Source: Candidatus Babelota bacterium (lineage in GTDB: Bacteria; Babelota; Babeliae; Babelales; Vermiphilaceae). From it: DNA of 64,000 nucleotides. The position numbers were made by a program, and so were the translations under genes. Under the pieces are notes generated by a model. That model was given only the letters and a program-made list of their open reading frames with translations. It searched no databases and was not told the DNA's origin. Where the stretch lies: positions 32,001 to 96,000 of the forward strand of contig JBMOLF010000007.1 of NCBI GenBank assembly GCA_049325595.1. The letters run 5' to 3'. Shown one piece after another: positions 1-64,000 of the stretch. Every line of letters begins with the position of its first letter. The first letter of the stretch is position 1.

Positions 1-1467
1 AGCCATGTTGGTGGCAATAGTAACACGACCAGGTTCACCAGCATGTGCTACAATTTCTGCTTCACGGGCATGGTTTTTTGCATTAAGCACTTCGTGCGGA
101 ATGCCGTTGGCCGTAAGTATTTGGCTTAATAATTCTGACTTTTCGATTGCAATGGTACCAATCAAAACTGGCTGACGTTTTTCATAACGCTCTTTAATAT
201 CTTTTACAATTGCTTCGTATTTTGCTTGGTTTGATAAGAATATTAAATCAGGTTTATCAAGACGAATCATTGGGCGATTGGTTGGTACTGAAACAACATC
301 GAGCTTGTAAATTTTGTAAAACTCTTCAGCCTCGGTCATAGCAGTACCTGTCATACCAGCAAGCTTTTTGTACAATCTAAAATAATTTTGTAAAGTAATG
401 GCAGCAAGAGTTTGACTTTCTTTTTCAATCTCAACGCGCTCTTTTGCTTCGATTGCTTGGTGCAAGCCATCGCTGTATCGTCTACCAGACAATATACGCC
501 CCGTAAACTCATCAACAATTAAAACTTCGCCATCCATTACTGCATAGTCAACATCACGTTTAAAAATAACATGCGCGCGTAATGCTTGATGAATGTGATG
601 TAATAAATTTAAATGCTCAATAGCATACAGATTAGTGATTCGCAATGCCTGTTCAATTTTATCATTACCACTTTCGGTGAGTTGTACCGTGCGCGCTTTT
701 TCATCAACTTCAAAATCAGTATCGCGGCTTAAGCGGCGTACTATTTGATCGGCAATAACATAGAGTTTGCCTTCTTCGTCAGTTGCGCCGGAGATAATCA
801 GAGGTGTACGAGCTTCATCAATTAAAATTGAGTCAACTTCATCGACGATTGCATAATTTAGATCACGTTGCACATAATCTTCTAATCTAAATTTCATATT
901 GTCGCGTAGATAGTCAAAACCAAATTGGCTATTGGTTCCATATAGAATATCGCAGGCATATTGCTTTTTGCGTTCTTCATCATTCATATCATGTTGCAAG
1001 CAACCAACAGAAAGCCCTAAGAAATTAAATATTGGAGACATCCACTCTGAGTCACGACGCGCAAGATAATCATTAACGGTAACTAAGTGTGCGCCTTTAC
1101 CCTCAAGAGCATTAAGATACAATGGTAATGTTGCTGTGAGCGTTTTACCTTCACCAGTTTTCATTTCAGAAATTTTACCTTGATGCAAAACAATACCACC
1201 AATGAGTTGTACATCAAAATGGCGCTGGCCCAGCTTACGTTTTGATACTTCACGTACTACTGCAAATGCTTCGGGCAAAATATCATTAAGCGTTTTGCCT
1301 TGTGCTAATTGTTCTCTAAATTCATTTGTTTTTGCAGCTAACTCAGCGTCATTTAAGCTGCTTATATGCCCTTCAAAATTGTTAATTTTGTCTACTAATG
1401 GTTTGATGAGCCTCAATTGTCGGGCGTTGTTTGTTCCAAGAACCAGAGCCAATATGCGCGCAATCAT
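1..1467 (-). CDS. secA: Preprotein translocase ATPase SecA, N-terminal 489 aa; runs off the window start
   Basis: Own translation of the minus strand from ATG at 1467 (GGAAGGA upstream): [18 protein letters not shown]...[10 protein letters not shown]...[10 protein letters not shown]...[10 protein letters not shown]...[11 protein letters not shown]...[21 protein letters not shown]...IATNMA. Absent from the ORF track because it has no stop in the window. Confidence 0.97.
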
Positions 1468-1577
1468 TAAAGATCCTTCCAGCACTAATTTGCATCGTTA
1501 TCAAGCAGATAATCTATCACAGCCAATGTAACATAAAAGCTGCTATGCCTCAACCATTGGCACTTTTGAAAATCGCA

Positions 1578-2294
1578 TTAGCATGCGATGCTTACAACGC
1601 TCATTTGTCGAGCTGTGTTTTTGTCTCGGCGGTATGAGCAAAATTGAGTATTGCACATAGTGCATATATTATACTCGGTAAATATGTGGTGTTTGGATAT
1701 ACCAAATTCATATAATTGCTCGATATTGTATTGGGTGTTATCAAAAAATAATTTTTCCTGACGGGTTTTAAAAACTAAATTATGATATTTTGTTGGAATG
1801 TTTTGCGCAAAATCTTCTTGTACTTCATAGCAACACGGCTTTGCTGCTGGGCCAAAAATAACGGTTACATCTTCCAGTGAAGTTGCACATATTTTTTGCA
1901 AGTGCTCAAGTGTATGAATTACAATTTTTTGTACCGATCCGCGCCAACCAGCATGAACAACAGCGCATGCATTATGTTTGGTATCTAAGATGATAATGGG
2001 CAAACAATCAGCAGACATAACACCAATGCCTACCTGTGGTATTTGGGTAATTAAGTAATCGCCTTTTAAATTAAACGCTGGCGTTTGAAGAAATTTAGAA
2101 GTTACTACGTGCCCATCTATGCCATGAACTTGATGCGAAAACATTACATGTTTAATGGAGAGTTTATTTTTAAGATGTGAAAATGATGGTAAAGATAATA
2201 AATTTGGCTGATTAAGATTTAAATAATAATCAGTTGTTAAATTGTCTGATTTATCACCAAAATAAATATTAAATTGTTTGTGCTGAATAATCAT
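1578..2294 (-). CDS. pgeF: Peptidoglycan editing factor PgeF/YfiH (laccase-domain purine nucleoside phosphorylase family)
   Basis: Motifs HQVHG, GDYLIT, SADCLPI, HAGWRG, GPAAKPCCYEV, CTMC..SYRR. Start MIIQHK at 2294 preferred over the track start at 2345. Confidence 0.9.
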   Translation of the reverse strand: MIIQHKQFNIYFGDKSDNLTTDYYLNLNQPNLLSLPSFSHLKNKLSIKHVMFSHQVHGIDGHVVTSKFLQTPAFNLKGDYLITQIPQVGIGVMSADCLPIIILDTKHNACAVVHAGWRGSVQKIVIHTLEHLQKICATSLEDVTVIFGPAAKPCCYEVQEDFAQNIPTKYHNLVFKTRQEKLFFDNTQYNIEQLYEFGISKHHIFTEYNICTMCNTQFCSYRRDKNTARQMSVVSIAC

Positions 2295-2399
2295 GAAAAA
2301 CCTTATTTTTTTCTTATTAACATAATGTTTTTTCTTGCAAGACACTAGCCTCTACATGGTATAATTTCTAATAGAAATAAACCTAGGGGGAGATTTACT

Positions 2400-2795
2400 A
2401 TGAAAAAATTATTATTAATAGCATTAAGCTTAGTAAGCTTACAAGTTATTGCCGACGATATAATTAAAAAACCAACCTTAGCATTGTCGCGCAGCGCAGA
2501 ATTAGAAGCAGCTGAGCGCGGCATAGAATTAATCGAAAACAATGATCTTGTTTCTTTAGAACGAATGTTAGCAGGTGGTTATAGTGCAAATTTAAAAGAT
2601 GAAAGAGGGTTATCGTTAGCTGAAGTGGCGGTAATTAACGGAAATATTCCGGCATTACAATTGCTCAAACGTTATGGCGCAGATTTTACGGGGCTATTAG
2701 GTTATGCCATTAAATTGAATGATGTTTTTAAAGATGAACAAACACAAAAAGCTATCGATTATCTTAAACAGACTGGCTGGTCGGTAGTTGATTAA
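2400..2795 (+). CDS. Exported short ankyrin-repeat protein (tandem array member 1)
   Basis: Signal peptide MKKLLLIALSLVSLQVIA; ankyrin-like SLAEVAVINGNIPALQLLKRYGAD; RBS GGGGAG. Confidence 0.75.
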   Translation: MKKLLLIALSLVSLQVIADDIIKKPTLALSRSAELEAAERGIELIENNDLVSLERMLAGGYSANLKDERGLSLAEVAVINGNIPALQLLKRYGADFTGLLGYAIKLNDVFKDEQTQKAIDYLKQTGWSVVD

Positions 2796-2825
2796 TAAAA
2801 ATTACTTTTTATTGGAGAATAAAAC

Positions 2826-3569
2826 ATGAAGAAATTGTTATTGCTGGGCCTAAACTTGATAAGCTTATCATGTTTTAGTATGGAAAAAGCGCAGCAACCA
2901 TTTCCATGGCAAGAATTACCATTAGATGTACAAAGGCTAATTATAGTTCCGGCAGCAACAAGAATAAATGAGATAGTGTCACAATCTAAAAATATTTCTG
3001 AATTAATCACTGAATTTAAACAATTTATAAATCAAATAAGTACTTTACGATTGGTAAATAAAGATTTATTAAATAAATTTGGTTATGGTAATTTACAAAA
3101 AATTACGAATGACTTTTTGGATGCCCTCAACAAAAAATTTCCAGGTCAGGAAGTGCGTATTGCACGTGCGCTCAATAATGAATATGCAAAAGAATGGTTA
3201 AAAAGCATAAATCCAGAAGTAAGTTATAAAATAATTCGTCCTTCTATTAAAGATGCTGATCAAGCTTCAAAATACATTGTCAAAGGCAAATTGCAAGAAT
3301 TAGAAAGTTGGCTTAATAAAGGCTTTGATCCTAATGCTATCGATTCTGAGTCAATGAGTTTACTAGGCGCTGCTATTAGTAATAGATCGCTACCAACTAT
3401 TAAATTATTAATAAAGTATGGAGCAAATAGTAATGAATATATCCCCTATTATGATTTCAAGGCTTTGGGGTATGCCAAATATTTAAGAGATAGCGTATAT
3501 GGTTACAATCCTAAATTAAAACAAGAAATGGATGCCATCATTACTTACCTTGAATCGCTAGAACAATAA
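2826..3569 (+). CDS. Exported ankyrin protein with F-box-like N-terminus (array member 2)
   Basis: Signal peptide then MEK; WQELPLDVQRLII; FPGQEVRIARALNNEYAKEWL; WLNKGFDPNA..SLLGAAIS..IKLLIKYGANSN. Confidence 0.8.
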   Translation: MKKLLLLGLNLISLSCFSMEKAQQPFPWQELPLDVQRLIIVPAATRINEIVSQSKNISELITEFKQFINQISTLRLVNKDLLNKFGYGNLQKITNDFLDALNKKFPGQEVRIARALNNEYAKEWLKSINPEVSYKIIRPSIKDADQASKYIVKGKLQELESWLNKGFDPNAIDSESMSLLGAAISNRSLPTIKLLIKYGANSNEYIPYYDFKALGYAKYLRDSVYGYNPKLKQEMDAIITYLESLEQ

Positions 3570-3604
3570 CTTAGATGTTTGTTTTTTGCTTAAGGGCTAA
3601 GAGT

Positions 3605-4315
3605 ATGATGAAAAAAATAGTATTTATATTTCTTTCAGTGCCTATTTTTCATATAACTGGCATGGAGCAAAACCAACCAACTTACCCATTAAATGAACTA
3701 CCGGCAGATATGCAGCAGGTAATATTGCTCAACATGTCAGCAGCTGCGGCATCTCAAGCGGAAAATGTTATTGCAGCGGTGCAAGCATTTAAAAAACTAG
3801 GTAATGTAAGTAAATTTTTTATGAGCAAAGCCAGTGTATTTAATTTCTTAAATGCTGCTAAAGAAAAATTCTTGGGGCAGGAAGGGAGAATAGCTCGCTT
3901 ACTTAACAATGAATATGCAAAAGAATGGTTAAAAAATATTAAACCTGAGCTTAAGCGTTATAAAATGCGCTATCCAAATCAAAAAGAACTTTTTGCTGCA
4001 ACAAATTTTATTAAAAAAAATCAACTTGATTTATTAAAGCAATGGCTTGATCAAGGATTTGATCCTAATGCAATAGGAACTGAAGGTCCCTTGATTTTTA
4101 TTGCCATACGGCATCACCATCTAGAGGCGGTAAAGCTTTTAGTTTCTTATGGATTAGATATTAACCTAGGATACCGAGAATTTTTTACCGATCCTCAGCC
4201 GCAAACACCACTGCAATTTGCACAGCAACAAATAAATCAAAATGTTAACAATCCAGCTGTTGTGCAAGTTTTTGAAGAAATTGATGCCTATTTGCGTGCA
4301 AATGGTGCTTTCTAA
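3605..4315 (+). CDS. Exported ankyrin protein with F-box-like N-terminus (array member 3)
   Basis: MMKKIVFIFL...TGMEQ; LNELPADMQQVILL; FLGQEGRIARLLNNEYAKEWL; WLDQGFDPNA; VKLLVSYGLDIN. Confidence 0.8.
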   Translation: MMKKIVFIFLSVPIFHITGMEQNQPTYPLNELPADMQQVILLNMSAAAASQAENVIAAVQAFKKLGNVSKFFMSKASVFNFLNAAKEKFLGQEGRIARLLNNEYAKEWLKNIKPELKRYKMRYPNQKELFAATNFIKKNQLDLLKQWLDQGFDPNAIGTEGPLIFIAIRHHHLEAVKLLVSYGLDINLGYREFFTDPQPQTPLQFAQQQINQNVNNPAVVQVFEEIDAYLRANGAF

Positions 4316-4476
4316 GTAGAAGTGATTTTTATCAATAAAAATACGCTTTAAGTGTCATTTAAATTAATTATTAATCTAATTTTTTCATTGAAAACATAGA
4401 TTCAACTTTGTTAAAATTTTAATAATAGAAAATATTAAATTTTTTATAAAAACATATAGGGAATTGGTAGTTTTCA

Positions 4477-5235
4477 ATGAAGAAAGTAATAATATTAATC
4501 ATGATGATAATGCCCATAATCGGCATGGAAAAACAGTCCGAGCAATTTATTTTTGAAGAATTGCCGCTGGATATGCAAAAATTAATTGCAGTTTCACCGC
4601 AACAAAAAATACGAGAAATAATTACGACATCAAAAAATATTTCTGATGCAGTTGCGCAATTTAAAGACTTTTTGAATCAAGTGCTTACGCTGAGATCGGT
4701 AAGTAAATCAATATTAGAAAAATTTGGTTATGCTGATTTAAAACAAATTGTTTTTACTTTCCTTGATGAATTAAATAAACAATTTTCTGTTCAAAATATG
4801 CCTCTTGAAATTGATCAAAGTGTGCGTATTGCAAATTTATTAAAAAATAATCAATTGGCACAGCAATGGCTTACTGAAAGACGTAGAAAAATTGGATTGG
4901 CTCCTTATATCCCTATTCGGACAGAATCAGATAAAATAAGTGAGGCGATTCTGTTTATTGCCAATAGTAATTTGCAAGACTTAAAGCAATGGTTAGATGC
5001 AGGATATGATCCTCATCGTTTATTGACTAGTGCAATAGTTTCTGGTGATTTACCAGCGCTTAAATTATTAATAGCGTATGGAGCAAATATAAATCATCAA
5101 GTTCGTATCGGAATGCGAAATAAATTATTGCTCTCATATGTCAAAGAGTTAAAAACAAGAACTGAGAACGAAGAATTACGTAGTAAATATTTAGATATTA
5201 TCGCTTATCTTGAATCGGAAGGCGCACAAGAATAA
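4477..5235 (+). CDS. Exported ankyrin protein with F-box-like N-terminus (array member 4)
   Basis: Signal peptide then GMEK; FEELPLDMQKLI; VRIANLL; WLDAGYDP; LKLLIAYGANIN. Confidence 0.8.
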   Translation: MKKVIILIMMIMPIIGMEKQSEQFIFEELPLDMQKLIAVSPQQKIREIITTSKNISDAVAQFKDFLNQVLTLRSVSKSILEKFGYADLKQIVFTFLDELNKQFSVQNMPLEIDQSVRIANLLKNNQLAQQWLTERRRKIGLAPYIPIRTESDKISEAILFIANSNLQDLKQWLDAGYDPHRLLTSAIVSGDLPALKLLIAYGANINHQVRIGMRNKLLLSYVKELKTRTENEELRSKYLDIIAYLESEGAQE

Positions 5236-5251
5236 ATATAAGGAGGGGGAT

Positions 5252-5929
5252 ATGAAAAGTATATTTTTTACTGCTTTAATACTTATTACTAATTTAACAA
5301 TTGGTATGGAAAAAGATCAGCCCTTTCCAAATAGGGCTGTTAATACTGATACAGAAAGCACAATTATAAAGCTTGTTAATAATGCTAAAAATCCACTAGA
5401 AGCGATACAAGCATTTAAAAATCTTTTAGTTTCTAAAGAACTGATTACCAATGATAGTAACATATTTAATTTTCTTGCACGGGCTCGTAATAAATTTCCT
5501 GATCAAGAAGTACGTATGGCACGATTATTAAATAATGATTATGCAAAACTTTGGCTTAGTAAAATAAAACCAGCTTTAGAAAGCTATGAATTAATGGAAC
5601 CAAGTAAGTTAGAGCTTAATAAAGCATTTAGTTATATAGAGAAACGACAAATACCACTATTAGCACAATGGCTTAATAAGGGCTTTGATCCTAATGCCCG
5701 CAATGAAGACATGTCGTTACTTTATAAGGCAATAAAATTTGGTGATTTAGATGCTATTAAACAATTAATTAGCTATGGCGCTGATGTTAATCAACCATAT
5801 AATCCAAATTCACCTAATAGACAAACTCCTTTGGGATTAATAACAATTTATCGAAACTTGGGCCTTGGTAATGGTCAAGTTTACCAATTAATTGCTGATT
5901 ATTTAAAAAGTCAGGGAGCAGTCGAATAA
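5252..5929 (+). CDS. Exported ankyrin protein (array member 5)
   Basis: Start MKSIFF after a strong AGGAGG RBS; GMEK; FPDQEVRMARLLNNDYAKLWL; WLNKGFDPNA; IKQLISYGADVN. Confidence 0.8.
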   Translation: MKSIFFTALILITNLTIGMEKDQPFPNRAVNTDTESTIIKLVNNAKNPLEAIQAFKNLLVSKELITNDSNIFNFLARARNKFPDQEVRMARLLNNDYAKLWLSKIKPALESYELMEPSKLELNKAFSYIEKRQIPLLAQWLNKGFDPNARNEDMSLLYKAIKFGDLDAIKQLISYGADVNQPYNPNSPNRQTPLGLITIYRNLGLGNGQVYQLIADYLKSQGAVE

Positions 5930-6021
5930 AAAGCACATTACTTATATAACTTGAAAAAGAATTCTCAATTAAAAAATTGAGAATTATATGTGTGCCGAAG
6001 ACTCAGTAAAAGGGAAAAACG

Positions 6022-6765
6022 ATGTCAAAAAGTTGGCAAATTATCTTTATATCTTGGCTATCATTTTTTCAATTGATTGGTATGGAAAAAAATCCACCCG
6101 AAGCTGACAATTTTTATTTAAGATTGTCTGACAAGGTTATTCAACAAAAAATTGTTGATGAAATTATTGCTACTTCGAATAATGTTCCTGATGCAGTGCA
6201 AGCTTTTATTATGCAATTTGGCCGGCAATTACACATAAATAATAAATTTAACGATAAACATAATCAAGCAGTTGTTTTTGTTTTTCTTAATAATTTATCA
6301 AAAAAATTTCCCAATCAAGAATTGCTCATTACTAGGTTATTGTACCCAGAATATCAGGCAATACAGCACTGGTATTATAGACAAAAAAATCGTAAGCGAA
6401 AAATTCCACTTGTTTTACAGCCAACTGATAAAAAACAGCTAAACAATGCTCTTTTATTTATTGAAGCCAATAATATTCCCGAGCTACATGTCTGGCTAAA
6501 AATGGGCCATGATCCCAATGCCCCAATTAAAGATGGTTCATTGCTTACTCAAGCAATCAGCAAGGGAAGTATTGAAATGGTGCATTTATTAGTTTTGTAT
6601 GGAGCTGATTTATATAGTCTTATAGATATTCCTGGGTATAGATTTCGGGGAACACCTTATGAGTTTTTATTGCACTTGTTAGATAAAACTAATGGAGTTT
6701 ATAAACAACAACTAAATGCTTTAAAAGATTATTTTAACCAGTTAATTAATGTTACGAATGGATAA
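6022..6765 (+). CDS. Exported ankyrin protein (array member 6)
   Basis: Signal peptide then GMEK; FLNNLSKKFPNQE; WLKMGHDPNA; VHLLVLYGADL. Confidence 0.78.
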   Translation: MSKSWQIIFISWLSFFQLIGMEKNPPEADNFYLRLSDKVIQQKIVDEIIATSNNVPDAVQAFIMQFGRQLHINNKFNDKHNQAVVFVFLNNLSKKFPNQELLITRLLYPEYQAIQHWYYRQKNRKRKIPLVLQPTDKKQLNNALLFIEANNIPELHVWLKMGHDPNAPIKDGSLLTQAISKGSIEMVHLLVLYGADLYSLIDIPGYRFRGTPYEFLLHLLDKTNGVYKQQLNALKDYFNQLINVTNG

Positions 6766-6777
6766 GGAATTAAGAAA

Positions 6778-8166
6778 ATGAAGATAAAATTTTTATTGTG
6801 CTCATTAATGTTTGCAATAGGCTCTTACGCCTATGCAAGCGAATCTGCTGAAAAAGAGCAAGAAATGCGTTCATATGTTCAAAAATCAAAAAGTTATCGC
6901 GGGGCAGTTGCTGGTTTAAAGGCTGCCGGTATTGAGTTAAATACTAAAGAAGAAACCTTTTTATTTTTAAATGAATTGCACAAAAGATTCCCTTATGTTG
7001 GTAAAAAAGTATTGGTTAAGTTACTAAGTAATAATAAATTTGCTCAAGAATGGTTACAAATAGAACCTGAAAAGCCAGTTGTCGAGCAAAAAATTATTGG
7101 CCAAACACCTGAAGAAAAAATAACTTCTCTCGTGTCACAATCACTCAACATAGGAACGGCCTTAAATTTATTTAAAGAGTTAGGATACGACAAAAATCAA
7201 GAACTTATTAAAATTTTTTTTAATAAATTAAATGAAAAGTTTCCTGAACAAGAAGTTCGTATTGCACGATCAATAAAATCAGATGCTTCTCGAGAATGGT
7301 TAAAGCAAATAAAACCAGCTGTTATTTATGATTATATCCCAAGATCAGGCTATGAAGAACTCCTGGAATTGTATGAGCAAGCGTATGGCGATTACTCTAA
7401 AATAGAAGAATGGCTCTCGCGTGGATTTGATCCCAACATAATTTTGCAAGAATCATTAAGTTTGGTAGATCCAGAATTATTAAAATTAGCAGTTTATTAT
7501 GGCGCAGATATAAATAGAATTGCTTACCCAGTTCCTGAAGTTGTCGCTATGTATGGGCATGTAAGTTCTCCCCTGTCTCGGTTAAAGCTCATAAATAAGC
7601 AAGTATCAGATCCTATGCGTGGAGGAACAGATCCTGATTTTCTAGAACGATTACAAAAAATGATTCGCTTTTTAGAGCAAGAAGGGGCCGTTGCAAAAAA
7701 CACGAGAACCGAAGAAATAATTCCATTTTTTACTTTAACGCCAAAAATGCTAACTGCATTAGAACAATATGATATTATCACAGCCGATGAAAATAGAGAT
7801 AACCGTCTGCGTGAATATCTAAAAGCAGGAAATGATGTTAATGCTTTATTTTTTATCGCTTTGCAACGCGACGATTTAGCATTATTTGATTTTGCTCTTA
7901 AAAATGGCGCCCATGTAAACTTGTCGGTGATGAACGATGAAGAAAGTTCACTTCCTTCTAGTATTACACCCTTAACTTATTTGCTGCAAAAGAAGTTCTT
8001 TTATGAAAATGAACCAGAAAAATATAATGCAACTCAACAAGCTATTATAAATATTAATGAAATGATACGACAATTGCGCGAAAAAGGAGGAACCATTACA
8101 TCGCTTAGAAGAAATCCTAATTATATTACCTCCTTATATTATGCCGATTATCAACTATACGAATAA
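6778..8166 (+). CDS. Exported ankyrin protein with duplicated family domain (array member 7)
   Basis: Signal peptide; two copies of the family motif (FLNELHKRFP...QEWL and FFNKLNEKFPEQEVRIARSI...EWL); two ankyrin modules. Confidence 0.78.
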   Translation: MKIKFLLCSLMFAIGSYAYASESAEKEQEMRSYVQKSKSYRGAVAGLKAAGIELNTKEETFLFLNELHKRFPYVGKKVLVKLLSNNKFAQEWLQIEPEKPVVEQKIIGQTPEEKITSLVSQSLNIGTALNLFKELGYDKNQELIKIFFNKLNEKFPEQEVRIARSIKSDASREWLKQIKPAVIYDYIPRSGYEELLELYEQAYGDYSKIEEWLSRGFDPNIILQESLSLVDPELLKLAVYYGADINRIAYPVPEVVAMYGHVSSPLSRLKLINKQVSDPMRGGTDPDFLERLQKMIRFLEQEGAVAKNTRTEEIIPFFTLTPKMLTALEQYDIITADENRDNRLREYLKAGNDVNALFFIALQRDDLALFDFALKNGAHVNLSVMNDEESSLPSSITPLTYLLQKKFFYENEPEKYNATQQAIININEMIRQLREKGGTITSLRRNPNYITSLYYADYQLYE

Positions 8167-8183
8167 AAAAGAGAGGGATAATT

Positions 8184-8915
8184 ATGATTTTTATATATGT
8201 GTTATTGGTGTTGATGTCTTTATTTGATATTAATGCTGCTGAATTGCCTTTTGAAAGCGAACAACCAATTATTGCGACATTGAGCGATAAAGTAGTTCAA
8301 CAACAGCTTATTAAACAAATTGTTGATAACTCATCGAATGTGATTGGGGCTATACAGAAGTTTAAAGATTTTTTTGTATCAGCGCTTAACCTTTCGTCTA
8401 AACAGATGGATGTAAAAGCGCTTGTTTTTAATTTTTTAAATGCTCTGTCAGCTAAATATCCTAATCAAGAAGTGAGAATAGCCTTATTATTGGATGTTCC
8501 TTTAGCAGATGAATGGTTGCGTATAAAAAAACCTACCTATAGCCCAAAAAAATACGATGTGGGAACAGCTCAACAAGCAGTTCAGTTTATTATGACTAAA
8601 AACTACGACAAACTTAAGCAATGGTTAGACGAGGGTAATCAACCTGATAGGGTTTTAAAAGCAGCACTTATTTTTAAAAACTTAACAGCACTTAAAATGG
8701 CAATTGCCTATGGTGCACAGATTAACCGAGCTAAGTTATTTATGAGTGAAAAAGTATTAGGAACACCGCTGGATTATATTAATGCTGAGATTAAGAAAAA
8801 TAACCAACTTATAGAATCTAATAAGTTAGGAATTGACCCAGCGCTATTAGACGCTTTAAAAAATTATCTGGTAGAACAGGGAGCTGTTAGTAGTAAAGAC
8901 CTATATCAAGAATAA
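8184..8915 (+). CDS. Exported ankyrin protein (array member 8)
   Basis: Signal peptide; FLNALSAKYPNQEVRIALLL; WLDEGNQPD; LKMAIAYGAQIN; YLVEQGA. Confidence 0.78.
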   Translation: MIFIYVLLVLMSLFDINAAELPFESEQPIIATLSDKVVQQQLIKQIVDNSSNVIGAIQKFKDFFVSALNLSSKQMDVKALVFNFLNALSAKYPNQEVRIALLLDVPLADEWLRIKKPTYSPKKYDVGTAQQAVQFIMTKNYDKLKQWLDEGNQPDRVLKAALIFKNLTALKMAIAYGAQINRAKLFMSEKVLGTPLDYINAEIKKNNQLIESNKLGIDPALLDALKNYLVEQGAVSSKDLYQE

Positions 8916-8940
8916 ATTTATAATACTGAAATTTGATCAC

Positions 8941-8976
8941 AAAAATAAAAAAGGGGCTGCACAATATGCAGCCCCT
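8941..8976. terminator. Intrinsic terminator between convergent genes
   Basis: AGGGGCTGCA-caata-TGCAGCCCCT hairpin preceded by an A-tract (U-tract for the minus strand). Confidence 0.8.
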
Positions 8977-8981
8977 GTCGA

Positions 8982-10091
8982 TTATAATTTAACGGTTACA
9001 TATAAATCTGCTGTTGCAGTAGACTCATATTGTTTCTTTTTTTCAAGTTTAACTTTTTCAGCTTCAAGGCGATTTTTTTCACGCTCGATTTTATTTTTCT
9101 CTTTCATGGCTGCAAGTTGTGCAGCTTGAAGAGCCAATTCTTTTTCTGCTAATTCTAACTTTTCTCGTTCAATTTTTTCTTTTTCATAAGCAATTACTTC
9201 TGCAGTATATGATGGATCTGCTGCAATAATACCCTTTACAAAAGTGAGTTGGTTTTTAAGGTCTATGCACCAGCGAATTCGTTGCGGATAATCGCCCACC
9301 ATTGCAAGTTGATTGGATAAGCGTGAAATATTTCTACCCAAGGCATCCACATAATTTTTAAGTGGATATTTTTGTGAACCGCCAGACATTGCTTGTACTT
9401 TAAGCAGAGCAAGGCATGTTGCTAAGTCAGTATGATGATGAGTAACAATGTTGATCTCATTTACATAGTGCTTTCTAATTTCTGCCTCTAATTCAAACAA
9501 GCTGAAATAAAACTGGTGTGATTTAAAGAAAGTATACAATTGTTGATAGAGTGGTAATTCCTGGTACAATTGCTCTGCCAATTCTTTAAAAGCAGACAAT
9601 TCTCTTTGTGCTTGATGATCAATATAATTTTTAGATTGTATTGATTTAATGCGCTTAGCTATTTTCTTATCAAGGTCTACTAGATGCTCTATTTGGTTAT
9701 TCAGGCTATAGATAAAATTTGCAAAGTTATTATGAGGATGGGTGATGGTATGATAATCAGCAATATGATACAGTTGCTCTTCAGTTGCTGGCAAATAATT
9801 TTTTAGGTAATGAGTATCTGCTTTTAAAATGCCTTCCGAAAGCAAATAATTTATACATTGGCTATATTCTTTTTCAGTATAAGAAAGAGTTTTGTGGGCA
9901 TCATCGATAATAGATTGATTTTTTTCATCAAACCATCCAAGCAAAGCACCGATACCTAAACCTGCCATCGCAGCGCCACCAACAATAAGTCCCCCAATAA
10001 CATAGGGATTTTCTTCAGTGCGGGTAGAAGTGGCAGGAAGGACAATTCCGCCTAAGATAAATGCTAATGCCAATTTCTTACGATAAACCAT
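8982..10091 (-). CDS. Hypothetical exported or membrane-anchored helical protein with C-terminal coiled coil
   Basis: Start MVYRKK with AGGAG RBS; signal peptide plus Gly-rich hydrophobic segment; EKEKIEREK-type coiled-coil tail. Confidence 0.7.
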   Translation of the reverse strand: MVYRKKLALAFILGGIVLPATSTRTEENPYVIGGLIVGGAAMAGLGIGALLGWFDEKNQSIIDDAHKTLSYTEKEYSQCINYLLSEGILKADTHYLKNYLPATEEQLYHIADYHTITHPHNNFANFIYSLNNQIEHLVDLDKKIAKRIKSIQSKNYIDHQAQRELSAFKELAEQLYQELPLYQQLYTFFKSHQFYFSLFELEAEIRKHYVNEINIVTHHHTDLATCLALLKVQAMSGGSQKYPLKNYVDALGRNISRLSNQLAMVGDYPQRIRWCIDLKNQLTFVKGIIAADPSYTAEVIAYEKEKIEREKLELAEKELALQAAQLAAMKEKNKIEREKNRLEAEKVKLEKKKQYESTATADLYVTVKL

Positions 10092-10161
10092 AGAGAACTC
10101 CTGGTTGAAAGGTAAAATATACATATAGCATAGCAAATCATAATTTTTTTTCAAAAATTGC

Positions 10162-11520
10162 TTAATCGCGGGGTGATAGATCTTGTAGTTTTTCAAAATA
10201 ATTAGGTACGGGGAGCTCTTTTCGTATTTTAAAACTGGTAATTAATTCAATGTCATTACTCGCATACACCTCTTTTTCTACTGATCCACTGGGTCCTTGG
10301 TTGTCGTTAGCACCCATCGTTAAAAGAGCTTTTGCAACCTCATACTTTTTTTTCTTGAGAGCATGGTAGAGCAAATTGTTACCTTCAATCAGATAGTTAG
10401 GATTGGCATTGTGAGCAATTAAAGATATTAAAAATTTTTTAGCCAATTCTTCGCTGGGTATTTCAAGCACAAAAGGTAACACTGAACCGCCAGGGCCGGT
10501 ATTATCTTGATAATTATTGTTGAGTAATTTTTTTGCTATTTTGTACCGCTTACATTTTAAGGATTCAAAAAGTAAATTGTCTCCATTGGTAGGGTAATTT
10601 GGGTGTGAGTTTTGAGCAAGCAATGCGACTAGAATTCTTTTGGCTGATTTTTCATCTTCCATAGAAAGCAACAATGGAATTACCGATCCGCTAGGACCTT
10701 TGTTGTCGCCAACTCCTTGATTTAAATAAAGTTGTGCTCTTTTAAGATCACCTTTTTTTAATACACGAAATAAGTCATTATCTGGTGGTTGTTGTTTTTG
10801 AAAACTTAGAGCCCAATGAGTAGTGTTAACAGGATTGGTCATTTTTTTTTGCTCATTAACCATAAGAAATTTTTTTAACAATTTGGCAAGCTCTTTATTG
10901 GGCATTTTATCCAATAGAGGAATAATTGATTGCATAGGGCCTGGGTTGTCATAAGCACCATTTTCAATGAGCAATTCAACAAGCTTCCATTTACCATAAG
11001 TAGCTGCGTGATAAATGGTGGTATCGCCCAAGCGGGTGGGCGTATTGGGGTCAGATCCAGCATTAAGTAAATTTTGGGCTATTTCAATAGCTTTATTTTC
11101 ATCGTTTAATTGAGCAGTTAAATGCAATGGTATTTGGCCAAGGTGATTATGCGCATCAATTTTTGCATTATAAAAAATTAATTGCGCAACGCACTCATTC
11201 ATTCCGAGTCTTACTGCTTCATGAAGTGGATATTCGATGAAAAGTTTTTTTGAATTATCTGGATCTTTTCTGATAAGTGATTTTGAAGCTTTTTCATACA
11301 AGTTTTTAGTAAAGTTAATTAAATTTTCATCGGGCAATATTTTTTGTTGTGTTACATTATTGTTAAGATAGTCTGTATAAATAAATAAGCGATTATGTTG
11401 AGTTAGAAACTTATTAAATTTTGTTAAGTATTCATCTAATTCTTGATCATGTTTTTGACTCACGTAGATATTTGCTGAAAAGAGCATAATAAGTATGCTA
11501 ATGCCCAGATGCCAAACCAT
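10162..11520 (-). CDS. Exported ankyrin-repeat protein with 67-aa super-repeats
   Basis: YPLHEAV, GQIPLHLTA, GDTTIYHAA ankyrin repeats; four DNxGPxxS motifs. Confidence 0.85.
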   Translation of the reverse strand: MVWHLGISILIMLFSANIYVSQKHDQELDEYLTKFNKFLTQHNRLFIYTDYLNNNVTQQKILPDENLINFTKNLYEKASKSLIRKDPDNSKKLFIEYPLHEAVRLGMNECVAQLIFYNAKIDAHNHLGQIPLHLTAQLNDENKAIEIAQNLLNAGSDPNTPTRLGDTTIYHAATYGKWKLVELLIENGAYDNPGPMQSIIPLLDKMPNKELAKLLKKFLMVNEQKKMTNPVNTTHWALSFQKQQPPDNDLFRVLKKGDLKRAQLYLNQGVGDNKGPSGSVIPLLLSMEDEKSAKRILVALLAQNSHPNYPTNGDNLLFESLKCKRYKIAKKLLNNNYQDNTGPGGSVLPFVLEIPSEELAKKFLISLIAHNANPNYLIEGNNLLYHALKKKKYEVAKALLTMGANDNQGPSGSVEKEVYASNDIELITSFKIRKELPVPNYFEKLQDLSPRD

Positions 11521-11655
11521 AGATTCCCCCTTGTTTGATAAAATTTTAAATCTTTACTGTCTTAAAAAGCAATAACAGGCTTAGATGGTGCTCAAAGCCT
11601 TTTTTTATGCTAGGGTAACATCGTAGGTATATTCACAGTTAAAAGGAGATTTTTC

Positions 11656-12525
11656 ATGCGTATTTTTTCTGTATTAATGTTGTGCATTGTATTGTCTTCA
11701 GCGGTAAATGCGGCACCAGGACTGTTATTTTTCTTAATAGACAAGAATAACATTCGTATTGAAAGTTATTCGTTAGAGGAATTACAAACTCTCAAATCGA
11801 TAACTAATAAAGTAAGTTCATCTCATTGCAAACAGATACTTAAAGTTGGTAATAAAACACAAAAGTTGCAGGAATTAAGTTGGGATGATTCAACCCCTGA
11901 TAGGCTTCTTATAACATTCCAGGGCAAACAACTAGAGTATGCATATCTGCAATTGAGTGCATTATTTAATGACTGGCAAGCATTCAAAGCGATGCAATTT
12001 GTTCCCGGGACCTTATATCTGCTTGAAGATGCTGTAATTGAAGAAGTCTCTTATCGTACTAACCTCTTGTTGCAATTAAGTACTCTTCATCCAGAATTAA
12101 AAGACATAGAATGCTTATTTGAGCGATCTATAGCTGGAGGCTGTATTTTCTTAGTGGAAAATCTAGATGATTTAAGTATGGCTTATGCAAAAAAATCACT
12201 AACCAGACAAGACATTGATTCTCTAGAGTTAATTTCTTTGCCTGAGTCAGAATCAATCGTGACAAGTGAAGAATTATCTGTCATTGACAATGTGCCACAA
12301 GCGCCAACAGTGGTTACAACAGAAGAAGTTGTTGAGCAATCTGAACAAGAAATAGTCGCAGTTACTGCACCCATTATTCAAGAACCTGAGGTTACAATAG
12401 AACCAGCTGCTGTAGCGCAAGTAGTGGCGCCTCAAGTCAAGCCTTTATCTCTTAGTTGGTATAGTTATTTGCAGATAAAATTTGCAGCCCTGATGAGATA
12501 TTTTAATAAATTGTTATTTAGATAA
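11656..12525 (+). CDS. Hypothetical exported protein with acidic/Pro-rich C-terminal linker
   Basis: AAGGAG RBS; signal peptide; 289-aa ORF. Confidence 0.65.
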   Translation: MRIFSVLMLCIVLSSAVNAAPGLLFFLIDKNNIRIESYSLEELQTLKSITNKVSSSHCKQILKVGNKTQKLQELSWDDSTPDRLLITFQGKQLEYAYLQLSALFNDWQAFKAMQFVPGTLYLLEDAVIEEVSYRTNLLLQLSTLHPELKDIECLFERSIAGGCIFLVENLDDLSMAYAKKSLTRQDIDSLELISLPESESIVTSEELSVIDNVPQAPTVVTTEEVVEQSEQEIVAVTAPIIQEPEVTIEPAAVAQVVAPQVKPLSLSWYSYLQIKFAALMRYFNKLLFR

Positions 12526-12610
12526 TTGCTATAGGACGCTGGGAATTTGAATAAACGCATAAAATTGATATCATAAGCGAGTATCTTAATTAGTAACTCA
12601 AGCAGGTATT

Positions 12611-12979
12611 ATGAATTGTGAAATTAACCAGCGTCCGTCTATTGCGCATATCTTTTTTATGTTTGGCGCTTTTTTATTAAGCTTTGTAAATATGAATGCA
12701 TCACAAGATCTTGATTTTGATGCAATGTACCAACAGGCTGAGCAATGTGGTGCCACTCATATTAAACGAGAACCAAATCCGGTCATGGATGCGGCAATTA
12801 AATATTTAAAAATTATCTTTGTTCCTTTGATGATGGTAGGATTAAAAGCAAAGAAGCATTTAACAGATCTTTTTACGTGGACCAAGCAGCGTATAATAAT
12901 TTTATATGCACGCGCTCAAATTATGAAAAATTATATCATGCGCAAAGTTGCACAAGAAAATAATATTAAACGAATATGA
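12611..12979 (+). CDS. Hypothetical protein
   Basis: 122-aa ORF with hydrophobic segments; ATGA overlap with rsmE. Confidence 0.55.
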   Translation: MNCEINQRPSIAHIFFMFGAFLLSFVNMNASQDLDFDAMYQQAEQCGATHIKREPNPVMDAAIKYLKIIFVPLMMVGLKAKKHLTDLFTWTKQRIIILYARAQIMKNYIMRKVAQENNIKRI

Positions 12980-13719
12980 CTAAGCACGAATTTGCGCTCT
13001 ATTATCCCCATCTATCTGATTATAATGTAACAAGTGGTGTTATTACGCTTACTGATAAAGAATTAACTCACCGTATAAGTTCTATATTGCGATTACAAGT
13101 TAATGAGACGGTGATTCTTTTTAATAAAGATATCTATGTGCACCTAACATTGCAGGCAATTGCACGAAATCGAATTGATGCAATAGTAAATGCTATCCAT
13201 AAAAACAAACCAATTGAGCCTTATATCACAGCACTTATACCATTGCTCAAAAAAGATGCGTTAGAAACATTATTTTACCATCTTGTTGAGTTAGGAATTA
13301 CCTGCTACCAAATAGTAACTACACAAAAAGTTCAACGTTCCTGGCAGGGCGAAAAAGAATATCAGCGACTTGAAAATATTATGATTGCGGCAGCTGAGCA
13401 ATCTAAAAATTTTTTTATTCCCCACTCGCTTGGTCAACCAAAACCTCTTAGCGCAGTTATTGAAGAATATAATTCAAAGCCGATCCAACTTACAAAAATA
13501 TTTTTTGATGTTGATGGACAACGGATCAGTGAACTTTTTCCTCAATTAACACAATCTAATCACTTTTTAATTACTGTTGGACCGGAAGGTGATTTGACTG
13601 ACGCAGAAAAGCGTTTGTTGAAAGAACATAATTTTTACACTTGTCGTTTAACTCCCACCATATTGCGTTCATGGCAGGCTGCTACTATTGGTATAGGAAC
13701 TATACGATCTTTTTTTTAA
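12976..13719 (+). CDS. rsmE: 16S rRNA m3U1498 methyltransferase RsmE
   Basis: HRISSILRL, LVELGI, IAAAEQS, VGPEGD, ILRSWQA (SPOUT RsmE pattern). Confidence 0.88.
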   Translation: MTKHEFALYYPHLSDYNVTSGVITLTDKELTHRISSILRLQVNETVILFNKDIYVHLTLQAIARNRIDAIVNAIHKNKPIEPYITALIPLLKKDALETLFYHLVELGITCYQIVTTQKVQRSWQGEKEYQRLENIMIAAAEQSKNFFIPHSLGQPKPLSAVIEEYNSKPIQLTKIFFDVDGQRISELFPQLTQSNHFLITVGPEGDLTDAEKRLLKEHNFYTCRLTPTILRSWQAATIGIGTIRSFF

Positions 13720-13814
13720 ATTATCATTGGATCGTGCTTTTCTTGATTTTTTGATTCTATTTACGTTAGCTTAAAAAGAGCAGTAGAATCTCGAAAATTA
13801 CGGGAGCTCTTTCT

Positions 13815-14684
13815 ATGAAGCGAAGGCAGCATGAAGTTTTTATCGTCTTAGGTGCATTAATTGCATTAAGTTTTGGTATTGGGTTATTACACGGCGACGA
13901 AAAAAATAATTCTCAAAAGAGTATACACGCTGATGCTAAAGTTTCTTTGCAGCAGCTAGAACCATTGATGGAAGCACGTAGTGTTGAAAAAATTGCAAAA
14001 TCCCTTTCAATAATGCCAAAAAAACAGATTGAGACGATTGTACGAAAAATTCTAAGTGATAAAAATACTATTCTCAGTCGGAACGATAAAATTGCACTCA
14101 TCAGTGCACTATCAACAGAATTTCAACGTCATTCTCATTATGCAGATTCATTTTTTGAATTATTAGCGCAATATCCTGACCTTATTACAAAAGGTGATCC
14201 CATTTTATATGTCATGGCTCGTTTATATTATGATCCAATAATACCTCGCTTTATTAATTGGCTTTCTCAGCATAAACCACAGGGGATTCCGCCAGTATCG
14301 CAATTACTTGACCAGGCAGCACAGTTTGCCATTGAGCGTCAGTCAAGTGGTGGCGGAAAAAGATTGTTTACTCGAGGGCTTGCATTTACCAAAGAACAAC
14401 TTAATCATTACTTATGGCAGCTTGTTCATGATAATGGTAATCCTAAACTAATTGAACCATTGGTAAAGGCCGGTGCAGATATTAATACTCATTTTTTTGG
14501 AACAACGCCTCTTTTTAATGCGGTGAAGAATAATAATAGCAAAATGGTAATCGCTCTTATTAATGCAGGGGCTGATGTAAATTATGTTGCTGATAAATCA
14601 TATGGTAGTCCTATTCAAGAAGCTATCGGACAAAATTTAACATCACTAGAACTTTTGCTTCGCAGAGCTGGTGCAAGAGAATAA
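13815..14684 (+). CDS. Exported ankyrin-repeat protein
   Basis: N-terminal hydrophobic segment; LVKAGADIN, GTTPLFNAV, LINAGADVN. Confidence 0.8.
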   Translation: MKRRQHEVFIVLGALIALSFGIGLLHGDEKNNSQKSIHADAKVSLQQLEPLMEARSVEKIAKSLSIMPKKQIETIVRKILSDKNTILSRNDKIALISALSTEFQRHSHYADSFFELLAQYPDLITKGDPILYVMARLYYDPIIPRFINWLSQHKPQGIPPVSQLLDQAAQFAIERQSSGGGKRLFTRGLAFTKEQLNHYLWQLVHDNGNPKLIEPLVKAGADINTHFFGTTPLFNAVKNNNSKMVIALINAGADVNYVADKSYGSPIQEAIGQNLTSLELLLRRAGARE

Positions 14685-14688
14685 CAAA

Positions 14689-15357
14689 TTAAAAAATTTG
14701 CACTTGTTTTAAATATAAGGGCAATAATTGGAATGAATATTCACGTATGTTTTGCCATTGTTCGTATGCTTTTGTGCCAAGAAATGACAATGATGGGTGA
14801 GTTGGTATAACTTGTGGTATTACTATCCGAGATTCAAAAACCTGGTCGAGTACTGTTTTATGCAATTGATATCCATTGCCTAAAAAACGAATAGTATTGG
14901 TAGGAAATTGATTATGAATAAAATCGATAGTGCTTTTTATGGTTCCATAACCTTTTTTAATTATGCCTTGGTTGTTTACCAAGGCATAGTATACTTCTTG
15001 ATTAAAAGCGTTACTTAAAATAACTGTTTGTGGGTAGCAGTGATCGGCATATTCTTGTGAAAACAACTCCAATCCATCCAATCCTATGAGTGGTATAGCA
15101 CTACTAAAGCTTATGCCGTTAACGGTTGAGAGAACAACACGCAATGTAGTATAAGGGGCTGGGCCTTGATTGGCAGCTATAAAAGAAAGATCTGATAACT
15201 TTTTATTATTTTTTGTCAAAAGATTATTAATTAAAAGAATAATATTCTTACTAACATATAATTTATCGTCAGAAATTGAATCAACTAAATGACCGTTGTC
15301 AAAAAGCCCAATCTGAACCAAATCATAGGTGTTTGATAATGTTAAGTAATATGCCAT
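14689..15357 (-). CDS. tsaB: tRNA t6A biosynthesis protein TsaB
   Basis: LSDLSFIAANQGPAPYTTLRV (GPGSFTGLR variant), NAFNQEVY, LLPLYLK. Confidence 0.85.
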   Translation of the reverse strand: MAYYLTLSNTYDLVQIGLFDNGHLVDSISDDKLYVSKNIILLINNLLTKNNKKLSDLSFIAANQGPAPYTTLRVVLSTVNGISFSSAIPLIGLDGLELFSQEYADHCYPQTVILSNAFNQEVYYALVNNQGIIKKGYGTIKSTIDFIHNQFPTNTIRFLGNGYQLHKTVLDQVFESRIVIPQVIPTHPSLSFLGTKAYEQWQNIREYSFQLLPLYLKQVQIF

Positions 15358-15363
15358 ATGGTT

Positions 15364-15543
15364 TTAATTACGGTTGCGACATTTTTGTTGTTGGTAATAA
15401 ATACTAAAGGTATCAAATTCAATACTTTTGTCTTTTTTTAATACTACTTTACCACAGTTAAGACATTTCCATCCATCAAAATTTAAAAAATGATCAAAAA
15501 ATGATTGCAGAACCATTAGTCCGCCACAGCGTTTACACTTCAT
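15364..15543 (-). CDS. Small zinc-ribbon protein, 59 aa, not in the ORF track
   Basis: Own translation: MKCKRCGGLMVLQSFFDHFLNFDGWKCLNCGKVVLKKDKSIEFDTFSIYYQQQKCRNRN*. AAGGAG RBS; two CxxCG motifs; ends 6 bp before tsaB. Confidence 0.8.
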   Translation of the reverse strand: MKCKRCGGLMVLQSFFDHFLNFDGWKCLNCGKVVLKKDKSIEFDTFSIYYQQQKCRNRN

Positions 15544-15639
15544 TGAGGGTCTCCTTTTTTTCTACTTTTCTCAACTATAGCATAAAAAATATGGGTAAAA
15601 TCAACTAGTTAAACAGATCACTGGTAGCTTATGTTCTTT

Positions 15640-16065
15640 CTATTGCTCGTCTTCAGGTGTAGCAAATTGGTGTACAAAGGTTAAATAACTTTCCAAAATA
15701 AATGCAGCAGCTATTGAATGTGATTTAATTTTTTCTTCTTTACTTAACATTTTTTTACTTTGTTGAGCTGCTCTTTTACTGCTCAGACGCTCATCCCATA
15801 AAATCCATTGTTTATCAGAATATTCTTTTTCTAATTCTTGCTTGATAGACTCTATTTTTTTAGTTTGTTCGCTTGCAGTTCCTCGCATTGTTCTTGGGTA
15901 TCCAACCACTATTTTGGAAATAGATTCTGCAGAAAAAATTTCAGTTAAAAAAGTTTTTAACTGATCTGAGGGTACCGTGCGATACGGTCGTGCAAACATT
16001 CCAGAGAGATCAGAAAGGGCAGAACCGGTCCATGCGTCGCCAATATCAAGCGCGAGAATTTTCAT
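15640..16065 (-). CDS. ruvX: Holliday-junction-resolvase-like pre-16S rRNA nuclease RuvX/YqgF
   Basis: MKILALDIG, VVGYP, WDERLSS, AAAFILESYL. Confidence 0.92.
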   Translation of the reverse strand: MKILALDIGDAWTGSALSDLSGMFARPYRTVPSDQLKTFLTEIFSAESISKIVVGYPRTMRGTASEQTKKIESIKQELEKEYSDKQWILWDERLSSKRAAQQSKKMLSKEEKIKSHSIAAAFILESYLTFVHQFATPEDEQ

Positions 16066-16163
16066 AAGTGATTTACCTTTATTAGATACCTGATAAGATA
16101 AAATAATTATTGTGGTGATAGATTCACCCTATCATACTATTAAGCCAACATAAAGGATAACAT

Positions 16164-17507
16164 ATGGATCTGGCATCTACTATTACTAAATTAAGTGATC
16201 TTATTTTAGGATGGCCGTTAATTATTTACGTTGTTTCTATCGGCGCATTATGTACCTTTGTTTTGCGATTTATACAGATTCGTTATTTTGCAAAGGCATG
16301 GCAGTGGACTTTGCGACCAGATAAAGCAGAAATGCAAGTTGCAAAATCAGCCGATATGTCTCCTTTACAAGCTTTTATTAATGCTCTTAATATTGGGGTA
16401 GGTAATGGTAGTTTGGCTGGTATGGCAACTGCAGTGTATTCCGGAGGACCGGGTGCGGCATTATGGGTAATACTTATTAGTATTTTACTTATGGCAGTAC
16501 GCTATGCTGAAGTATATCTTGCAAGTTATTTTGCCACACATTCTGAGCAAAAAAGTTCTATTGGTGGGCCGATGCTTTATTTAAAGGCAGTACCGGGCGG
16601 TAAATATCTTGCGTATGCCTATGCACTTATGTGTGTATTGTTCGGCTTTGGCATGGCAGCAATTATGCAAAGTAATTCAATTAGATTGGCAGTAGAAAGA
16701 ACATTCAATGTTTCGCCATATATGATAGCAACATTGTTTATGCTTTTTGTTGCTTATGTTGTTGTTGGCGGTGCAAAACGTGTTGTTTCTATATCAGAAA
16801 AAATTGTACCAATTAAAGTTGGGGTGTTTTTTATCTCAAGTATTGTTGTATTGCTGTATCATTACCAGAATATTTTGCCAGCTTTAAAACTTATTTTCAT
16901 GAGTGGTATTTCTTCTCAAGCTCTTCTTGGTGGTGTTGCTGGTTATAGCGTGCAACAAGCAATGCGTTTTGGTATGGTTCGTTCAATCAATGCAACTGAA
17001 ACTGGTCTTGGTACGGCAGCAATTTTCTTTGGCGGAACAAAAAGTAAAACACCAGTAAAAGATAGTATTATGACAATGCTCAGCACCTTTATGAGTATGG
17101 CCGTTTGTTTTTTAGTTGCTTTGTGCATTATTGCAAGTGGTGTTTGGAATAATGGATTACAAAGCACCGCATTAACAAGTTCAGCATTTGAAACAGTATT
17201 TGGTAATTTTGGCCAATGGATTGTGGCATTTTTATCAATTACCTTTGGTGTGGGGGTAACTGTATCGTATGTATATATTACCCGTGAATCGTGGCTCACC
17301 GTTACTGGCGGACGCTTTGTGCAATTATTTGGTGTACTCTATGCAGTAGCAGCATTTGTTGGTGCATTAATGAATGTTGATCTAGTATGGATGATTGCTG
17401 ACTGGATTAATGGCGGTCTATTGCTTATTAACTTATTTGGTATTGTATGCCTTATTCCGTTAATTCGAGCAGGATTAAAAGCGTTTGAACAACATAAACA
17501 TCAATAA
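16164..17507 (+). CDS. Alanine/glycine:cation symporter (AGCS family)
   Basis: SPLQA, GVGNGSLAG, GGPGAALW, GGPMLYL, ETGLGTA; about 11 TM helices. Confidence 0.9.
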   Translation: MDLASTITKLSDLILGWPLIIYVVSIGALCTFVLRFIQIRYFAKAWQWTLRPDKAEMQVAKSADMSPLQAFINALNIGVGNGSLAGMATAVYSGGPGAALWVILISILLMAVRYAEVYLASYFATHSEQKSSIGGPMLYLKAVPGGKYLAYAYALMCVLFGFGMAAIMQSNSIRLAVERTFNVSPYMIATLFMLFVAYVVVGGAKRVVSISEKIVPIKVGVFFISSIVVLLYHYQNILPALKLIFMSGISSQALLGGVAGYSVQQAMRFGMVRSINATETGLGTAAIFFGGTKSKTPVKDSIMTMLSTFMSMAVCFLVALCIIASGVWNNGLQSTALTSSAFETVFGNFGQWIVAFLSITFGVGVTVSYVYITRESWLTVTGGRFVQLFGVLYAVAAFVGALMNVDLVWMIADWINGGLLLINLFGIVCLIPLIRAGLKAFEQHKHQ

Positions 17508-17508
17508 T

Positions 17509-18921
17509 ATGAATTCTTATTTGCCAAAAACTTTTTTAGTAACATCGCATACCAAATATGTTGGCCAAGGTAGCACTTTTGTAGCCATTAAAGGGCAAAA
17601 AGAAAATGGTGTTACCTACATTACCCATGCGCTTGAAAAAGGAGCTACGACTATTGTAGTAGCTCATGATGAACTGTTATCTAATGAAATTGTTCAAGCA
17701 CTAGCGTCACACCAAGCAAAACTTGTAAGAGTAGCTAATACACGCCAGGCGCTTGCTCAATTAAGTGCACAGGCCTATAATTTTCCTGCGCGTAAATTAA
17801 AAATTATTGCCATAACAGGAACTAAAGGTAAAACAACGACCAGTTGGATGTTGGCACATTTTTTTAAACAAGCAGGATTAAAAACTGCATTATTAAGTAC
17901 CGTTCGTAATCGTATTTTAGATACAGAATTCCAATCAGAACTTACCACTCCTCAGCCTGATTATATTCATGCTTTTTTACAGGCATGTGTAGCTCGAGAA
18001 GTTGAGTGGGTTGTCATGGAAACAGCAGCACAAGCAGCTTCGCTTTATCGTATTGACGGTATAGAGTTTGATGGAGCAATTTATACTAATTTTAGCTCGA
18101 CGCACGCTGAATTTTATGCTCGTGTAGAAGATTATTTTGCTGCAAAAAAGCAAATTTTAGAGCAAGTAAAAGCATCATGTCCCATAATTTTAAACGGTGA
18201 TGACAGCAAAGTATTTGCATTACAGCACTATTTTCCCAATGCCTATTGTACCTATGAAAATGGTGTTTATCGCATATGCAAAACCAACGTTGGTATTGCG
18301 TGGCAATATGCGTATCAAGGAAGATTATATAATTTTGAATGTCCCTCATTAATTGGTTCATTTAATATTAGTAACTTTGCAATGGCAATAACGCTTGCAT
18401 TAAAATGTTCTCTTTCTATTAGTGATCTACAAACTTTTTGTAAAACATTTACTGGGGTGCCTGGTCGATTAGAACGCTATCAGCTACCTAATGGTGCCAG
18501 CTGTTTTATAGATTATGCCCACACACCATCATCGTTTACAGCGGTTCTTTCGTTGTTGCGAAATATGACTCAACAATTAATCGTAGTATTTGGAGCAGGC
18601 GGCGAGAGAGATCGCAGTATGAGACCGCAGCTTGGCGATATAGCAAGCACACTTGCCGATGCTATTGTATTAACGATGGATAATCCACGTAGTGAGCAAG
18701 TAACCGATATTATTACTGATATTCTTGCAGGAATTGACCAATCCTATAAACAAAAAGTATTAGTAGAAGTTGACCGCGCACGAGCAATTGAAAAAGCATA
18801 TACAATAAGTCAGCCGGGGGCTATTATTGCATTGCTTGGCAAAGGGCCAGATGAATACCAAATTATTGGCACTCAAAAATTGCCATTTAGTGAGCGTGCA
18901 ATTGTTGCTTCATTCCGCTAA
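17509..18921 (+). CDS. murE: UDP-MurNAc-dipeptide:meso-DAP ligase MurE
   Basis: ITGTKGKTTT, TTP, VPGRLE, DYAHTP, FGAGGERD, DNPR (DAP-specificity motif), GKG. Confidence 0.93.
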   Translation: MNSYLPKTFLVTSHTKYVGQGSTFVAIKGQKENGVTYITHALEKGATTIVVAHDELLSNEIVQALASHQAKLVRVANTRQALAQLSAQAYNFPARKLKIIAITGTKGKTTTSWMLAHFFKQAGLKTALLSTVRNRILDTEFQSELTTPQPDYIHAFLQACVAREVEWVVMETAAQAASLYRIDGIEFDGAIYTNFSSTHAEFYARVEDYFAAKKQILEQVKASCPIILNGDDSKVFALQHYFPNAYCTYENGVYRICKTNVGIAWQYAYQGRLYNFECPSLIGSFNISNFAMAITLALKCSLSISDLQTFCKTFTGVPGRLERYQLPNGASCFIDYAHTPSSFTAVLSLLRNMTQQLIVVFGAGGERDRSMRPQLGDIASTLADAIVLTMDNPRSEQVTDIITDILAGIDQSYKQKVLVEVDRARAIEKAYTISQPGAIIALLGKGPDEYQIIGTQKLPFSERAIVASFR

Positions 18922-19022
18922 AGCTATTGCTTTTAAAAAATCCGATTTTCTGGTAATTGGGTATTTCCTTTTGATAGCGTAAAATTGGTTATTTTTCTTT
19001 AATCAATTTAAAAGGAGTATCC

Positions 19023-19598
19023 ATGAATAATCATCATAATCAAGAACAGCTTAATGAATTAAAGCCTTTACCTGAACGATGGTTGGGATTGCTTGGTCTT
19101 GGTATTTTATTGGTTGTGCTAGGCACTATTGCCTTAGGACTGTCAGTGTATACCACTTTGGCGAGTGTGTTAGTATTTGGTGGATTTTTAATTGCCGGTG
19201 GGATTTTGCAATTAATTCACGCATTTTATTGGAAGACATGGCGTGGATTTATTGTTGATTTTATTATTGGTATTTTAAATACCGTGGTAGGCGGATTACT
19301 TATTGCACGTCCTGCAGAAGGTGCGCTTTCACTTACCTTATTGCTTGCCGCATTCTTTTTAGTATCAGGATTATTTAAAATTGGTATTGCTATTGCCCGA
19401 CGCATGGAACATTATGGATGGGTAATTGTCAGCGGTGTAATAAATGTTATTTTAGGACTGCTTATTTTAGCGCAATGGCCAAGCTCAGGGTTGTGGGTTA
19501 TTGGCGCATTTATAGCAATCGATTTGCTCTTTAGTGGGTGGAGCTATATTATGCTTGCATTGTATATAAATCGTTTTAAAAAGAAATTGCACTCATAA
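19023..19598 (+). CDS. HdeD family (DUF308) membrane protein
   Basis: Six TM helices in the HdeD pattern; WPSSGLWVIG..IDLLFSG; AAGGAG RBS. Confidence 0.88.
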   Translation: MNNHHNQEQLNELKPLPERWLGLLGLGILLVVLGTIALGLSVYTTLASVLVFGGFLIAGGILQLIHAFYWKTWRGFIVDFIIGILNTVVGGLLIARPAEGALSLTLLLAAFFLVSGLFKIGIAIARRMEHYGWVIVSGVINVILGLLILAQWPSSGLWVIGAFIAIDLLFSGWSYIMLALYINRFKKKLHS

Positions 19599-19714
19599 AT
19601 AATAGTCTTTAATTTGCCATCTACTCGTGCGATTCTTTACAAATATATGAATTCTGAATACTATAAATAAGTTGTTTCTTTTCACTTATTTAACACAAAA
19701 ATGTTACTAACGAG

Positions 19715-21697
19715 GTGTTGTACATGCAGTTACTCTCTTATGTAACGGCCATGATAGGAGCATCACTTTTTGGGATGTGCGTGGTCGGCTTTTTATTTAG
19801 ATTAATAAAAGCAAGCAAAGTTGATGATCCAAAGGCAGGTCATATTGCTTGGGCAATTAGATCAGGTGCCATGACCTTCTTAAGGGAAGAATATCGTGTT
19901 ATTGCCGTAGTAGTAGCATTAGTGACTGGTTTAATGGCCTATGCTGTAGGTTTTATTGCAGCACTATTTTTTGTGTTTGGTTCTCTTCTTTCTATGATTA
20001 CCGGTTTGATTGGTATGCGTGCAGCGACCGAAGCAAACGTTCGTACTACTTTAGCTGCTCGTGACAAGGGTGAGCATGCAGCATTTTTAATGTCATTCTT
20101 TGGTGGTGGCGTAATGGGTTTTGCTGTTGCAAGCTTTGGTCTGTTGGGACTTGGTATCATTTTTTATTTATTTGTAGATAATCCAGATTTTGTAAAGATT
20201 TTAACGTGCTTTAGCATCGGTGCATCATTAGTAGCATTCTTTGCGCGAGTAGGTGGCGGTATTTTTACTAAATCAGCTGACGTTGGTGCAGATTTAGTTG
20301 GTAAAATTGAAGCGGGCATTCCTGAAGACGATCCACGTAACCCGGCGGTTATAGCTGATAACGTTGGTGATTGCGTTGGTGATACTGCCGGTATGGGTGC
20401 TGATATTTATGAGTCATATGTAGGGGCAATGGTTGCTTCAATCGTATTGGCAACTACTTTATATGGTCAAAATCTTCTCTATTTGACTATGCCGGTAATG
20501 CTTTCAGTTCTTGGTTTATTTGGTTCAGTTATTGGTTTAGTTTCTAATGCATTATTTAAACTTGAACCGGCTGCTATGTTGCGTAATGCAACTTATGTAG
20601 CAATTGCTGCATTGTTAGCAGGATCATATCTTTATATTTCTTACACTGGTATTGAACAAAGTCTTTTCATTGCTATTTTACTTGGTTGTGTTTCCGGTAT
20701 TTTAGTTGGATTAATTACTGAGTATTATACGGGCGGAACACCGGTAAAAAATGTTGCAGAAAGTGCCCGTTCTGGTGCAGCAACTAATATTATTTATGGG
20801 TTGTCTGTTGGTATGGAATCAACCGCAGTTCCTGTTGTGTTGCTTGCAATAATTGTATTGCTTGCCTACATCTATGGTGGCGGCTTGTTTGGTGTTTCAT
20901 TGTCTGCAGTTGCAATGTTGGCAACCGTTGGTATTACCATGACGGTTGATGCGTATGGTCCAATTGCTGATAATGCCGGCGGTATTTCTGAAATGGCAGG
21001 GTTTGGTCCTAGCGTGCGTAACATTACCGATAAGCTTGATGCTCTTGGTAATACAACTGCTGCAATGGGTAAAGGCTTTGCAATTGGTTCAGCATTATTA
21101 ACAGCGCTTGCAATGTTTAACGCCTATGCAAAAGAAGCACACATTAGTGTTCTTGATATTTTAGATCCATTTATTTTAGTGGGTGTATTTATCGGTTCTA
21201 TCTTGCCATTTGTTATTTCTTCTTTGACCATGCGTTCAGTTGGTAAAGCTGCGCTTCAAATGGTTATGGAAGTGCGCCGTCAATTTAAAGAAATTCCAGG
21301 ATTGATGGAAGGTAAAGCAGAACCTGATTACAAGCGTTGTGTTGCAATTAGTACCAAAGCAGCAATTAAAGAAATGATTTTGCCTGGCGTGATCACCGTT
21401 GCATTGCCTATTCTTATTCGCTTTACTCTTGGTAAAGAAGCTTTAGGCGGCATGCTTGTTGGCGCTACCTTAGTTGGTGTATTGCTTGCGCTTATGATGG
21501 CAAACGGTGGCGGTGCATGGGATAATGCGAAAAAATATATCGAAGCCGGTAACTTAGGTGGTAAAGGTTCTGATGCGCATAAAGCGGCTATCGTTGGCGA
21601 CACGGTAGGAGACCCATTCAAAGATACATCCGGTCCAGCATTAAATATTTTAATTAAGTTAATGTCGGTAGTTTCGTTATTATTAGTGTTAATTTAA
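19715..21697 (+). CDS. hppA: Membrane-bound ion-pumping pyrophosphatase, K+-dependent type
   Basis: [72 protein letters not shown]. Confidence 0.97.
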
Positions 21698-21717
21698 TTA
21701 ATGTTATAAGTTATTAG

Positions 21718-21753
21718 GTCCCTGTGATATTAACATCACGGGGACTTTTTTTT
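21718..21753 (+). terminator. Intrinsic terminator after hppA
   Basis: GTCCCTGTGAT...ATCACGGGGAC followed by T8. Confidence 0.85.
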
Positions 21754-21764
21754 GGTAAAACAAG

Positions 21765-23129
21765 ATGAGATTTTATTATTTAATTCTATTGAGCTGTAGC
21801 GTTTATATTTTTGGTGCGGAAGATTTTATATGTCCTTCATTAAAAGAGTTTGCTTTAAAAAAGACGCTTGATTTAATGCCTAATCACGAAAATATGCGCA
21901 AAAATTTAACTCAAAAAATAGTTGCAGGTCAATTAGGTTATGCACTAGAAAAACCACTAGCTCGGAAAATAGTTGCTGATTCAGGAAATGAAATTGCGAT
22001 AGCCCAAGTGTTAATGAATAAGTTTTCAAGGCCTAGTTTTACTACTCATCTTATGATTGAGCCACATAGCAAGTGGAAATTATGCAATAATCATATTATT
22101 GTATTGCACTACCAAAAATTGCCCATTCTTCTCAATGCCATTACCGGCGAAAAAGAAACCGTTACTTTTTTACCATATAAAGACAATGAAAGGCTGATGT
22201 CCAATTGTTTTGCTATAAATCATGAGGGAGCGATAATAGCTCATGCAGAAGGTAAACAACATGAGAATAATTCTTACTATTCAATACTGTTGTGGAAACC
22301 GGAACAAAAAAAATTATTAAAAGAGATATCACTTAAAAAGAATTATATTCCACGTAAGATGGTATTTTCTGCTCAGGGCAAATTTATAGCATTATCTTAT
22401 ACAGCCAAGCGAAAAATTTATACCGACATATTAGATACTAAAACATTACATAAATTTAAAACCGTACAAGGGTCTTGCGGAAAATTTAGTAAGGATGAAC
22501 AAAAATTTTATTACTATACCACACCAGATAACGATAGTTTGTACGAACATTCTCTGCAATTAAACACAGGCATTGTTGATGATGATTTTAGAATAGTTGA
22601 AATGAAATGCTCAAAACGTTGTCATGAACCTGATTGTTTAAAAAGAAAAATAACATGGATGATAGATCAAAAAATAGTCTTGCATCATCAAACGGAAAAT
22701 ACCTTTTATCAAATTAAAAATGATACTATGGTCTTTCCTCAATTGTTTGTTGATGAAGTGCATGATGGCAGTGCATTAAAGCTAGGCAAAACGATTGAAA
22801 TTTATGATAACTTTATCAAAAAGAAAGTAGGTAATTTTACTATTCCAGGCGCATTATTTTCTGCGCAAATAGAATTGGTTTGTCCAAGAGCTGATCTTAT
22901 TGTTCTTTCAACCGAAAATTCGCCAAATTTACAAGTATATTCTATTAAAACCAATCAACTAATCCAGGAATTACCTAATGCCCGTGGTTTGAAAATTGAG
23001 TTAAGTCAAAATAATAATTATTTTATGTGCAAGGGGTACAATCGTTGGCAAATAATACCTACCCATCATTTTTATCTTGATCATACACCCGCGCAAGAAT
23101 TAGTAAAAACTGCTTTAAGTTTGAATTAG
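21765..23129 (+). CDS. Exported hypothetical protein, probable beta-propeller
   Basis: Signal peptide; repeated short beta-strand units (FAINHEG, VFSAQGK, FSKDEQ, LSQNNN); N-terminal PSLKEFA motif. Confidence 0.65.
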   Translation: MRFYYLILLSCSVYIFGAEDFICPSLKEFALKKTLDLMPNHENMRKNLTQKIVAGQLGYALEKPLARKIVADSGNEIAIAQVLMNKFSRPSFTTHLMIEPHSKWKLCNNHIIVLHYQKLPILLNAITGEKETVTFLPYKDNERLMSNCFAINHEGAIIAHAEGKQHENNSYYSILLWKPEQKKLLKEISLKKNYIPRKMVFSAQGKFIALSYTAKRKIYTDILDTKTLHKFKTVQGSCGKFSKDEQKFYYYTTPDNDSLYEHSLQLNTGIVDDDFRIVEMKCSKRCHEPDCLKRKITWMIDQKIVLHHQTENTFYQIKNDTMVFPQLFVDEVHDGSALKLGKTIEIYDNFIKKKVGNFTIPGALFSAQIELVCPRADLIVLSTENSPNLQVYSIKTNQLIQELPNARGLKIELSQNNNYFMCKGYNRWQIIPTHHFYLDHTPAQELVKTALSLN

Positions 23130-23140
23130 GTGATCGCTTT

Positions 23141-24004
23141 TTATTTTTGATTTTTATAATTTTGTATAAATTTCTTCAATTTAATTAGTTTTTCTTTTTT
23201 GGTTTGATCAAGTAGGTCATGTGCCGTGCGATTGTTATTGTTAGATATATCAAGAGAAATACCAGCATCTAAAAGTAGTTTGGCTTTTTTTTGTAAAATT
23301 TCATATTGATCATAAGAATAATTTATTAGATCATGAAATGCAGTATCTCCAAATATGTTTGTCTCATTTACCCTAACTCCATGTTGTGTATAAAAGGTGA
23401 TTAATTCTGGTTCATAGTCCAGCCCAGCTGCTACTTGATGAAGCACGGAGCAACCAAGATCTTTTTGTAAAGTGAATTGAGTATTATATTGAGCAAACAA
23501 TTCTGCCATTTTTACTGACTTTAACCAAAAAATAATAGGAGGACTACTATTTAATTTTTGATTCGGATTTGCACATTTGCCAAGTAGAAATTGTGACATG
23601 GGATAATCTTGATGCATAGCAGCACGATATAATGGGTTAGCGCAACCATACTTAGTTGTTTGATCCACAAAAGCGCCTGCAGCAATGAGGCATGCTGCGC
23701 CGCTACGTAGTCGATGATAATTTACATCATTGCTTCGCTCTAATATCTTTTTTAATAAATTATTTTTTGTTTCAGCTGTTAGAGATTGAATAGTTATCCA
23801 TTGAGCGGGATAATTTTTTTCAAAAAAATCATCTTCAATTTCTTTAGGGCATTTGCATTCTTCGGTAAGAAAATCTGCTAATTCTTGATTATCATCAACG
23901 TCAATTTTTGTTGTATAAACATGTGCGCTGGACTCAAACCAGTCAAATGATTTTATTTGATTGCAAGACGTTATAATAATGAGTGCCAAAAGAAGTCTAG
24001 TCAT
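23141..24004 (-). CDS. Exported ankyrin-repeat protein
   Basis: NPLYRAA, SVLHQVA, GDTAFHDL, LLLDAG; signal or lipobox-like IITSC. Confidence 0.85.
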   Translation of the reverse strand: MTRLLLALIIITSCNQIKSFDWFESSAHVYTTKIDVDDNQELADFLTEECKCPKEIEDDFFEKNYPAQWITIQSLTAETKNNLLKKILERSNDVNYHRLRSGAACLIAAGAFVDQTTKYGCANPLYRAAMHQDYPMSQFLLGKCANPNQKLNSSPPIIFWLKSVKMAELFAQYNTQFTLQKDLGCSVLHQVAAGLDYEPELITFYTQHGVRVNETNIFGDTAFHDLINYSYDQYEILQKKAKLLLDAGISLDISNNNNRTAHDLLDQTKKEKLIKLKKFIQNYKNQK

Positions 24005-24033
24005 AACCAGTTCCTTATTAATTCTGCATTGAA

Positions 24034-24215
24034 CTATTTTTTGTTAATCAATTTTTTCTTTAATCTTTTTACCGATAAAAAATGTTTAATAGCAAGTAGG
24101 CTTTGTACACTATCAATACTGTTGATTTCTTCTAGCGCTGTTTTTTCCATTGCTGCACTTGAAAAAAAATGATAGGTGTAAAGCAATGAATTAACGTAAG
24201 AATATAATAGAGCAT
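24034..24215 (-). pseudogene. Frameshifted small exported protein of the signal+MEK type
   Basis: AAGGA RBS and ATG at 24215. One extra T in the T8 run (24162-24169) would give MLYYILTLIHCFTPIIFFSSAAMEKTALEEINSIDSVQSLLAIKHFLSVKRLKKKLINKK*. Confidence 0.5.
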
Positions 24216-24314
24216 ACGATTCCTTTTTTGGCCTCTAAACATGATATATTAAGTTATTTGGCATTTTTGGTAAACCTTTGACTCATCTTTACTATTTTCT
24301 CTACCGTTAGATTA

Positions 24315-25517
24315 ATGTTGATAGTAAAATTGAGGTTCAAGGAATTAATGATGAAAAATTCATTTAATCGTACCGTGTGGGGATTTGGGTTAGCCAGTTT
24401 TTTTGGTGATTTTGGTTATGAGATGGCCAATGTTCTTTTGCCCTTGTTGGCCGTGATGGTTGCGGGTTCCCATGCGCCGGCTACGCTTGGCTTAGCTGTA
24501 GGGCTAGCAGCGGGTATTGCTGGGTTGCTACGTGTATTGTTTGGTTGGATAAGTGATCACGTAACAGAAAAAAGATTTTTAATTGCATCAGGCTATGGTA
24601 TTACTGCCGTGTGTAATGCGTTACTCGGTTTTGCAACGCAAACTTGGCATATTATTTGGAGCCAAATCGGTGCATGGACTGGTAGTGCTATGCGAGAGCC
24701 GGGGCGTGATGCTATTTTATCGGGTTTAGGTGATTCACCTACTGTTGTTAAAGCATTTAGTATTGAGCGCGCAATGGATACCTTAGGTGCATTAGTTGGC
24801 CCTTTGTGTGCATTTTTCTTAATCAAATTCATGTCGGTTCGTTCTTTGCTTTTTTTAACTCTTATACCAGGACTTTGCGCAGCCGTAACAATAATAACTT
24901 TGGCTTCTGTTACTTCCGGAATAACAACACACGCATCTCGTTTGCGAATTAAAGATATAGCTCAGTTACCAAGCGAATTTAAAAACTTTTTACTTACCAT
25001 GCTCTTATTTGGTATTGGTAATTTGAGCAAAACATTTTTAGTATTGCGGGCTGCTCAAACCTTCGGTATTCAAACCGATGCTATTGTGGCAAGCAGTTAT
25101 GCAATTGAAATATACATATTTTTTAATGCCGTCCGTGCCATAACCGAATTTACTTTAAGTTTTTTTAACCGTTTTTTGACCAAGCGCTGGTGGATTTTAA
25201 TAGGATTTGGCGCATTTATGGTAGCCTCACTATTACTTATAATAGCTGGAAATACCTTTACTTTATGGGGACTTGTGGTACTTATGATAGGTATGAGCAA
25301 TGGCATTATTTCGGTGATGCAACGGGCATATGCGGCTGACTTTCTGCCAGAACAGATTCGGAGTACTGGTTATGGGCTACTTTCCATGGTTGGAAATTTA
25401 TCCGGCGTAATTTCAAGTATTGTAGTCGGTGCATTATGGACATATGTTGGCGCACCAGTTGCTTTTATGTATACGGCAACAACGGCTTTGTTAGCATTAT
25501 TGTTATTTGGGCGATGA
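24315..25517 (+). CDS. MFS transporter
   Basis: About 12 TM helices; FGWISD, REPGRDA, ERAMDTLGALVGP, RSTGYG. Confidence 0.9.
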   Translation: MLIVKLRFKELMMKNSFNRTVWGFGLASFFGDFGYEMANVLLPLLAVMVAGSHAPATLGLAVGLAAGIAGLLRVLFGWISDHVTEKRFLIASGYGITAVCNALLGFATQTWHIIWSQIGAWTGSAMREPGRDAILSGLGDSPTVVKAFSIERAMDTLGALVGPLCAFFLIKFMSVRSLLFLTLIPGLCAAVTIITLASVTSGITTHASRLRIKDIAQLPSEFKNFLLTMLLFGIGNLSKTFLVLRAAQTFGIQTDAIVASSYAIEIYIFFNAVRAITEFTLSFFNRFLTKRWWILIGFGAFMVASLLLIIAGNTFTLWGLVVLMIGMSNGIISVMQRAYAADFLPEQIRSTGYGLLSMVGNLSGVISSIVVGALWTYVGAPVAFMYTATTALLALLLFGR

Positions 25518-25793
25518 TACATACGCTTTTTGCAGTAGAGAAAAATAAGATTTTTGTGTTGTTACATCAAACTGATAAACCATAGCATTCGCACACCATC
25601 CACATGTTATTTGACCTGTTTGTTTATCAAGTACTGCAAAAATGGGAATGCCCATATTGGTTAGCCCATGATACACTTCTTCAGTTTCATTATTGGCAGT
25701 AGCTTTAATAACGCGACTAACGGTAAAAGATTCGCTAGAATAGACAATGGTGGTAATTTGAAGCAATAACATTGCTACAATATAGATTTTCAT
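25503..25793 (-). CDS. Small exported hypothetical protein
   Basis: Signal peptide; AAGGA RBS. Confidence 0.55.
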   Translation of the reverse strand: MKIYIVAMLLLQITTIVYSSESFTVSRVIKATANNETEEVYHGLTNMGIPIFAVLDKQTGQITCGWCANAMVYQFDVTTQKSYFSLLQKAYVSSPK

Positions 25794-25931
25794 GCTGATT
25801 TTCCTTTTTTTTACTAATTTTTTACACTAATAATCATGAGACTTCTTCGATTATATGGGCGTATAGTACCCTGTTTATGGCTTTTCATTTTTTTGCTATC
25901 CTGGAATTATAGTTACCATAAGGAATCATTC

Positions 25932-28658
25932 TTGAAAACATTCGAACCAAAACATACTGTTTTTTTAATTGATGGCTCATCTTTTTTGTACCGAGCTTAT
26001 TATGGCGTAAGACCCTTGCATACCTCTAAGGGTGTTCCTGTGCAAGCAGTGTTTAGTTTTTGCCGTATGATCAAAAAATTGGTGGACAATTTTTCACCTG
26101 AATACATAGCAATTGTCTGGGATAGTAAAGGCAAAACTACCCGTCATGAGATGTATCAAGAATATAAAGCAACTCGCCAAGCACCGCCAAGCGATTTATT
26201 TGAGCAAAAAGCTCTAATTGTTGAATTTGCCAATTTGATTGGCATTGCTCAAATTCAGCAACAAGGCATCGAAGCGGATGACATTATGTATAGCATTGCT
26301 CAAGAGCGCGCAAATGAAGGCGATACCACTGTTTTAGTAACTTCAGATAAAGATATGGGTCAAGCCTTGAATGGTTCAATAGTTCTTTATGATGCCTTCA
26401 AAGATAGCTTTATGAATACTCCTGCTTTTGAACAAAAATATGGATTTGCTCCTGATAAGCTTGCATTTTATTTTGCTCTTCTTGGCGATACCTCAGATAA
26501 TATTCCGGGGGTAAAGGGCATTGGTGATAAAGGCGCAACTGATTTGGTTAAGCAGTTTGCGAGCCTGCAAGATATGTATGACAACCTTGATAAGGTTACT
26601 AAAGAGCGTGTAAAGTCTGCATTACTTGCCAATAAAGATAATGCCTTTTTAAGCTATCAACTCTTTGTGCTCCAATACCATCAATCAGGATTATCAAAAG
26701 AACAAATGTTCTTTAATAAAGAAAACTGGGTAAAAGCTCGGGAATTTTTTGCTGAGCTAGATTTTAAGAGTTTAGTAAAAGAAATTGATCAGCAAATTGC
26801 TATAGCTGGTGGCGTTGTGCCTTCGGTCGCCAAAAAAATGGCGCAGTATGAATTTATCACGGTGACTACAACCCAACAACTGGTCGATTTATGTCATGCT
26901 CTTAAAGAAAAAAAAGCTTTTGGTGTTGATACGGAGACAACTGGTTTAGACGCAATGGCAAATGATTGCGTAGGAATTTCTATTAGCGTGGAAGCTGGCA
27001 AATCTTATTATGTACCATTTGGCCACAAAACGGGGGAGCAACAATTAACTAAAGAAGAAATTTTTACTGCCCTAAGACCCTTTTTTGAAGATGCAAATTA
27101 TAAAAAATATTTTCACAATGCAAAATTTGATTTACATGTTTTAGAACAAGCAGGTTTAACGGTTAACGGTCTTGCATTTGATACGCTGGTTGCGGCTAAC
27201 TTAGTGGTAAAAGAATGGCAGCGGATTGGTCTTAAATATTTATCAGAATATTATTTTGACGAACCAATGCTTACCTTTGAAGAAGTAGTAAAAAATAATA
27301 AATATAAAAATTTTTCTTATGTTCCATTAGAACTGGCAACAACCTATGCAGCAAGTGATGCTCATCAAACGCTGCGGCTTGTTCCTTTGCTTGAAAAAGA
27401 GCTAAAGCAAGAGAAAATGGAAGACCTTTACAATCAAATTGAATTTCCATTAATTTCTGTTTTATATGAAATGGAAAAGAGGGGAATTTATTTAGATGTT
27501 AAGCAATTAGAAGAATTAAATAAGCGTGTTACGCAAGAAATTAAATCACTTGAAGCGCAAATAATACTATTGGCTGGTGAAAAATATCGCGATATAAATT
27601 TGAATTCTCCGCGACAAATTGAACAATTGCTTTTTGTAGAGTTGCAATTGCCACCACAAAAAAAGAGCGCTAAAGGTACCAGTTATTCTACCGATCAAGA
27701 AGTGTTAGAGGCATTGGCAGCAATTCATCCAGTTCCTGGATTGTTATTGCGTTATCGCGAACTATTTAAATTAAAAAGTACTTATATAGACGCATTGCCA
27801 AATTACGTAAATCCCAAGACAGGATGCATTCATACTACCTATAGCCAAACAGCGGTTGCAACTGGACGTCTATCAAGCTATGACCCCAATTTGCAAAATA
27901 TACCAGCAGACAGCTCAGGATATGGTATAGAAATCCGAGGCGCATTTAAACCAAAGCCTGGACATATTTTCCTTTCTGCTGATTATTCTCAAATTGAGTT
28001 ACGAGTATTGGCGCATTTATCGCAGGATAAAAATTTAATAGATGCCTTTTTGGCAGGCCATGATATTCATGCTCAAACCGCATCACGTTTGTTTGATGTG
28101 CCATTAGCTCTTGTTAGCCATGAACAACGACAAATTGGTAAACGAATTAATTTTAGTATTTTATATGGTTTAACGCCCTATGGATTGTCAAAAGACCTTA
28201 ATATTCCGTTTAAAGAAGCTAAGCACTATATTGAAAAATATTTTGCTCAATATCCTGGCGTGCAAGAATGGATGGAAAAGGTGATTGTTGATTGTAAGCA
28301 TACCGGTTATGTGCAAACCTTATGGGGCCATCGTCGCTATGTGCCAACTATTCATGAAAAAAATCGCGTAATGTATGAAGAAGCTCGTAGAATTGCCATC
28401 AATACCGTAGCGCAAGGAACCGCGGCCGATATCATGAAAATTGGTATGATCAACCTTGATCGTGCATTAAAAGAGCAAGGACTTGATGCCCATTTGGTAT
28501 TGCAAATTCATGACGAACTGCTTATTAGTGTTCATGAATCACAAAAAGAGCAGGCTGAGCAATTAACTAAATCTATGCTGCAATCGGTAGTGAATTGGGA
28601 AATTCCATTATCAGTGACAACGCGTTTTGGTTCTGATTGGAAAGAAGTTACTAAATAA
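25932..28658 (+). CDS. polA: DNA polymerase I
   Basis: LIDGSSFLYRAYY, EADD, GDTSDNIPGVKGIG, DTETTG, TGRLSS, ADYSQIELR, INFSILYG, QIHDEL. TTG start at 25932 has an AAGGA RBS (track start 25836). Confidence 0.97.
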   Translation: MKTFEPKHTVFLIDGSSFLYRAYYGVRPLHTSKGVPVQAVFSFCRMIKKLVDNFSPEYIAIVWDSKGKTTRHEMYQEYKATRQAPPSDLFEQKALIVEFANLIGIAQIQQQGIEADDIMYSIAQERANEGDTTVLVTSDKDMGQALNGSIVLYDAFKDSFMNTPAFEQKYGFAPDKLAFYFALLGDTSDNIPGVKGIGDKGATDLVKQFASLQDMYDNLDKVTKERVKSALLANKDNAFLSYQLFVLQYHQSGLSKEQMFFNKENWVKAREFFAELDFKSLVKEIDQQIAIAGGVVPSVAKKMAQYEFITVTTTQQLVDLCHALKEKKAFGVDTETTGLDAMANDCVGISISVEAGKSYYVPFGHKTGEQQLTKEEIFTALRPFFEDANYKKYFHNAKFDLHVLEQAGLTVNGLAFDTLVAANLVVKEWQRIGLKYLSEYYFDEPMLTFEEVVKNNKYKNFSYVPLELATTYAASDAHQTLRLVPLLEKELKQEKMEDLYNQIEFPLISVLYEMEKRGIYLDVKQLEELNKRVTQEIKSLEAQIILLAGEKYRDINLNSPRQIEQLLFVELQLPPQKKSAKGTSYSTDQEVLEALAAIHPVPGLLLRYRELFKLKSTYIDALPNYVNPKTGCIHTTYSQTAVATGRLSSYDPNLQNIPADSSGYGIEIRGAFKPKPGHIFLSADYSQIELRVLAHLSQDKNLIDAFLAGHDIHAQTASRLFDVPLALVSHEQRQIGKRINFSILYGLTPYGLSKDLNIPFKEAKHYIEKYFAQYPGVQEWMEKVIVDCKHTGYVQTLWGHRRYVPTIHEKNRVMYEEARRIAINTVAQGTAADIMKIGMINLDRALKEQGLDAHLVLQIHDELLISVHESQKEQAEQLTKSMLQSVVNWEIPLSVTTRFGSDWKEVTK

Positions 28659-28682
28659 TTATTTTTATTTAGGTGTCCGGGG

Positions 28683-29045
28683 CTATTTTTTTAGATTTTC
28701 ATGTAAAAGTTTAGCATTAACCCGGGTAAAATAATCGATTGCTTGTTCAAGCGTCATGCTATAAAGATTTGGATGTTCAAATTTTGTTCCTTTAAGCTTA
28801 TCATATGTTATATTTAAATGATTGATTAATTGGGTAAAAGAATCGCAACTACGAATAATCAAATCCGGATTTATTTTTAAAGAATCCGCATTAAAATTTT
28901 GTTGTTTTAAAAGAATAATTTTAGCTTGTAAAACAGCAATGGAATCATGTTTTTCAGGAATCATAATATTGTTGCTCATTGCCTTGTTTGTTAGATGAAC
29001 TGTGGCTGAGAAGAGTAACAAAGTGATAAATGCTATTTGCTTCAT
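28683..29045 (-). CDS. Exported hypothetical protein
   Basis: GGGAG RBS; signal peptide ending ...KA then MSN. Confidence 0.6.
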   Translation of the reverse strand: MKQIAFITLLLFSATVHLTNKAMSNNIMIPEKHDSIAVLQAKIILLKQQNFNADSLKINPDLIIRSCDSFTQLINHLNITYDKLKGTKFEHPNLYSMTLEQAIDYFTRVNAKLLHENLKK

Positions 29046-29063
29046 ATTCTCCCTTTTTGATTT

Positions 29064-29765
29064 TTAGTAAGCTTTGTAATGTAACATTTCTAAATATAAT
29101 TTATCTTGTTGCAATGCTTCTGGATGGGCTACCCATTTATTGCTAGATAATACTAATTCTGCAATGCGCTCATAGTAATACAAAGGGGTTAAGCCATAAT
29201 CATCTTCAATATAGGGGTTTGCGCCATGAGCAAGCAAGGCATGAACAATATTTTGTTGGTTTAGAGTTAATTTTTTATTGGGCCATTCTTTATTTATTAA
29301 AATGGCATAGGTTAATGGTGTTTGCCCCAAATCGTCTTGCGCATTAACATCGGCCTCTTGCTCGAGCAAATAAAGAACCATAGGTAGATTTCCTTTGCTG
29401 CAGGCAAGCATGAGTGGCGTAACGCCGCCATGTTCATTAGAAAGTAATGAAAAAGAAAAATCTTTACTGTTCTTATTTTTGTAATTCACATTGGCACGAG
29501 CTGATACAAGAAGTTGTGCAATATTAAGATGACCTAAATAAGATGCAAAATGCAAAGGAGTATTGTGATTTGTATTAATAGCATTTGGATCAGCTTTTCT
29601 GCGCAATAAAGAATTTGTTTGGATTGTATTACCTCGTTTTGCCGCCTCAATGAGGGCATGATTAATCATGGCTTGTTGGCGTATAGGTAATTCACTTGGA
29701 GTGGTAATGCAGCAGAAAAGTGAGGCTGCTATGAAAAATAGCTGAAAAATGTGTTTCATAACCAA
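29064..29765 (-). CDS. Exported ankyrin-repeat protein
   Basis: NTPLHFAS, VTPLMLAC, GQTPLTYA, GLTPL. Confidence 0.9.
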   Translation of the reverse strand: MVMKHIFQLFFIAASLFCCITTPSELPIRQQAMINHALIEAAKRGNTIQTNSLLRRKADPNAINTNHNTPLHFASYLGHLNIAQLLVSARANVNYKNKNSKDFSFSLLSNEHGGVTPLMLACSKGNLPMVLYLLEQEADVNAQDDLGQTPLTYAILINKEWPNKKLTLNQQNIVHALLAHGANPYIEDDYGLTPLYYYERIAELVLSSNKWVAHPEALQQDKLYLEMLHYKAY

Positions 29766-29984
29766 CCTTTTTTAGTTAATATCGAAGCTTTTAATTATTT
29801 ATTTTTATTTCTAAGAAAAATTCTACCCCAAATGAGTTTTTTGTCAATTTAATCATTCAGAGAGTAAGGGCATGAAATTTTCAAATTGTTAACATGAGAA
29901 ATTTCCAAGATAGAATGCCAAAATTATTATTTAATTAGAAAATTTTGATATGGAGTGATATAGAGTAAAAATCTCTAAGAATGA

Positions 29985-30014
29985 TTGACATTTTTATAGA
30001 CAAGGTCATACTAT
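29985..30014 (+). promoter_or_regulatory. Putative sigma70 promoter for rpmA
   Basis: TTGACA-N18-TACTAT. Confidence 0.5.
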
Positions 30015-30107
30015 ACATGATCTTTGATTAGATTCATGTCAGTATAGTCTATCAAAAAACAAACGTTTCATTTGATAAATATCACATAATATTTTTAAAG
30101 GATTGCG

Positions 30108-30368
30108 ATGGCAACGAGTAAATCCGGTGGTTCGACGCAGAATGGTCGCGATAGTATAAGTAAACGTTTAGGCGTCAAAATTTTTGATGGCCAAGTAGTT
30201 AACGGCGGCGAAATTATAGTTCGTCAACGCGGCACACGCATTCATGCAGGAAAATTTGTAGGAAAAGGAAGTGACGATACCTTGTTTGTATTAAAACCAG
30301 GGATATTAAAGTTCCATTATGGTCCTAAAGGTCGTCGTTACGTTTCAGTAGTTCCAGTAGCTCAGTAA
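30108..30368 (+). CDS. rpmA: 50S ribosomal protein bL27
   Basis: [24 protein letters not shown]...IIVRQRGT...DDTLF. Confidence 0.97.
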
Positions 30369-30461
30369 ACATATTGTTTTCTAGCTGGAAATGCATTCCC
30401 CTAGTTATCCCAGTATGAAGTATAGAAAAAACGAGAAAAATCTAGTTTTACGGAGAGAGCA

Positions 30462-31349
30462 ATGATTGATTTTGTCAAGCATCGTTATATAGCGTTGACG
30501 CTCAGCGGGTTATTTGTTTTAGCAGCAATTGGCCTTTATGGGTATCGACTTATGACAACAGGTCAAACATTTGCCTATAGCGTAGACTTTACCGGTGGTG
30601 CGCAAGTTTTATTAAAATTTGATAAACCAGTAAGCACTATTCAAATAAGAGATATTCTAGAAAAAGAGGGAATGCAGGGTGTTATTACCCGAGAGTTTTC
30701 TGAGGATGAAGTTTTAGTTCGCGTAAAAGAATTAACATCTGATTCTAAATTGCTTGGCGAAAATATCAAAAATACTATCCAAAGTAACATTCCAGATAAT
30801 AATGTTAAAATCTTGCAAACGGAAATCGTTGGGCCGGGTGTTGGCAAAACATTGCGCTGGAATTCTATCTGGGCTGTATTGATTTCTTTGATTGCCATTT
30901 TGATTTATATCGCCATAAGATTTAGATCGGCTGCTTTTGCAATAGGGGCAATTGTAGCTCTTGCGCATGATGCATTGGTTATGTTGGCTGCATGCTTGAT
31001 ATTTAATCGAGAAATTTCGATTACCGTGATCGGTGCAATGCTTGCGGTGCTTGGATATTCTATTAATGATACTATCGTAATCTTTGCAAGAATTCGCGAT
31101 AATTTGAAAAAAATGCCTCAGGCATCGCTTGAGCAAATTGTTAATATAAGCTTGAACTCTACTTTGCGTAGAACCTTGCTTACTAGCTTTGCAACAATGC
31201 TCACTGTGCTTGCAATGTTTATATTGGGTGGCGAAGCATTAAGAGACTTTTCATTTATATTGCTTGTGGGTATTATTTTTGGTACCTATTCCTCAATATA
31301 TATTGCAAGTCCTATTATGATGATGTTATACAATAAAAAAAATAAGTAA
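30462..31349 (+). CDS. secF: Protein translocase subunit SecF
   Basis: VDFTGG, VGPGVG, ALAHD, GYSINDTIVIFARIRDN, RTLLTS, GTYSSIYIA. Confidence 0.95.
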   Translation: MIDFVKHRYIALTLSGLFVLAAIGLYGYRLMTTGQTFAYSVDFTGGAQVLLKFDKPVSTIQIRDILEKEGMQGVITREFSEDEVLVRVKELTSDSKLLGENIKNTIQSNIPDNNVKILQTEIVGPGVGKTLRWNSIWAVLISLIAILIYIAIRFRSAAFAIGAIVALAHDALVMLAACLIFNREISITVIGAMLAVLGYSINDTIVIFARIRDNLKKMPQASLEQIVNISLNSTLRRTLLTSFATMLTVLAMFILGGEALRDFSFILLVGIIFGTYSSIYIASPIMMMLYNKKNK

Positions 31350-31676
31350 TTATTTAAAATAATAGTAAGAGTAGTAATAAAAAAGTAGTAGAAGGCGTTG
31401 TTTGTATAAAAAGCGCCTTTATAACCTTGTTATGATTAAAAAAGGTTATATATTAATTAGCGTATGCATTACATGTGTCTCCTCTGAAAAGTTATTTCAG
31501 AAAATTTAATAGAAATTAATGTATGAAAAGCACAATAAGTTGCTGCTTTTTAAATGAAATTCAAATCACGTCATATTTGTTAGCTAATACTCATGTGATA
31601 ATAATGAATATGCAGTATTAGGCATCTAAGGAGTTTTTCAAATGATATCTATGCGTTACTATTCTAAAAGGAGATT

Positions 31677-33359
31677 TTGATGATTGATCAAGATCAAAAA
31701 CAACCTTTGACTCCCATACAGGAAGATACCACAACTGAGGTTGGACAAAAGGAAGTTGCCGAAAAAGAACAAACTACTCCGGCAGATTTATCTGAAATTA
31801 AAGTTGAGAATCAAATAGAAAATGAAACTCAACCACAAACAACTCCCCCAATGCGTAGTCAAGGCCGTTCAACTCGTAGTGGACATCGCACTGAACGTAG
31901 ATATCATCAAAAAAATACTGATGTTATTCAAAAAGCAGAGCCAGTAAGACCATCCGAATCAAAAGGTTTAGAAAGAGCGTATGATGAACAACCGCCATCT
32001 GAAGGGCGTCTAGAAGCGCGTAGACCTGAGCAACGCTATTACGATAATCAACGTGAGCGTGCTAAAGAATATCGTGCTCCGCAGCAACCATTAGCTATAG
32101 AAGAACTCTCATTAATGGAGTTAAATTCATATGCGAGAAAGTTAGGAATTATTGGCGCTGCCTTAATGACCAAGCAAAAATTAATCGAGCGTATTAAATA
32201 TGTTGAAGCTCATCCAGAGATGGAACTTGAGGTTGAAGGGGTTTTAGAAAAACTACCTGATGGATTTGGTTTTTTACGTTCTGCTCAATATGATTATGTT
32301 TCGGGTCCCGATGATGTTTATGTTTCGCCATCGCAAATTAGACGTTTTAATTTACGTACGGGCGACACTATTTCTGGGGTGATTCGTAAACCAAAAGAAG
32401 GTGAAAAATATTTTGCATTGCTCAAAGTTAATAAAGTTAATTTTGAAGAGCCATCAACTACCGCAGATCGCCCGAGTTTTGATCGCTTAACGCCTTTACA
32501 TCCAAATAAAAAATTTAATTTAGAGTTTGATCCAACCATAATTTCTACCCGAATTATGGATTTGTTTACCCCAATTGGTAAAGGTCAACGAGCTCTTATC
32601 GTTGCACCCCCAAAAGTTGGTAAAACGATGCTTTTAAAAGAAATAGCGCAAGCTCTTATTGCCAACCATCCTGAATCACATTTGATTGTTTTACCAATTG
32701 ATGAACGTCCAGAAGAAGTTGCTGATATGAAGCGTACGGTGCGCGGTACTCCTGCTGAAGTTATTAGTTCGACCTTTGATGAGTCTGCAGAGCGCCATGT
32801 ACAGGTTGCTGAAATTGTGCTTGAAAAAGCAAAACGCATGGTTGAGTCTGGCAAAGATGTCGTAATTCTTCTAGATTCTATCACTCGTCTTGCGCGTGCT
32901 TATAATACGGTAGCTCCTGCTTCAGGTAAGGTTTTAACTGGTGGGATCGATGCAAATGCTTTGCAAAGACCAAAACGATTCTTTGGTGCAGCGCGTAATA
33001 CCGAAGAGGGTGGATCACTTACTATTATTGCCACCGCGTTAATTGATACCGGTTCTCGTATGGATGAAGTAATCTATGAAGAATTTAAGGGTACTGGTAA
33101 CCTTGAAATGCACATGACTCGTAAGTTATCTAACCGTCGTATTTACCCAGCATTTGATTTACTCATGTCTGGCACACGTCGTGAAGATCTCTTGCTTTCT
33201 GAAGAAGATCTTAACAAAGTATGGATTCTACAGAAATTCTTAGCGACTATGAGCACTATCGAAGGTATGGAGTTCTTGATTGATAAGATGAAGAAAACCA
33301 AAACAAATCGTGAATTCATAGAAAGCATAAATAAGAAAACGGTTCCTACTGCTTCTTAA
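31677..33359 (+). CDS. rho: Transcription termination factor Rho with long N-terminal extension
   Basis: [67 protein letters not shown]. Confidence 0.97.
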
Positions 33360-33374
33360 TATTGATTATAATGA

Positions 33375-33406
33375 TGTATGCAGGTTAGTAAAAAAGCCTG
33401 CATACA
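33375..33406 (+). terminator. Hairpin after rho, possible terminator
   Basis: TGTATGCAGG...CCTGCATACA inverted repeat with a weak U-tail. Confidence 0.5.
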
Positions 33407-33428
33407 CTTATAAAATACGTGGTAGTAT

Positions 33429-34037
33429 ATGAAATGGATTCTTTGCTTTATTTTTTTTTCTTTTTTGGAAAGTGCTTGTCAAGAACAAGAGTTGCACTCA
33501 AAACCTTTTGAATCATATTTGTTAACACAAATTGAAGAAAATGAAGCTCATCAAAAAACCTATCTAGAGTTTTTAAAAAAACAAAAACAAAAATCTAATC
33601 AGGCATTCTGTTCTGAATTATTTTATAAAGAAACAAAATTTTTTTTGTATGGCTTATATTGCGTCCAAACTTTGATTGAAAAAGATTTAAATAAATCGTT
33701 TTTTTATATTGAACAGCATCTTTATGCTGCCGCGGATTTACAAAAGGCATTATGTAGCCTTAAAGCTGGAATTATTCAAACATTATGGGATAATCATTGC
33801 TTCCTATCGCATATTGAGACTGCAACGCATTATCAAAAAAAAGGGTATGGTTCGTGTTTGATGGGCCATTTAGAGGCATTAGCTCGAAATGCACACTGTG
33901 AAAAAATTATTTTAGACTCAAAACAGGAAGCTGTTCAATTTTATGAAAAATTGGGATTTAAACAAGATTATGATCGAGATAGTTCGTACGATAATTGCAT
34001 AGCGATGGTGAAATATTTAAATGAGAGGAAAAAATAA
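33429..34037 (+). CDS. GNAT-family N-acetyltransferase with N-terminal signal peptide
   Basis: Motif A HYQKKGYGSCLM; motif B AVQFYEKLGF. Confidence 0.8.
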   Translation: MKWILCFIFFSFLESACQEQELHSKPFESYLLTQIEENEAHQKTYLEFLKKQKQKSNQAFCSELFYKETKFFLYGLYCVQTLIEKDLNKSFFYIEQHLYAAADLQKALCSLKAGIIQTLWDNHCFLSHIETATHYQKKGYGSCLMGHLEALARNAHCEKIILDSKQEAVQFYEKLGFKQDYDRDSSYDNCIAMVKYLNERKK

Positions 34038-34636
34038 TGATACTAGTACTTATGGCTCTAATATCACTAACTATGATTGCGCAAGAAAAGCCCTTAATTA
34101 ATTATTTAAATGAAAAACAATATCGCAAGCTTGATGTATCTAATAGTAGTTTTGCTTCTCACCAAATTTATTGTAAGAATGAAGAATACAACACCAATTC
34201 ATTAGTACTCAAAAATACATGGATAATTAATAAACATACTTGCTGTGGCAATAAAATATTGATAGACCAAAATAATCAAGAATTATTTTGTGGAATAGAG
34301 ATAAAAAATGTTGATAACCATCCATGTTGTTATATAACCCTCAATTATGATGGTATGGATAAGCATTATTTTACTCTGATACAACAAAAGCTCGAAGAAG
34401 AGCTTATGGCAGCAGAAGTTTCTTTGATTAAAGGTGAAATAATAGACGGTGAACTGGAATTTTATGAAAAGCTTGGATTTAAATTAGATGACCAAAAAAA
34501 TGCCCTTCCCCTATGTAAAAAAATTATAAAAGAGCTTAACCAAGCAAGCAATTCTCCTGCTATTTCAAAATATCAAGAGACAAGTCAGAAAATTCGCCGT
34601 GCTGCGCTCGATAGTTTCCTACATACGCAATCATAG
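34037..34636 (+). CDS. Degenerate GNAT-like exported protein
   Basis: Signal peptide; EFYEKLGFK shared with the upstream gene; motif A not evident. Confidence 0.55.
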   Translation: MILVLMALISLTMIAQEKPLINYLNEKQYRKLDVSNSSFASHQIYCKNEEYNTNSLVLKNTWIINKHTCCGNKILIDQNNQELFCGIEIKNVDNHPCCYITLNYDGMDKHYFTLIQQKLEEELMAAEVSLIKGEIIDGELEFYEKLGFKLDDQKNALPLCKKIIKELNQASNSPAISKYQETSQKIRRAALDSFLHTQS

Positions 34637-35594
34637 CGGCGTTATCAGTGCAGTATTTAGGAGAAGGCCAATAAAGCGACAAGCCATGAGTGTTACACCA
34701 TTCTTGTAAATGGTATTTAATATATTTGTTGCACGCAACGCCACCAACAAAGGTAACAGCTTTTATTGCAGGATATAGGTGGTGTGCTCGTGCAATTTTT
34801 TGAATAAAAATATCTTTGATTGCAACGAGTAATGAACTACATACTTTATTAATAAATTGGTCATCACCAGCACGTAAAAACGTTTTTGTTTGCATGTCAT
34901 ATGCTTTTTGTTTTACTAGATCATACAAAACAGCGGTTTTAAGACCAGAAAAACTAAAATCAAGTGAATTACTTGTTGAGCGTGGATAAGAAAAATAATC
35001 CTCAAAATGTGCCTGTGCAGCGCGTTGTTCAATTATAGGGCCACCAGGATAACCAAGACCTAGTAATTTTGCTACTTTATCAAATGCTTCACCTGCCGCG
35101 TCGTCGGCTGTTTGACCAATAATTTGATATTTACCAAAATCTTCTACTAAGTAGAGTGATGTATGTCCACCAGAAGCAGTTAAACATACATGAGGAAATG
35201 GAATGTTATGCTCTAAAAAAGCTGAAAAAGCATGTCCTTCTAAATGATTTACACCAATTAACTTTTTTTGTTTTGACCAGGCTAGCGCCTTAGCAAAGCA
35301 CACACCAATTAACAAAGATCCTGGCAAACCAGGTTTGTTAGTAACCGCTATAACATCAATATCATCTAGGGTTATCTTTGCTTGTTCTAACGCATGAGCT
35401 ACAATGGTATTTATTTTTTCAAGATGTGCACGAGATGCAATTTCGGGTACCACACCACCATAATTTTGATGGAGAGCAATCTGTGAAAATAATACATTTG
35501 ATAAAATACCACGTTGAGCATCATAGACTGCGGCAGCAGTTTCATCGCACGATGTTTCTATACCAAGGGTAAAGCGAATGCGGTTGTTTTCCAT
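34560..35594 (-). CDS. tsaD: tRNA t6A threonylcarbamoyltransferase TsaD
   Basis: LGIETSCDET, GGVVPEIASRAH, NHLEGH, SGGHT, DDAAGEAFDK, FSFSGLKT, TDNAAMI. Confidence 0.97.
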   Translation of the reverse strand: MENNRIRFTLGIETSCDETAAAVYDAQRGILSNVLFSQIALHQNYGGVVPEIASRAHLEKINTIVAHALEQAKITLDDIDVIAVTNKPGLPGSLLIGVCFAKALAWSKQKKLIGVNHLEGHAFSAFLEHNIPFPHVCLTASGGHTSLYLVEDFGKYQIIGQTADDAAGEAFDKVAKLLGLGYPGGPIIEQRAAQAHFEDYFSYPRSTSNSLDFSFSGLKTAVLYDLVKQKAYDMQTKTFLRAGDDQFINKVCSSLLVAIKDIFIQKIARAHHLYPAIKAVTFVGGVACNKYIKYHLQEWCNTHGLSLYWPSPKYCTDNAAMIAYVGNYRAQHGEFSDLSLDILK

Positions 35595-36298
35595 TAGAAA
35601 TTGAATGCTACTATTGTTTTAGGGTGTGCAAATTGTTTTACTTCTTGTCTGATATTGGCATGAATAGTATCTAAATCAAGCGCCGAGATTAAAATTTTTG
35701 CCGATTCTTGATGGAGCTTTTCTTCTGAGCCAGTAATTTTTAAAACATCAGGTTTTACAATGATTTTAGGAAATTCAAATGAGCTACCCCCGTCGAGCCG
35801 TTCAACAAACGTAGGCTCATAGCAAACGATGATGGTATCGTCAGGAAGTCTACCATTTTGAGGCAACTCAATTTCCTTGATAAGCCATTTATAAACCATT
35901 GTTGCATTATTTTTTTGCTCGACGTTATCAGTTTTTTCTTCTGGAATTAATACTAATTCAATGGCATAAAACTTATAGGGCTCTGTAGGGTTTATTTTAA
36001 GATATTCAATAGTATTAGTTTTAGGCGCAGTAAGCTCGTAACTCATATTTTTAGCATTTACAATTACCATATAAAAAAATGTTCTTTGACGGTAATCAGA
36101 AATGGCAAAAGAAACTTTTTTGGTCTCATGATCTAGCTCACCACTAATTTTGCGACCTGCACAATATACCCGAACATCAGGTACTTTTTTTAAGGTTAAT
36201 GGGAATTGAATAGTGCCACTAAAAACGGTTTTTTCAATAAAACTCAATGAGTTTTGAACATACAAGAGGGTAAAAATTATAAAGAATAGTTTTTTCAT
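35594..36298 (-). CDS. Exported hypothetical protein, translationally coupled to tsaD
   Basis: Start MKKLFF with GAGG RBS; signal peptide; stop overlaps the tsaD start. Confidence 0.65.
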   Translation of the reverse strand: MKKLFFIIFTLLYVQNSLSFIEKTVFSGTIQFPLTLKKVPDVRVYCAGRKISGELDHETKKVSFAISDYRQRTFFYMVIVNAKNMSYELTAPKTNTIEYLKINPTEPYKFYAIELVLIPEEKTDNVEQKNNATMVYKWLIKEIELPQNGRLPDDTIIVCYEPTFVERLDGGSSFEFPKIIVKPDVLKITGSEEKLHQESAKILISALDLDTIHANIRQEVKQFAHPKTIVAFNF

Positions 36299-36403
36299 GA
36301 AGCCTCTTATCGGTCGGTTTTTTGCAATAGCCAAATAGATAACTATAGATTAGAATATATAAAAAAATGGTTTTTTCAAAAAACCTAACTAAATGAACAA
36401 AAA

Positions 36404-36865
36404 ATGAAAATAATTGCCCAAAATAAAAAAGCTTTTCACGATTATCATATTCTCAATACTATCGAAGCAGGAATTGTGCTTACTGGTGATGAGGTAAAAT
36501 CGTTACGGTTAGGCCATGTTGCCTTAGTAGGTTCTTTTGCAACAGTGCATCAGGGGGAGCTCTACTTAATTAATTGTAAAATTACTCCTTATGCTAAAGC
36601 ATACCAGGTAAAAGATGAGCAGGCTTCAACACGTAGTCGCAAACTGTTGTTGCACAAACGTGAACTTACCAAACTTATTGGAGATATTGCCAAAAAAGGA
36701 ATTACGATTGTTCCTTTAAAACTATATTTTAATAATAAGAATTTGGTTAAAGTTGAACTTGGCATTGCAAAGCACAAAAAAACTACCGATAAAAAATCTG
36801 AACTTAAAGAACGCGATATTAAGCGCGAAACATCGCGTGAATTGCGCGGGAAAATAAGATTTTAA
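36404..36865 (+). CDS. smpB: SsrA-binding protein SmpB
   Basis: IAQNKKAFHDY, EAGIVLTGDEVKSLR, RKLLLHKRE, VPLKLYF. Confidence 0.97.
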   Translation: MKIIAQNKKAFHDYHILNTIEAGIVLTGDEVKSLRLGHVALVGSFATVHQGELYLINCKITPYAKAYQVKDEQASTRSRKLLLHKRELTKLIGDIAKKGITIVPLKLYFNNKNLVKVELGIAKHKKTTDKKSELKERDIKRETSRELRGKIRF

Positions 36866-36935
36866 TAGATTTCTCATGTTTAGTCAGAAATAATTGAATT
36901 ATTAATCGAATTAATGGTTAAAACAGCTCGATTTA

Positions 36936-36964
36936 TTGACTGATATACCAATTGAAAGTAATCT
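36936..36964 (+). promoter_or_regulatory. Putative promoter for tmRNA
   Basis: TTGACT-N17-TAATCT ending about 25 bp upstream of the mature 5' end. Confidence 0.45.
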
Positions 36965-36988
36965 TATTTATAAGTATTTGAAATGTAT

Positions 36989-37358
36989 GGGGGCGTAATT
37001 GGCTTCGACGTGTTATTGTTGGCTTTAAGAGCATGCCGAGCGTTGGCTAAGTGCTCGTAAAACAATTGGTCAAAAAGAAATGCAAACGCATTTGAATCTG
37101 CTCCAGCTTTTGCGTAAGTAAAACTGGCTAGCAACTTGTTAACTGGGCGTGTCTATCAGTTTGGTTAACACGTATTAGACCAGATAGAACTGATTATGCA
37201 AGATTACATGCTTGTGTAGCATAATTGAGTACACTCAAGCATCTTAGTAGCAATGCTCTGTCTTTGAGGTAGCTACTACGTATATTCAAAGAATAAGCGT
37301 GTAGGGCTTAAGGTCTTTGATAGTGCGGACATGGGTTCGACTCCCATCGCCTCCACCA
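36989..37358 (+). ncRNA. ssrA: Transfer-messenger RNA; tag peptide (A)ANAFESAPAFA* at 37082-37117
   Basis: 5' GGGGGCG...TTCGAC pairs with 3' CGCCTCC-ACCA including the G3:U Ala determinant; T-arm ATGGG-TTCGACT-CCCAT; tag ORF ending AFA-TAA; adjacent to smpB. Confidence 0.96.
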
Positions 37359-37517
37359 TGCTTCGTTCTACGAACTACGCATGGCGCAGCCATAAAATGA
37401 CTTTGATAACGAAGCATGCCCTGCGTAGCTTGCCAAGCCGGTAGGCCTGGATAAGCGTAGCATGGGCCAAATTAATAAACTAAACACAATTAGTTCTTCG
37501 TTCTACGAACTACGCAT
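37356..37517. repeat. Cluster of REP-like palindromes left of the GIY-YIG gene
   Basis: CCATG-CTTCG-ttctacgaa-CTACG-CATGG (37356-37384); inverted partner CCCTG-CGTAG-ctt..aag-CGTAG-CATGG (37419-37465); exact 22-nt recopy CTTCGTTCTACGAACTACGCAT at 37361-37382 and 37496-37517. Confidence 0.8.
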
Positions 37518-37558
37518 AGTCTTAAAATTACACTTCAGAGTTTTTTATTTAAAAATAT

Positions 37559-37801
37559 ATGTATTTTGTATATTTGCTCAAATCAATTAATTTTTCTAAT
37601 CAAACATACATTGGATACACTACCGATATTCAAAATCGTTTGATAACACATAATAATGGTGGGTCGCCACATACAGCTAAATATAAGCCTTGGAAATTAC
37701 ACGCCTATTTTGCATTTGAAGATAAATATGTAGCGCTTAAATTTGAGCAATATTTAAAATCACATGCAGGAAAAGCATTTGCCAATAAAAGGTTATGGTA
37801 A
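37559..37801 (+). CDS. Stand-alone GIY-YIG nuclease (YhbQ/UPF0213-like)
   Basis: YFVYLL, TYIGYT, RLITHN, HTAKYKPW, ALKFEQYLKS. Confidence 0.9.
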   Translation: MYFVYLLKSINFSNQTYIGYTTDIQNRLITHNNGGSPHTAKYKPWKLHAYFAFEDKYVALKFEQYLKSHAGKAFANKRLW

Positions 37802-37824
37802 ACCGCACAAGGCTTCATCTGGTA

Positions 37825-37950
37825 TCCTGCATGTTAAAACTTCGCAGGACAAGAGCCAGCTTCTTTAACGGTATAACTCAAAAATCTGAGAAAATATTTA
37901 ATAGCAAGAAGTGAAGTATGTCCTTCGTAGCTCGCAGAGCATAGTAGGAC
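37825..37950. repeat. Degenerate REP-like palindrome pair right of the GIY-YIG gene
   Basis: TCCTG-catgttaaaa-CTTCG-CAGGA (37825-37849) and GTCCTT-CGTAG-ctcgcagag-CATAG-TAGGAC (37920-37950). Confidence 0.65.
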
Positions 37951-38071
37951 GACAAGTTATCTTTTCAAATGATCAGATAAACTTCTTTTTGTATCTCTGC
38001 AAAGTTGACAGAGTATTCATGTTCTAGCTATGTTTATGGCTATCAATATATCTTTTTAAAAGGAGCTCAAC

Positions 38072-38581
38072 ATGAAAAAAATAATAGTGTTAACAATAGC
38101 TATGATAACTTCGGTGTCATATGTTCGCGCGGAAGTTGAAGGTAAAATAAATAACGTTATAGAACGTTTAACGCCAGCGGTAAATGCACGATCATTAGCA
38201 CGTGATGCTGCTTATATCGCTACCAAATCATGTCCCAATTCAGGATCGGTACAAACACCATTGGGTACCGTAGAATCAGCAGATGTTGCTCGCTATTTAG
38301 TAGCGGTAATTTTACATGCGCAAAATATTAAAGGTGCGGTTGCAACAGTGGCTCAACAAGCGTTAGAAGATTTAGGTATGTTTGGTTTTAATACCGTAAA
38401 TAGTTCGATATCTCAGGCTACTCAGCAAATTAAATTAAATTGTTTATCTAACTTTGTTCGTAAAGTAAATGCACTTTTTGCAAAAGATAGTTTTGGTAAC
38501 TATGTTGTTCGCTGGTTATTGCGAGCAAAAACTCAAGAGTTTGTTAATTCAAGTAATGTAAAATCAGTTAATCGTAAATAA
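38072..38581 (+). CDS. Exported hypothetical protein
   Basis: AAGGAG RBS; signal peptide ending VRA; TTGACA element near 38005. Confidence 0.65.
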   Translation: MKKIIVLTIAMITSVSYVRAEVEGKINNVIERLTPAVNARSLARDAAYIATKSCPNSGSVQTPLGTVESADVARYLVAVILHAQNIKGAVATVAQQALEDLGMFGFNTVNSSISQATQQIKLNCLSNFVRKVNALFAKDSFGNYVVRWLLRAKTQEFVNSSNVKSVNRK

Positions 38582-38600
38582 TTTAATTTTAGAAAATACT

Positions 38601-38637
38601 AAAAAGGACTTGCCCTAAAGGCAGGTCCTCTTTTTTA
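38601..38637 (+). terminator. Intrinsic terminator
   Basis: AGGACTTGCC-ctaaa-GGCAGGTCCT followed by a T-tract. Confidence 0.8.
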
Positions 38638-38728
38638 TTAGAAATAATAGCAATTGCCATACTTTTAATTATTTGTATACTGCTTTCCATTAATATTTTT
38701 CTAATTTGATTTTCAAAAAGGATTTTCC

Positions 38729-39181
38729 ATGGTTAAGATCACGCATGCAATGTTACTGGCATTTTGTTTTTCTACTGTTATGAGGGCCAGCATTATTGAT
38801 GATGCAAAAAAACATGCTGATTTTAAAGTGACCAAAGAAAATGCTCAGGGTGAAGGCCGTTTACATTTGCAAATGATTGATATTATAAGAAAAGCTTTGA
38901 CTGAATCTGTTGAATGCTTGAAAAAAGCTTATCGAGAAAAAAGAGAAGAAATCCAAAAAAATGATTTGTTTAATCAATGTGATAGTGCTACCGAATCATG
39001 TGAAAAAGTTGCTGAGACGTTAAAAAATATGAATGAACAAGCAAAAGATTTATTGATTAAGCTTCAGTTTGAATATAAAGCACTCAAAACAGTAGAGGGA
39101 TTTTATAAAAAATACAACGAAAAACTAATGCCATATTCTGAAGTTGTTGCACCGGTGGTTACTACCAACCAGGAATCATAA
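38729..39181 (+). CDS. Exported helical hypothetical protein
   Basis: AAGGA RBS; signal peptide; coiled-coil-like. Confidence 0.6.
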   Translation: MVKITHAMLLAFCFSTVMRASIIDDAKKHADFKVTKENAQGEGRLHLQMIDIIRKALTESVECLKKAYREKREEIQKNDLFNQCDSATESCEKVAETLKNMNEQAKDLLIKLQFEYKALKTVEGFYKKYNEKLMPYSEVVAPVVTTNQES

Positions 39182-39197
39182 GTTTTAATTATTACCC

Positions 39198-40016
39198 ATG
39201 TTTATTATGAAAAATATAAATAATTTATTTATGGCTGTGTTATTTTTAGCTTGTTATGCTAAAGCCATGGACTATGTTGAAAAGCGCGTTTCTTTTGAAG
39301 AATTTGAGCGTGAATTATGTCCAATTCATTTTTGTGCAGCTAATAATCGTGTTGATTTAATTCAACATTACTTAGACCTAGGTATCGATGTAAACATTAA
39401 TAATAATTCTCCTCAGGTAAGTCCATTAATGCTTGCTACATATTATAATGCAAAAAATGCAGCTAAACTTTTAATAGAACATGGTGCAGATCCATTTCAA
39501 CAAAACATTAAAGGAGTTAGCTCATATCAAGTAGCAACTCGAGAACAAAATAGTGAGCTTCTTGATTTGTTTAATGCATGGCGACAAAAAAATTCTATGG
39601 AATCTACCGAATCGGAGCATGAGCTGGAAGAAACGCTTAATAGAGTGATAGAATCTTTTTGGGCTAATGAAATGCAGTGCGATCAAGAATATTCATCACC
39701 TGAACCATCTACTAACAATAGTAGTATCGATTCACTCGAATATCAGACTCTTTCAAATGAGAATCTTATCCTTGTTAATACTAAGGAAAATTTTATTGAT
39801 TACATAGCCAAACATCCTCATTATCAATCGTTATCAAAAAGAAAAAAGAAAGCTTTGTTAGGAATTGTTAAAACAGAAAAGCAGAAAAAAGTTATTAAGC
39901 CACTAAAGAAAAAACGCAAATATAGATCAATAGATTATTCAGAAGTCAGTATACCTTCTTCGCTGCGACCAAAAAGTGGTCGTGTGCGAAGAAAGCCAGT
40001 TATTTTTGGCGATTAA
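39198..40016 (+). CDS. Exported ankyrin protein with basic C-terminal tail
   Basis: Signal peptide ...AKA then MDY; CPIHFCAA, SPLMLAT, LLIEHGADP; K/R-rich tail. Confidence 0.82.
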   Translation: MFIMKNINNLFMAVLFLACYAKAMDYVEKRVSFEEFERELCPIHFCAANNRVDLIQHYLDLGIDVNINNNSPQVSPLMLATYYNAKNAAKLLIEHGADPFQQNIKGVSSYQVATREQNSELLDLFNAWRQKNSMESTESEHELEETLNRVIESFWANEMQCDQEYSSPEPSTNNSSIDSLEYQTLSNENLILVNTKENFIDYIAKHPHYQSLSKRKKKALLGIVKTEKQKKVIKPLKKKRKYRSIDYSEVSIPSSLRPKSGRVRRKPVIFGD

Positions 40017-40042
40017 AAAGTAGTACTATTGCAAACAACGAT

Positions 40043-40076
40043 AAAAAAAGCGATGATATACCCATCGCTTTTTTTT
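40043..40076. terminator. Intrinsic terminator
   Basis: AAAAAAAGCGATG-atatacc-CATCGCTTTTTTTT. Confidence 0.8.
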
Positions 40077-40094
40077 ATAAAATAGGTATGTGGT

Positions 40095-42782
40095 ATGAAG
40101 CCGTATCAACAATCTGTATCGCAATTAGTTGAATATTACAAAACTAACCCTGAAAAGGGTCTTTCTTCTGCTCAAGTAAAAACACTCCAAAAAAAATATG
40201 GATGGAATAAAATTGCCCGTGTTCCTAAAACTTCTATAGTAGTTGATTTTTTTAAACAATTTACTAATCCATTAATTTATCTTTTGGTATTTGCTGCTGT
40301 GATGATTTACTTTTTTAGTGACCATCCCCATGAAGCATTTTTGATTTCTGGAATTGTGCTTTTTAATGCAACGCTTGGTACTATCCAAGCATGGAAAACA
40401 CGAAAAACTATTATGGGATTACTTGATTTTACTATTCCGCAAAATACGGTAATTCGTGATGGTAAAAAACAAGTAATCACAGCAGATCAGTTAGTGCCAG
40501 GGGACATTGTTACTATACGACAGGGAGAAAAAATCACCGCAGATGCACGCATTATACAAGCACATGATTTAACGCTTGATCAGTCTTCAATTACCGGTGA
40601 ATCTGGTCCTATAAAAAAATCGGCAGAAACAATAACACATGATACGTTGCTTGCTGATCAATTCAATATGGTTTTTCAAGGAACCTATGTAACCAGTGGC
40701 ATAGGAACAATTTTGATAACAGCAACAGGGAAAAACACCCAAGCAGGCAAGGTAGCAGAAAAAGTACATGAAATTATTACTATTGGCCCACTGCAAACAC
40801 AATTACAAAAGGTCACTTGGTGGGTATTAGTGATCATCATGAGCCTCACTATACTGCTTTTTGCGATAGGATTCATTTTAGGGGTTGATATCTATGAGTT
40901 AATGACGTTATTAACAGCTTTATTTGTGTGCGTTGTTCCTGAGGGGCTACCCGTAGTTCTCACCATAATACTTCTTAATGCTGCCTATCAATTAGCAAAA
41001 AATAATGTCTTGGTAAAAAATATGCAATCGGTGGTAAATCTAGGATTAGCAAATGTATTAGTGATAGATAAAACAGGAACATTGACCCGCAACGAGTTAA
41101 TGGTTGTTCAATTATTTGCCAATAATAAAAAATACGCCTTGTCTGGTTCAGGATATTATCAGGAAGGTGCTTTGTTTTATGAAGGTGAGAAAGTTACTCA
41201 TTTAGTTGAAAATGATGATATATGGTATATCGGACTCGCTGGTTATTTATTAAATACCACCGACGTAGTTTATGAATCGAAACGAAGAACATTTTATATT
41301 AAGGGTGATCCTATAGAAGCGGCCGTATATATTGCTGCACAAAAAATAGGCATAACTTCACCTATCGCTGATAACTATCATAAGCTTTATGAAATACCAT
41401 TTCAGGCGGCCTATAAGTATCATGCAGGTTTTTTTGAGCATAATGGACAAGGCTTAGCTTTAATAATAGGAGCACCTGAAGTACTTTTTAAAAAAGCTGA
41501 TAAGATGCAAAAAGATTTTCAACAACACATGGAAGATTTTTTTGCACAAGGGTTGCGTGTCTTGGCTGTAGCCGCTAAGACATTCAACCCTCAAGAAATT
41601 CCTCATGAACCTAATAAGCAAGAAGCCTATTTTCATGGGCTATTAAATAGTGGACTAACAATACATGGGTTACTTGGTATAGCAGATTCAATTCGTCCCG
41701 ATGCGGCTCATTTAATTACGGTGGCTCGCAAAGCTGGGTTAAATATAAAACTAGCGACTGGTGATCATCTGCGTACCGCATTGTATGTTGCGCGTCAGGT
41801 AGGAATTTATCGCGAAGATGATGAAATAGTTGATGGTAGTGAGCTTATGAAAATATCTGATGAACAATTAAAAGAACGTATGCATGAAATTACGGTATTT
41901 TCACGGGTAGCTCCTGATGATAAACTTCGTGTGGTTAATGCGTTACATAGCCTTGATGCGGTAGTTGCTATGACTGGTGATGGGGTTAATGATGCGCCAG
42001 CATTAGTCGCTGCCGATTTAGGCATTGCAATGGGAGGTGTTGATAAAGAAATAGCCCAACAATCAGCAGATATGATTTTGCTTGATGATTCATTTGCTAA
42101 TATTGTTAAGGCCATAGAGCAAGGTCGGCATATTCTTTCTACGCTACGAAGAGTCATTCTCTATTTTTTTGCAACTAATTTTGCCGAAATATTGGTAATT
42201 TTAACGGTATTTGTATTAAATGCATTAGATTCGTCACGTATGTTGCCCATTCCTTTAACGGCGGCTCAAATTTTATGGCTTAACTTGATTACCGATGGCT
42301 TTTTAGACATGGCATTAGCCCAAGAAGAACCAGAACGCCAAGAATTAATGTCGGCACATTGGCTTAAAAAAGCAACTGGACTCATTGATTGGCGATTATT
42401 AGCACATTCTTTTTTTATGTCATTAATTATGGCGTTGGGCACGGTATGGGTATTTTTGCAATTTCAAAATTCGGTTGTGCTTGCACGGACTATGACATTA
42501 TTAACGCTGGCGCTGTTTCAATGGTTTAATGCGTGGAATTGTCGCTCTGAAAAAAAATCATTATTACATACTAAATTTTTTGGTAACAAATGGCTTGTGG
42601 TAGCAACAATATTTGTTTTATGCTTGCAAGGATTAATTTTGTATGTTCCATCCTTGCAGCGTCTTTTTTCGGTAATGCCGGTAGGATGGTACCATTGGAT
42701 GTATGCTATGAGCGTAGCAGCAATTATTTTAATAGCTGAAGAAGTTCGCAAACTATTTATTAACAAAAACAAGCATAATTAA
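40095..42782 (+). CDS. P-type cation-transporting ATPase (P2A, Ca2+-type)
   Basis: TGES, VPEGLP, DKTGTLT, TGDH, MTGDGVNDAPAL, QILWLNLITDG. Confidence 0.93.
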   Translation: MKPYQQSVSQLVEYYKTNPEKGLSSAQVKTLQKKYGWNKIARVPKTSIVVDFFKQFTNPLIYLLVFAAVMIYFFSDHPHEAFLISGIVLFNATLGTIQAWKTRKTIMGLLDFTIPQNTVIRDGKKQVITADQLVPGDIVTIRQGEKITADARIIQAHDLTLDQSSITGESGPIKKSAETITHDTLLADQFNMVFQGTYVTSGIGTILITATGKNTQAGKVAEKVHEIITIGPLQTQLQKVTWWVLVIIMSLTILLFAIGFILGVDIYELMTLLTALFVCVVPEGLPVVLTIILLNAAYQLAKNNVLVKNMQSVVNLGLANVLVIDKTGTLTRNELMVVQLFANNKKYALSGSGYYQEGALFYEGEKVTHLVENDDIWYIGLAGYLLNTTDVVYESKRRTFYIKGDPIEAAVYIAAQKIGITSPIADNYHKLYEIPFQAAYKYHAGFFEHNGQGLALIIGAPEVLFKKADKMQKDFQQHMEDFFAQGLRVLAVAAKTFNPQEIPHEPNKQEAYFHGLLNSGLTIHGLLGIADSIRPDAAHLITVARKAGLNIKLATGDHLRTALYVARQVGIYREDDEIVDGSELMKISDEQLKERMHEITVFSRVAPDDKLRVVNALHSLDAVVAMTGDGVNDAPALVAADLGIAMGGVDKEIAQQSADMILLDDSFANIVKAIEQGRHILSTLRRVILYFFATNFAEILVILTVFVLNALDSSRMLPIPLTAAQILWLNLITDGFLDMALAQEEPERQELMSAHWLKKATGLIDWRLLAHSFFMSLIMALGTVWVFLQFQNSVVLARTMTLLTLALFQWFNAWNCRSEKKSLLHTKFFGNKWLVVATIFVLCLQGLILYVPSLQRLFSVMPVGWYHWMYAMSVAAIILIAEEVRKLFINKNKHN

Positions 42783-42868
42783 TCATAAAATAAGGGTTAT
42801 TTGACTAAACCCTTAAAAAAACTAGACTTAAAATTACATGAGAAATGTTTTTAGAAAGGTGTTCTGGT

Positions 42869-43510
42869 ATGAATACAAAAGTTACTGTTTTATCAATTTC
42901 TTTATTGTTAACTATACCCTTGGTTGCTGACAATAAAATTGTAGCGCAAAAAGATGTTCCTGCTTCTATAGCACTTGATAAATTGATTCAAAATCCACGT
43001 GAAGAATTGGTTAGCTTATCTAAAGTTGCTGAAGGTTCTACCTTAGGTCAAAATACAAAAAAGAAAATCGAAGATAAGCATAAATCTATCGTTCAAGAAT
43101 TACAGGCACTAAATGCTGATTTCGAAAAAGCAACAGCAGAATATTCTGCTAAAATGCCAGCGATGAAAGACCAAACAGCTCGCGCAAATGCAGAAAAAGA
43201 TCTCAATGCAAAAAAACGTAATTTAGAAGCAACTGCACAAGATAGAGATGCAGAATTGAAACAATTTTACATGGAACAAACTGAAATCGTATTAAAAGAA
43301 ACGATCGATGCTATTGGTACTCACGCAAAAGCTAAAGGCGATGTTGGTTCAGTAAAAGACATCGATACCGGCCGCGTTATTTGGGTTGCTGAAAATGTTG
43401 ACTTAACTAATGAATATCTTGGTGCTGTTGAAAAAGAATATAGCAACAAACTTAATGTAGCTAAAAATAGCAAGACACCTGCAACCAAAACCGCAGGTAA
43501 ATTATCTTAA
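42869..43510 (+). CDS. skp: OmpH/Skp family periplasmic chaperone
   Basis: Signal peptide; long helical arms; C-terminal VIWVAENVDLT pattern. Confidence 0.7.
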   Translation: MNTKVTVLSISLLLTIPLVADNKIVAQKDVPASIALDKLIQNPREELVSLSKVAEGSTLGQNTKKKIEDKHKSIVQELQALNADFEKATAEYSAKMPAMKDQTARANAEKDLNAKKRNLEATAQDRDAELKQFYMEQTEIVLKETIDAIGTHAKAKGDVGSVKDIDTGRVIWVAENVDLTNEYLGAVEKEYSNKLNVAKNSKTPATKTAGKLS

Positions 43511-43535
43511 TTTGATTATTTAATAATTTATACTG

Positions 43536-43569
43536 GTTGATGAGTTTAAACTCATCAACCTTTTTTTTT
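43536..43569 (+). terminator. Intrinsic terminator after the skp-like gene
   Basis: GGTTGATGAG-tttaaa-CTCATCAACC followed by T9. Confidence 0.85.
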
Positions 43570-43581
43570 GGAAAAAGTATA

Positions 43582-44472
43582 ATGAAGCCATACGTTATTT
43601 CCTTATCACACAATAATATAGCTCAAAATATTGCAGCACATTTTCAAGTATCACTACAAATTATAAATGCCACCCCTTTTGCTGATGGAGAATCTAATTT
43701 CTCTTTTCACAATTGGTCTAGTTTCAAAGATCAATCGGTGATTATTGTTCATTCAACCGGAAGACCAGCAAATGATAACATTATGAGCTTAATGCTCTTG
43801 GTAGATATTTTAAAAAAGCATGGGGCGCTTACCATTACTGCAGTAATTCCTTATTTTGGTTATGCACGGCAATGCCAAACAATTAACCATAACCCTGGTT
43901 CGGTGCAAGCGATTATACGATCATTAGAATTAATGGGTATAGATGAATTTGTTATGGTTGAATTACATAATCCTGAAATTATCGCATTATTTAACAGACC
44001 AGTTATTAATGTGTTGTTACCAGAAGTTATTGCAAGCCACATAAAACTCCATATTCCTGAATATCAACAATATTGTATTGTAGCACCAGACCATGGGGCA
44101 CACTATCGCGCACAGACAGTGGCAGCATTATTAGGGCTCGATCTTTTTGCTTGCAATAAAAAACGTTTTGATGATGAACATGTGCAAGTCGAATGTCCTG
44201 ATAGAAAGATTTATAAAAAAGCTATTATTGTTGATGATATTATTTCCACTGGGCACACGGTAAACGAGGTTATTAAGCAACTTGCTGATCATGGAATGCA
44301 GCAAGGATGGGGATATTTTATACATCCTGTGTTTGCACAAAATAGTTTGGATATAGTGACAAAAAACCCTTTTTTTGAAAAAATTGTTGTTGGTAATACA
44401 CTACCTTTAGCCCAATGTCCGGCTAACATTTTGGTTATGGAATGTAGTCAGGCAATAATACAAGAATTATAA
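43582..44472 (+). CDS. prs: Ribose-phosphate pyrophosphokinase
   Basis: FADGE, VIPYFGYARQ, VAPDHG, IVDDIISTGHT; start moved downstream of the terminator. Confidence 0.9.
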   Translation: MKPYVISLSHNNIAQNIAAHFQVSLQIINATPFADGESNFSFHNWSSFKDQSVIIVHSTGRPANDNIMSLMLLVDILKKHGALTITAVIPYFGYARQCQTINHNPGSVQAIIRSLELMGIDEFVMVELHNPEIIALFNRPVINVLLPEVIASHIKLHIPEYQQYCIVAPDHGAHYRAQTVAALLGLDLFACNKKRFDDEHVQVECPDRKIYKKAIIVDDIISTGHTVNEVIKQLADHGMQQGWGYFIHPVFAQNSLDIVTKNPFFEKIVVGNTLPLAQCPANILVMECSQAIIQEL

Positions 44473-44483
44473 ACAGAAAAAAG

Positions 44484-45032
44484 GTGCCCATGAATATGCA
44501 ACAAACTCCTGATATAAAAGTTATAATTGGTCTTGGTAATCCAGGTAAACAATTTGAAAAAACAAGACATAATATTGGCTTTAGGGTTGTTGAGGAATTA
44601 GTGCGAGAATATAATGGAACATGGCAAACAAAACCGAATATGGAACTAAGTTCCATAATGGTTGAAGGGCATAAAATAAGTATAATTAAACCACAAACAT
44701 TTATGAATTCATCTGGCAAGGTGATTCCTGAACTTACAAAACAAGGAATTAAACCTGAAAATATATTAGTAGTGCATGATGAATTGGAATTGCCATTTGC
44801 TAAACTTGCCATACGACTTGGCGGTAGTGCGCGAGGCCATAATGGCTTAAAATCTATCATACAAGCATGTGGGCCAGATTTTTATCGTTTGCGCTGGGGT
44901 ATTGCCCGTCCTGAAAATCGCGAAGAAGTCCCTGATTATGTGCTCAAGCCATTTGCTCAATCGCCAGCAGAAGTAGAACAGGGTATTCAAAAAGCGATGC
45001 AAGAATTAATACAATTTATTAACAAATCATAG
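44484..45032 (+). CDS. pth: Peptidyl-tRNA hydrolase
   Basis: IGLGNPG, TRHNIGF, KPQTFMNSSG, VHDEL, GHNGLKS. Confidence 0.96.
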   Translation: MPMNMQQTPDIKVIIGLGNPGKQFEKTRHNIGFRVVEELVREYNGTWQTKPNMELSSIMVEGHKISIIKPQTFMNSSGKVIPELTKQGIKPENILVVHDELELPFAKLAIRLGGSARGHNGLKSIIQACGPDFYRLRWGIARPENREEVPDYVLKPFAQSPAEVEQGIQKAMQELIQFINKS

Positions 45033-45050
45033 CTATAACATAGGTGTGGT

Positions 45051-46004
45051 ATGAACTATTTCAAAACAATAAGTTTTTTTTTAATACTGTGTATTCATTT
45101 GTTGCATGGCATGGAAGAAAATCTTGCTGAGTTAGCCTATCAATGTAATGCACAGCAATTAGAAAAAGTAATTACTCCTGAGAGTCTTATCCAATGTGAT
45201 AAACATGGGATTTCTTTATTTATGCATGCGGTATCTGGTGTTTTTGAGCACAAAAGATTTGATGATTTTGAAAAAACAATTTTATTATTCAAAAAACATA
45301 ATTTTAATTGTAATGCACCTTTAAACTCAAAAACAGAATTTACTCATTTATGTGATCTTGCAAATTTAAGTATAAAATTTACTCATTTATGTTATCTTGC
45401 AAATTTAAGTATAGATTTTTATACTTTAATTCCTTTAAAAATTGTACTGAAACATGGAGCAAATCCTTTTGAGAATGATCTTTCTGTTTTTGAGCAAATG
45501 AAGGTTCTTAGTAAGGACATACCTTATGCATCATGTATCGCAGATGAAATGGCTCTGTATGCAAATAATTTGCATGACGCTGCAAAAGGTGTCTGTGTTC
45601 CTGCAATGAGTAAATTTGTTAATAATAATTCTGTAAATGCAATTGATAATAAGGGCGCAACACCTCTTTATTATGTGATACAATATGCAGAATATGCGAA
45701 TAAGAAAAATTTAGCTGCAGCTATTAAATTATTAAAAGATCATGGTACAAATGTAAATGATTCTATTTCAGTATTAAAAGAGATACCCGGATCTACATAC
45801 ATGCATTACGCAACGTTGGTTTCTTGCAAAAACAAAAATTTGGATCTTATAGAAGCAATGCTTGAAAATGGCGGTTCTCCCTTAGCTGGTATAGGAAATT
45901 TTCCAATTGCACCTATACATTTTGCAGAATTCATGGCGTTAAAAAAACCTTTTTATAAAAAAATTTTTGAGTTATACAGCAATCATTTAAAAAACAATAA
46001 ATAA
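45051..46004 (+). CDS. Exported ankyrin-repeat protein with two-lobed internal duplication
   Basis: Signal peptide then GMEE; LKHGANP, GATPLYY, MLENGG. Confidence 0.8.
   Translation: MNYFKTISFFLILCIHLLHGMEENLAELAYQCNAQQLEKVITPESLIQCDKHGISLFMHAVSGVFEHKRFDDFEKTILLFKKHNFNCNAPLNSKTEFTHLCDLANLSIKFTHLCYLANLSIDFYTLIPLKIVLKHGANPFENDLSVFEQMKVLSKDIPYASCIADEMALYANNLHDAAKGVCVPAMSKFVNNNSVNAIDNKGATPLYYVIQYAEYANKKNLAAAIKLLKDHGTNVNDSISVLKEIPGSTYMHYATLVSCKNKNLDLIEAMLENGGSPLAGIGNFPIAPIHFAEFMALKKPFYKKIFELYSNHLKNNK
45337..45414 (+). repeat. 39-bp in-frame tandem duplication
   Basis: AATTTACTCATTTATGT(G/T)ATCTTGCAAATTTAAGTATA(A/G) twice, encoding FTHLCDLANLSIK / FTHLCYLANLSID. Confidence 0.9.
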
Positions 46005-46100
46005 GTAAAATCATTTTAAAATTAAACAAGGTATATAAAAAGCTATCCACGATTTAATACAATTTATTACAAAATAAATTTATTAAATCAGGATGAGTGA

Positions 46101-46577
46101 ATGAGTTATGTATTAAAAATAGTAATCCTAGTATCAGGAATGGCGGCTTTCAACATAATTGCTATGAGTAAAAGCGATTTAATTAAATGTGCCGGTAATA
46201 ATAATGCCGAAGAATTAGATAGGTGGTTAACGCCCGAGATTGTTAATATGCGTGATGATGACTACGGATATAGTCTTTTAGCGTATGCTATCTCCGGTTG
46301 TTTTGAGAAAAAAAATATTAATGATTTTATTAAAACATTGGCTGTTTTTAAGAAAAATAATGTTGACTTTAATGCCCCGGTTAAATATGGGATATGGCTT
46401 ATTCCTCCTCTTTTGTTTGCGGCCGGGTTGGGCGCCAATAACAATGATTTTAAACCCGTTGAAGCAATGATTGAAGCAGGTGCAAATCCACACACTATAG
46501 ATGGGGAAAATCGATTAATATTTGATAAATTAAGAGCATCATCAACTAAATATTCTGACCAAAACTCTCATTCTTAA
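46101..46577 (+). CDS. Exported ankyrin protein, short paralog of 45051-46004
   Basis: LTPE..SLLAYAISGCFEKKNINDFIKTL..FKKNNVDFNAP matches ITPE..SLFMHAVSGVFEHKRFDDFEKTI..FKKHNFNCNAP. Confidence 0.75.
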   Translation: MSYVLKIVILVSGMAAFNIIAMSKSDLIKCAGNNNAEELDRWLTPEIVNMRDDDYGYSLLAYAISGCFEKKNINDFIKTLAVFKKNNVDFNAPVKYGIWLIPPLLFAAGLGANNNDFKPVEAMIEAGANPHTIDGENRLIFDKLRASSTKYSDQNSHS

Positions 46578-46666
46578 TTGTGTAAAATAATAATTTTCAG
46601 CAAATCTAACAGTTTATTGCAAAAACTACCTTTTTTATTTTTCAATAAATCAAAAAGGATAGTTAA

Positions 46667-47047
46667 ATGATACATAAAATTACATTGTCTGTTTTATTGA
46701 TGCTAGGAGCATCGATCTACGGTTTTGAAATAACGGTAATTAATAAAACAGGATTTGATATTGAAGTATCGCGTATAATGCCCCCTTTGCAGGCTAAAGA
46801 CCAACATGGTAAACCAATAAAAATTATTGGCAAGACAAAAGTTCTTGCCGCAGATCAATCAGTGAAGTTGTATGCTAAAAATCATGGGTTGGCTGATTTA
46901 AGCGTGCAAGGAATTTATAAAGGACGAAAAGTTGGCCCCCAATCGTTAATTCGTTCTGCCTCAAAGACCGGGTTTACTGGTAATCAAGCAATTGAAGTTT
47001 ATTTTAGCGATAAGCTACAAAAATTTTATTACAAGAAAATAGGATAA
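46667..47047 (+). CDS. Exported small beta-rich protein
   Basis: AAGGA RBS; signal peptide; ITVINKT. Confidence 0.6.
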   Translation: MIHKITLSVLLMLGASIYGFEITVINKTGFDIEVSRIMPPLQAKDQHGKPIKIIGKTKVLAADQSVKLYAKNHGLADLSVQGIYKGRKVGPQSLIRSASKTGFTGNQAIEVYFSDKLQKFYYKKIG

Positions 47048-47061
47048 ATAATAGTTGTTTT

Positions 47062-47526
47062 TTATATGTCCTTAAAGATTTGGTTATAAATAGCTTCAAT
47101 AGAATTATTTTTTGGTTTATTTTGTTTAGCTAATATTGCTTCTGCTGCGCCTTTATATAGCTGTTTTAATTTATCTTGACCATTAACTTCTATGAAAGCT
47201 TTGATCGAAGGATATCCAGCTTTTTCACACACGTCTTCAATTGCAGAATTGATTTGTTGTTCTAGTTGTGCTCTTTGATACGATTGCGAGTAATGTTGTT
47301 GGATGTTATCAAAAATATTTTCTACGCAAGGCTGGATTAAATCAAAGCATTGTTCGTGAGCACCATACGTATTACTTCCGAGCCATGGAACTTCTATATT
47401 TTCTTGTCGACAAATGCCGCATTTACTTTTCAGAACATTTATTTTTTCAACAACTTTTATTTCTTTATATAAACCATATGAATGAAATGACACAAAACTT
47501 GCAAAAATTAATATATATTTTTTCAT
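47062..47526 (-). CDS. Exported hypothetical protein with CxxC...HxxC zinc-site motif
   Basis: Signal peptide; KCGICRQE...GAHEQC. Confidence 0.6.
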   Translation of the reverse strand: MKKYILIFASFVSFHSYGLYKEIKVVEKINVLKSKCGICRQENIEVPWLGSNTYGAHEQCFDLIQPCVENIFDNIQQHYSQSYQRAQLEQQINSAIEDVCEKAGYPSIKAFIEVNGQDKLKQLYKGAAEAILAKQNKPKNNSIEAIYNQIFKDI

Positions 47527-47649
47527 AATAAGCCTTTTACTCTAATCTTAGGTGTTGCCTGTAATTGCCCAGAGCAATATTTTTTACTTGCTTAAGACCA
47601 TGCAGTTTTAAATATCTTTTTACCAAGCAGTTTTTTTTCGATTACAGTG

Positions 47650-50244
47650 TTATAACTGCCCAAGCCAATCTTTTAACAAGTTTTTCAATTCTCCATCAGA
47701 TTTGGTTGTGCCGCCTTGATACAATATATTTGAACCACCACCAGTGACACCTGCTCTTTCTTTCAACCATGTACCTAAATTTTTCAAATTCAAGCGTGTT
47801 GTTAAAGTAGGGGAAATAGTTGCAAAGAATATATGGCGATCACCTGCAATGCTTGTTATGAAGTAAAAGCCAGGCTTTTTGCTTGCTAAGGTTTGTGCAA
47901 GCTCTTTTAACTCATCATGCGCAGCATCTTTTATATTAACAAATAAGAATGGTATTTCATTTACCGATTCAACCTGTTCAAGCCATTGAGGTATAAGCGC
48001 ATTAATCGATTGTTTTTTTAATTGTTTAACTTCTTGTTGAAGTTTTTTTACCAATTCTTTTTGTTTGTTGACCGCTTCAAGCACTTCGTTATGCTGTACC
48101 TTGTACTCTTGGCTTAGGTTTTTAACCGTATTAAAGGTTTGCTGGAATAATTCAATAGCCCGTGGACCAGTTACAGCGGTAATACGACGATGTCCTGCCG
48201 AAAGGGCACTAACATCGGTTATTTTGAAGGCGCCAATGTCTCCTGTGCGGTTAACATGGGTGCCACCGCATAATTCTACCGAGAAATCAGCAACTTTTAC
48301 CATACGAACTTCTTCAGGGTTATATTTGTCACCAAAGAAAGCAAGTGCTCCGTGGCTTAAAGCATCTTTTAGATTTGTGTGTTTTACGGCAACTTCGATA
48401 TTTTCACGTATTTTTTGATTTACTAAATCTTCAACACGCGCAATATCTGCCGGATTTAAATTTTCATGGTAGGTAAAGTCAAAACGAAGATAATCAGGGT
48501 GTACTAATGAACCTGATTGCTTAATTTGCTTGCCAAACAGTTCAATTAATGCTGCTTGCAGTAAGTGAGTTGCGGTATGGTTTTTCATCGCATTAGTACG
48601 CCATGTTTTATCAACAATGCTTACCACTGGCATGCCAACAGTAATCACATCTGGAGCTTGTATAAGTGCAGCAATTGCTTTACCAATAAAGCGTACCGAT
48701 TTTATTGGAATTTTATTGTAATTAATTATCAACCAACCTTGATCTGGCACTTGTCCACCACCAACGATGAAGAATGGTGATTTTTCCGTGATAACCCAAC
48801 ACTCATCGCCTTTGCTTACTGTTTGTGCTAGTTGATTATCTTTAATAAGAGCAGTGATTGTGGAAGCAGTTTCAAGTTCTTGATAACCAGTAAATTGCGT
48901 AGTTTGTTCAAGCTCTAAACTGCTTAATTCATCTTCTTTTTTAGCGCCAGATTGCTCTTGCTGATGTTTCATGTGCTCTTCAAAGCCAGCAGAGTCTACA
49001 TTAAAGCCTTTTTCGTTGGCCATAAGGTGAATAAGTTCGATAGGAAAGCCATAAGTATCATACAGTTTAAATGCTTGCTCACCGGTAATAATTTTGGTTG
49101 CGGCACTTTCTTGGAAATATTTTTCTAAGATATGTTGGCCGCGTACTAAGTTTTGAGCAAATTTTTTAATTTCGCTATCTAAAATTTTGTAAATAAGTTC
49201 AGCATTTAGTTTAAGTTCTGGGTAAATATCGCCCAATTGGGTAACTACCGTTTTTGATAATTCTGGGAAGATATTTTCTTCAGTTAGTTTTTGTGCAAAC
49301 AATGCCGCACGACGGATGATTTTGCGCAATACATAACCACGCCCTTCATTAGAAGGAGCGCCACCATCAGCAATAATTAATGATGATGAGCGAATATGAT
49401 CAGCAAGGACATGAAAGGCTGCTTGTGTTTGTGCGTTTTGTTTTGCATATTCAATTTTAGTTAGTTGCTCGATGCGGGCAATGATAGGCATAAATAAATC
49501 AGTTTGGTAAACCGAATCTTTATCTTGCACTACGGCGCAAAGACGCTCTAGACCCATTCCTGTATCAACCCCTGTTTGTTTAAGAGGCTTAAAACTGCCG
49601 TCAGTTTGTCGGTCAAATTGCATGAAAACAAGATTCCAAATTTCTAAAAAACGGTCGCAATCACATGCTGGGCCACATTTTTTTTCATCTTTACAGCCAA
49701 ACTCAGGGCCACGATCGATATGAATTTCAGTACACGGGCCGCAAGGACCAGTATCCCCCATTGCCCAGAAGTTTTCAGCTTCGCCTAAACGGTGCATGCG
49801 CTCTTGAGGAATACCAATTTCTTTATGCCAAATGTCGTATGACTCATCATCAGTTTTGTAGACAGTAGCATGCAATTTTTCTATAGGAAGGTGCATTTCT
49901 TTAGTAATAAAGTCCCAGGCAAAGGCAATTGCATCTTTTTTAAAATAATCACCAAATGAAAAATTACCCATCATTTCAAAAAAAGTAAGGTGACGTTTGG
50001 TAAACCCAACGTTATCAAGATCATTATGCTTGCCACCGGCGCGTACACATTTTTGAATAGATACGGCACGCGTATAACTCCGCTTTTCTTGGCCTAAAAA
50101 CACATCTTTAAACTGGTTCATTCCTGCATTGGCAAACAACAAGGTAGGGTCTTGTGCGGGTATTAGGGAAGAACTGGGTACTTTTTCATGACCGCGTTTG
50201 ATAAAAAAATCAAAAAATTTTTGGCGTATCTGCAATGAATTCAT
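47650..50244 (-). CDS. alaS: Alanine--tRNA ligase
   Basis: DPTLLFANAGMNQFK, HLTFFEMMGNFSFGDYFK, DTGMGLER, HTATHLL, ELCGGTH; start MNSLQ. Confidence 0.98.
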   Translation of the reverse strand: MNSLQIRQKFFDFFIKRGHEKVPSSSLIPAQDPTLLFANAGMNQFKDVFLGQEKRSYTRAVSIQKCVRAGGKHNDLDNVGFTKRHLTFFEMMGNFSFGDYFKKDAIAFAWDFITKEMHLPIEKLHATVYKTDDESYDIWHKEIGIPQERMHRLGEAENFWAMGDTGPCGPCTEIHIDRGPEFGCKDEKKCGPACDCDRFLEIWNLVFMQFDRQTDGSFKPLKQTGVDTGMGLERLCAVVQDKDSVYQTDLFMPIIARIEQLTKIEYAKQNAQTQAAFHVLADHIRSSSLIIADGGAPSNEGRGYVLRKIIRRAALFAQKLTEENIFPELSKTVVTQLGDIYPELKLNAELIYKILDSEIKKFAQNLVRGQHILEKYFQESAATKIITGEQAFKLYDTYGFPIELIHLMANEKGFNVDSAGFEEHMKHQQEQSGAKKEDELSSLELEQTTQFTGYQELETASTITALIKDNQLAQTVSKGDECWVITEKSPFFIVGGGQVPDQGWLIINYNKIPIKSVRFIGKAIAALIQAPDVITVGMPVVSIVDKTWRTNAMKNHTATHLLQAALIELFGKQIKQSGSLVHPDYLRFDFTYHENLNPADIARVEDLVNQKIRENIEVAVKHTNLKDALSHGALAFFGDKYNPEEVRMVKVADFSVELCGGTHVNRTGDIGAFKITDVSALSAGHRRITAVTGPRAIELFQQTFNTVKNLSQEYKVQHNEVLEAVNKQKELVKKLQQEVKQLKKQSINALIPQWLEQVESVNEIPFLFVNIKDAAHDELKELAQTLASKKPGFYFITSIAGDRHIFFATISPTLTTRLNLKNLGTWLKERAGVTGGGSNILYQGGTTKSDGELKNLLKDWLGQL

Positions 50245-50342
50245 AGAATCTTTCCAGGTAAGAGAAAACTGCATATACTTATTTTAGCAAAAATGGCTAT
50301 TTTGCCAAAAAAACTATGGAATTGCCAACTAGGGTTAACGCT

Positions 50343-51404
50343 ATGAAAAATATAGTTTATGTAATTTTATCGCTTATTTGTTTTTCACCATTATTTTCAA
50401 TGGAAAAAGATATTACTAAGAAAGAAATTTTAAAAAGTTTAAATAATCGCCATATTCCGCATCTTAAAACTTATTTTGCTTTAAGTAACCAAATTCCTCA
50501 TAAATCTGATTCAAACAAATGGTTAATTGCAAAAAATAATAATGGATTATACGTAGCGTTGTTACCTAGCTCTGGGTACGAACAAGCTTTAGATATACAC
50601 CATGCGTATGTTTTTCATTCAGATTTTGCTGGATGGTGGCGTAAAACACCAGATGAATTAAGAAAAAAATTTTTAGAGCACGTAGAGGATGCTACTAAAA
50701 ATGGTTTTTTTGATTTGTTGTATAAACATAAAATTACTCGTCTTGAAAAATTAATGTGCGTGCATCCTGCATATGATGAATGGATAACAAGCACGTTCAA
50801 CCAGGGAAACACGACTCAACTTAATCGTTATGCATATCAAAGAGACGATAAAAATAGATACGACAATGAAGGCGGTAAGCTAGTTGAGAGAAAATACCAT
50901 AGCGCTAATATTTTAAAATTTCTTTGCTACGATAAAAATTATTACCAAGGTGTTTTGCTTGGCCTTTGTGCAAAGCCTGAAAGTTCTTATGATTGTTCAT
51001 TAGTTCGATTAATTTTTGATTATGACCAGATTAATGAAGAAGAAATTATTCCGTTTAGTCGTTTTCAAGAGCGATTCTCTGATCGCAAGTTGGGTTTTTA
51101 CTGTTTAATGCAGTCTAAACAAGAACCAGATTTATGCTTAGTGGTTACTAAAGAGCGTTGTTTTGAATTAAATCGAGCAGGAAAAGAAATGGTTACTACT
51201 TTCTTGGTGAGTTTGAGCAAAAGAAAATGTTTAGCTGCTTTTGATGAGTTAGTAGAATTTGATGAAGAAGCTAACGATTATTTTTATAATCCTTTGCCAA
51301 TGATTTCGCAAAAGCGAAAGTTGTCATTTAAAACAGGGGATGAAATGGTTAATTTAGTTACTAAAAAGTCTCAAAAAAACTGTCCTCGCTGTATAATTTT
51401 ATAG
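50343..51404 (+). CDS. Exported hypothetical protein with C-terminal CaaX motif
   Basis: Signal peptide then FSMEK; ends KKSQKNCPRCIIL*. Confidence 0.7.
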   Translation: MKNIVYVILSLICFSPLFSMEKDITKKEILKSLNNRHIPHLKTYFALSNQIPHKSDSNKWLIAKNNNGLYVALLPSSGYEQALDIHHAYVFHSDFAGWWRKTPDELRKKFLEHVEDATKNGFFDLLYKHKITRLEKLMCVHPAYDEWITSTFNQGNTTQLNRYAYQRDDKNRYDNEGGKLVERKYHSANILKFLCYDKNYYQGVLLGLCAKPESSYDCSLVRLIFDYDQINEEEIIPFSRFQERFSDRKLGFYCLMQSKQEPDLCLVVTKERCFELNRAGKEMVTTFLVSLSKRKCLAAFDELVEFDEEANDYFYNPLPMISQKRKLSFKTGDEMVNLVTKKSQKNCPRCIIL

Positions 51405-51439
51405 TTTGATAAACCAGAACAATAATTTTAGGAATCACC

Positions 51440-51754
51440 ATGAAAAAAATAATAGCAATGCTGATTTTATCTTTTATAGCAGTAAATAGTCAGGCAAATC
51501 AAATATTTTACATCATAAAAGGTGAAGCACCTGTTTCTCAAACAGTGCGGGCAGTAGGTGTTGCCACCACATTGGGTGGTGTTGCTTGCGCGGTGCTTGC
51601 TCAACGTGATTTAGCGGCGGCATTATTGGTGGTTGCTGGAACTGGAATGATTATAGCATCGCCTTATTTAGATAAACGGTCTGATATTCAAAAAATTGTC
51701 GATGATGGGGTTTGTAAATTGCACAAGGTATTAAATCTTGACGCTCGGAGATAA
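51440..51754 (+). CDS. Small membrane or exported hypothetical protein
   Basis: AGGA RBS; signal peptide plus two hydrophobic helices. Confidence 0.6.
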   Translation: MKKIIAMLILSFIAVNSQANQIFYIIKGEAPVSQTVRAVGVATTLGGVACAVLAQRDLAAALLVVAGTGMIIASPYLDKRSDIQKIVDDGVCKLHKVLNLDARR

Positions 51755-51776
51755 AAGGCCCTTTTAATAAGTTAAT

Positions 51777-51804
51777 AAAAAAGTCGGCTAAGGGCGGCTT
51801 TTTT
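51777..51804. terminator. Bidirectional intrinsic terminator
   Basis: AAAAAAGTCG-gctaaggg-CGGCTTTTTT between convergent genes. Confidence 0.65.
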
Positions 51805-52048
51805 ATTGTTTAGACGAAGCTTGCGAAACTACCAAGATTGAGCCTTCTAGGTCTACGCCATTTAAAGCTTCAATTGCTACGTGACCTTCATCATTGGCTG
51901 GCATTTCTATAAAAGCAAATCCTTTGAATTTGCCTGTATGCGGATCGGTAACAAAGTTTATTTTGGTTACCAATCCATATTGCTCAAAAAGTTTTTTTAA
52001 GTTTTTATCAGAGACGCTTGAAGCGATGTTTCCGACATAAATTATCAT
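51803..52048 (-). CDS. Single-RRM RNA-binding protein
   Basis: RNP2 IYVGNI; RNP1 KGFAFIEM. Confidence 0.92.
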   Translation of the reverse strand: MIIYVGNIASSVSDKNLKKLFEQYGLVTKINFVTDPHTGKFKGFAFIEMPANDEGHVAIEALNGVDLEGSILVVSQASSKQ

Positions 52049-52322
52049 TTTGAGCTCCTATTGGATTCATTATACTAACATCTTTAAGTATAAAAAGTGA
52101 TTCTTGCAGAAATCAATAAATTTTCTATAAGAATTTTAAATAGCGGTTGATAGTTATTATAAAATGCAATAACTAAGCTGTGTATTTTCAATTTGTCTTA
52201 ATTGTGTTGAGTTATATTCTGGGAATTTGTTATCTTTTAGGTGAAAGAAGAAACCATTGTTCGATATGTGAAAATTCAATGATTTAGTGAGATCGTATTA
52301 ACTGAGCGATAGTAAGTAGCTT

Positions 52323-52829
52323 ATGATTATTAATAATGCAAAATTTTTTATTATTATCTATGGACTTATATTTTTTTCATATAGTTATTCGATAAAAGAA
52401 GCATTACCATCCGAGTTTTATCCAAGAGCAAAGTTCATTAATAATACCAATAAGATGTTTCAAATTGCTCGGGTGAATCATATTTTTAATAGGATAGAAA
52501 TTGTTTCTTATTTATATCCATTCCAAACAGTAACCATTCCTTTTAAAATAGATATACCAAGATTTGAAAAAATAAAAGACCTTCGCAAAAAAGAAGGTTA
52601 CCTAGTTTTGCTTGATAATACACAAAAATTATATGCTCAGATATGGTTGAGTTATGCCGTAGAGGACGACTCAATTTTTATTGATAGTTATTTGGTGTAT
52701 AAAGCTAAAATGATTACAAAAGCTCAAATGGTAAAATCGATAAAAACCAAAATTCAACCAACTATAATAATAACATTAGAGCAAGATGACCAAGGGCTTT
52801 CTGCTGCGACATCTTTAAACATAGAATAA
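52323..52829 (+). CDS. Exported hypothetical beta-rich protein
   Basis: Signal peptide; KFINNT near the N-terminus; ITLEQD near the C-terminus. Confidence 0.55.
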   Translation: MIINNAKFFIIIYGLIFFSYSYSIKEALPSEFYPRAKFINNTNKMFQIARVNHIFNRIEIVSYLYPFQTVTIPFKIDIPRFEKIKDLRKKEGYLVLLDNTQKLYAQIWLSYAVEDDSIFIDSYLVYKAKMITKAQMVKSIKTKIQPTIIITLEQDDQGLSAATSLNIE

Positions 52830-52993
52830 AAACGATCACTCGTAATGGTCAAAACAAAGGATGCACACAGAAGACCAAAAACCCTTTATTCTATTGCTTT
52901 TTTTAATTAAAATAATTTAAAATAGACAATATAAAATATAGATTTTTTACTGTTCAAGAAACGAATTAAATAGCAGTTTTAAAAGGAATAAAT

Positions 52994-53467
52994 ATGAAGA
53001 GCAATTATTTTAAATTATTAGTCTTAACAGGTACATTAGTTAATTTTATTAATGCACAAGATGCTCAATTTACTGCAACAATTACCAACAATTTACCTTA
53101 TACGATCAAGATCAATGATCGTAAATGGGAAGGTACGCTAGTTGAAATTGCTACTTTGCAAACTGGACAAACAACTAATCTAAGCGATTTAAGTACCTAT
53201 ACTCAGTCTACCTCTTCACAAAGTAACCTTATAATTACCAAAGATGGTACTGATATAGCAGAGATTATTTTGTTAAAACAATTTGGTTATGAAAATCATA
53301 AACCTGCAGTTATTGTATCTTTGGTGCCATTTCCTCATTGGATTGGCGGCAGTAAATTTATTAGAGAAGAGCTTGATCAAGACACCAATGTTTTTAATGT
53401 TCAGATAGATTTAAAACAAGATAAAGAAGAAACATTAGAGCCAACTAAAATTAGTGTTAATTATTGA
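52994..53467 (+). CDS. Exported beta-rich protein (paralog of 53546)
   Basis: TITNNLPY, ATLQTGQT, IDLKQDKEE. Confidence 0.7.
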   Translation: MKSNYFKLLVLTGTLVNFINAQDAQFTATITNNLPYTIKINDRKWEGTLVEIATLQTGQTTNLSDLSTYTQSTSSQSNLIITKDGTDIAEIILLKQFGYENHKPAVIVSLVPFPHWIGGSKFIREELDQDTNVFNVQIDLKQDKEETLEPTKISVNY

Positions 53468-53545
53468 TAATAGGCTAAAAAGTCAATTAATAATTACGTT
53501 TTTATTTACGTTTTTATTGATTTTTTTTTAAAAAGGAGAATTCAC

Positions 53546-54025
53546 ATGAAATTATATGCAAAAGTGGCCTTAGGCATGTCCTTAGTAGGTTCTTTTATTT
53601 TTACATCACCTACAGTAAAAATAACAATCACTAATAATTTACCTTACGCGGTGATTATTAAAGAGCCAAAATGGGAATCAACTGGTATGTTAACAAGAGA
53701 TTATAAAACGGTGGCAACCTTGCAACAGGGAAAAACTTCAGAACTAATTATACCTTCAATAAATCATGGGCGAGCAGTTTTAGAAATCTTTAAAGATAAT
53801 GATGAGCTAATATCGAACATTACTTTCTTGCAACAACAAATAAATGCTCAAAACAATCGTGTTAACGTATGGGTAACTGATTCTCGTCTTGCAGGTAGTG
53901 AAAGTGTCTGGTGGAATGAAGAAGTGAGTTCTAATATTAAGAACTTTGATATAAGAATAAATTTAAAACAAGATGAAAAGGAATTTTTGAATCGTTCTTC
54001 TGAACTTAGTGTTGACTATAAATAA
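53546..54025 (+). CDS. Exported beta-rich protein (paralog of 52994)
   Basis: TITNNLPY, ATLQQGKT, INLKQDEKE; AAGGAG RBS. Confidence 0.7.
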   Translation: MKLYAKVALGMSLVGSFIFTSPTVKITITNNLPYAVIIKEPKWESTGMLTRDYKTVATLQQGKTSELIIPSINHGRAVLEIFKDNDELISNITFLQQQINAQNNRVNVWVTDSRLAGSESVWWNEEVSSNIKNFDIRINLKQDEKEFLNRSSELSVDYK

Positions 54026-54040
54026 GAAATGCTAAAAGTG

Positions 54041-54071
54041 AAAAAGGCCGTCGGTTAAGACGGCCTTTTTT
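54041..54071. terminator. Bidirectional intrinsic terminator
   Basis: AAAAAGGCCGTC-ggttaa-GACGGCCTTTTTT. Confidence 0.88.
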
Positions 54072-54087
54072 AGTAGCGATTCAAATT

Positions 54088-54423
54088 TTAGTAGCGGTTA
54101 AAACGAGGGGTGCGTGGAGCAGAGCCGAAATCTCTTCTTCCGCCATTTCCGCCTTGACGGAAACCACCTTGTGGTCTATTTTCGCGAGGGCGTGCTTCGC
54201 TTACTACTAGCTCTTGTCCTTCAAAATTCATGCCATTTAATGCAGAAATTGCAGCTTGTGCATCATCCATTTCTGGCATGTCAACAAATGCAAAACCTTT
54301 AAATTCACCAGTGAATTTGTCTTTGATCATTTTAACCGAAGTTACTTGACCATATTGTTCAAAAAGTTCTTTTAATTTATTTTCATTAACTGAACGTGAA
54401 ATACGTCCTACATAGATATTCAT
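54088..54423 (-). CDS. Single-RRM RNA-binding protein with Gly/Arg-rich tail
   Basis: MNIYVG, KGFAFVDM, LVVSEARPRE, GGFRQGGNGGRR. Confidence 0.93.
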   Translation of the reverse strand: MNIYVGRISRSVNENKLKELFEQYGQVTSVKMIKDKFTGEFKGFAFVDMPEMDDAQAAISALNGMNFEGQELVVSEARPRENRPQGGFRQGGNGGRRDFGSAPRTPRFNRY

Positions 54424-54692
54424 TTATAATTCACTCGAATATAAAAATTTAAGATATAATTAGTATAACCAGCCATTTTAGGGTGCTTTTAAATTCCCTC
54501 GCTACTAAGATTTTAATTAACTTAAATACTAGTATAGAACCTCTTATGAAGAATGTCTATCTAATCCTATCTTGCTTCTTGATATATTCAAATAGAAATT
54601 TATAAAACTGAAATAAAAAAATTGTCATCGCATAACCTAAATCGTATACTTAATAATACGATATCAAAATAGAATAATGTGAGGAATTGGCC

Positions 54693-55658
54693 ATGAATAT
54701 AAGGCTAGTGATCTGGGTTAGTATTTTTTTATTTATTCCTAGTTGTATTAAGCAAAATCATAGGCCAATTAAAAAATCTATCACCATACCAACTGTTTTG
54801 TCCAAAAATTTTAATACCTCAATTGATATACAAAGTACCGAGCAAAAAGATACTGCTCCCACTGTAACAGTCTGGATTCATGGAACGCGATTATTGCCAC
54901 GTCTTTTTTTTGAAAACTTTTTCCATAGTACACACGGGTTAACGCATTATACTGATCTTGATGAGCGTTATCATTTGCGTTTGATTGCAAATACTCTAAC
55001 TAATAGTTCTCCTACGGTATTTGAAAAAGATCATTTTTACATTTTTGGTTGGTCTGGGAAGTTAAGTTTTGAAGAACGAGAGGCTGCTGCTAAGCAATTG
55101 TTTAAAGAATTACAAGCGCTTATAACAGCTTATACTAATCAAGGATTGCCGCGTCCTAAAATACGACTTATAACACATAGCCATGGCGGTAATGTGGCAC
55201 TTAATCTCCCTAAATTTAAAAATGAATTTGGAGAATTATATATAGATGAGTTAATTTTACTTGCTTGTCCTGTTCAAGCAAAAACAATGCATTTTTCCCA
55301 TGATGCCATGTTTGTAAAAATTTACTCGTTGTATTCTCGTGGTGATTTGCTTCAAGTAATTGATCCACAAGGATTATATTCAAATCGTGACAATAACTGT
55401 TCATTATTTTCTGAGCGTTGTTTTCCACCCCATGAAAAAAATATACAAGTAAAGGTTAAATTTAATGGCCGCGCATTAATGCACACCGAGTTTATTTTGC
55501 CTCATTTTTTAAAGCATTTTGCCTATATTCTGCACGAAATTAACAGTTGGGATCAGGCATCAGCGCCAATTGTACGTGACTGGAACAATAGGCCTAAGCT
55601 TCTTAATATTTATACCAACGGTAAGCGACCGTTAACAAGTCGTAAAACTGCTTTGTAA
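54693..55658 (+). CDS. Alpha/beta-hydrolase-fold lipoprotein
   Basis: Lipobox-like IPSC; WIHGT; FGWSG; ITHSHGGNV nucleophile elbow; LILLACPV. Confidence 0.75.
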   Translation: MNIRLVIWVSIFLFIPSCIKQNHRPIKKSITIPTVLSKNFNTSIDIQSTEQKDTAPTVTVWIHGTRLLPRLFFENFFHSTHGLTHYTDLDERYHLRLIANTLTNSSPTVFEKDHFYIFGWSGKLSFEEREAAAKQLFKELQALITAYTNQGLPRPKIRLITHSHGGNVALNLPKFKNEFGELYIDELILLACPVQAKTMHFSHDAMFVKIYSLYSRGDLLQVIDPQGLYSNRDNNCSLFSERCFPPHEKNIQVKVKFNGRALMHTEFILPHFLKHFAYILHEINSWDQASAPIVRDWNNRPKLLNIYTNGKRPLTSRKTAL

Positions 55659-57533
55659 TTAACGTAGTTTTTTGACCATATTGATAATTGCTTGCGCGTC
55701 AATTTTTGCCCAGGCAAGAAGTTCTTCTGGTTTACCTGAACGTGGCAATTCAGTTACAGCTAAGCATTCAATAGTAATGTTGTGATTGCGTAGTGCATAA
55801 GAAATTGCTTGCCCAAAGCCTCCTTGAAGATAATGATCCTCAATGGTGATAACCTTGTTTTGGGCATTTTGCGCTACTTGTACAATTTGATCTACTGGTA
55901 ATGGTTTTATGCAATATAAGTCAATTACGCTGATACTAATGCCCTCTTGTGCTAAAAGATCATACGCTTTTAAGGCTTCGTGCAAGGTAATGCCCGCACC
56001 AATGATACAAGCAATATCATTGCTACTTTGTTTTAACACTTTGCAATGGCCAATCGGAAAATCTTCATATGGTTGATAAAGAATCGGCGTTGCTGATCGC
56101 GTCGTGCGCAAATAAGAAATACCTTGATTATATTCTATCATTTGTTCTACTAATTTTGCCGTGCTCACTGCATCTGAAGGATATAATACTACACTCTTAG
56201 CTAAAGCTTGCATAAGCCCAATGTCTTCTAGTGCCATTTGTGATGGACCATCTTGGCCTATTGATATTCCTGCATGCGAACCTACCAAACGCAAATTGGC
56301 AGTACCGATAGCTGCCATGCGTATTTGATCGTAAGCGCGAGAAAAAAATGCACCGAAGGTTGAAACAAAAGGAATTTTTCCTCTTCGTTCAAGGCCTACT
56401 GCCATGCCTATCATGTTTTGCTCTGCAACAAAGCATTGTATAAACCGAGCTGGATATTTTTGTTCAAATAATTCTGCCATTGTCGAATTTTTTACTTCAG
56501 CATCAAGGCTTATGATAAATTTGCAATCAGATCCTGCTGTTGCAAGAGACTGTCCATATGCAAGACGCGTAGCAACTTCTTTAGTTGGAGCATATTGTGG
56601 TTCGTGGAATGAAATACCAACGCAATGATTGCGCGATTCAGGAACATCAGCCTGTGGAATTTGCGGATGCCAAGTATAGCCATTACTATAATGTGCTGCG
56701 CTACTAAAGCGAGCTTCCATTTGGGCTAAAATCTCATTAAGTTCTTCTTTTTTAAATGCTTTACCATGAAATCCTTCTTTATTTTCCGCTTTTTCAACTC
56801 CATAGCCTTTAATGGTTTTGGCAATAATAATGGTGGGATGATGATTTGGTGTACGAGCTTTTTCAAATGCACTCATAATTTGTTGCATGTCATGGCCATC
56901 GATAATAATTGGCTTCCAGCCAAATGCTGCAAATTTATCAGCATAACGTTGCAAATGATAGCCATGGATAGTTTCAGTACTTTGGCCAAGCCTATTGCAA
57001 TCAAGGATAGCAACTAAATTAGAAAGGTGATAATAAGCAGCAATTTCAGCAGCTTCCCATATTGAACCTTCGGTCGATTCACTATCGCCTAAGAGCACAT
57101 AGGTATAAAAATCTCGGTGATCCATTTTGGCTGATAATGCCATGCCAGCACCAATTGAAAGTCCCATGCCTAAAGAACCAGTTGCTGCTTCAGTACGCGA
57201 AAAGCGTAAAGTTGGATGACCTTCTAACACAGAATTAAATTCTCGATAATGAGCGATATCATCATCAGTTAATATGCCCAATTGTTTCCAAGCCGCATAA
57301 AAAATAGGCGCTGCATGTCCTTTTGATAAAATAAATCGATCATTATTAGGATTATTAGGGTTATGTGGATCAAAGCGCATTGCGTAAAAAAAAAGAGCGG
57401 CGACCAAATCGGCCGCAGATAATGCAGATGTTGGATGACCTGAGCCTGCAAGGCTTGTCATGACCAGTGAGTCAATGCGCATTTGATAGGCTTTGTGTTC
57501 CAAAAATTTTTTAATTCCGTGCAAAACACTCAT
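55659..57533 (-). CDS. tkt: Transketolase (624-aa, animal-TKT-like type)
   Basis: SGHPTS, DRFILSKGHAAP, LEGHPT, ATGSLG, GDSE..EGSIWE, AEQNM, SHAGISIGQDGPSQMALED. Confidence 0.95.
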   Translation of the reverse strand: MSVLHGIKKFLEHKAYQMRIDSLVMTSLAGSGHPTSALSAADLVAALFFYAMRFDPHNPNNPNNDRFILSKGHAAPIFYAAWKQLGILTDDDIAHYREFNSVLEGHPTLRFSRTEAATGSLGMGLSIGAGMALSAKMDHRDFYTYVLLGDSESTEGSIWEAAEIAAYYHLSNLVAILDCNRLGQSTETIHGYHLQRYADKFAAFGWKPIIIDGHDMQQIMSAFEKARTPNHHPTIIIAKTIKGYGVEKAENKEGFHGKAFKKEELNEILAQMEARFSSAAHYSNGYTWHPQIPQADVPESRNHCVGISFHEPQYAPTKEVATRLAYGQSLATAGSDCKFIISLDAEVKNSTMAELFEQKYPARFIQCFVAEQNMIGMAVGLERRGKIPFVSTFGAFFSRAYDQIRMAAIGTANLRLVGSHAGISIGQDGPSQMALEDIGLMQALAKSVVLYPSDAVSTAKLVEQMIEYNQGISYLRTTRSATPILYQPYEDFPIGHCKVLKQSSNDIACIIGAGITLHEALKAYDLLAQEGISISVIDLYCIKPLPVDQIVQVAQNAQNKVITIEDHYLQGGFGQAISYALRNHNITIECLAVTELPRSGKPEELLAWAKIDAQAIINMVKKLR

Positions 57534-57612
57534 AAATGCACCTCGTAATACTCAACTTTTTATATAGTTGAATATTACGCTAGCATGCACAGTTTTAAAT
57601 AGCAATTAATGA

Positions 57613-57819
57613 TTATTGATAACGGTTAGTCTTCTTGGGATTAGAAGGATTTTGATGGCCTTGTCTGCCATGACCGCGACGCCATTGATCTTTATGAGCT
57701 GAAGTCATAATTCTACTGATTTCTTTAGAGCCTTCAGACATTTTTTTTTCGTTTGAATTCATCAAATTTTTCCAAGATTGACGTAATCGTTGGTTAACGC
57801 TTTTTATAAATTTTTTCAT
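57613..57819 (-). CDS. Small basic hypothetical protein
   Basis: AAGGAG RBS; 68 aa. Confidence 0.55.
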   Translation of the reverse strand: MKKFIKSVNQRLRQSWKNLMNSNEKKMSEGSKEISRIMTSAHKDQWRRGHGRQGHQNPSNPKKTNRYQ

Positions 57820-57964
57820 GTGTGCTCTCCTTGTTTATTACAAATAATAACTTATTTTGACGCATGGTTTCAATGTTTTTGTTTATAAATAAAATAAAAT
57901 TTGGCAAAAAAGGAATTTTGATTTAAGGTAAAAAATATTTTTATCAATAATTTTATTTGTAATT

Positions 57965-58942
57965 ATGCTTTATAAAAACAGTATCCGCTGGTTACGTTGG
58001 CTTACGCGCTTTATCTATTTGCAACTTTTTATAACTCTTATTTCATTGCCCATATTGCTTTGCTGGGGCATTCCTTTATCATTGGCTTCATTCTTGGGGA
58101 ATTTATTTTTTGCACCTTTTCTATCGGTGATTCTTTTAATTGCCTCATTTATTTTTTTCTTTCAATTGATTGGTGTTTCAGCTGCCTGGCTTGCTGGAAT
58201 CTTAGAGATTATCATAGCTTTTTGGATGCGTATTTTATCGGTGGGCTCGAATAATTGGCTTATTGGTTTTAAACAGCCTATAGTAATTGTTTTAATAATT
58301 ATTGTTTTGGGAACTCTTGCCATTGTTCATAGCAGAAAGATTAAAAATATATATCAAGGAACTATAGCCTTGAGCTTATTTTTACTACTGATAGTAGGGC
58401 ATCTTAAATGGGTACAAGTACCGCAGGTTGTTACTTTTTCAGTACCCTATAAAAATAAAGATCTTCCTGTCGTGTATGCCGAATCTCTTGCTCTTATTGT
58501 TCCCAATATAAATTTTTATCCGTTATCTTCACTGCCTAAATGGATTGAATACACGCTTATTCCAGAATTGGTTAAAAATTGTGGAGTAATGAATCTTGAT
58601 TGTTTAATAATAATCAAAAATAACAATCAAGAAGTTAATGAATTTGTTGAGCTTTTTAAAAGCTACCTTACGGTAAAAAACGTTATGGTAATACGTGTAT
58701 TATCTGATTCTATCATGGTTAATAATGAGCCTATTTTAAATTCGGATTATGAGTATCATGCATCTGATTTTGTAAAAATAATAATCAAAAAAGATGCGTA
58801 TTCTAAGTTGTTTGAAATTACGTTAACCATTGACAATAAAACAACGACTCTCTATTCTCCCAAGCTAAGAACACGCACGAAATTCAAGCAAAAAGGGAGC
58901 ATTCATGAATCACAAAAAAGTTTTGCTCGTCATTGCCTATGA
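57965..58942 (+). CDS. Membrane protein resembling the C-terminal part of the ComEC competence domain
   Basis: ISLPILL..G..SLASFLGNLFFAP pattern; several TM helices then a soluble domain. Confidence 0.5.
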   Translation: MLYKNSIRWLRWLTRFIYLQLFITLISLPILLCWGIPLSLASFLGNLFFAPFLSVILLIASFIFFFQLIGVSAAWLAGILEIIIAFWMRILSVGSNNWLIGFKQPIVIVLIIIVLGTLAIVHSRKIKNIYQGTIALSLFLLLIVGHLKWVQVPQVVTFSVPYKNKDLPVVYAESLALIVPNINFYPLSSLPKWIEYTLIPELVKNCGVMNLDCLIIIKNNNQEVNEFVELFKSYLTVKNVMVIRVLSDSIMVNNEPILNSDYEYHASDFVKIIIKKDAYSKLFEITLTIDNKTTTLYSPKLRTRTKFKQKGSIHESQKSFARHCL

Positions 58943-59441
58943 CGGTTATCAACCAGTGGAATATGGTATTCCTAAAAAAACATTGCAGCAAGCAGGTTTT
59001 CAAGTAGTTACTGCAAGTAATAAAGCGGGAATTGCTACGGCTAAAGATCAATCAACAACTAATGTTGATATTACACTTGAGCAGGTAAATGTTGCTGATT
59101 ATGAAGGTATTTTTTTTGTGGGTGGACCAGGAGCTTTAGACAATCTTGATCATGAAGCAAGCTACGATCTTATTAACCAAGCATTTAGGCAAGAAAAAAT
59201 TATTGGTGCCATTTGCATTGCTACGCGAATTTTGGCTGCATCCGGTGTTTTAACGGCACATGCAGCAACCGGATGGGATGGTGATGATAAGCTTGCTGAT
59301 ATTTATCGTGAGTATGAAGTTTATTACTTGCCAGATCAAAAAGTAGTAACGCAAGGTAACATTATTACGGCAACAGGGCCTGAGGCAGCACAAGATTTTG
59401 CTGACCAGATAGTGCGTATGCTTACCCGACCTTTACCGTGA
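58905..59441 (+). CDS. DJ-1/PfpI family protein
   Basis: YQPVEY, FFVGGPG, GAICIA (catalytic Cys), IITATGP. Confidence 0.92.
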   Translation: MNHKKVLLVIAYDGYQPVEYGIPKKTLQQAGFQVVTASNKAGIATAKDQSTTNVDITLEQVNVADYEGIFFVGGPGALDNLDHEASYDLINQAFRQEKIIGAICIATRILAASGVLTAHAATGWDGDDKLADIYREYEVYYLPDQKVVTQGNIITATGPEAAQDFADQIVRMLTRPLP

Positions 59442-60872
59442 TAACCATGAGTAGATTTTTTGCGCTATTTTTATCCATTGATTAGCTTTCGTGCGTTCAA
59501 TATATGCTTTTTTTGCAGCTTGCCATATCACATCAGAATAAGCAGGATAAGCGTGCATGACATGGTAAAAATCTACAAAAGAAATATTATATACTTTGCC
59601 TAGTTGCACTTGGCCAATAAGTTCTCCTGCGCGCGCGCCAGCAATATGAGCGCCAATAAGTTTTCCTTTTTTGTTACATATAAAAATGGCACGACCTTTT
59701 TTATTTTGATCGGTAAATGAGCGATCAATGGCCAAATAATCGCGCCGATAAATTTTTATTGAATTGCCATATATTTTTTTAGCTTGGGCAATAGTTAAGC
59801 CCGCATGTGCAAGTTCTGGGTCACAAAAGGTAACCCAGACAATATTGGTATAATCAACCTTCTTTTTAAAAAGGGGAATGCACGCATTGTAAGTTGCAAT
59901 GACTGCTTGATATTCAGCAACATGGCTAAACAGGTAAGGCCCAGCAACATCACCAGCAGCATAAATATTTTTAGTGGTTGTTTGCAACTTGTTATTAACA
60001 AGAATACCACTTTTTTGATACTCAATGCTCGCAGCTTCTAAGTGAAGATTTTCAATATTAGGAACTCGTCCAGTAGCAACTAATAATTGTTCAGCTTGAA
60101 TAATAATGGTGGTGCCAAAGTGCAGCCTGCACTGCAATTTAATAATGTTGTCTTGTTGGGAAACTTCTTTTGCTGTTGCATTTACCAGAATGGTTGCGCC
60201 ATCAGCGACTAATTGGTCGTGAACAATTTTTGCAAGTTCTGGTTCTTCTTGCGGTAGAATGTGAGCATGTTGTTCAATTAAATATACTTTTACGCCTAAT
60301 CGCGTAAGTGCACATGCCATTTCTACGCCGACAGGACCAGCGCCGAGAATAATAAGTGATTGAGGTAAGGTAGTTGGTTGAAATAACGTTTGGTTAGTAA
60401 GGTATGGCACTTTTTCAATACCGCTAATGGAAGGAATGGCTGGACGTGAACCAGTGACAATAATAATTTTAGCTGCGGTAATATTACGATTGTTTGTTTG
60501 CAACGTATGGTTATCTAAAAATTGAGGAGCTTCAAAAAGTACGGTAATACCAAGTTTTTCTAATGATTCTGGTGTGTGATTATTAGCAACCTCAGTTATA
60601 GTTTTTTTTACTAGATCCATAATCAATGACGAGTCGATAGAAAGTGGTTTTTTTGGCAATCCATATTTTTCTGCATGCATAATTTCATGGGCAGCTTGTG
60701 CACAACGCAATATTGTTTTGCTAGGAATGCATCCCGTATTGGTACATTCTCCTCCTAACTTATTTTTTTCAAACAAAATTACTTTTTTACCCATGCCTGC
60801 GGCAAATTTTGAAGCAACAAGTCCCGCCGCACCACCCCCAATAATGGCTATATCGTAATCATATTTTTTCAT
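59433..60872 (-). CDS. Pyridine nucleotide-disulfide oxidoreductase (Lpd/MerA-like)
   Basis: IIGGGAAG, GGECTNTGCIPSK, ILGAGPVG, ATGR, YAAGD, HAYP. Confidence 0.9.
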   Translation of the reverse strand: MKKYDYDIAIIGGGAAGLVASKFAAGMGKKVILFEKNKLGGECTNTGCIPSKTILRCAQAAHEIMHAEKYGLPKKPLSIDSSLIMDLVKKTITEVANNHTPESLEKLGITVLFEAPQFLDNHTLQTNNRNITAAKIIIVTGSRPAIPSISGIEKVPYLTNQTLFQPTTLPQSLIILGAGPVGVEMACALTRLGVKVYLIEQHAHILPQEEPELAKIVHDQLVADGATILVNATAKEVSQQDNIIKLQCRLHFGTTIIIQAEQLLVATGRVPNIENLHLEAASIEYQKSGILVNNKLQTTTKNIYAAGDVAGPYLFSHVAEYQAVIATYNACIPLFKKKVDYTNIVWVTFCDPELAHAGLTIAQAKKIYGNSIKIYRRDYLAIDRSFTDQNKKGRAIFICNKKGKLIGAHIAGARAGELIGQVQLGKVYNISFVDFYHVMHAYPAYSDVIWQAAKKAYIERTKANQWIKIAQKIYSWLSR

Positions 60873-61134
60873 ATTTTTTTCCTTTTTTTTAAACATTAAA
60901 AATTATCAACAGCTTGGAGCAATAATTCAGGGAATAATCTTGCAAAATTAGGATAGTTTCTAAAAATCATGAACCAAATAGATTTTGATGCAAAATCTAA
61001 ATTCGACCTCTGCATTTTTTATTATTTTGTAAATTTTTTCTTTTATTTCTAATCCTCTTATTCATTGAGATTATATGGCCATATTTGCTATTATAAAATA
61101 AATTGAGTGTGTAATTAGAAAAAAAGGAAAAAGT

Positions 61135-61839
61135 ATGAAGTTTTCAATGAATAAAAAGTTACTAGCATTAGTAGCGCTTCTTATTTCACTTGTTGGTGAA
61201 ATTGATGCGCGAGGTGGCATTGGCTTTGGTATTGGATTTGGTGCTGGCCCTGGCTGGGGTTGGGGTAGAAGAGGTTACTGGGGCGCTCCTGGATGGGGAT
61301 GGGGTCCTGGTATTGGTTTTGGTATAGGGTTTGGTGGTGGTCGCCGTTATTATCGAGAGCCATACTATGATTATTACGATTATGATGATTATTATGAGCC
61401 AGATGTAGTTTACACAACACCACGCCGTAAATATAGAACATACCAATCAAGCTATGAAAACCCAATTACCTTTACCGATGAAGTAGTAACTTATAGCAAC
61501 CCGGGTAATAATCCAGGATCATATAGTTACGAGCCGTATGTAAGTCAAAAACAATATTTAGATCAAACTGGTAGTACTAACTGGAAATTTTACAATGACA
61601 CCCCTTACACAATTCGTATTCGCGCATTGCGTGGTGGTGGGCGTGAAACAATAAAACCAGGCGATTCTAAAGAGGTATCTCGTGGAGAGAGTTTCCAGTT
61701 CTTAGCAAAGTCAGATAAAGGTCATCGGCAATTATTTGAAGGTCAAGATCATAGTATTTCAATCATAGAAGAAAATGGTCAATTAACGGCCGTTGAAAAA
61801 ACGAATGGAACTACACTTAACAAGGAGAGTATCAAATGA
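61135..61839 (+). CDS. Exported Gly/Trp/Tyr-rich protein with C-terminal beta domain
   Basis: Signal peptide ending IDA then RGG; GIGFG and GWG repeats. Confidence 0.75.
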   Translation: MKFSMNKKLLALVALLISLVGEIDARGGIGFGIGFGAGPGWGWGRRGYWGAPGWGWGPGIGFGIGFGGGRRYYREPYYDYYDYDDYYEPDVVYTTPRRKYRTYQSSYENPITFTDEVVTYSNPGNNPGSYSYEPYVSQKQYLDQTGSTNWKFYNDTPYTIRIRALRGGGRETIKPGDSKEVSRGESFQFLAKSDKGHRQLFEGQDHSISIIEENGQLTAVEKTNGTTLNKESIK

Positions 61840-62102
61840 AAAAACAATTGATGCTCTTATTTGGGTTAATAGGGTGTTTATCAGCTGAGTTAACCTATGC
61901 AGCCCCAGTGGGTGTATATTTTGGTTTTGGTGGAACACCATATTATAACTATTACCCTTACTATTACAATTATCCTTCTTGGTATGCGTATAACTACCCT
62001 TATTATTATGGGGTCCCATACAAAGGATTTTATCCCACTCGTTATGCGCGATGCAAATATAAATGCCCAAGACGCAATCGTTGCGTTAGGTCTTGTCGTT
62101 AA
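61836..62102 (+). CDS. Small exported Tyr-rich peptide with CX3C-X5-CX3C tail
   Basis: AAGGAG RBS; signal peptide; YYNYYPYYY; CKYKCPRRNRCVRSCR. Confidence 0.72.
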   Translation: MKKQLMLLFGLIGCLSAELTYAAPVGVYFGFGGTPYYNYYPYYYNYPSWYAYNYPYYYGVPYKGFYPTRYARCKYKCPRRNRCVRSCR

Positions 62103-62125
62103 AAATTTTTTAAAGGAGAGAGAAA

Positions 62126-62503
62126 ATGAAGAAATTATTAGTTAATGCATTTTTTATGATGTTAGTTCTTGTAGCAATGAGTATTGATGCACGTGGTGGT
62201 CATGGTGGCGGTGGCCGTGGTGGATTCCATGGCGGTGGTCATCGTGGTGGCGGATTCCATCATGGCGGTGGTCACGGCGGTTATCATCATGGCGGACATG
62301 CTGGTTACCATCATGGTGGTTATGGGCGTCGTGGCTATTATGGTGGCGGCTACTATGGCGGCGGTTACTGGGGCCCAGGTTGGGGCTATGGCGCAGGTTT
62401 AGCAACCGGTGCTGTTATTGGCGCTGCTGCTTCATCAGGTAACGGTGATACAGTTATTGTTGATGAAAATCCAGAATATGTAGAAGAAGCTGATTCATAT
62501 TAA
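62126..62503 (+). CDS. Exported Gly/His/Tyr-rich protein
   Basis: AAGGAG RBS; signal peptide ending IDA then RGG; GGHGG and GGYY repeats; GLATGAVIGAA. Confidence 0.75.
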   Translation: MKKLLVNAFFMMLVLVAMSIDARGGHGGGGRGGFHGGGHRGGGFHHGGGHGGYHHGGHAGYHHGGYGRRGYYGGGYYGGGYWGPGWGYGAGLATGAVIGAAASSGNGDTVIVDENPEYVEEADSY

Positions 62504-62523
62504 GAATAAAGCAAGGGTCAGTA

Positions 62524-62787
62524 ATGAAAAAGCTACTAATTATTTTTATGCTGATAACGATTGCCAGCACCATTAATGCGCTTGATTATAGTGATGCAGA
62601 GTATGATAATCAATTTAATCAAACGAATATGCAGCCAGAACAATCGGTATATACCAATAGTTATTATGGTACCCCATCATTGGGTATAGGTGGTAATCAA
62701 CCATTACAAAATAATCAGCAAATACCGTCAGCTGATCCTTATGCAACGCCCGAATATCCGTACACTGATGCGGATATTATTGAATAA
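62524..62787 (+). CDS. Small exported Asn/Gln/Tyr/Pro-rich acidic protein
   Basis: Signal peptide ending INA; low-complexity mature part. Confidence 0.65.
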   Translation: MKKLLIIFMLITIASTINALDYSDAEYDNQFNQTNMQPEQSVYTNSYYGTPSLGIGGNQPLQNNQQIPSADPYATPEYPYTDADIIE

Positions 62788-62802
62788 AAAAGGTTTTTTA
62801 TC

Positions 62803-63948
62803 ATGAATAGAAAGTCAACATTTTTAGCCCTTATACTTTTAGCATTAAGTATTGTGGGGTTACAAATAACTACGCGAGACGGTCGCGGCGGTGGTCGTGG
62901 CGGTGGCGGAGGTTTTCGCGGTGGCGCAGCCATGCGTGGAGGCGGTTTTAGAGGTGGTGGTTTTGCAGGTGGCCAAATAAGTCGTCCTGGTGGATTCCGT
63001 GGTGGTAGTGTCGGAGCTGCACGTGGTGGTTTTACTAGACCTAGTTTTGGAGCAGGCAGAACAATTTCAAGGCCGGTAGGGCCAACTCGTTTTGTTGGCA
63101 CACGTCCGGCTGGTATATCACGACCAATTAGTCGTCCAGGTTTTCAACGTCCTATCGGAATACGACCAGGCGTTACCAGACCAATTGGTACCATAAGACC
63201 TGGAATTTCACGACCAATTGGCGCTCGTCCGGGAATAGTAAGCCCAGGTATTATTACAAGGCCTGGCATACGTCCTGGCGCACCAGGATTACGACCAGGT
63301 GTTGGGCGCCCAATCGGCACGAGACCTGGAATTGGACGGCCGGGAATAGGTAGACCCGGATTACGTCCCGGCGGTGTAAGACCAGGAGGTATTCGTCCAG
63401 GACTTTCACGACCTGGATTAGTAAAACCAGGAGCAGGAAGGTTTTATGCTGGCAAATTTGCAAAACATGGATTAGTGTCACCTAAATTTGGTAATCAATG
63501 GCAATGGAGACGAGGTTTTCACCATAGACACGCATTCCATGATTTTAGATTTGGTTTTGCTCCCTATTGGTGGAATTGGAGTTTATGGGGGCCTTGGTGG
63601 TTACCGTGGTGGTGGTATCCATGGTTTGATTATTATGATCCATCAGTTAATGTAACAGTAGCTCCACAAGAGCCAACTCAATATGTGGTAACTGAATCAT
63701 ATGTTGAACCTGAATATAAAGATTATTACCTGGTAACTAATAAAACATCGGATTATATTTTTGTAATTCCAGTTGATGGCGGCAATGGAGTAATTATTGC
63801 CCCACAAGAAACTAAATCAGTTTCACGTGATCCTGAATATAAGTTACGCGTTGAAACAACACAAGGTGATTCAACTGAAATTCAAACGGATGCACGTAAA
63901 CTAGAGATTTATGAAGAAAATGGATTGATTCAAATTGCGCAGGTATAG
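62803..63948 (+). CDS. Exported RGG- and RPG-repeat protein with Trp-rich segment and C-terminal beta domain
   Basis: Signal peptide; about 20 xRP(G/I)x pentapeptide-like units; WWLPWWWYPW. Confidence 0.78.
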   Translation: MNRKSTFLALILLALSIVGLQITTRDGRGGGRGGGGGFRGGAAMRGGGFRGGGFAGGQISRPGGFRGGSVGAARGGFTRPSFGAGRTISRPVGPTRFVGTRPAGISRPISRPGFQRPIGIRPGVTRPIGTIRPGISRPIGARPGIVSPGIITRPGIRPGAPGLRPGVGRPIGTRPGIGRPGIGRPGLRPGGVRPGGIRPGLSRPGLVKPGAGRFYAGKFAKHGLVSPKFGNQWQWRRGFHHRHAFHDFRFGFAPYWWNWSLWGPWWLPWWWYPWFDYYDPSVNVTVAPQEPTQYVVTESYVEPEYKDYYLVTNKTSDYIFVIPVDGGNGVIIAPQETKSVSRDPEYKLRVETTQGDSTEIQTDARKLEIYEENGLIQIAQV

Positions 63949-63971
63949 CGTAGACACTGTGCGATGGGTAT

Positions 63972-64000
63972 AGGGGTGCTTTAAATGGCACCCCTTTTTT
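63972..64000 (+). terminator. Intrinsic terminator closing the Gly-rich cluster
   Basis: AGGGGTGCT-ttaaat-GGCACCCCT followed by a T-tract. Confidence 0.85.

Follow-up and report, generated by a model that had tools for sequence, protein, structure and literature searches.

A hairpin leader and a small GIY-YIG nuclease gene as a candidate mobile cassette at the 3' ends of tRNA and tmRNA genes

The stretch behind the tmRNA gene in the window, 64,000 nucleotides of Candidatus Babelota contig JBMOLF010000007.1, is probably one full cassette, in which a REPIN-like leader and a promoter-less gene for an 80-aa GIY-YIG protein are inserted precisely behind the CCA that ends a tRNA or tmRNA gene. The presence of a GIY-YIG gene with a palindromic leader at this locus, observed earlier in a reading of the sequence alone, is confirmed, and the interpretation offered there, that nuclease and palindromes form one system, is partly supported. 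The findings point to a little-known selfish DNA element aimed at tRNA gene ends in many bacterial phyla. More tentatively, the cassette could represent a new class of site-specific mobile DNA, in which a minimal hydrolytic GIY-YIG enzyme and a hairpin leader insert after the tRNA or tmRNA CCA and rebuild their target, probably by acting on single-stranded DNA at the busily transcribed ends of tRNA genes, across Dependentiae, Alphaproteobacteria, Verrucomicrobiota and other phyla.

The tmRNA locus

All features described here lie on the plus strand of the window. The tmRNA gene ssrA (36989 to 37358) was identified by ARAGORN and by Rfam RF00023 at 149.7 bits. Its terminal CCA (37356-37358) doubles as the first three bases of the palindrome P1 (37356 to 37384), CCATG-CTTCG-TTCTACGAA-CTACG-CATGG, which folds as DNA at -7.7 kcal/mol (z -5.9, with equally good folds in 0 of 200 shuffles) and is found also directly after four other tRNA genes of the genome. 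The right arm of P1 is shared by B (37381 to 37393), a small hairpin ATGGC-GCA-GCCAT that is evident in the sequence, is paired in the fold of the whole leader and carries a second CCA (37390-37392) at its end; units of the B type, TGGC-N2-5-GCCA, are found again in relatives. D, AACGAAGCATG (37408 to 37418), is the remnant of an inverted P1. Its 11 nt are 100% complementary to CATGCTTCGTT (37357-37367), with which D forms a long-range P1-D helix in the minimum-energy fold of the leader. The second palindrome, P2 (37419 to 37466), has the inverted orientation, its minus-strand reading fitting the P1 pattern, and shows compensatory changes across 22 leaders of other phyla. P1' (37496 to 37517) repeats the P1 core exactly, over the 22 nt of 37361-37382, but lacks the initial CCA-TG, and such a CCA-less second P1 also stands 3' of P2 at other tRNA loci. 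The left palindrome, inverted partner and exact recopy of the sequence-only reading were thus all located.

The nuclease gene (37559 to 37801) is followed by module G (37820 to 37858), identified by homology to tRNA trailers and composed of a hairpin, TCCTGC..GCAGGA (37825-37849), and a terminal GAGCCA (37853-37858). Its counterparts are the trailers of tRNA-Gln and of two tRNA-Arg genes, and the sequence that sets this locus apart from the allele of another strain (run X2) ends with it on the right. Beyond it lies an older leader of the TA type. The AT-rich spacer of that leader (37859 to 37912) is also present in X2, and its D (GAAGTATG) and P2-like palindrome (GTCC..GGAC), at 37913 to 37950, form a 79% direct repeat of 37411-37438; its P1 partner (CCATACTTCG...) is still kept in X2. 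The right side had been described as a head-to-head pair of one unit, a description that must be given up, since 37825-37849 is a different hairpin module and 37913-37950 comes from an older leader, of another subtype, whose distal half it is. Folded alone, these two hairpins are weak (z -0.9 and -1.2), and the modules are taken as real because of homology, not folding.

The variable region ends at a promoter-like site found by the promoter scan, TTGACA, 18 nt, TATGTT (38005 to 38034), that belongs to the next gene (38072-38581); the sister species shares both this gene and the TTGACA box 3' of its own tmRNA gene. The same scan found no promoter-like site between the tmRNA gene and the nuclease ATG, which makes co-transcription likely. 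No terminator-like site, meaning a GC-rich hairpin with a direct T run, was found in a scan of 36850-38120, and no Rfam family matches the leader.

The nuclease protein

The 80-aa GIY-YIG protein predicted in the sequence-only reading matches Pfam PF01541 at 54.5 bits, well above the cut-off of 22.6 (E 1.4e-14), over residues 1-72, which leaves no separate DNA-binding domain. The closest solved structures in a PDB sequence search are 1zg2 (E 6.1e-6), SLX1 7wme (2e-4) and 1ywl (0.028). In an alignment of 17 homologues, Y5, Y17, G19, R27, H31, N32 and E63 are invariant, and Y5, Y17, G19, R27 and E63 are presumably the conserved GIY/YIG tyrosines, Arg and metal-binding Glu of the GIY-YIG family. 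The alignment contains no invariant Asn C-terminal of E63, which fits the Slx1-like/UPF0213 criterion as given in the 2006 survey's account of that group (PMC1564403). By its sequence, the protein is assigned to the Slx1/UPF0213-like stand-alone GIY-YIG proteins. No NCBIfam model matches it. A PADLOC search gave only a 14-bit match (E 0.004) and a PHROGs search no match, and neither points to a defence system or to phage ancestry.

Copies within the genome

The repeat family occupies 13 sites in the 1.29-Mb genome and is therefore not limited to the tmRNA locus. Ten of these sites are tRNA or tmRNA 3' ends, as the sequence-only reading had proposed, and in each the element starts directly after the CCA. 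Genome-wide BLAST with ten tRNA-trailer seeds recovered twelve of the sites. Besides the ten behind tRNA or tmRNA genes, these are one at the right flank of the nuclease gene and a copy of the tRNA-Gln trailer that stands without a tRNA; the thirteenth, near the start of contig C17, was found by a motif scan. As the genome contains 38 tRNA genes (Rfam RF00005) and one tmRNA gene, P1 is present at 10 of 39, always starting at the CCA. The pattern exceeds chance: a strict form of the motif, in which all five outer pairs are complementary, has 6 copies genome-wide, and all six start at a tRNA or tmRNA CCA. Nine tRNA genes are followed by hairpins or leaders without the gene, which in their behaviour resemble non-autonomous members of the family. 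Five leaders, each at a different RNA gene, share 86-99% identity over 76-114 nt, values that indicate recent spread within the genome. An exact search of a wider collection of genome contigs with the TG-type P1 gave 0 matches.

Leader architecture and covariation

In GC-rich relatives the leader consists of P1, a GCA loop and an inverted P1, and is a true inverted doublet of one palindrome; in the window, the right arm (D) alone remains of the inverted copy. The proposed likeness to REPINs therefore holds for the form of the element; the enzyme is a GIY-YIG nuclease and not a RAYT. By a count with our own script, 55 of 66 leaders have such a D (control: 0.25). The two bases after the CCA take 11 different values, and in 55 of 66 leaders D contains their match.

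The leader structure, which was tested on the same sequences from which it came, has 95.1% of cells paired and both-sided changes in 9 of 19 pairs. The observed covariation score, percentage of cells paired and count of both-sided changes were matched in 0 of 500 shuffles, and slid controls reached 29-42% paired. RNAalifold, applied to 22 leaders, returned the local helices alone, the long-range P1-D helix being misaligned there. The left arm of P1 can pair either with the P1 right arm or with D, but not with both at once, and it covaries with each. One-sided G-U changes number 2 against 34 two-sided cells, and a wobble count with a crude pairing rule gave 17 G-T against 8 A-C. The inner loops are often TTCG, and in AT-rich relatives B and a T-rich run stand after P1.

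Relatives and other phyla

Of 41 related genomes, 27 carry the gene family. The matches per genome range from 0 to 5, and internal stops interrupt 14 of the 68 in total. At 19 of 30 related loci the gene has a tRNA or tmRNA gene upstream and in the same orientation; once the locus of the window and two with GIY-YIG genes of other types are omitted, the gene stands 70-435 nt downstream of such an RNA gene at 18 of 27. In other phyla the same arrangement was found by ARAGORN at 48 of the 60 loci counted, out of 80 homologous ones. These loci carry the same covarying leader, with leader and gene in one fixed order, and the association of small GIY-YIG genes with the palindromes that the sequence-only reading required of homologues is thus seen across phyla. 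The host tRNA of the gene varies from genome to genome. The best matches in other phyla reach 63-65% identity against 59% for the sister species, and in these identity values the gene family shows signs of horizontal transfer. In one relative, paralogous cassettes at tRNA-Ala and tRNA-Ser align from the CCA to about 8 nt beyond the stop codon and no further, which indicates that leader and gene move as one.

The palindrome is likewise recurrent. A looser P1 pattern gave 335 matches in the 41 related genomes against 17 for the backwards pattern, and in three relatives 20 of 30, 10 of 13 and 8 of 10 matches adjoin the end of a tRNA model. Across the 41 relatives, which are kin and not independent, the palindrome count follows the number of nuclease gene copies with a Spearman coefficient of 0.65 (median 11 with the gene, 1 without). 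Four related genomes, G034 (99% complete), G008, G007 and G004, carry hairpins and some full leaders at tRNA ends without a small GIY-YIG gene, their sole Pfam GIY-YIG match being a UvrC-sized ORF of 426-430 aa, so the repeats can persist, or arise, without the gene.

The host gene in Bradyrhizobium and Rhizobium is mostly tRNA-Ala(GGC) (10 of 11 such loci), and with just 3-4 true P1 copies per genome the cassette there appears stable rather than actively mobile. The P1 pattern is not enriched in five large GC-rich genomes (37 matches against 51 for the backwards control), and the 3-4 true copies per Bradyrhizobium genome were picked out by eye.

Strains and the sister species

The locus downstream of ssrA differs both in run X2, from another study, and in the sister species. 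One X2 contig matches 36401-37365 with 1 difference and then continues as CCAAGGCTTCGTATGGCAGG. A second begins TACTTCGCCAAGGCTTCGTATGGCAG, joins the window at 37855, coming from a short P1-B module, and continues through 37855-37956 (7 differences) and 37986-38600 (0 differences), with 493 letters in place of 37957-37985. From these run-ons, and from contigs joined solely by overlapping loose ends of about 20 letters, the X2 strain appears to hold a P1-B module of 27 nt in place of some 497 nt of the window, the nuclease gene among them; missing X2 cover over 37510-37805 was not counted by itself. There appears to be an insertion polymorphism at the tmRNA locus between near-identical strains. 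The "empty" allele of X2 retains the P1-B module and the full older leader, so the difference is a replacement of modules and not a clean insertion. Runs X3 and X6 contain just short, low-depth pieces.

The tmRNA locus of the sister species has a degenerate P1 only and the same next gene, and the nuclease gene is absent. Six of ten occupied loci are empty in that species. At tRNA-Gln, comparison with the sister species reveals an exact 65-nt insert, extending from directly after the CCA to GAGCCA.

Mechanism and alternative explanations

GIY-YIG enzymes are hydrolytic and unable to join DNA themselves, so the exact CCA junctions need a repair or copying route. The leader comprises P1, which starts with the CCA of the RNA gene, B, which ends in a new CCA, the inverted-P1 remnant D and the inverted P2. 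The nuclease gene would be transcribed through read-through from the tmRNA or tRNA promoter. Its product may recognise hairpins with the conserved mismatched CTTCG/CTWCG internal loop in single-stranded DNA, a state that heavy transcription at the end of a tRNA gene would favour, and may nick beside them, as Ssn GIY-YIG nucleases do at their own repeats. Repair or copying would then put the leader, or leader and gene, directly after a CCA, and the nuclease would in this way move the hairpins. Because each module ends in its own hairpin and CCA, the target would be recreated and modules would pile up in tandem.

An alternative is that the leader acts chiefly as RNA, being a structured tRNA or tmRNA 3' trailer that steers 3' processing, termination or read-through and also the 5' UTR of the nuclease mRNA, with the CCA region, paired to the P1 right arm or to D, as a switch. 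It would account for the lack of a promoter-like site before the ATG, the two exclusive and covarying partners of the P1 left arm, B and the T-rich run after P1 in AT-rich relatives and the frequent TTCG inner loops, and it is compatible with a mobile cassette, so that both could hold together. However, the element is missing at 6 of 10 orthologous sites of the sister species and is thus not a conserved processing signal, the locus has no terminator-like site and the leader no Rfam family, and P2, which bears the motif on the other strand, would as RNA be a motif of another kind. The rarity of G-U intermediates also suits a long-lived RNA helix less well than it does recent copying or hairpins in DNA, and a leader that is chiefly RNA is considered unlikely. 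The nuclease might also be a domesticated Slx1-like housekeeping enzyme that clears hairpins, cruciforms or R-loop damage at busy tRNA genes, the palindromes being its substrates or hazards and not its passengers. Such a role would suit the conserved catalytic residues, the position of UPF0213 and SLX1 as best solved relatives and the long persistence of the gene at tRNA-Ala(GGC) in Bradyrhizobium, Tardiphaga and Rhizobium. It is distinctly unlikely, given a patchy distribution in close relatives with 0-5 copies and pseudogenes, host tRNA genes that differ by genome, the absence of the gene here in a near-identical strain, the copying of leader and gene together between two tRNA genes, and cross-phylum identities as high as those within the genus.

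Mobilisation of the palindromes by another enzyme, an IS200-like Y1 transposase or a large serine recombinase, with the GIY-YIG gene as a passenger in the same hot spot, is very unlikely. The genome does encode two intact IS200-like genes and fragments of others, and three large serine recombinase genes adjoin tRNA-Asp, tRNA-Glu and tRNA-Arg(tct); on contig C17 the remnant of a recombinase gene is immediately preceded by a P1-B unit, from which a Y1 fragment is 1.9 kb away, and hairpins remain in genomes without the small GIY-YIG gene. Yet the IS200-like end hairpins are unrelated to the palindromes in sequence and architecture, the two intact Y1 genes have no flanking palindromes of the P1 family, no P1 is present at the three tRNAs with serine recombinase sites, and leader and GIY-YIG gene keep one fixed order across phyla. 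The palindromes, then, do not track the Y1 transposases, and the idea of a system without a RAYT needs amendment in that Y1 genes are present, their hairpins being unrelated. A cassette of leader and nuclease gene that inserts after the CCA remains the preferred explanation.

Comparison with known systems

Ssn nucleases cut single-stranded DNA next to hairpin repeats that flank their genes, and SsnA with its NTS/SRM repeats is likened by its authors to IS200/IS605 and REP (Chenal et al., Nat Commun 2025, PMC11893778). As described there, a small single-domain GIY-YIG gene is flanked by 20-50-nt hairpin repeats that occur also elsewhere in the genome, and nuclease and repeat appear to co-evolve (PMC11893778). 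The present locus is similarly built, with P1, P2 and P1' upstream, module G and D-P2 downstream and copies at other tRNA ends. The Ssn proteins form the cd10448 clade, whereas the 80-aa protein best matches UPF0213 and SLX1. A different clade is also suggested, as a proxy for a CDD comparison, by the Ssn-type protein of one relative, whose gene has an NTS-like flank; it shares 35% identity over 68 aa with the 80-aa protein and has a C-terminal extension that the latter lacks. The published degenerate SRM motif of Ssn has 0 matches in the whole genome. The repeats described here are compound palindromes anchored on the tRNA or tmRNA CCA, whereas the word "tRNA" occurs 0 times in the main text of the Ssn paper (PMC11893778), and anchoring of a GIY-YIG/hairpin system at tRNA ends was not found in print. 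The system had been called poorly described; this applies less to GIY-YIG/hairpin pairs in general, of which the Ssn family was published in 2025 (PMC11893778), than to the tRNA-linked type, since Ssn appears to be a different clade and its main text makes no mention of tRNA.

REPIN-RAYT systems, in the accounts consulted, resemble the cassette in their inverted palindrome doublets, many gene-less copies, single-copy nuclease gene flanked by repeats and non-autonomous copies that spread within the genome. They differ in having a Y1/HUH transposase instead of a GIY-YIG nuclease, and no Y1 gene here is flanked by the P1 family. Hundreds of copies are described for them, against 10-36 per genome here. 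Most mapped copies of the present family (10 of 13 sites in this genome) adjoin tRNA or tmRNA 3' ends instead of being dispersed extragenically, and the gene family shows signs of horizontal transfer. With IS200/IS605 elements the cassette shares imperfect hairpins as end signals, a likely single-stranded DNA substrate and insertion on the 3' side of a short fixed sequence; it has no Y1 transposase, and the genome's own IS200-like hairpins are unrelated.

Phage T4 SegB, as described for its tRNA gene cluster (PMC2330249), is likewise a GIY-YIG gene beside tRNA genes with presence or absence among close relatives, and the pattern looked for in Seg-like homing endonucleases, presence or absence at one locus in close relatives, is found here as well. 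The cassette differs from SegB in its bare 80-aa Slx1-like domain, its structured palindromic leader and gene-less copies, and its junction at the CCA, outside the tRNA. The homing-endonuclease lineage to which SegB belongs was set apart from the Slx1-like lineage in the 2006 phylogenomic survey (PMC1564403).

The nearest protein relatives are the prokaryotic stand-alone Slx1-like/UPF0213 proteins, which have, according to the survey's description, a minimal GIY-YIG domain without a conserved C-terminal Asn (Dunin-Horkawicz et al. 2006, PMC1564403). In the survey's account these are repair-type proteins, for the most part inherited vertically, and no linkage to tRNA genes or repeats is reported (PMC1564403). 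Minimal bacterial proteins of this kind have had no defined role since the 2006 catalogue; the partnership with a hairpin leader offers a testable one and, if true, would be the first defined role for bacterial Slx1-like proteins. The same cassette occurs in cultured Bradyrhizobium and Rhizobium strains, which makes experiments feasible. The cassette would also account for the GC-rich palindromic clutter 3' of tRNA genes in the AT-rich Dependentiae genomes, clutter that can break assemblies and mislead annotation. If the precision at the CCA comes from cleavage specificity, these enzymes could widen the single-stranded DNA tool set proposed for the Ssn nucleases.

Leader and nuclease gene at the tmRNA 3' end

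The tmRNA gene, with its 3' end at 37358, is followed by a leader and by an 80-aa open reading frame with a single GIY-YIG domain (37559-37801, Pfam); leader and gene together are referred to as the cassette. The leader opens with the P1 hairpin, which begins at 37356 with the CCA of the tmRNA itself (CCATG-CTTCG-TTCTACGAA-CTACG-CATGG). It continues with a small hairpin, B (37381-37393), ending in a second CCA, then an AT-rich stretch, an 11-nt segment, D (37408-37418), that is the exact complement of the P1 left arm, and P2 (37419-37466), a palindrome of P1 design in inverted orientation. The core of P1 is repeated without change over 22 nt at 37496-37517 (P1'). Folded as single-stranded DNA, P1 alone has a z of -5.9 against shuffles and the whole leader a z of -3.05, with the long-range P1-D helix preferred. 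The long inner hairpin of P2 (37432-37458) and that of the Arg-type P1 in tRNA-Arg trailers (C15:225402-225448) presumably resemble classical enterobacterial REPs in form and in some letters, which may be chance.

The genome (1.29 Mb, about 35% G+C, 24 contigs) contains no other small GIY-YIG gene detectable by Pfam; its second GIY-YIG match is located inside a long open frame (443 aa or more) and is probably UvrC. Residues Y5, Y17, G19, R27, H31 and E63 are invariant among homologues of the small nuclease, and the closest solved structures are UPF0213 BH0048 and SLX1. The C-terminal Asn is not conserved in this family, and its lack is given as a criterion of the Slx1 cluster in a 2006 survey (PMC1564403). 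Scans of the locus detected no promoter-like site ahead of the nuclease gene, nor any terminator-like site following the tmRNA gene, so transcription by read-through is likely; the leader could conceivably act at the RNA level as well. Downstream (39198-40016) lie a gene for an ankyrin-repeat protein (Pfam Ank_2) and several family-less ORFs, an ordinary setting for such genomes.

Repeat family within the genome

The palindromes, which the sequence-only reading had described at the tmRNA locus, are not confined to it but occupy 13 sites in the genome. BLAST with ten trailer seeds located 12 of these (10 tRNA or tmRNA 3' flanks, the stretch to the right of the nuclease gene, and a copy of the tRNA-Gln trailer that has no tRNA), and a motif scan added one close to the start of a contig. 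Four near copies of the 22-mer of the P1 core are found elsewhere, each immediately 3' of the CCA of a tRNA gene, and P1 is present at 10 of 39 RNA genes (38 tRNAs and the tmRNA). The two bases after CCA vary by subtype (TG, GT, GC), and their counterparts in the P1 right arm and in D match. The TG-type leaders of five separate RNA genes, one at each, share 86-99% identity, which indicates recent spread within this genome.

Leaders are compound, with tandem modules and nested micro-palindromes. The latter, about 30 nt long, are inserted in the P2 hairpins of some copies and missing from others, both here and in run X2 (a sequencing run of another study containing a near-identical strain), and look like separate insertion units. 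They occur at positions equivalent to 37412 and 37431 in paralogous leader copies, the unit at 37431 being an example, and at C10:149700-149790 and C23:930-1035. A few P1 units are preceded, instead of by a tRNA, by another conserved stretch of about 60 nt ending in CCA or CTAG (C15:86567-86634, C17:230-295, and upstream of related loci L019, L032 and L038), which has no Rfam match.

The end hairpins of the IS200-like Y1 elements, an alternative source of the palindromes that the sequence-only reading had allowed for, are unrelated to this family. Two such elements are near-identical, with a 152-aa Y1 transposase (C15:98549-99007; C19 about 6950-7410, minus strand), and fragments lie on C9 and C17. 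The genome also has three genes for large serine recombinases, of which one is split (C10:282496-283984, C7:6889-8419, C10:99704-101173). They abut other tRNA ends without P1: tRNA-Asp, tRNA-Glu and tRNA-Arg(tct) are encoded on the opposite strand, and each recombinase gene runs with its 3' end into that of its tRNA. These genes seem to represent another, unrelated class of tRNA-end-targeting element. A short serine recombinase remnant follows a P1-B unit at C17:290-480.

Evidence of gain and loss at orthologous sites

The flanks of the locus in the run X2 strain differ from the window by 0-1 over 965 and 615 nt. One run X2 contig continues past the tmRNA CCA into a short TA-type P1 and then B, and a second leads from the same TA-type P1-B directly into 37855. 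Since the two share P1-B, about 497 nt (37359-37855), comprising the TG-type leader, P1', the nuclease gene and module G (37820-37858, with a hairpin at 37825-37849 and a terminal GAGCCA at 37853-37858), appear to be replaced by 27 nt in an allele pieced together from two contigs by their overlapping ends only. Both versions finish in CCA ahead of a common GCTTCTTTAACGG. The TA-type P1 of the run X2 strain is the pairing partner of the D-P2 unit at 37913-37950, which is what is left, at the distal end, of an older leader whose first half is gone from the window. Just 3' of this unit, 493 other letters replace the 29 bases 37957-37985 in the run X2 strain, and no match to the nuclease gene is found in them at 85% likeness.

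In the sister species, the tmRNA gene is followed only by a degenerate P1 and then by the same neighbouring gene. In the comparison downstream of ssrA called for earlier, the nuclease gene is therefore missing from this site in the sister species and appears to be replaced in the run X2 strain. Of the orthologous tRNA loci there, those of tRNA-Ser(tga), Ser(cga), Ser(gct), Arg(acg), Gln(ttg) and Arg(cct) lack the element, three have other or degenerate hairpins, and tRNA-Ala(GGC) has a full cassette of another subtype. At tRNA-Gln, the genome differs from the sister species by an exact 65-nt insert after CCA, ending GAGCCA, with the orthologous hairpin next. Another related genome has leader and gene copied between tRNA-Ala and tRNA-Ser, with homology from CCA to about 8 nt beyond the stop codon, suggesting that leader and nuclease gene move together.

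Distribution in related genomes and other phyla

A scan of 41 genomes belonging to the same order gave 335 matches to the P1 pattern, versus 17 to a backwards control. In three genomes with all tRNAs mapped, the first base of P1 is the one right after the tRNA model in 20 of 30, 10 of 13 and 8 of 10 cases. Matches to the nuclease family come from 27 of the 41; no genome has more than 5, and 14 of the 68 contain stops. A same-strand tRNA or tmRNA, of many different kinds, lies 70-435 nt upstream in 19 of 30 loci, which include the window's own and two of other GIY-YIG types. The proposed association of nuclease and palindrome is upheld in part: P1 is more numerous where the nuclease has more copies (Spearman 0.65, overstated because the genomes are kin; median 11 with the gene and 1 without), but four genomes are true exceptions. 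The sole GIY-YIG ORF of G034 (99% complete), G008, G007 and G004 is UvrC-sized, yet P1 occurs 6-10 times in each of the first three and once in G004; in G034, 8 of 10 P1 abut tRNAs and some full leaders occur.

A profile of 17 homologues recovered at least 577 related loci from a collection of species-representative genomes, for example in Bradyrhizobium, Rhizobium, Verrucomicrobiota and Ignavibacteria. In 48 of 60 loci scanned with ARAGORN, the gene is preceded by a tRNA or tmRNA on its own strand (tRNA-Ala(GGC) 17, Leu 8, tmRNA 7, Ala(CGC) 4, others 12), with a tRNA-to-ATG gap of 94-407 nt (median 127). Leader design is conserved, and in GC-rich genomes consists of P1, a GCA loop, an inverted P1 copy and then P2, making up a REPIN-like doublet to which a third, inverted unit is added. 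The inverted P1 has decayed on its left side in AT-rich Dependentiae, leaving D alone. In 55 of 66 leaders, D is a match to the nine-base CA-NN-pentamer, one mismatch being allowed; a control with D targets taken from leaders with other NN gave 0.25. Retention of structure while stem letters change, as first read from the window, holds across 22 leaders: P1 and P2 helices are 95.1% paired, 9 of 19 pairs are changed on both sides, and the covariation score was attained by 0 of 500 shuffles, the structure being derived from those same sequences.

Relation to known systems

A full-text literature search found no publication that connects small GIY-YIG genes with the 3' ends of tRNAs or with REPIN-like repeats. 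The nearest published system is Ssn, a GIY-YIG ssDNA nuclease family with NTS/SRM hairpin repeats (PMC11893778). An Ssn-type protein, encoded beside an NTS-like repeat in a relative, is 35% identical to the nuclease described here and extends further at the C terminus, and the published SRM motif is found nowhere in the genome. In the relative G021, a 93-aa Ssn-type GIY-YIG gene (L039, around 1400-1800) lies between repeats that closely resemble the NTS consensus described for Ssn, so this bacterial order has nuclease-hairpin pairs of both kinds.
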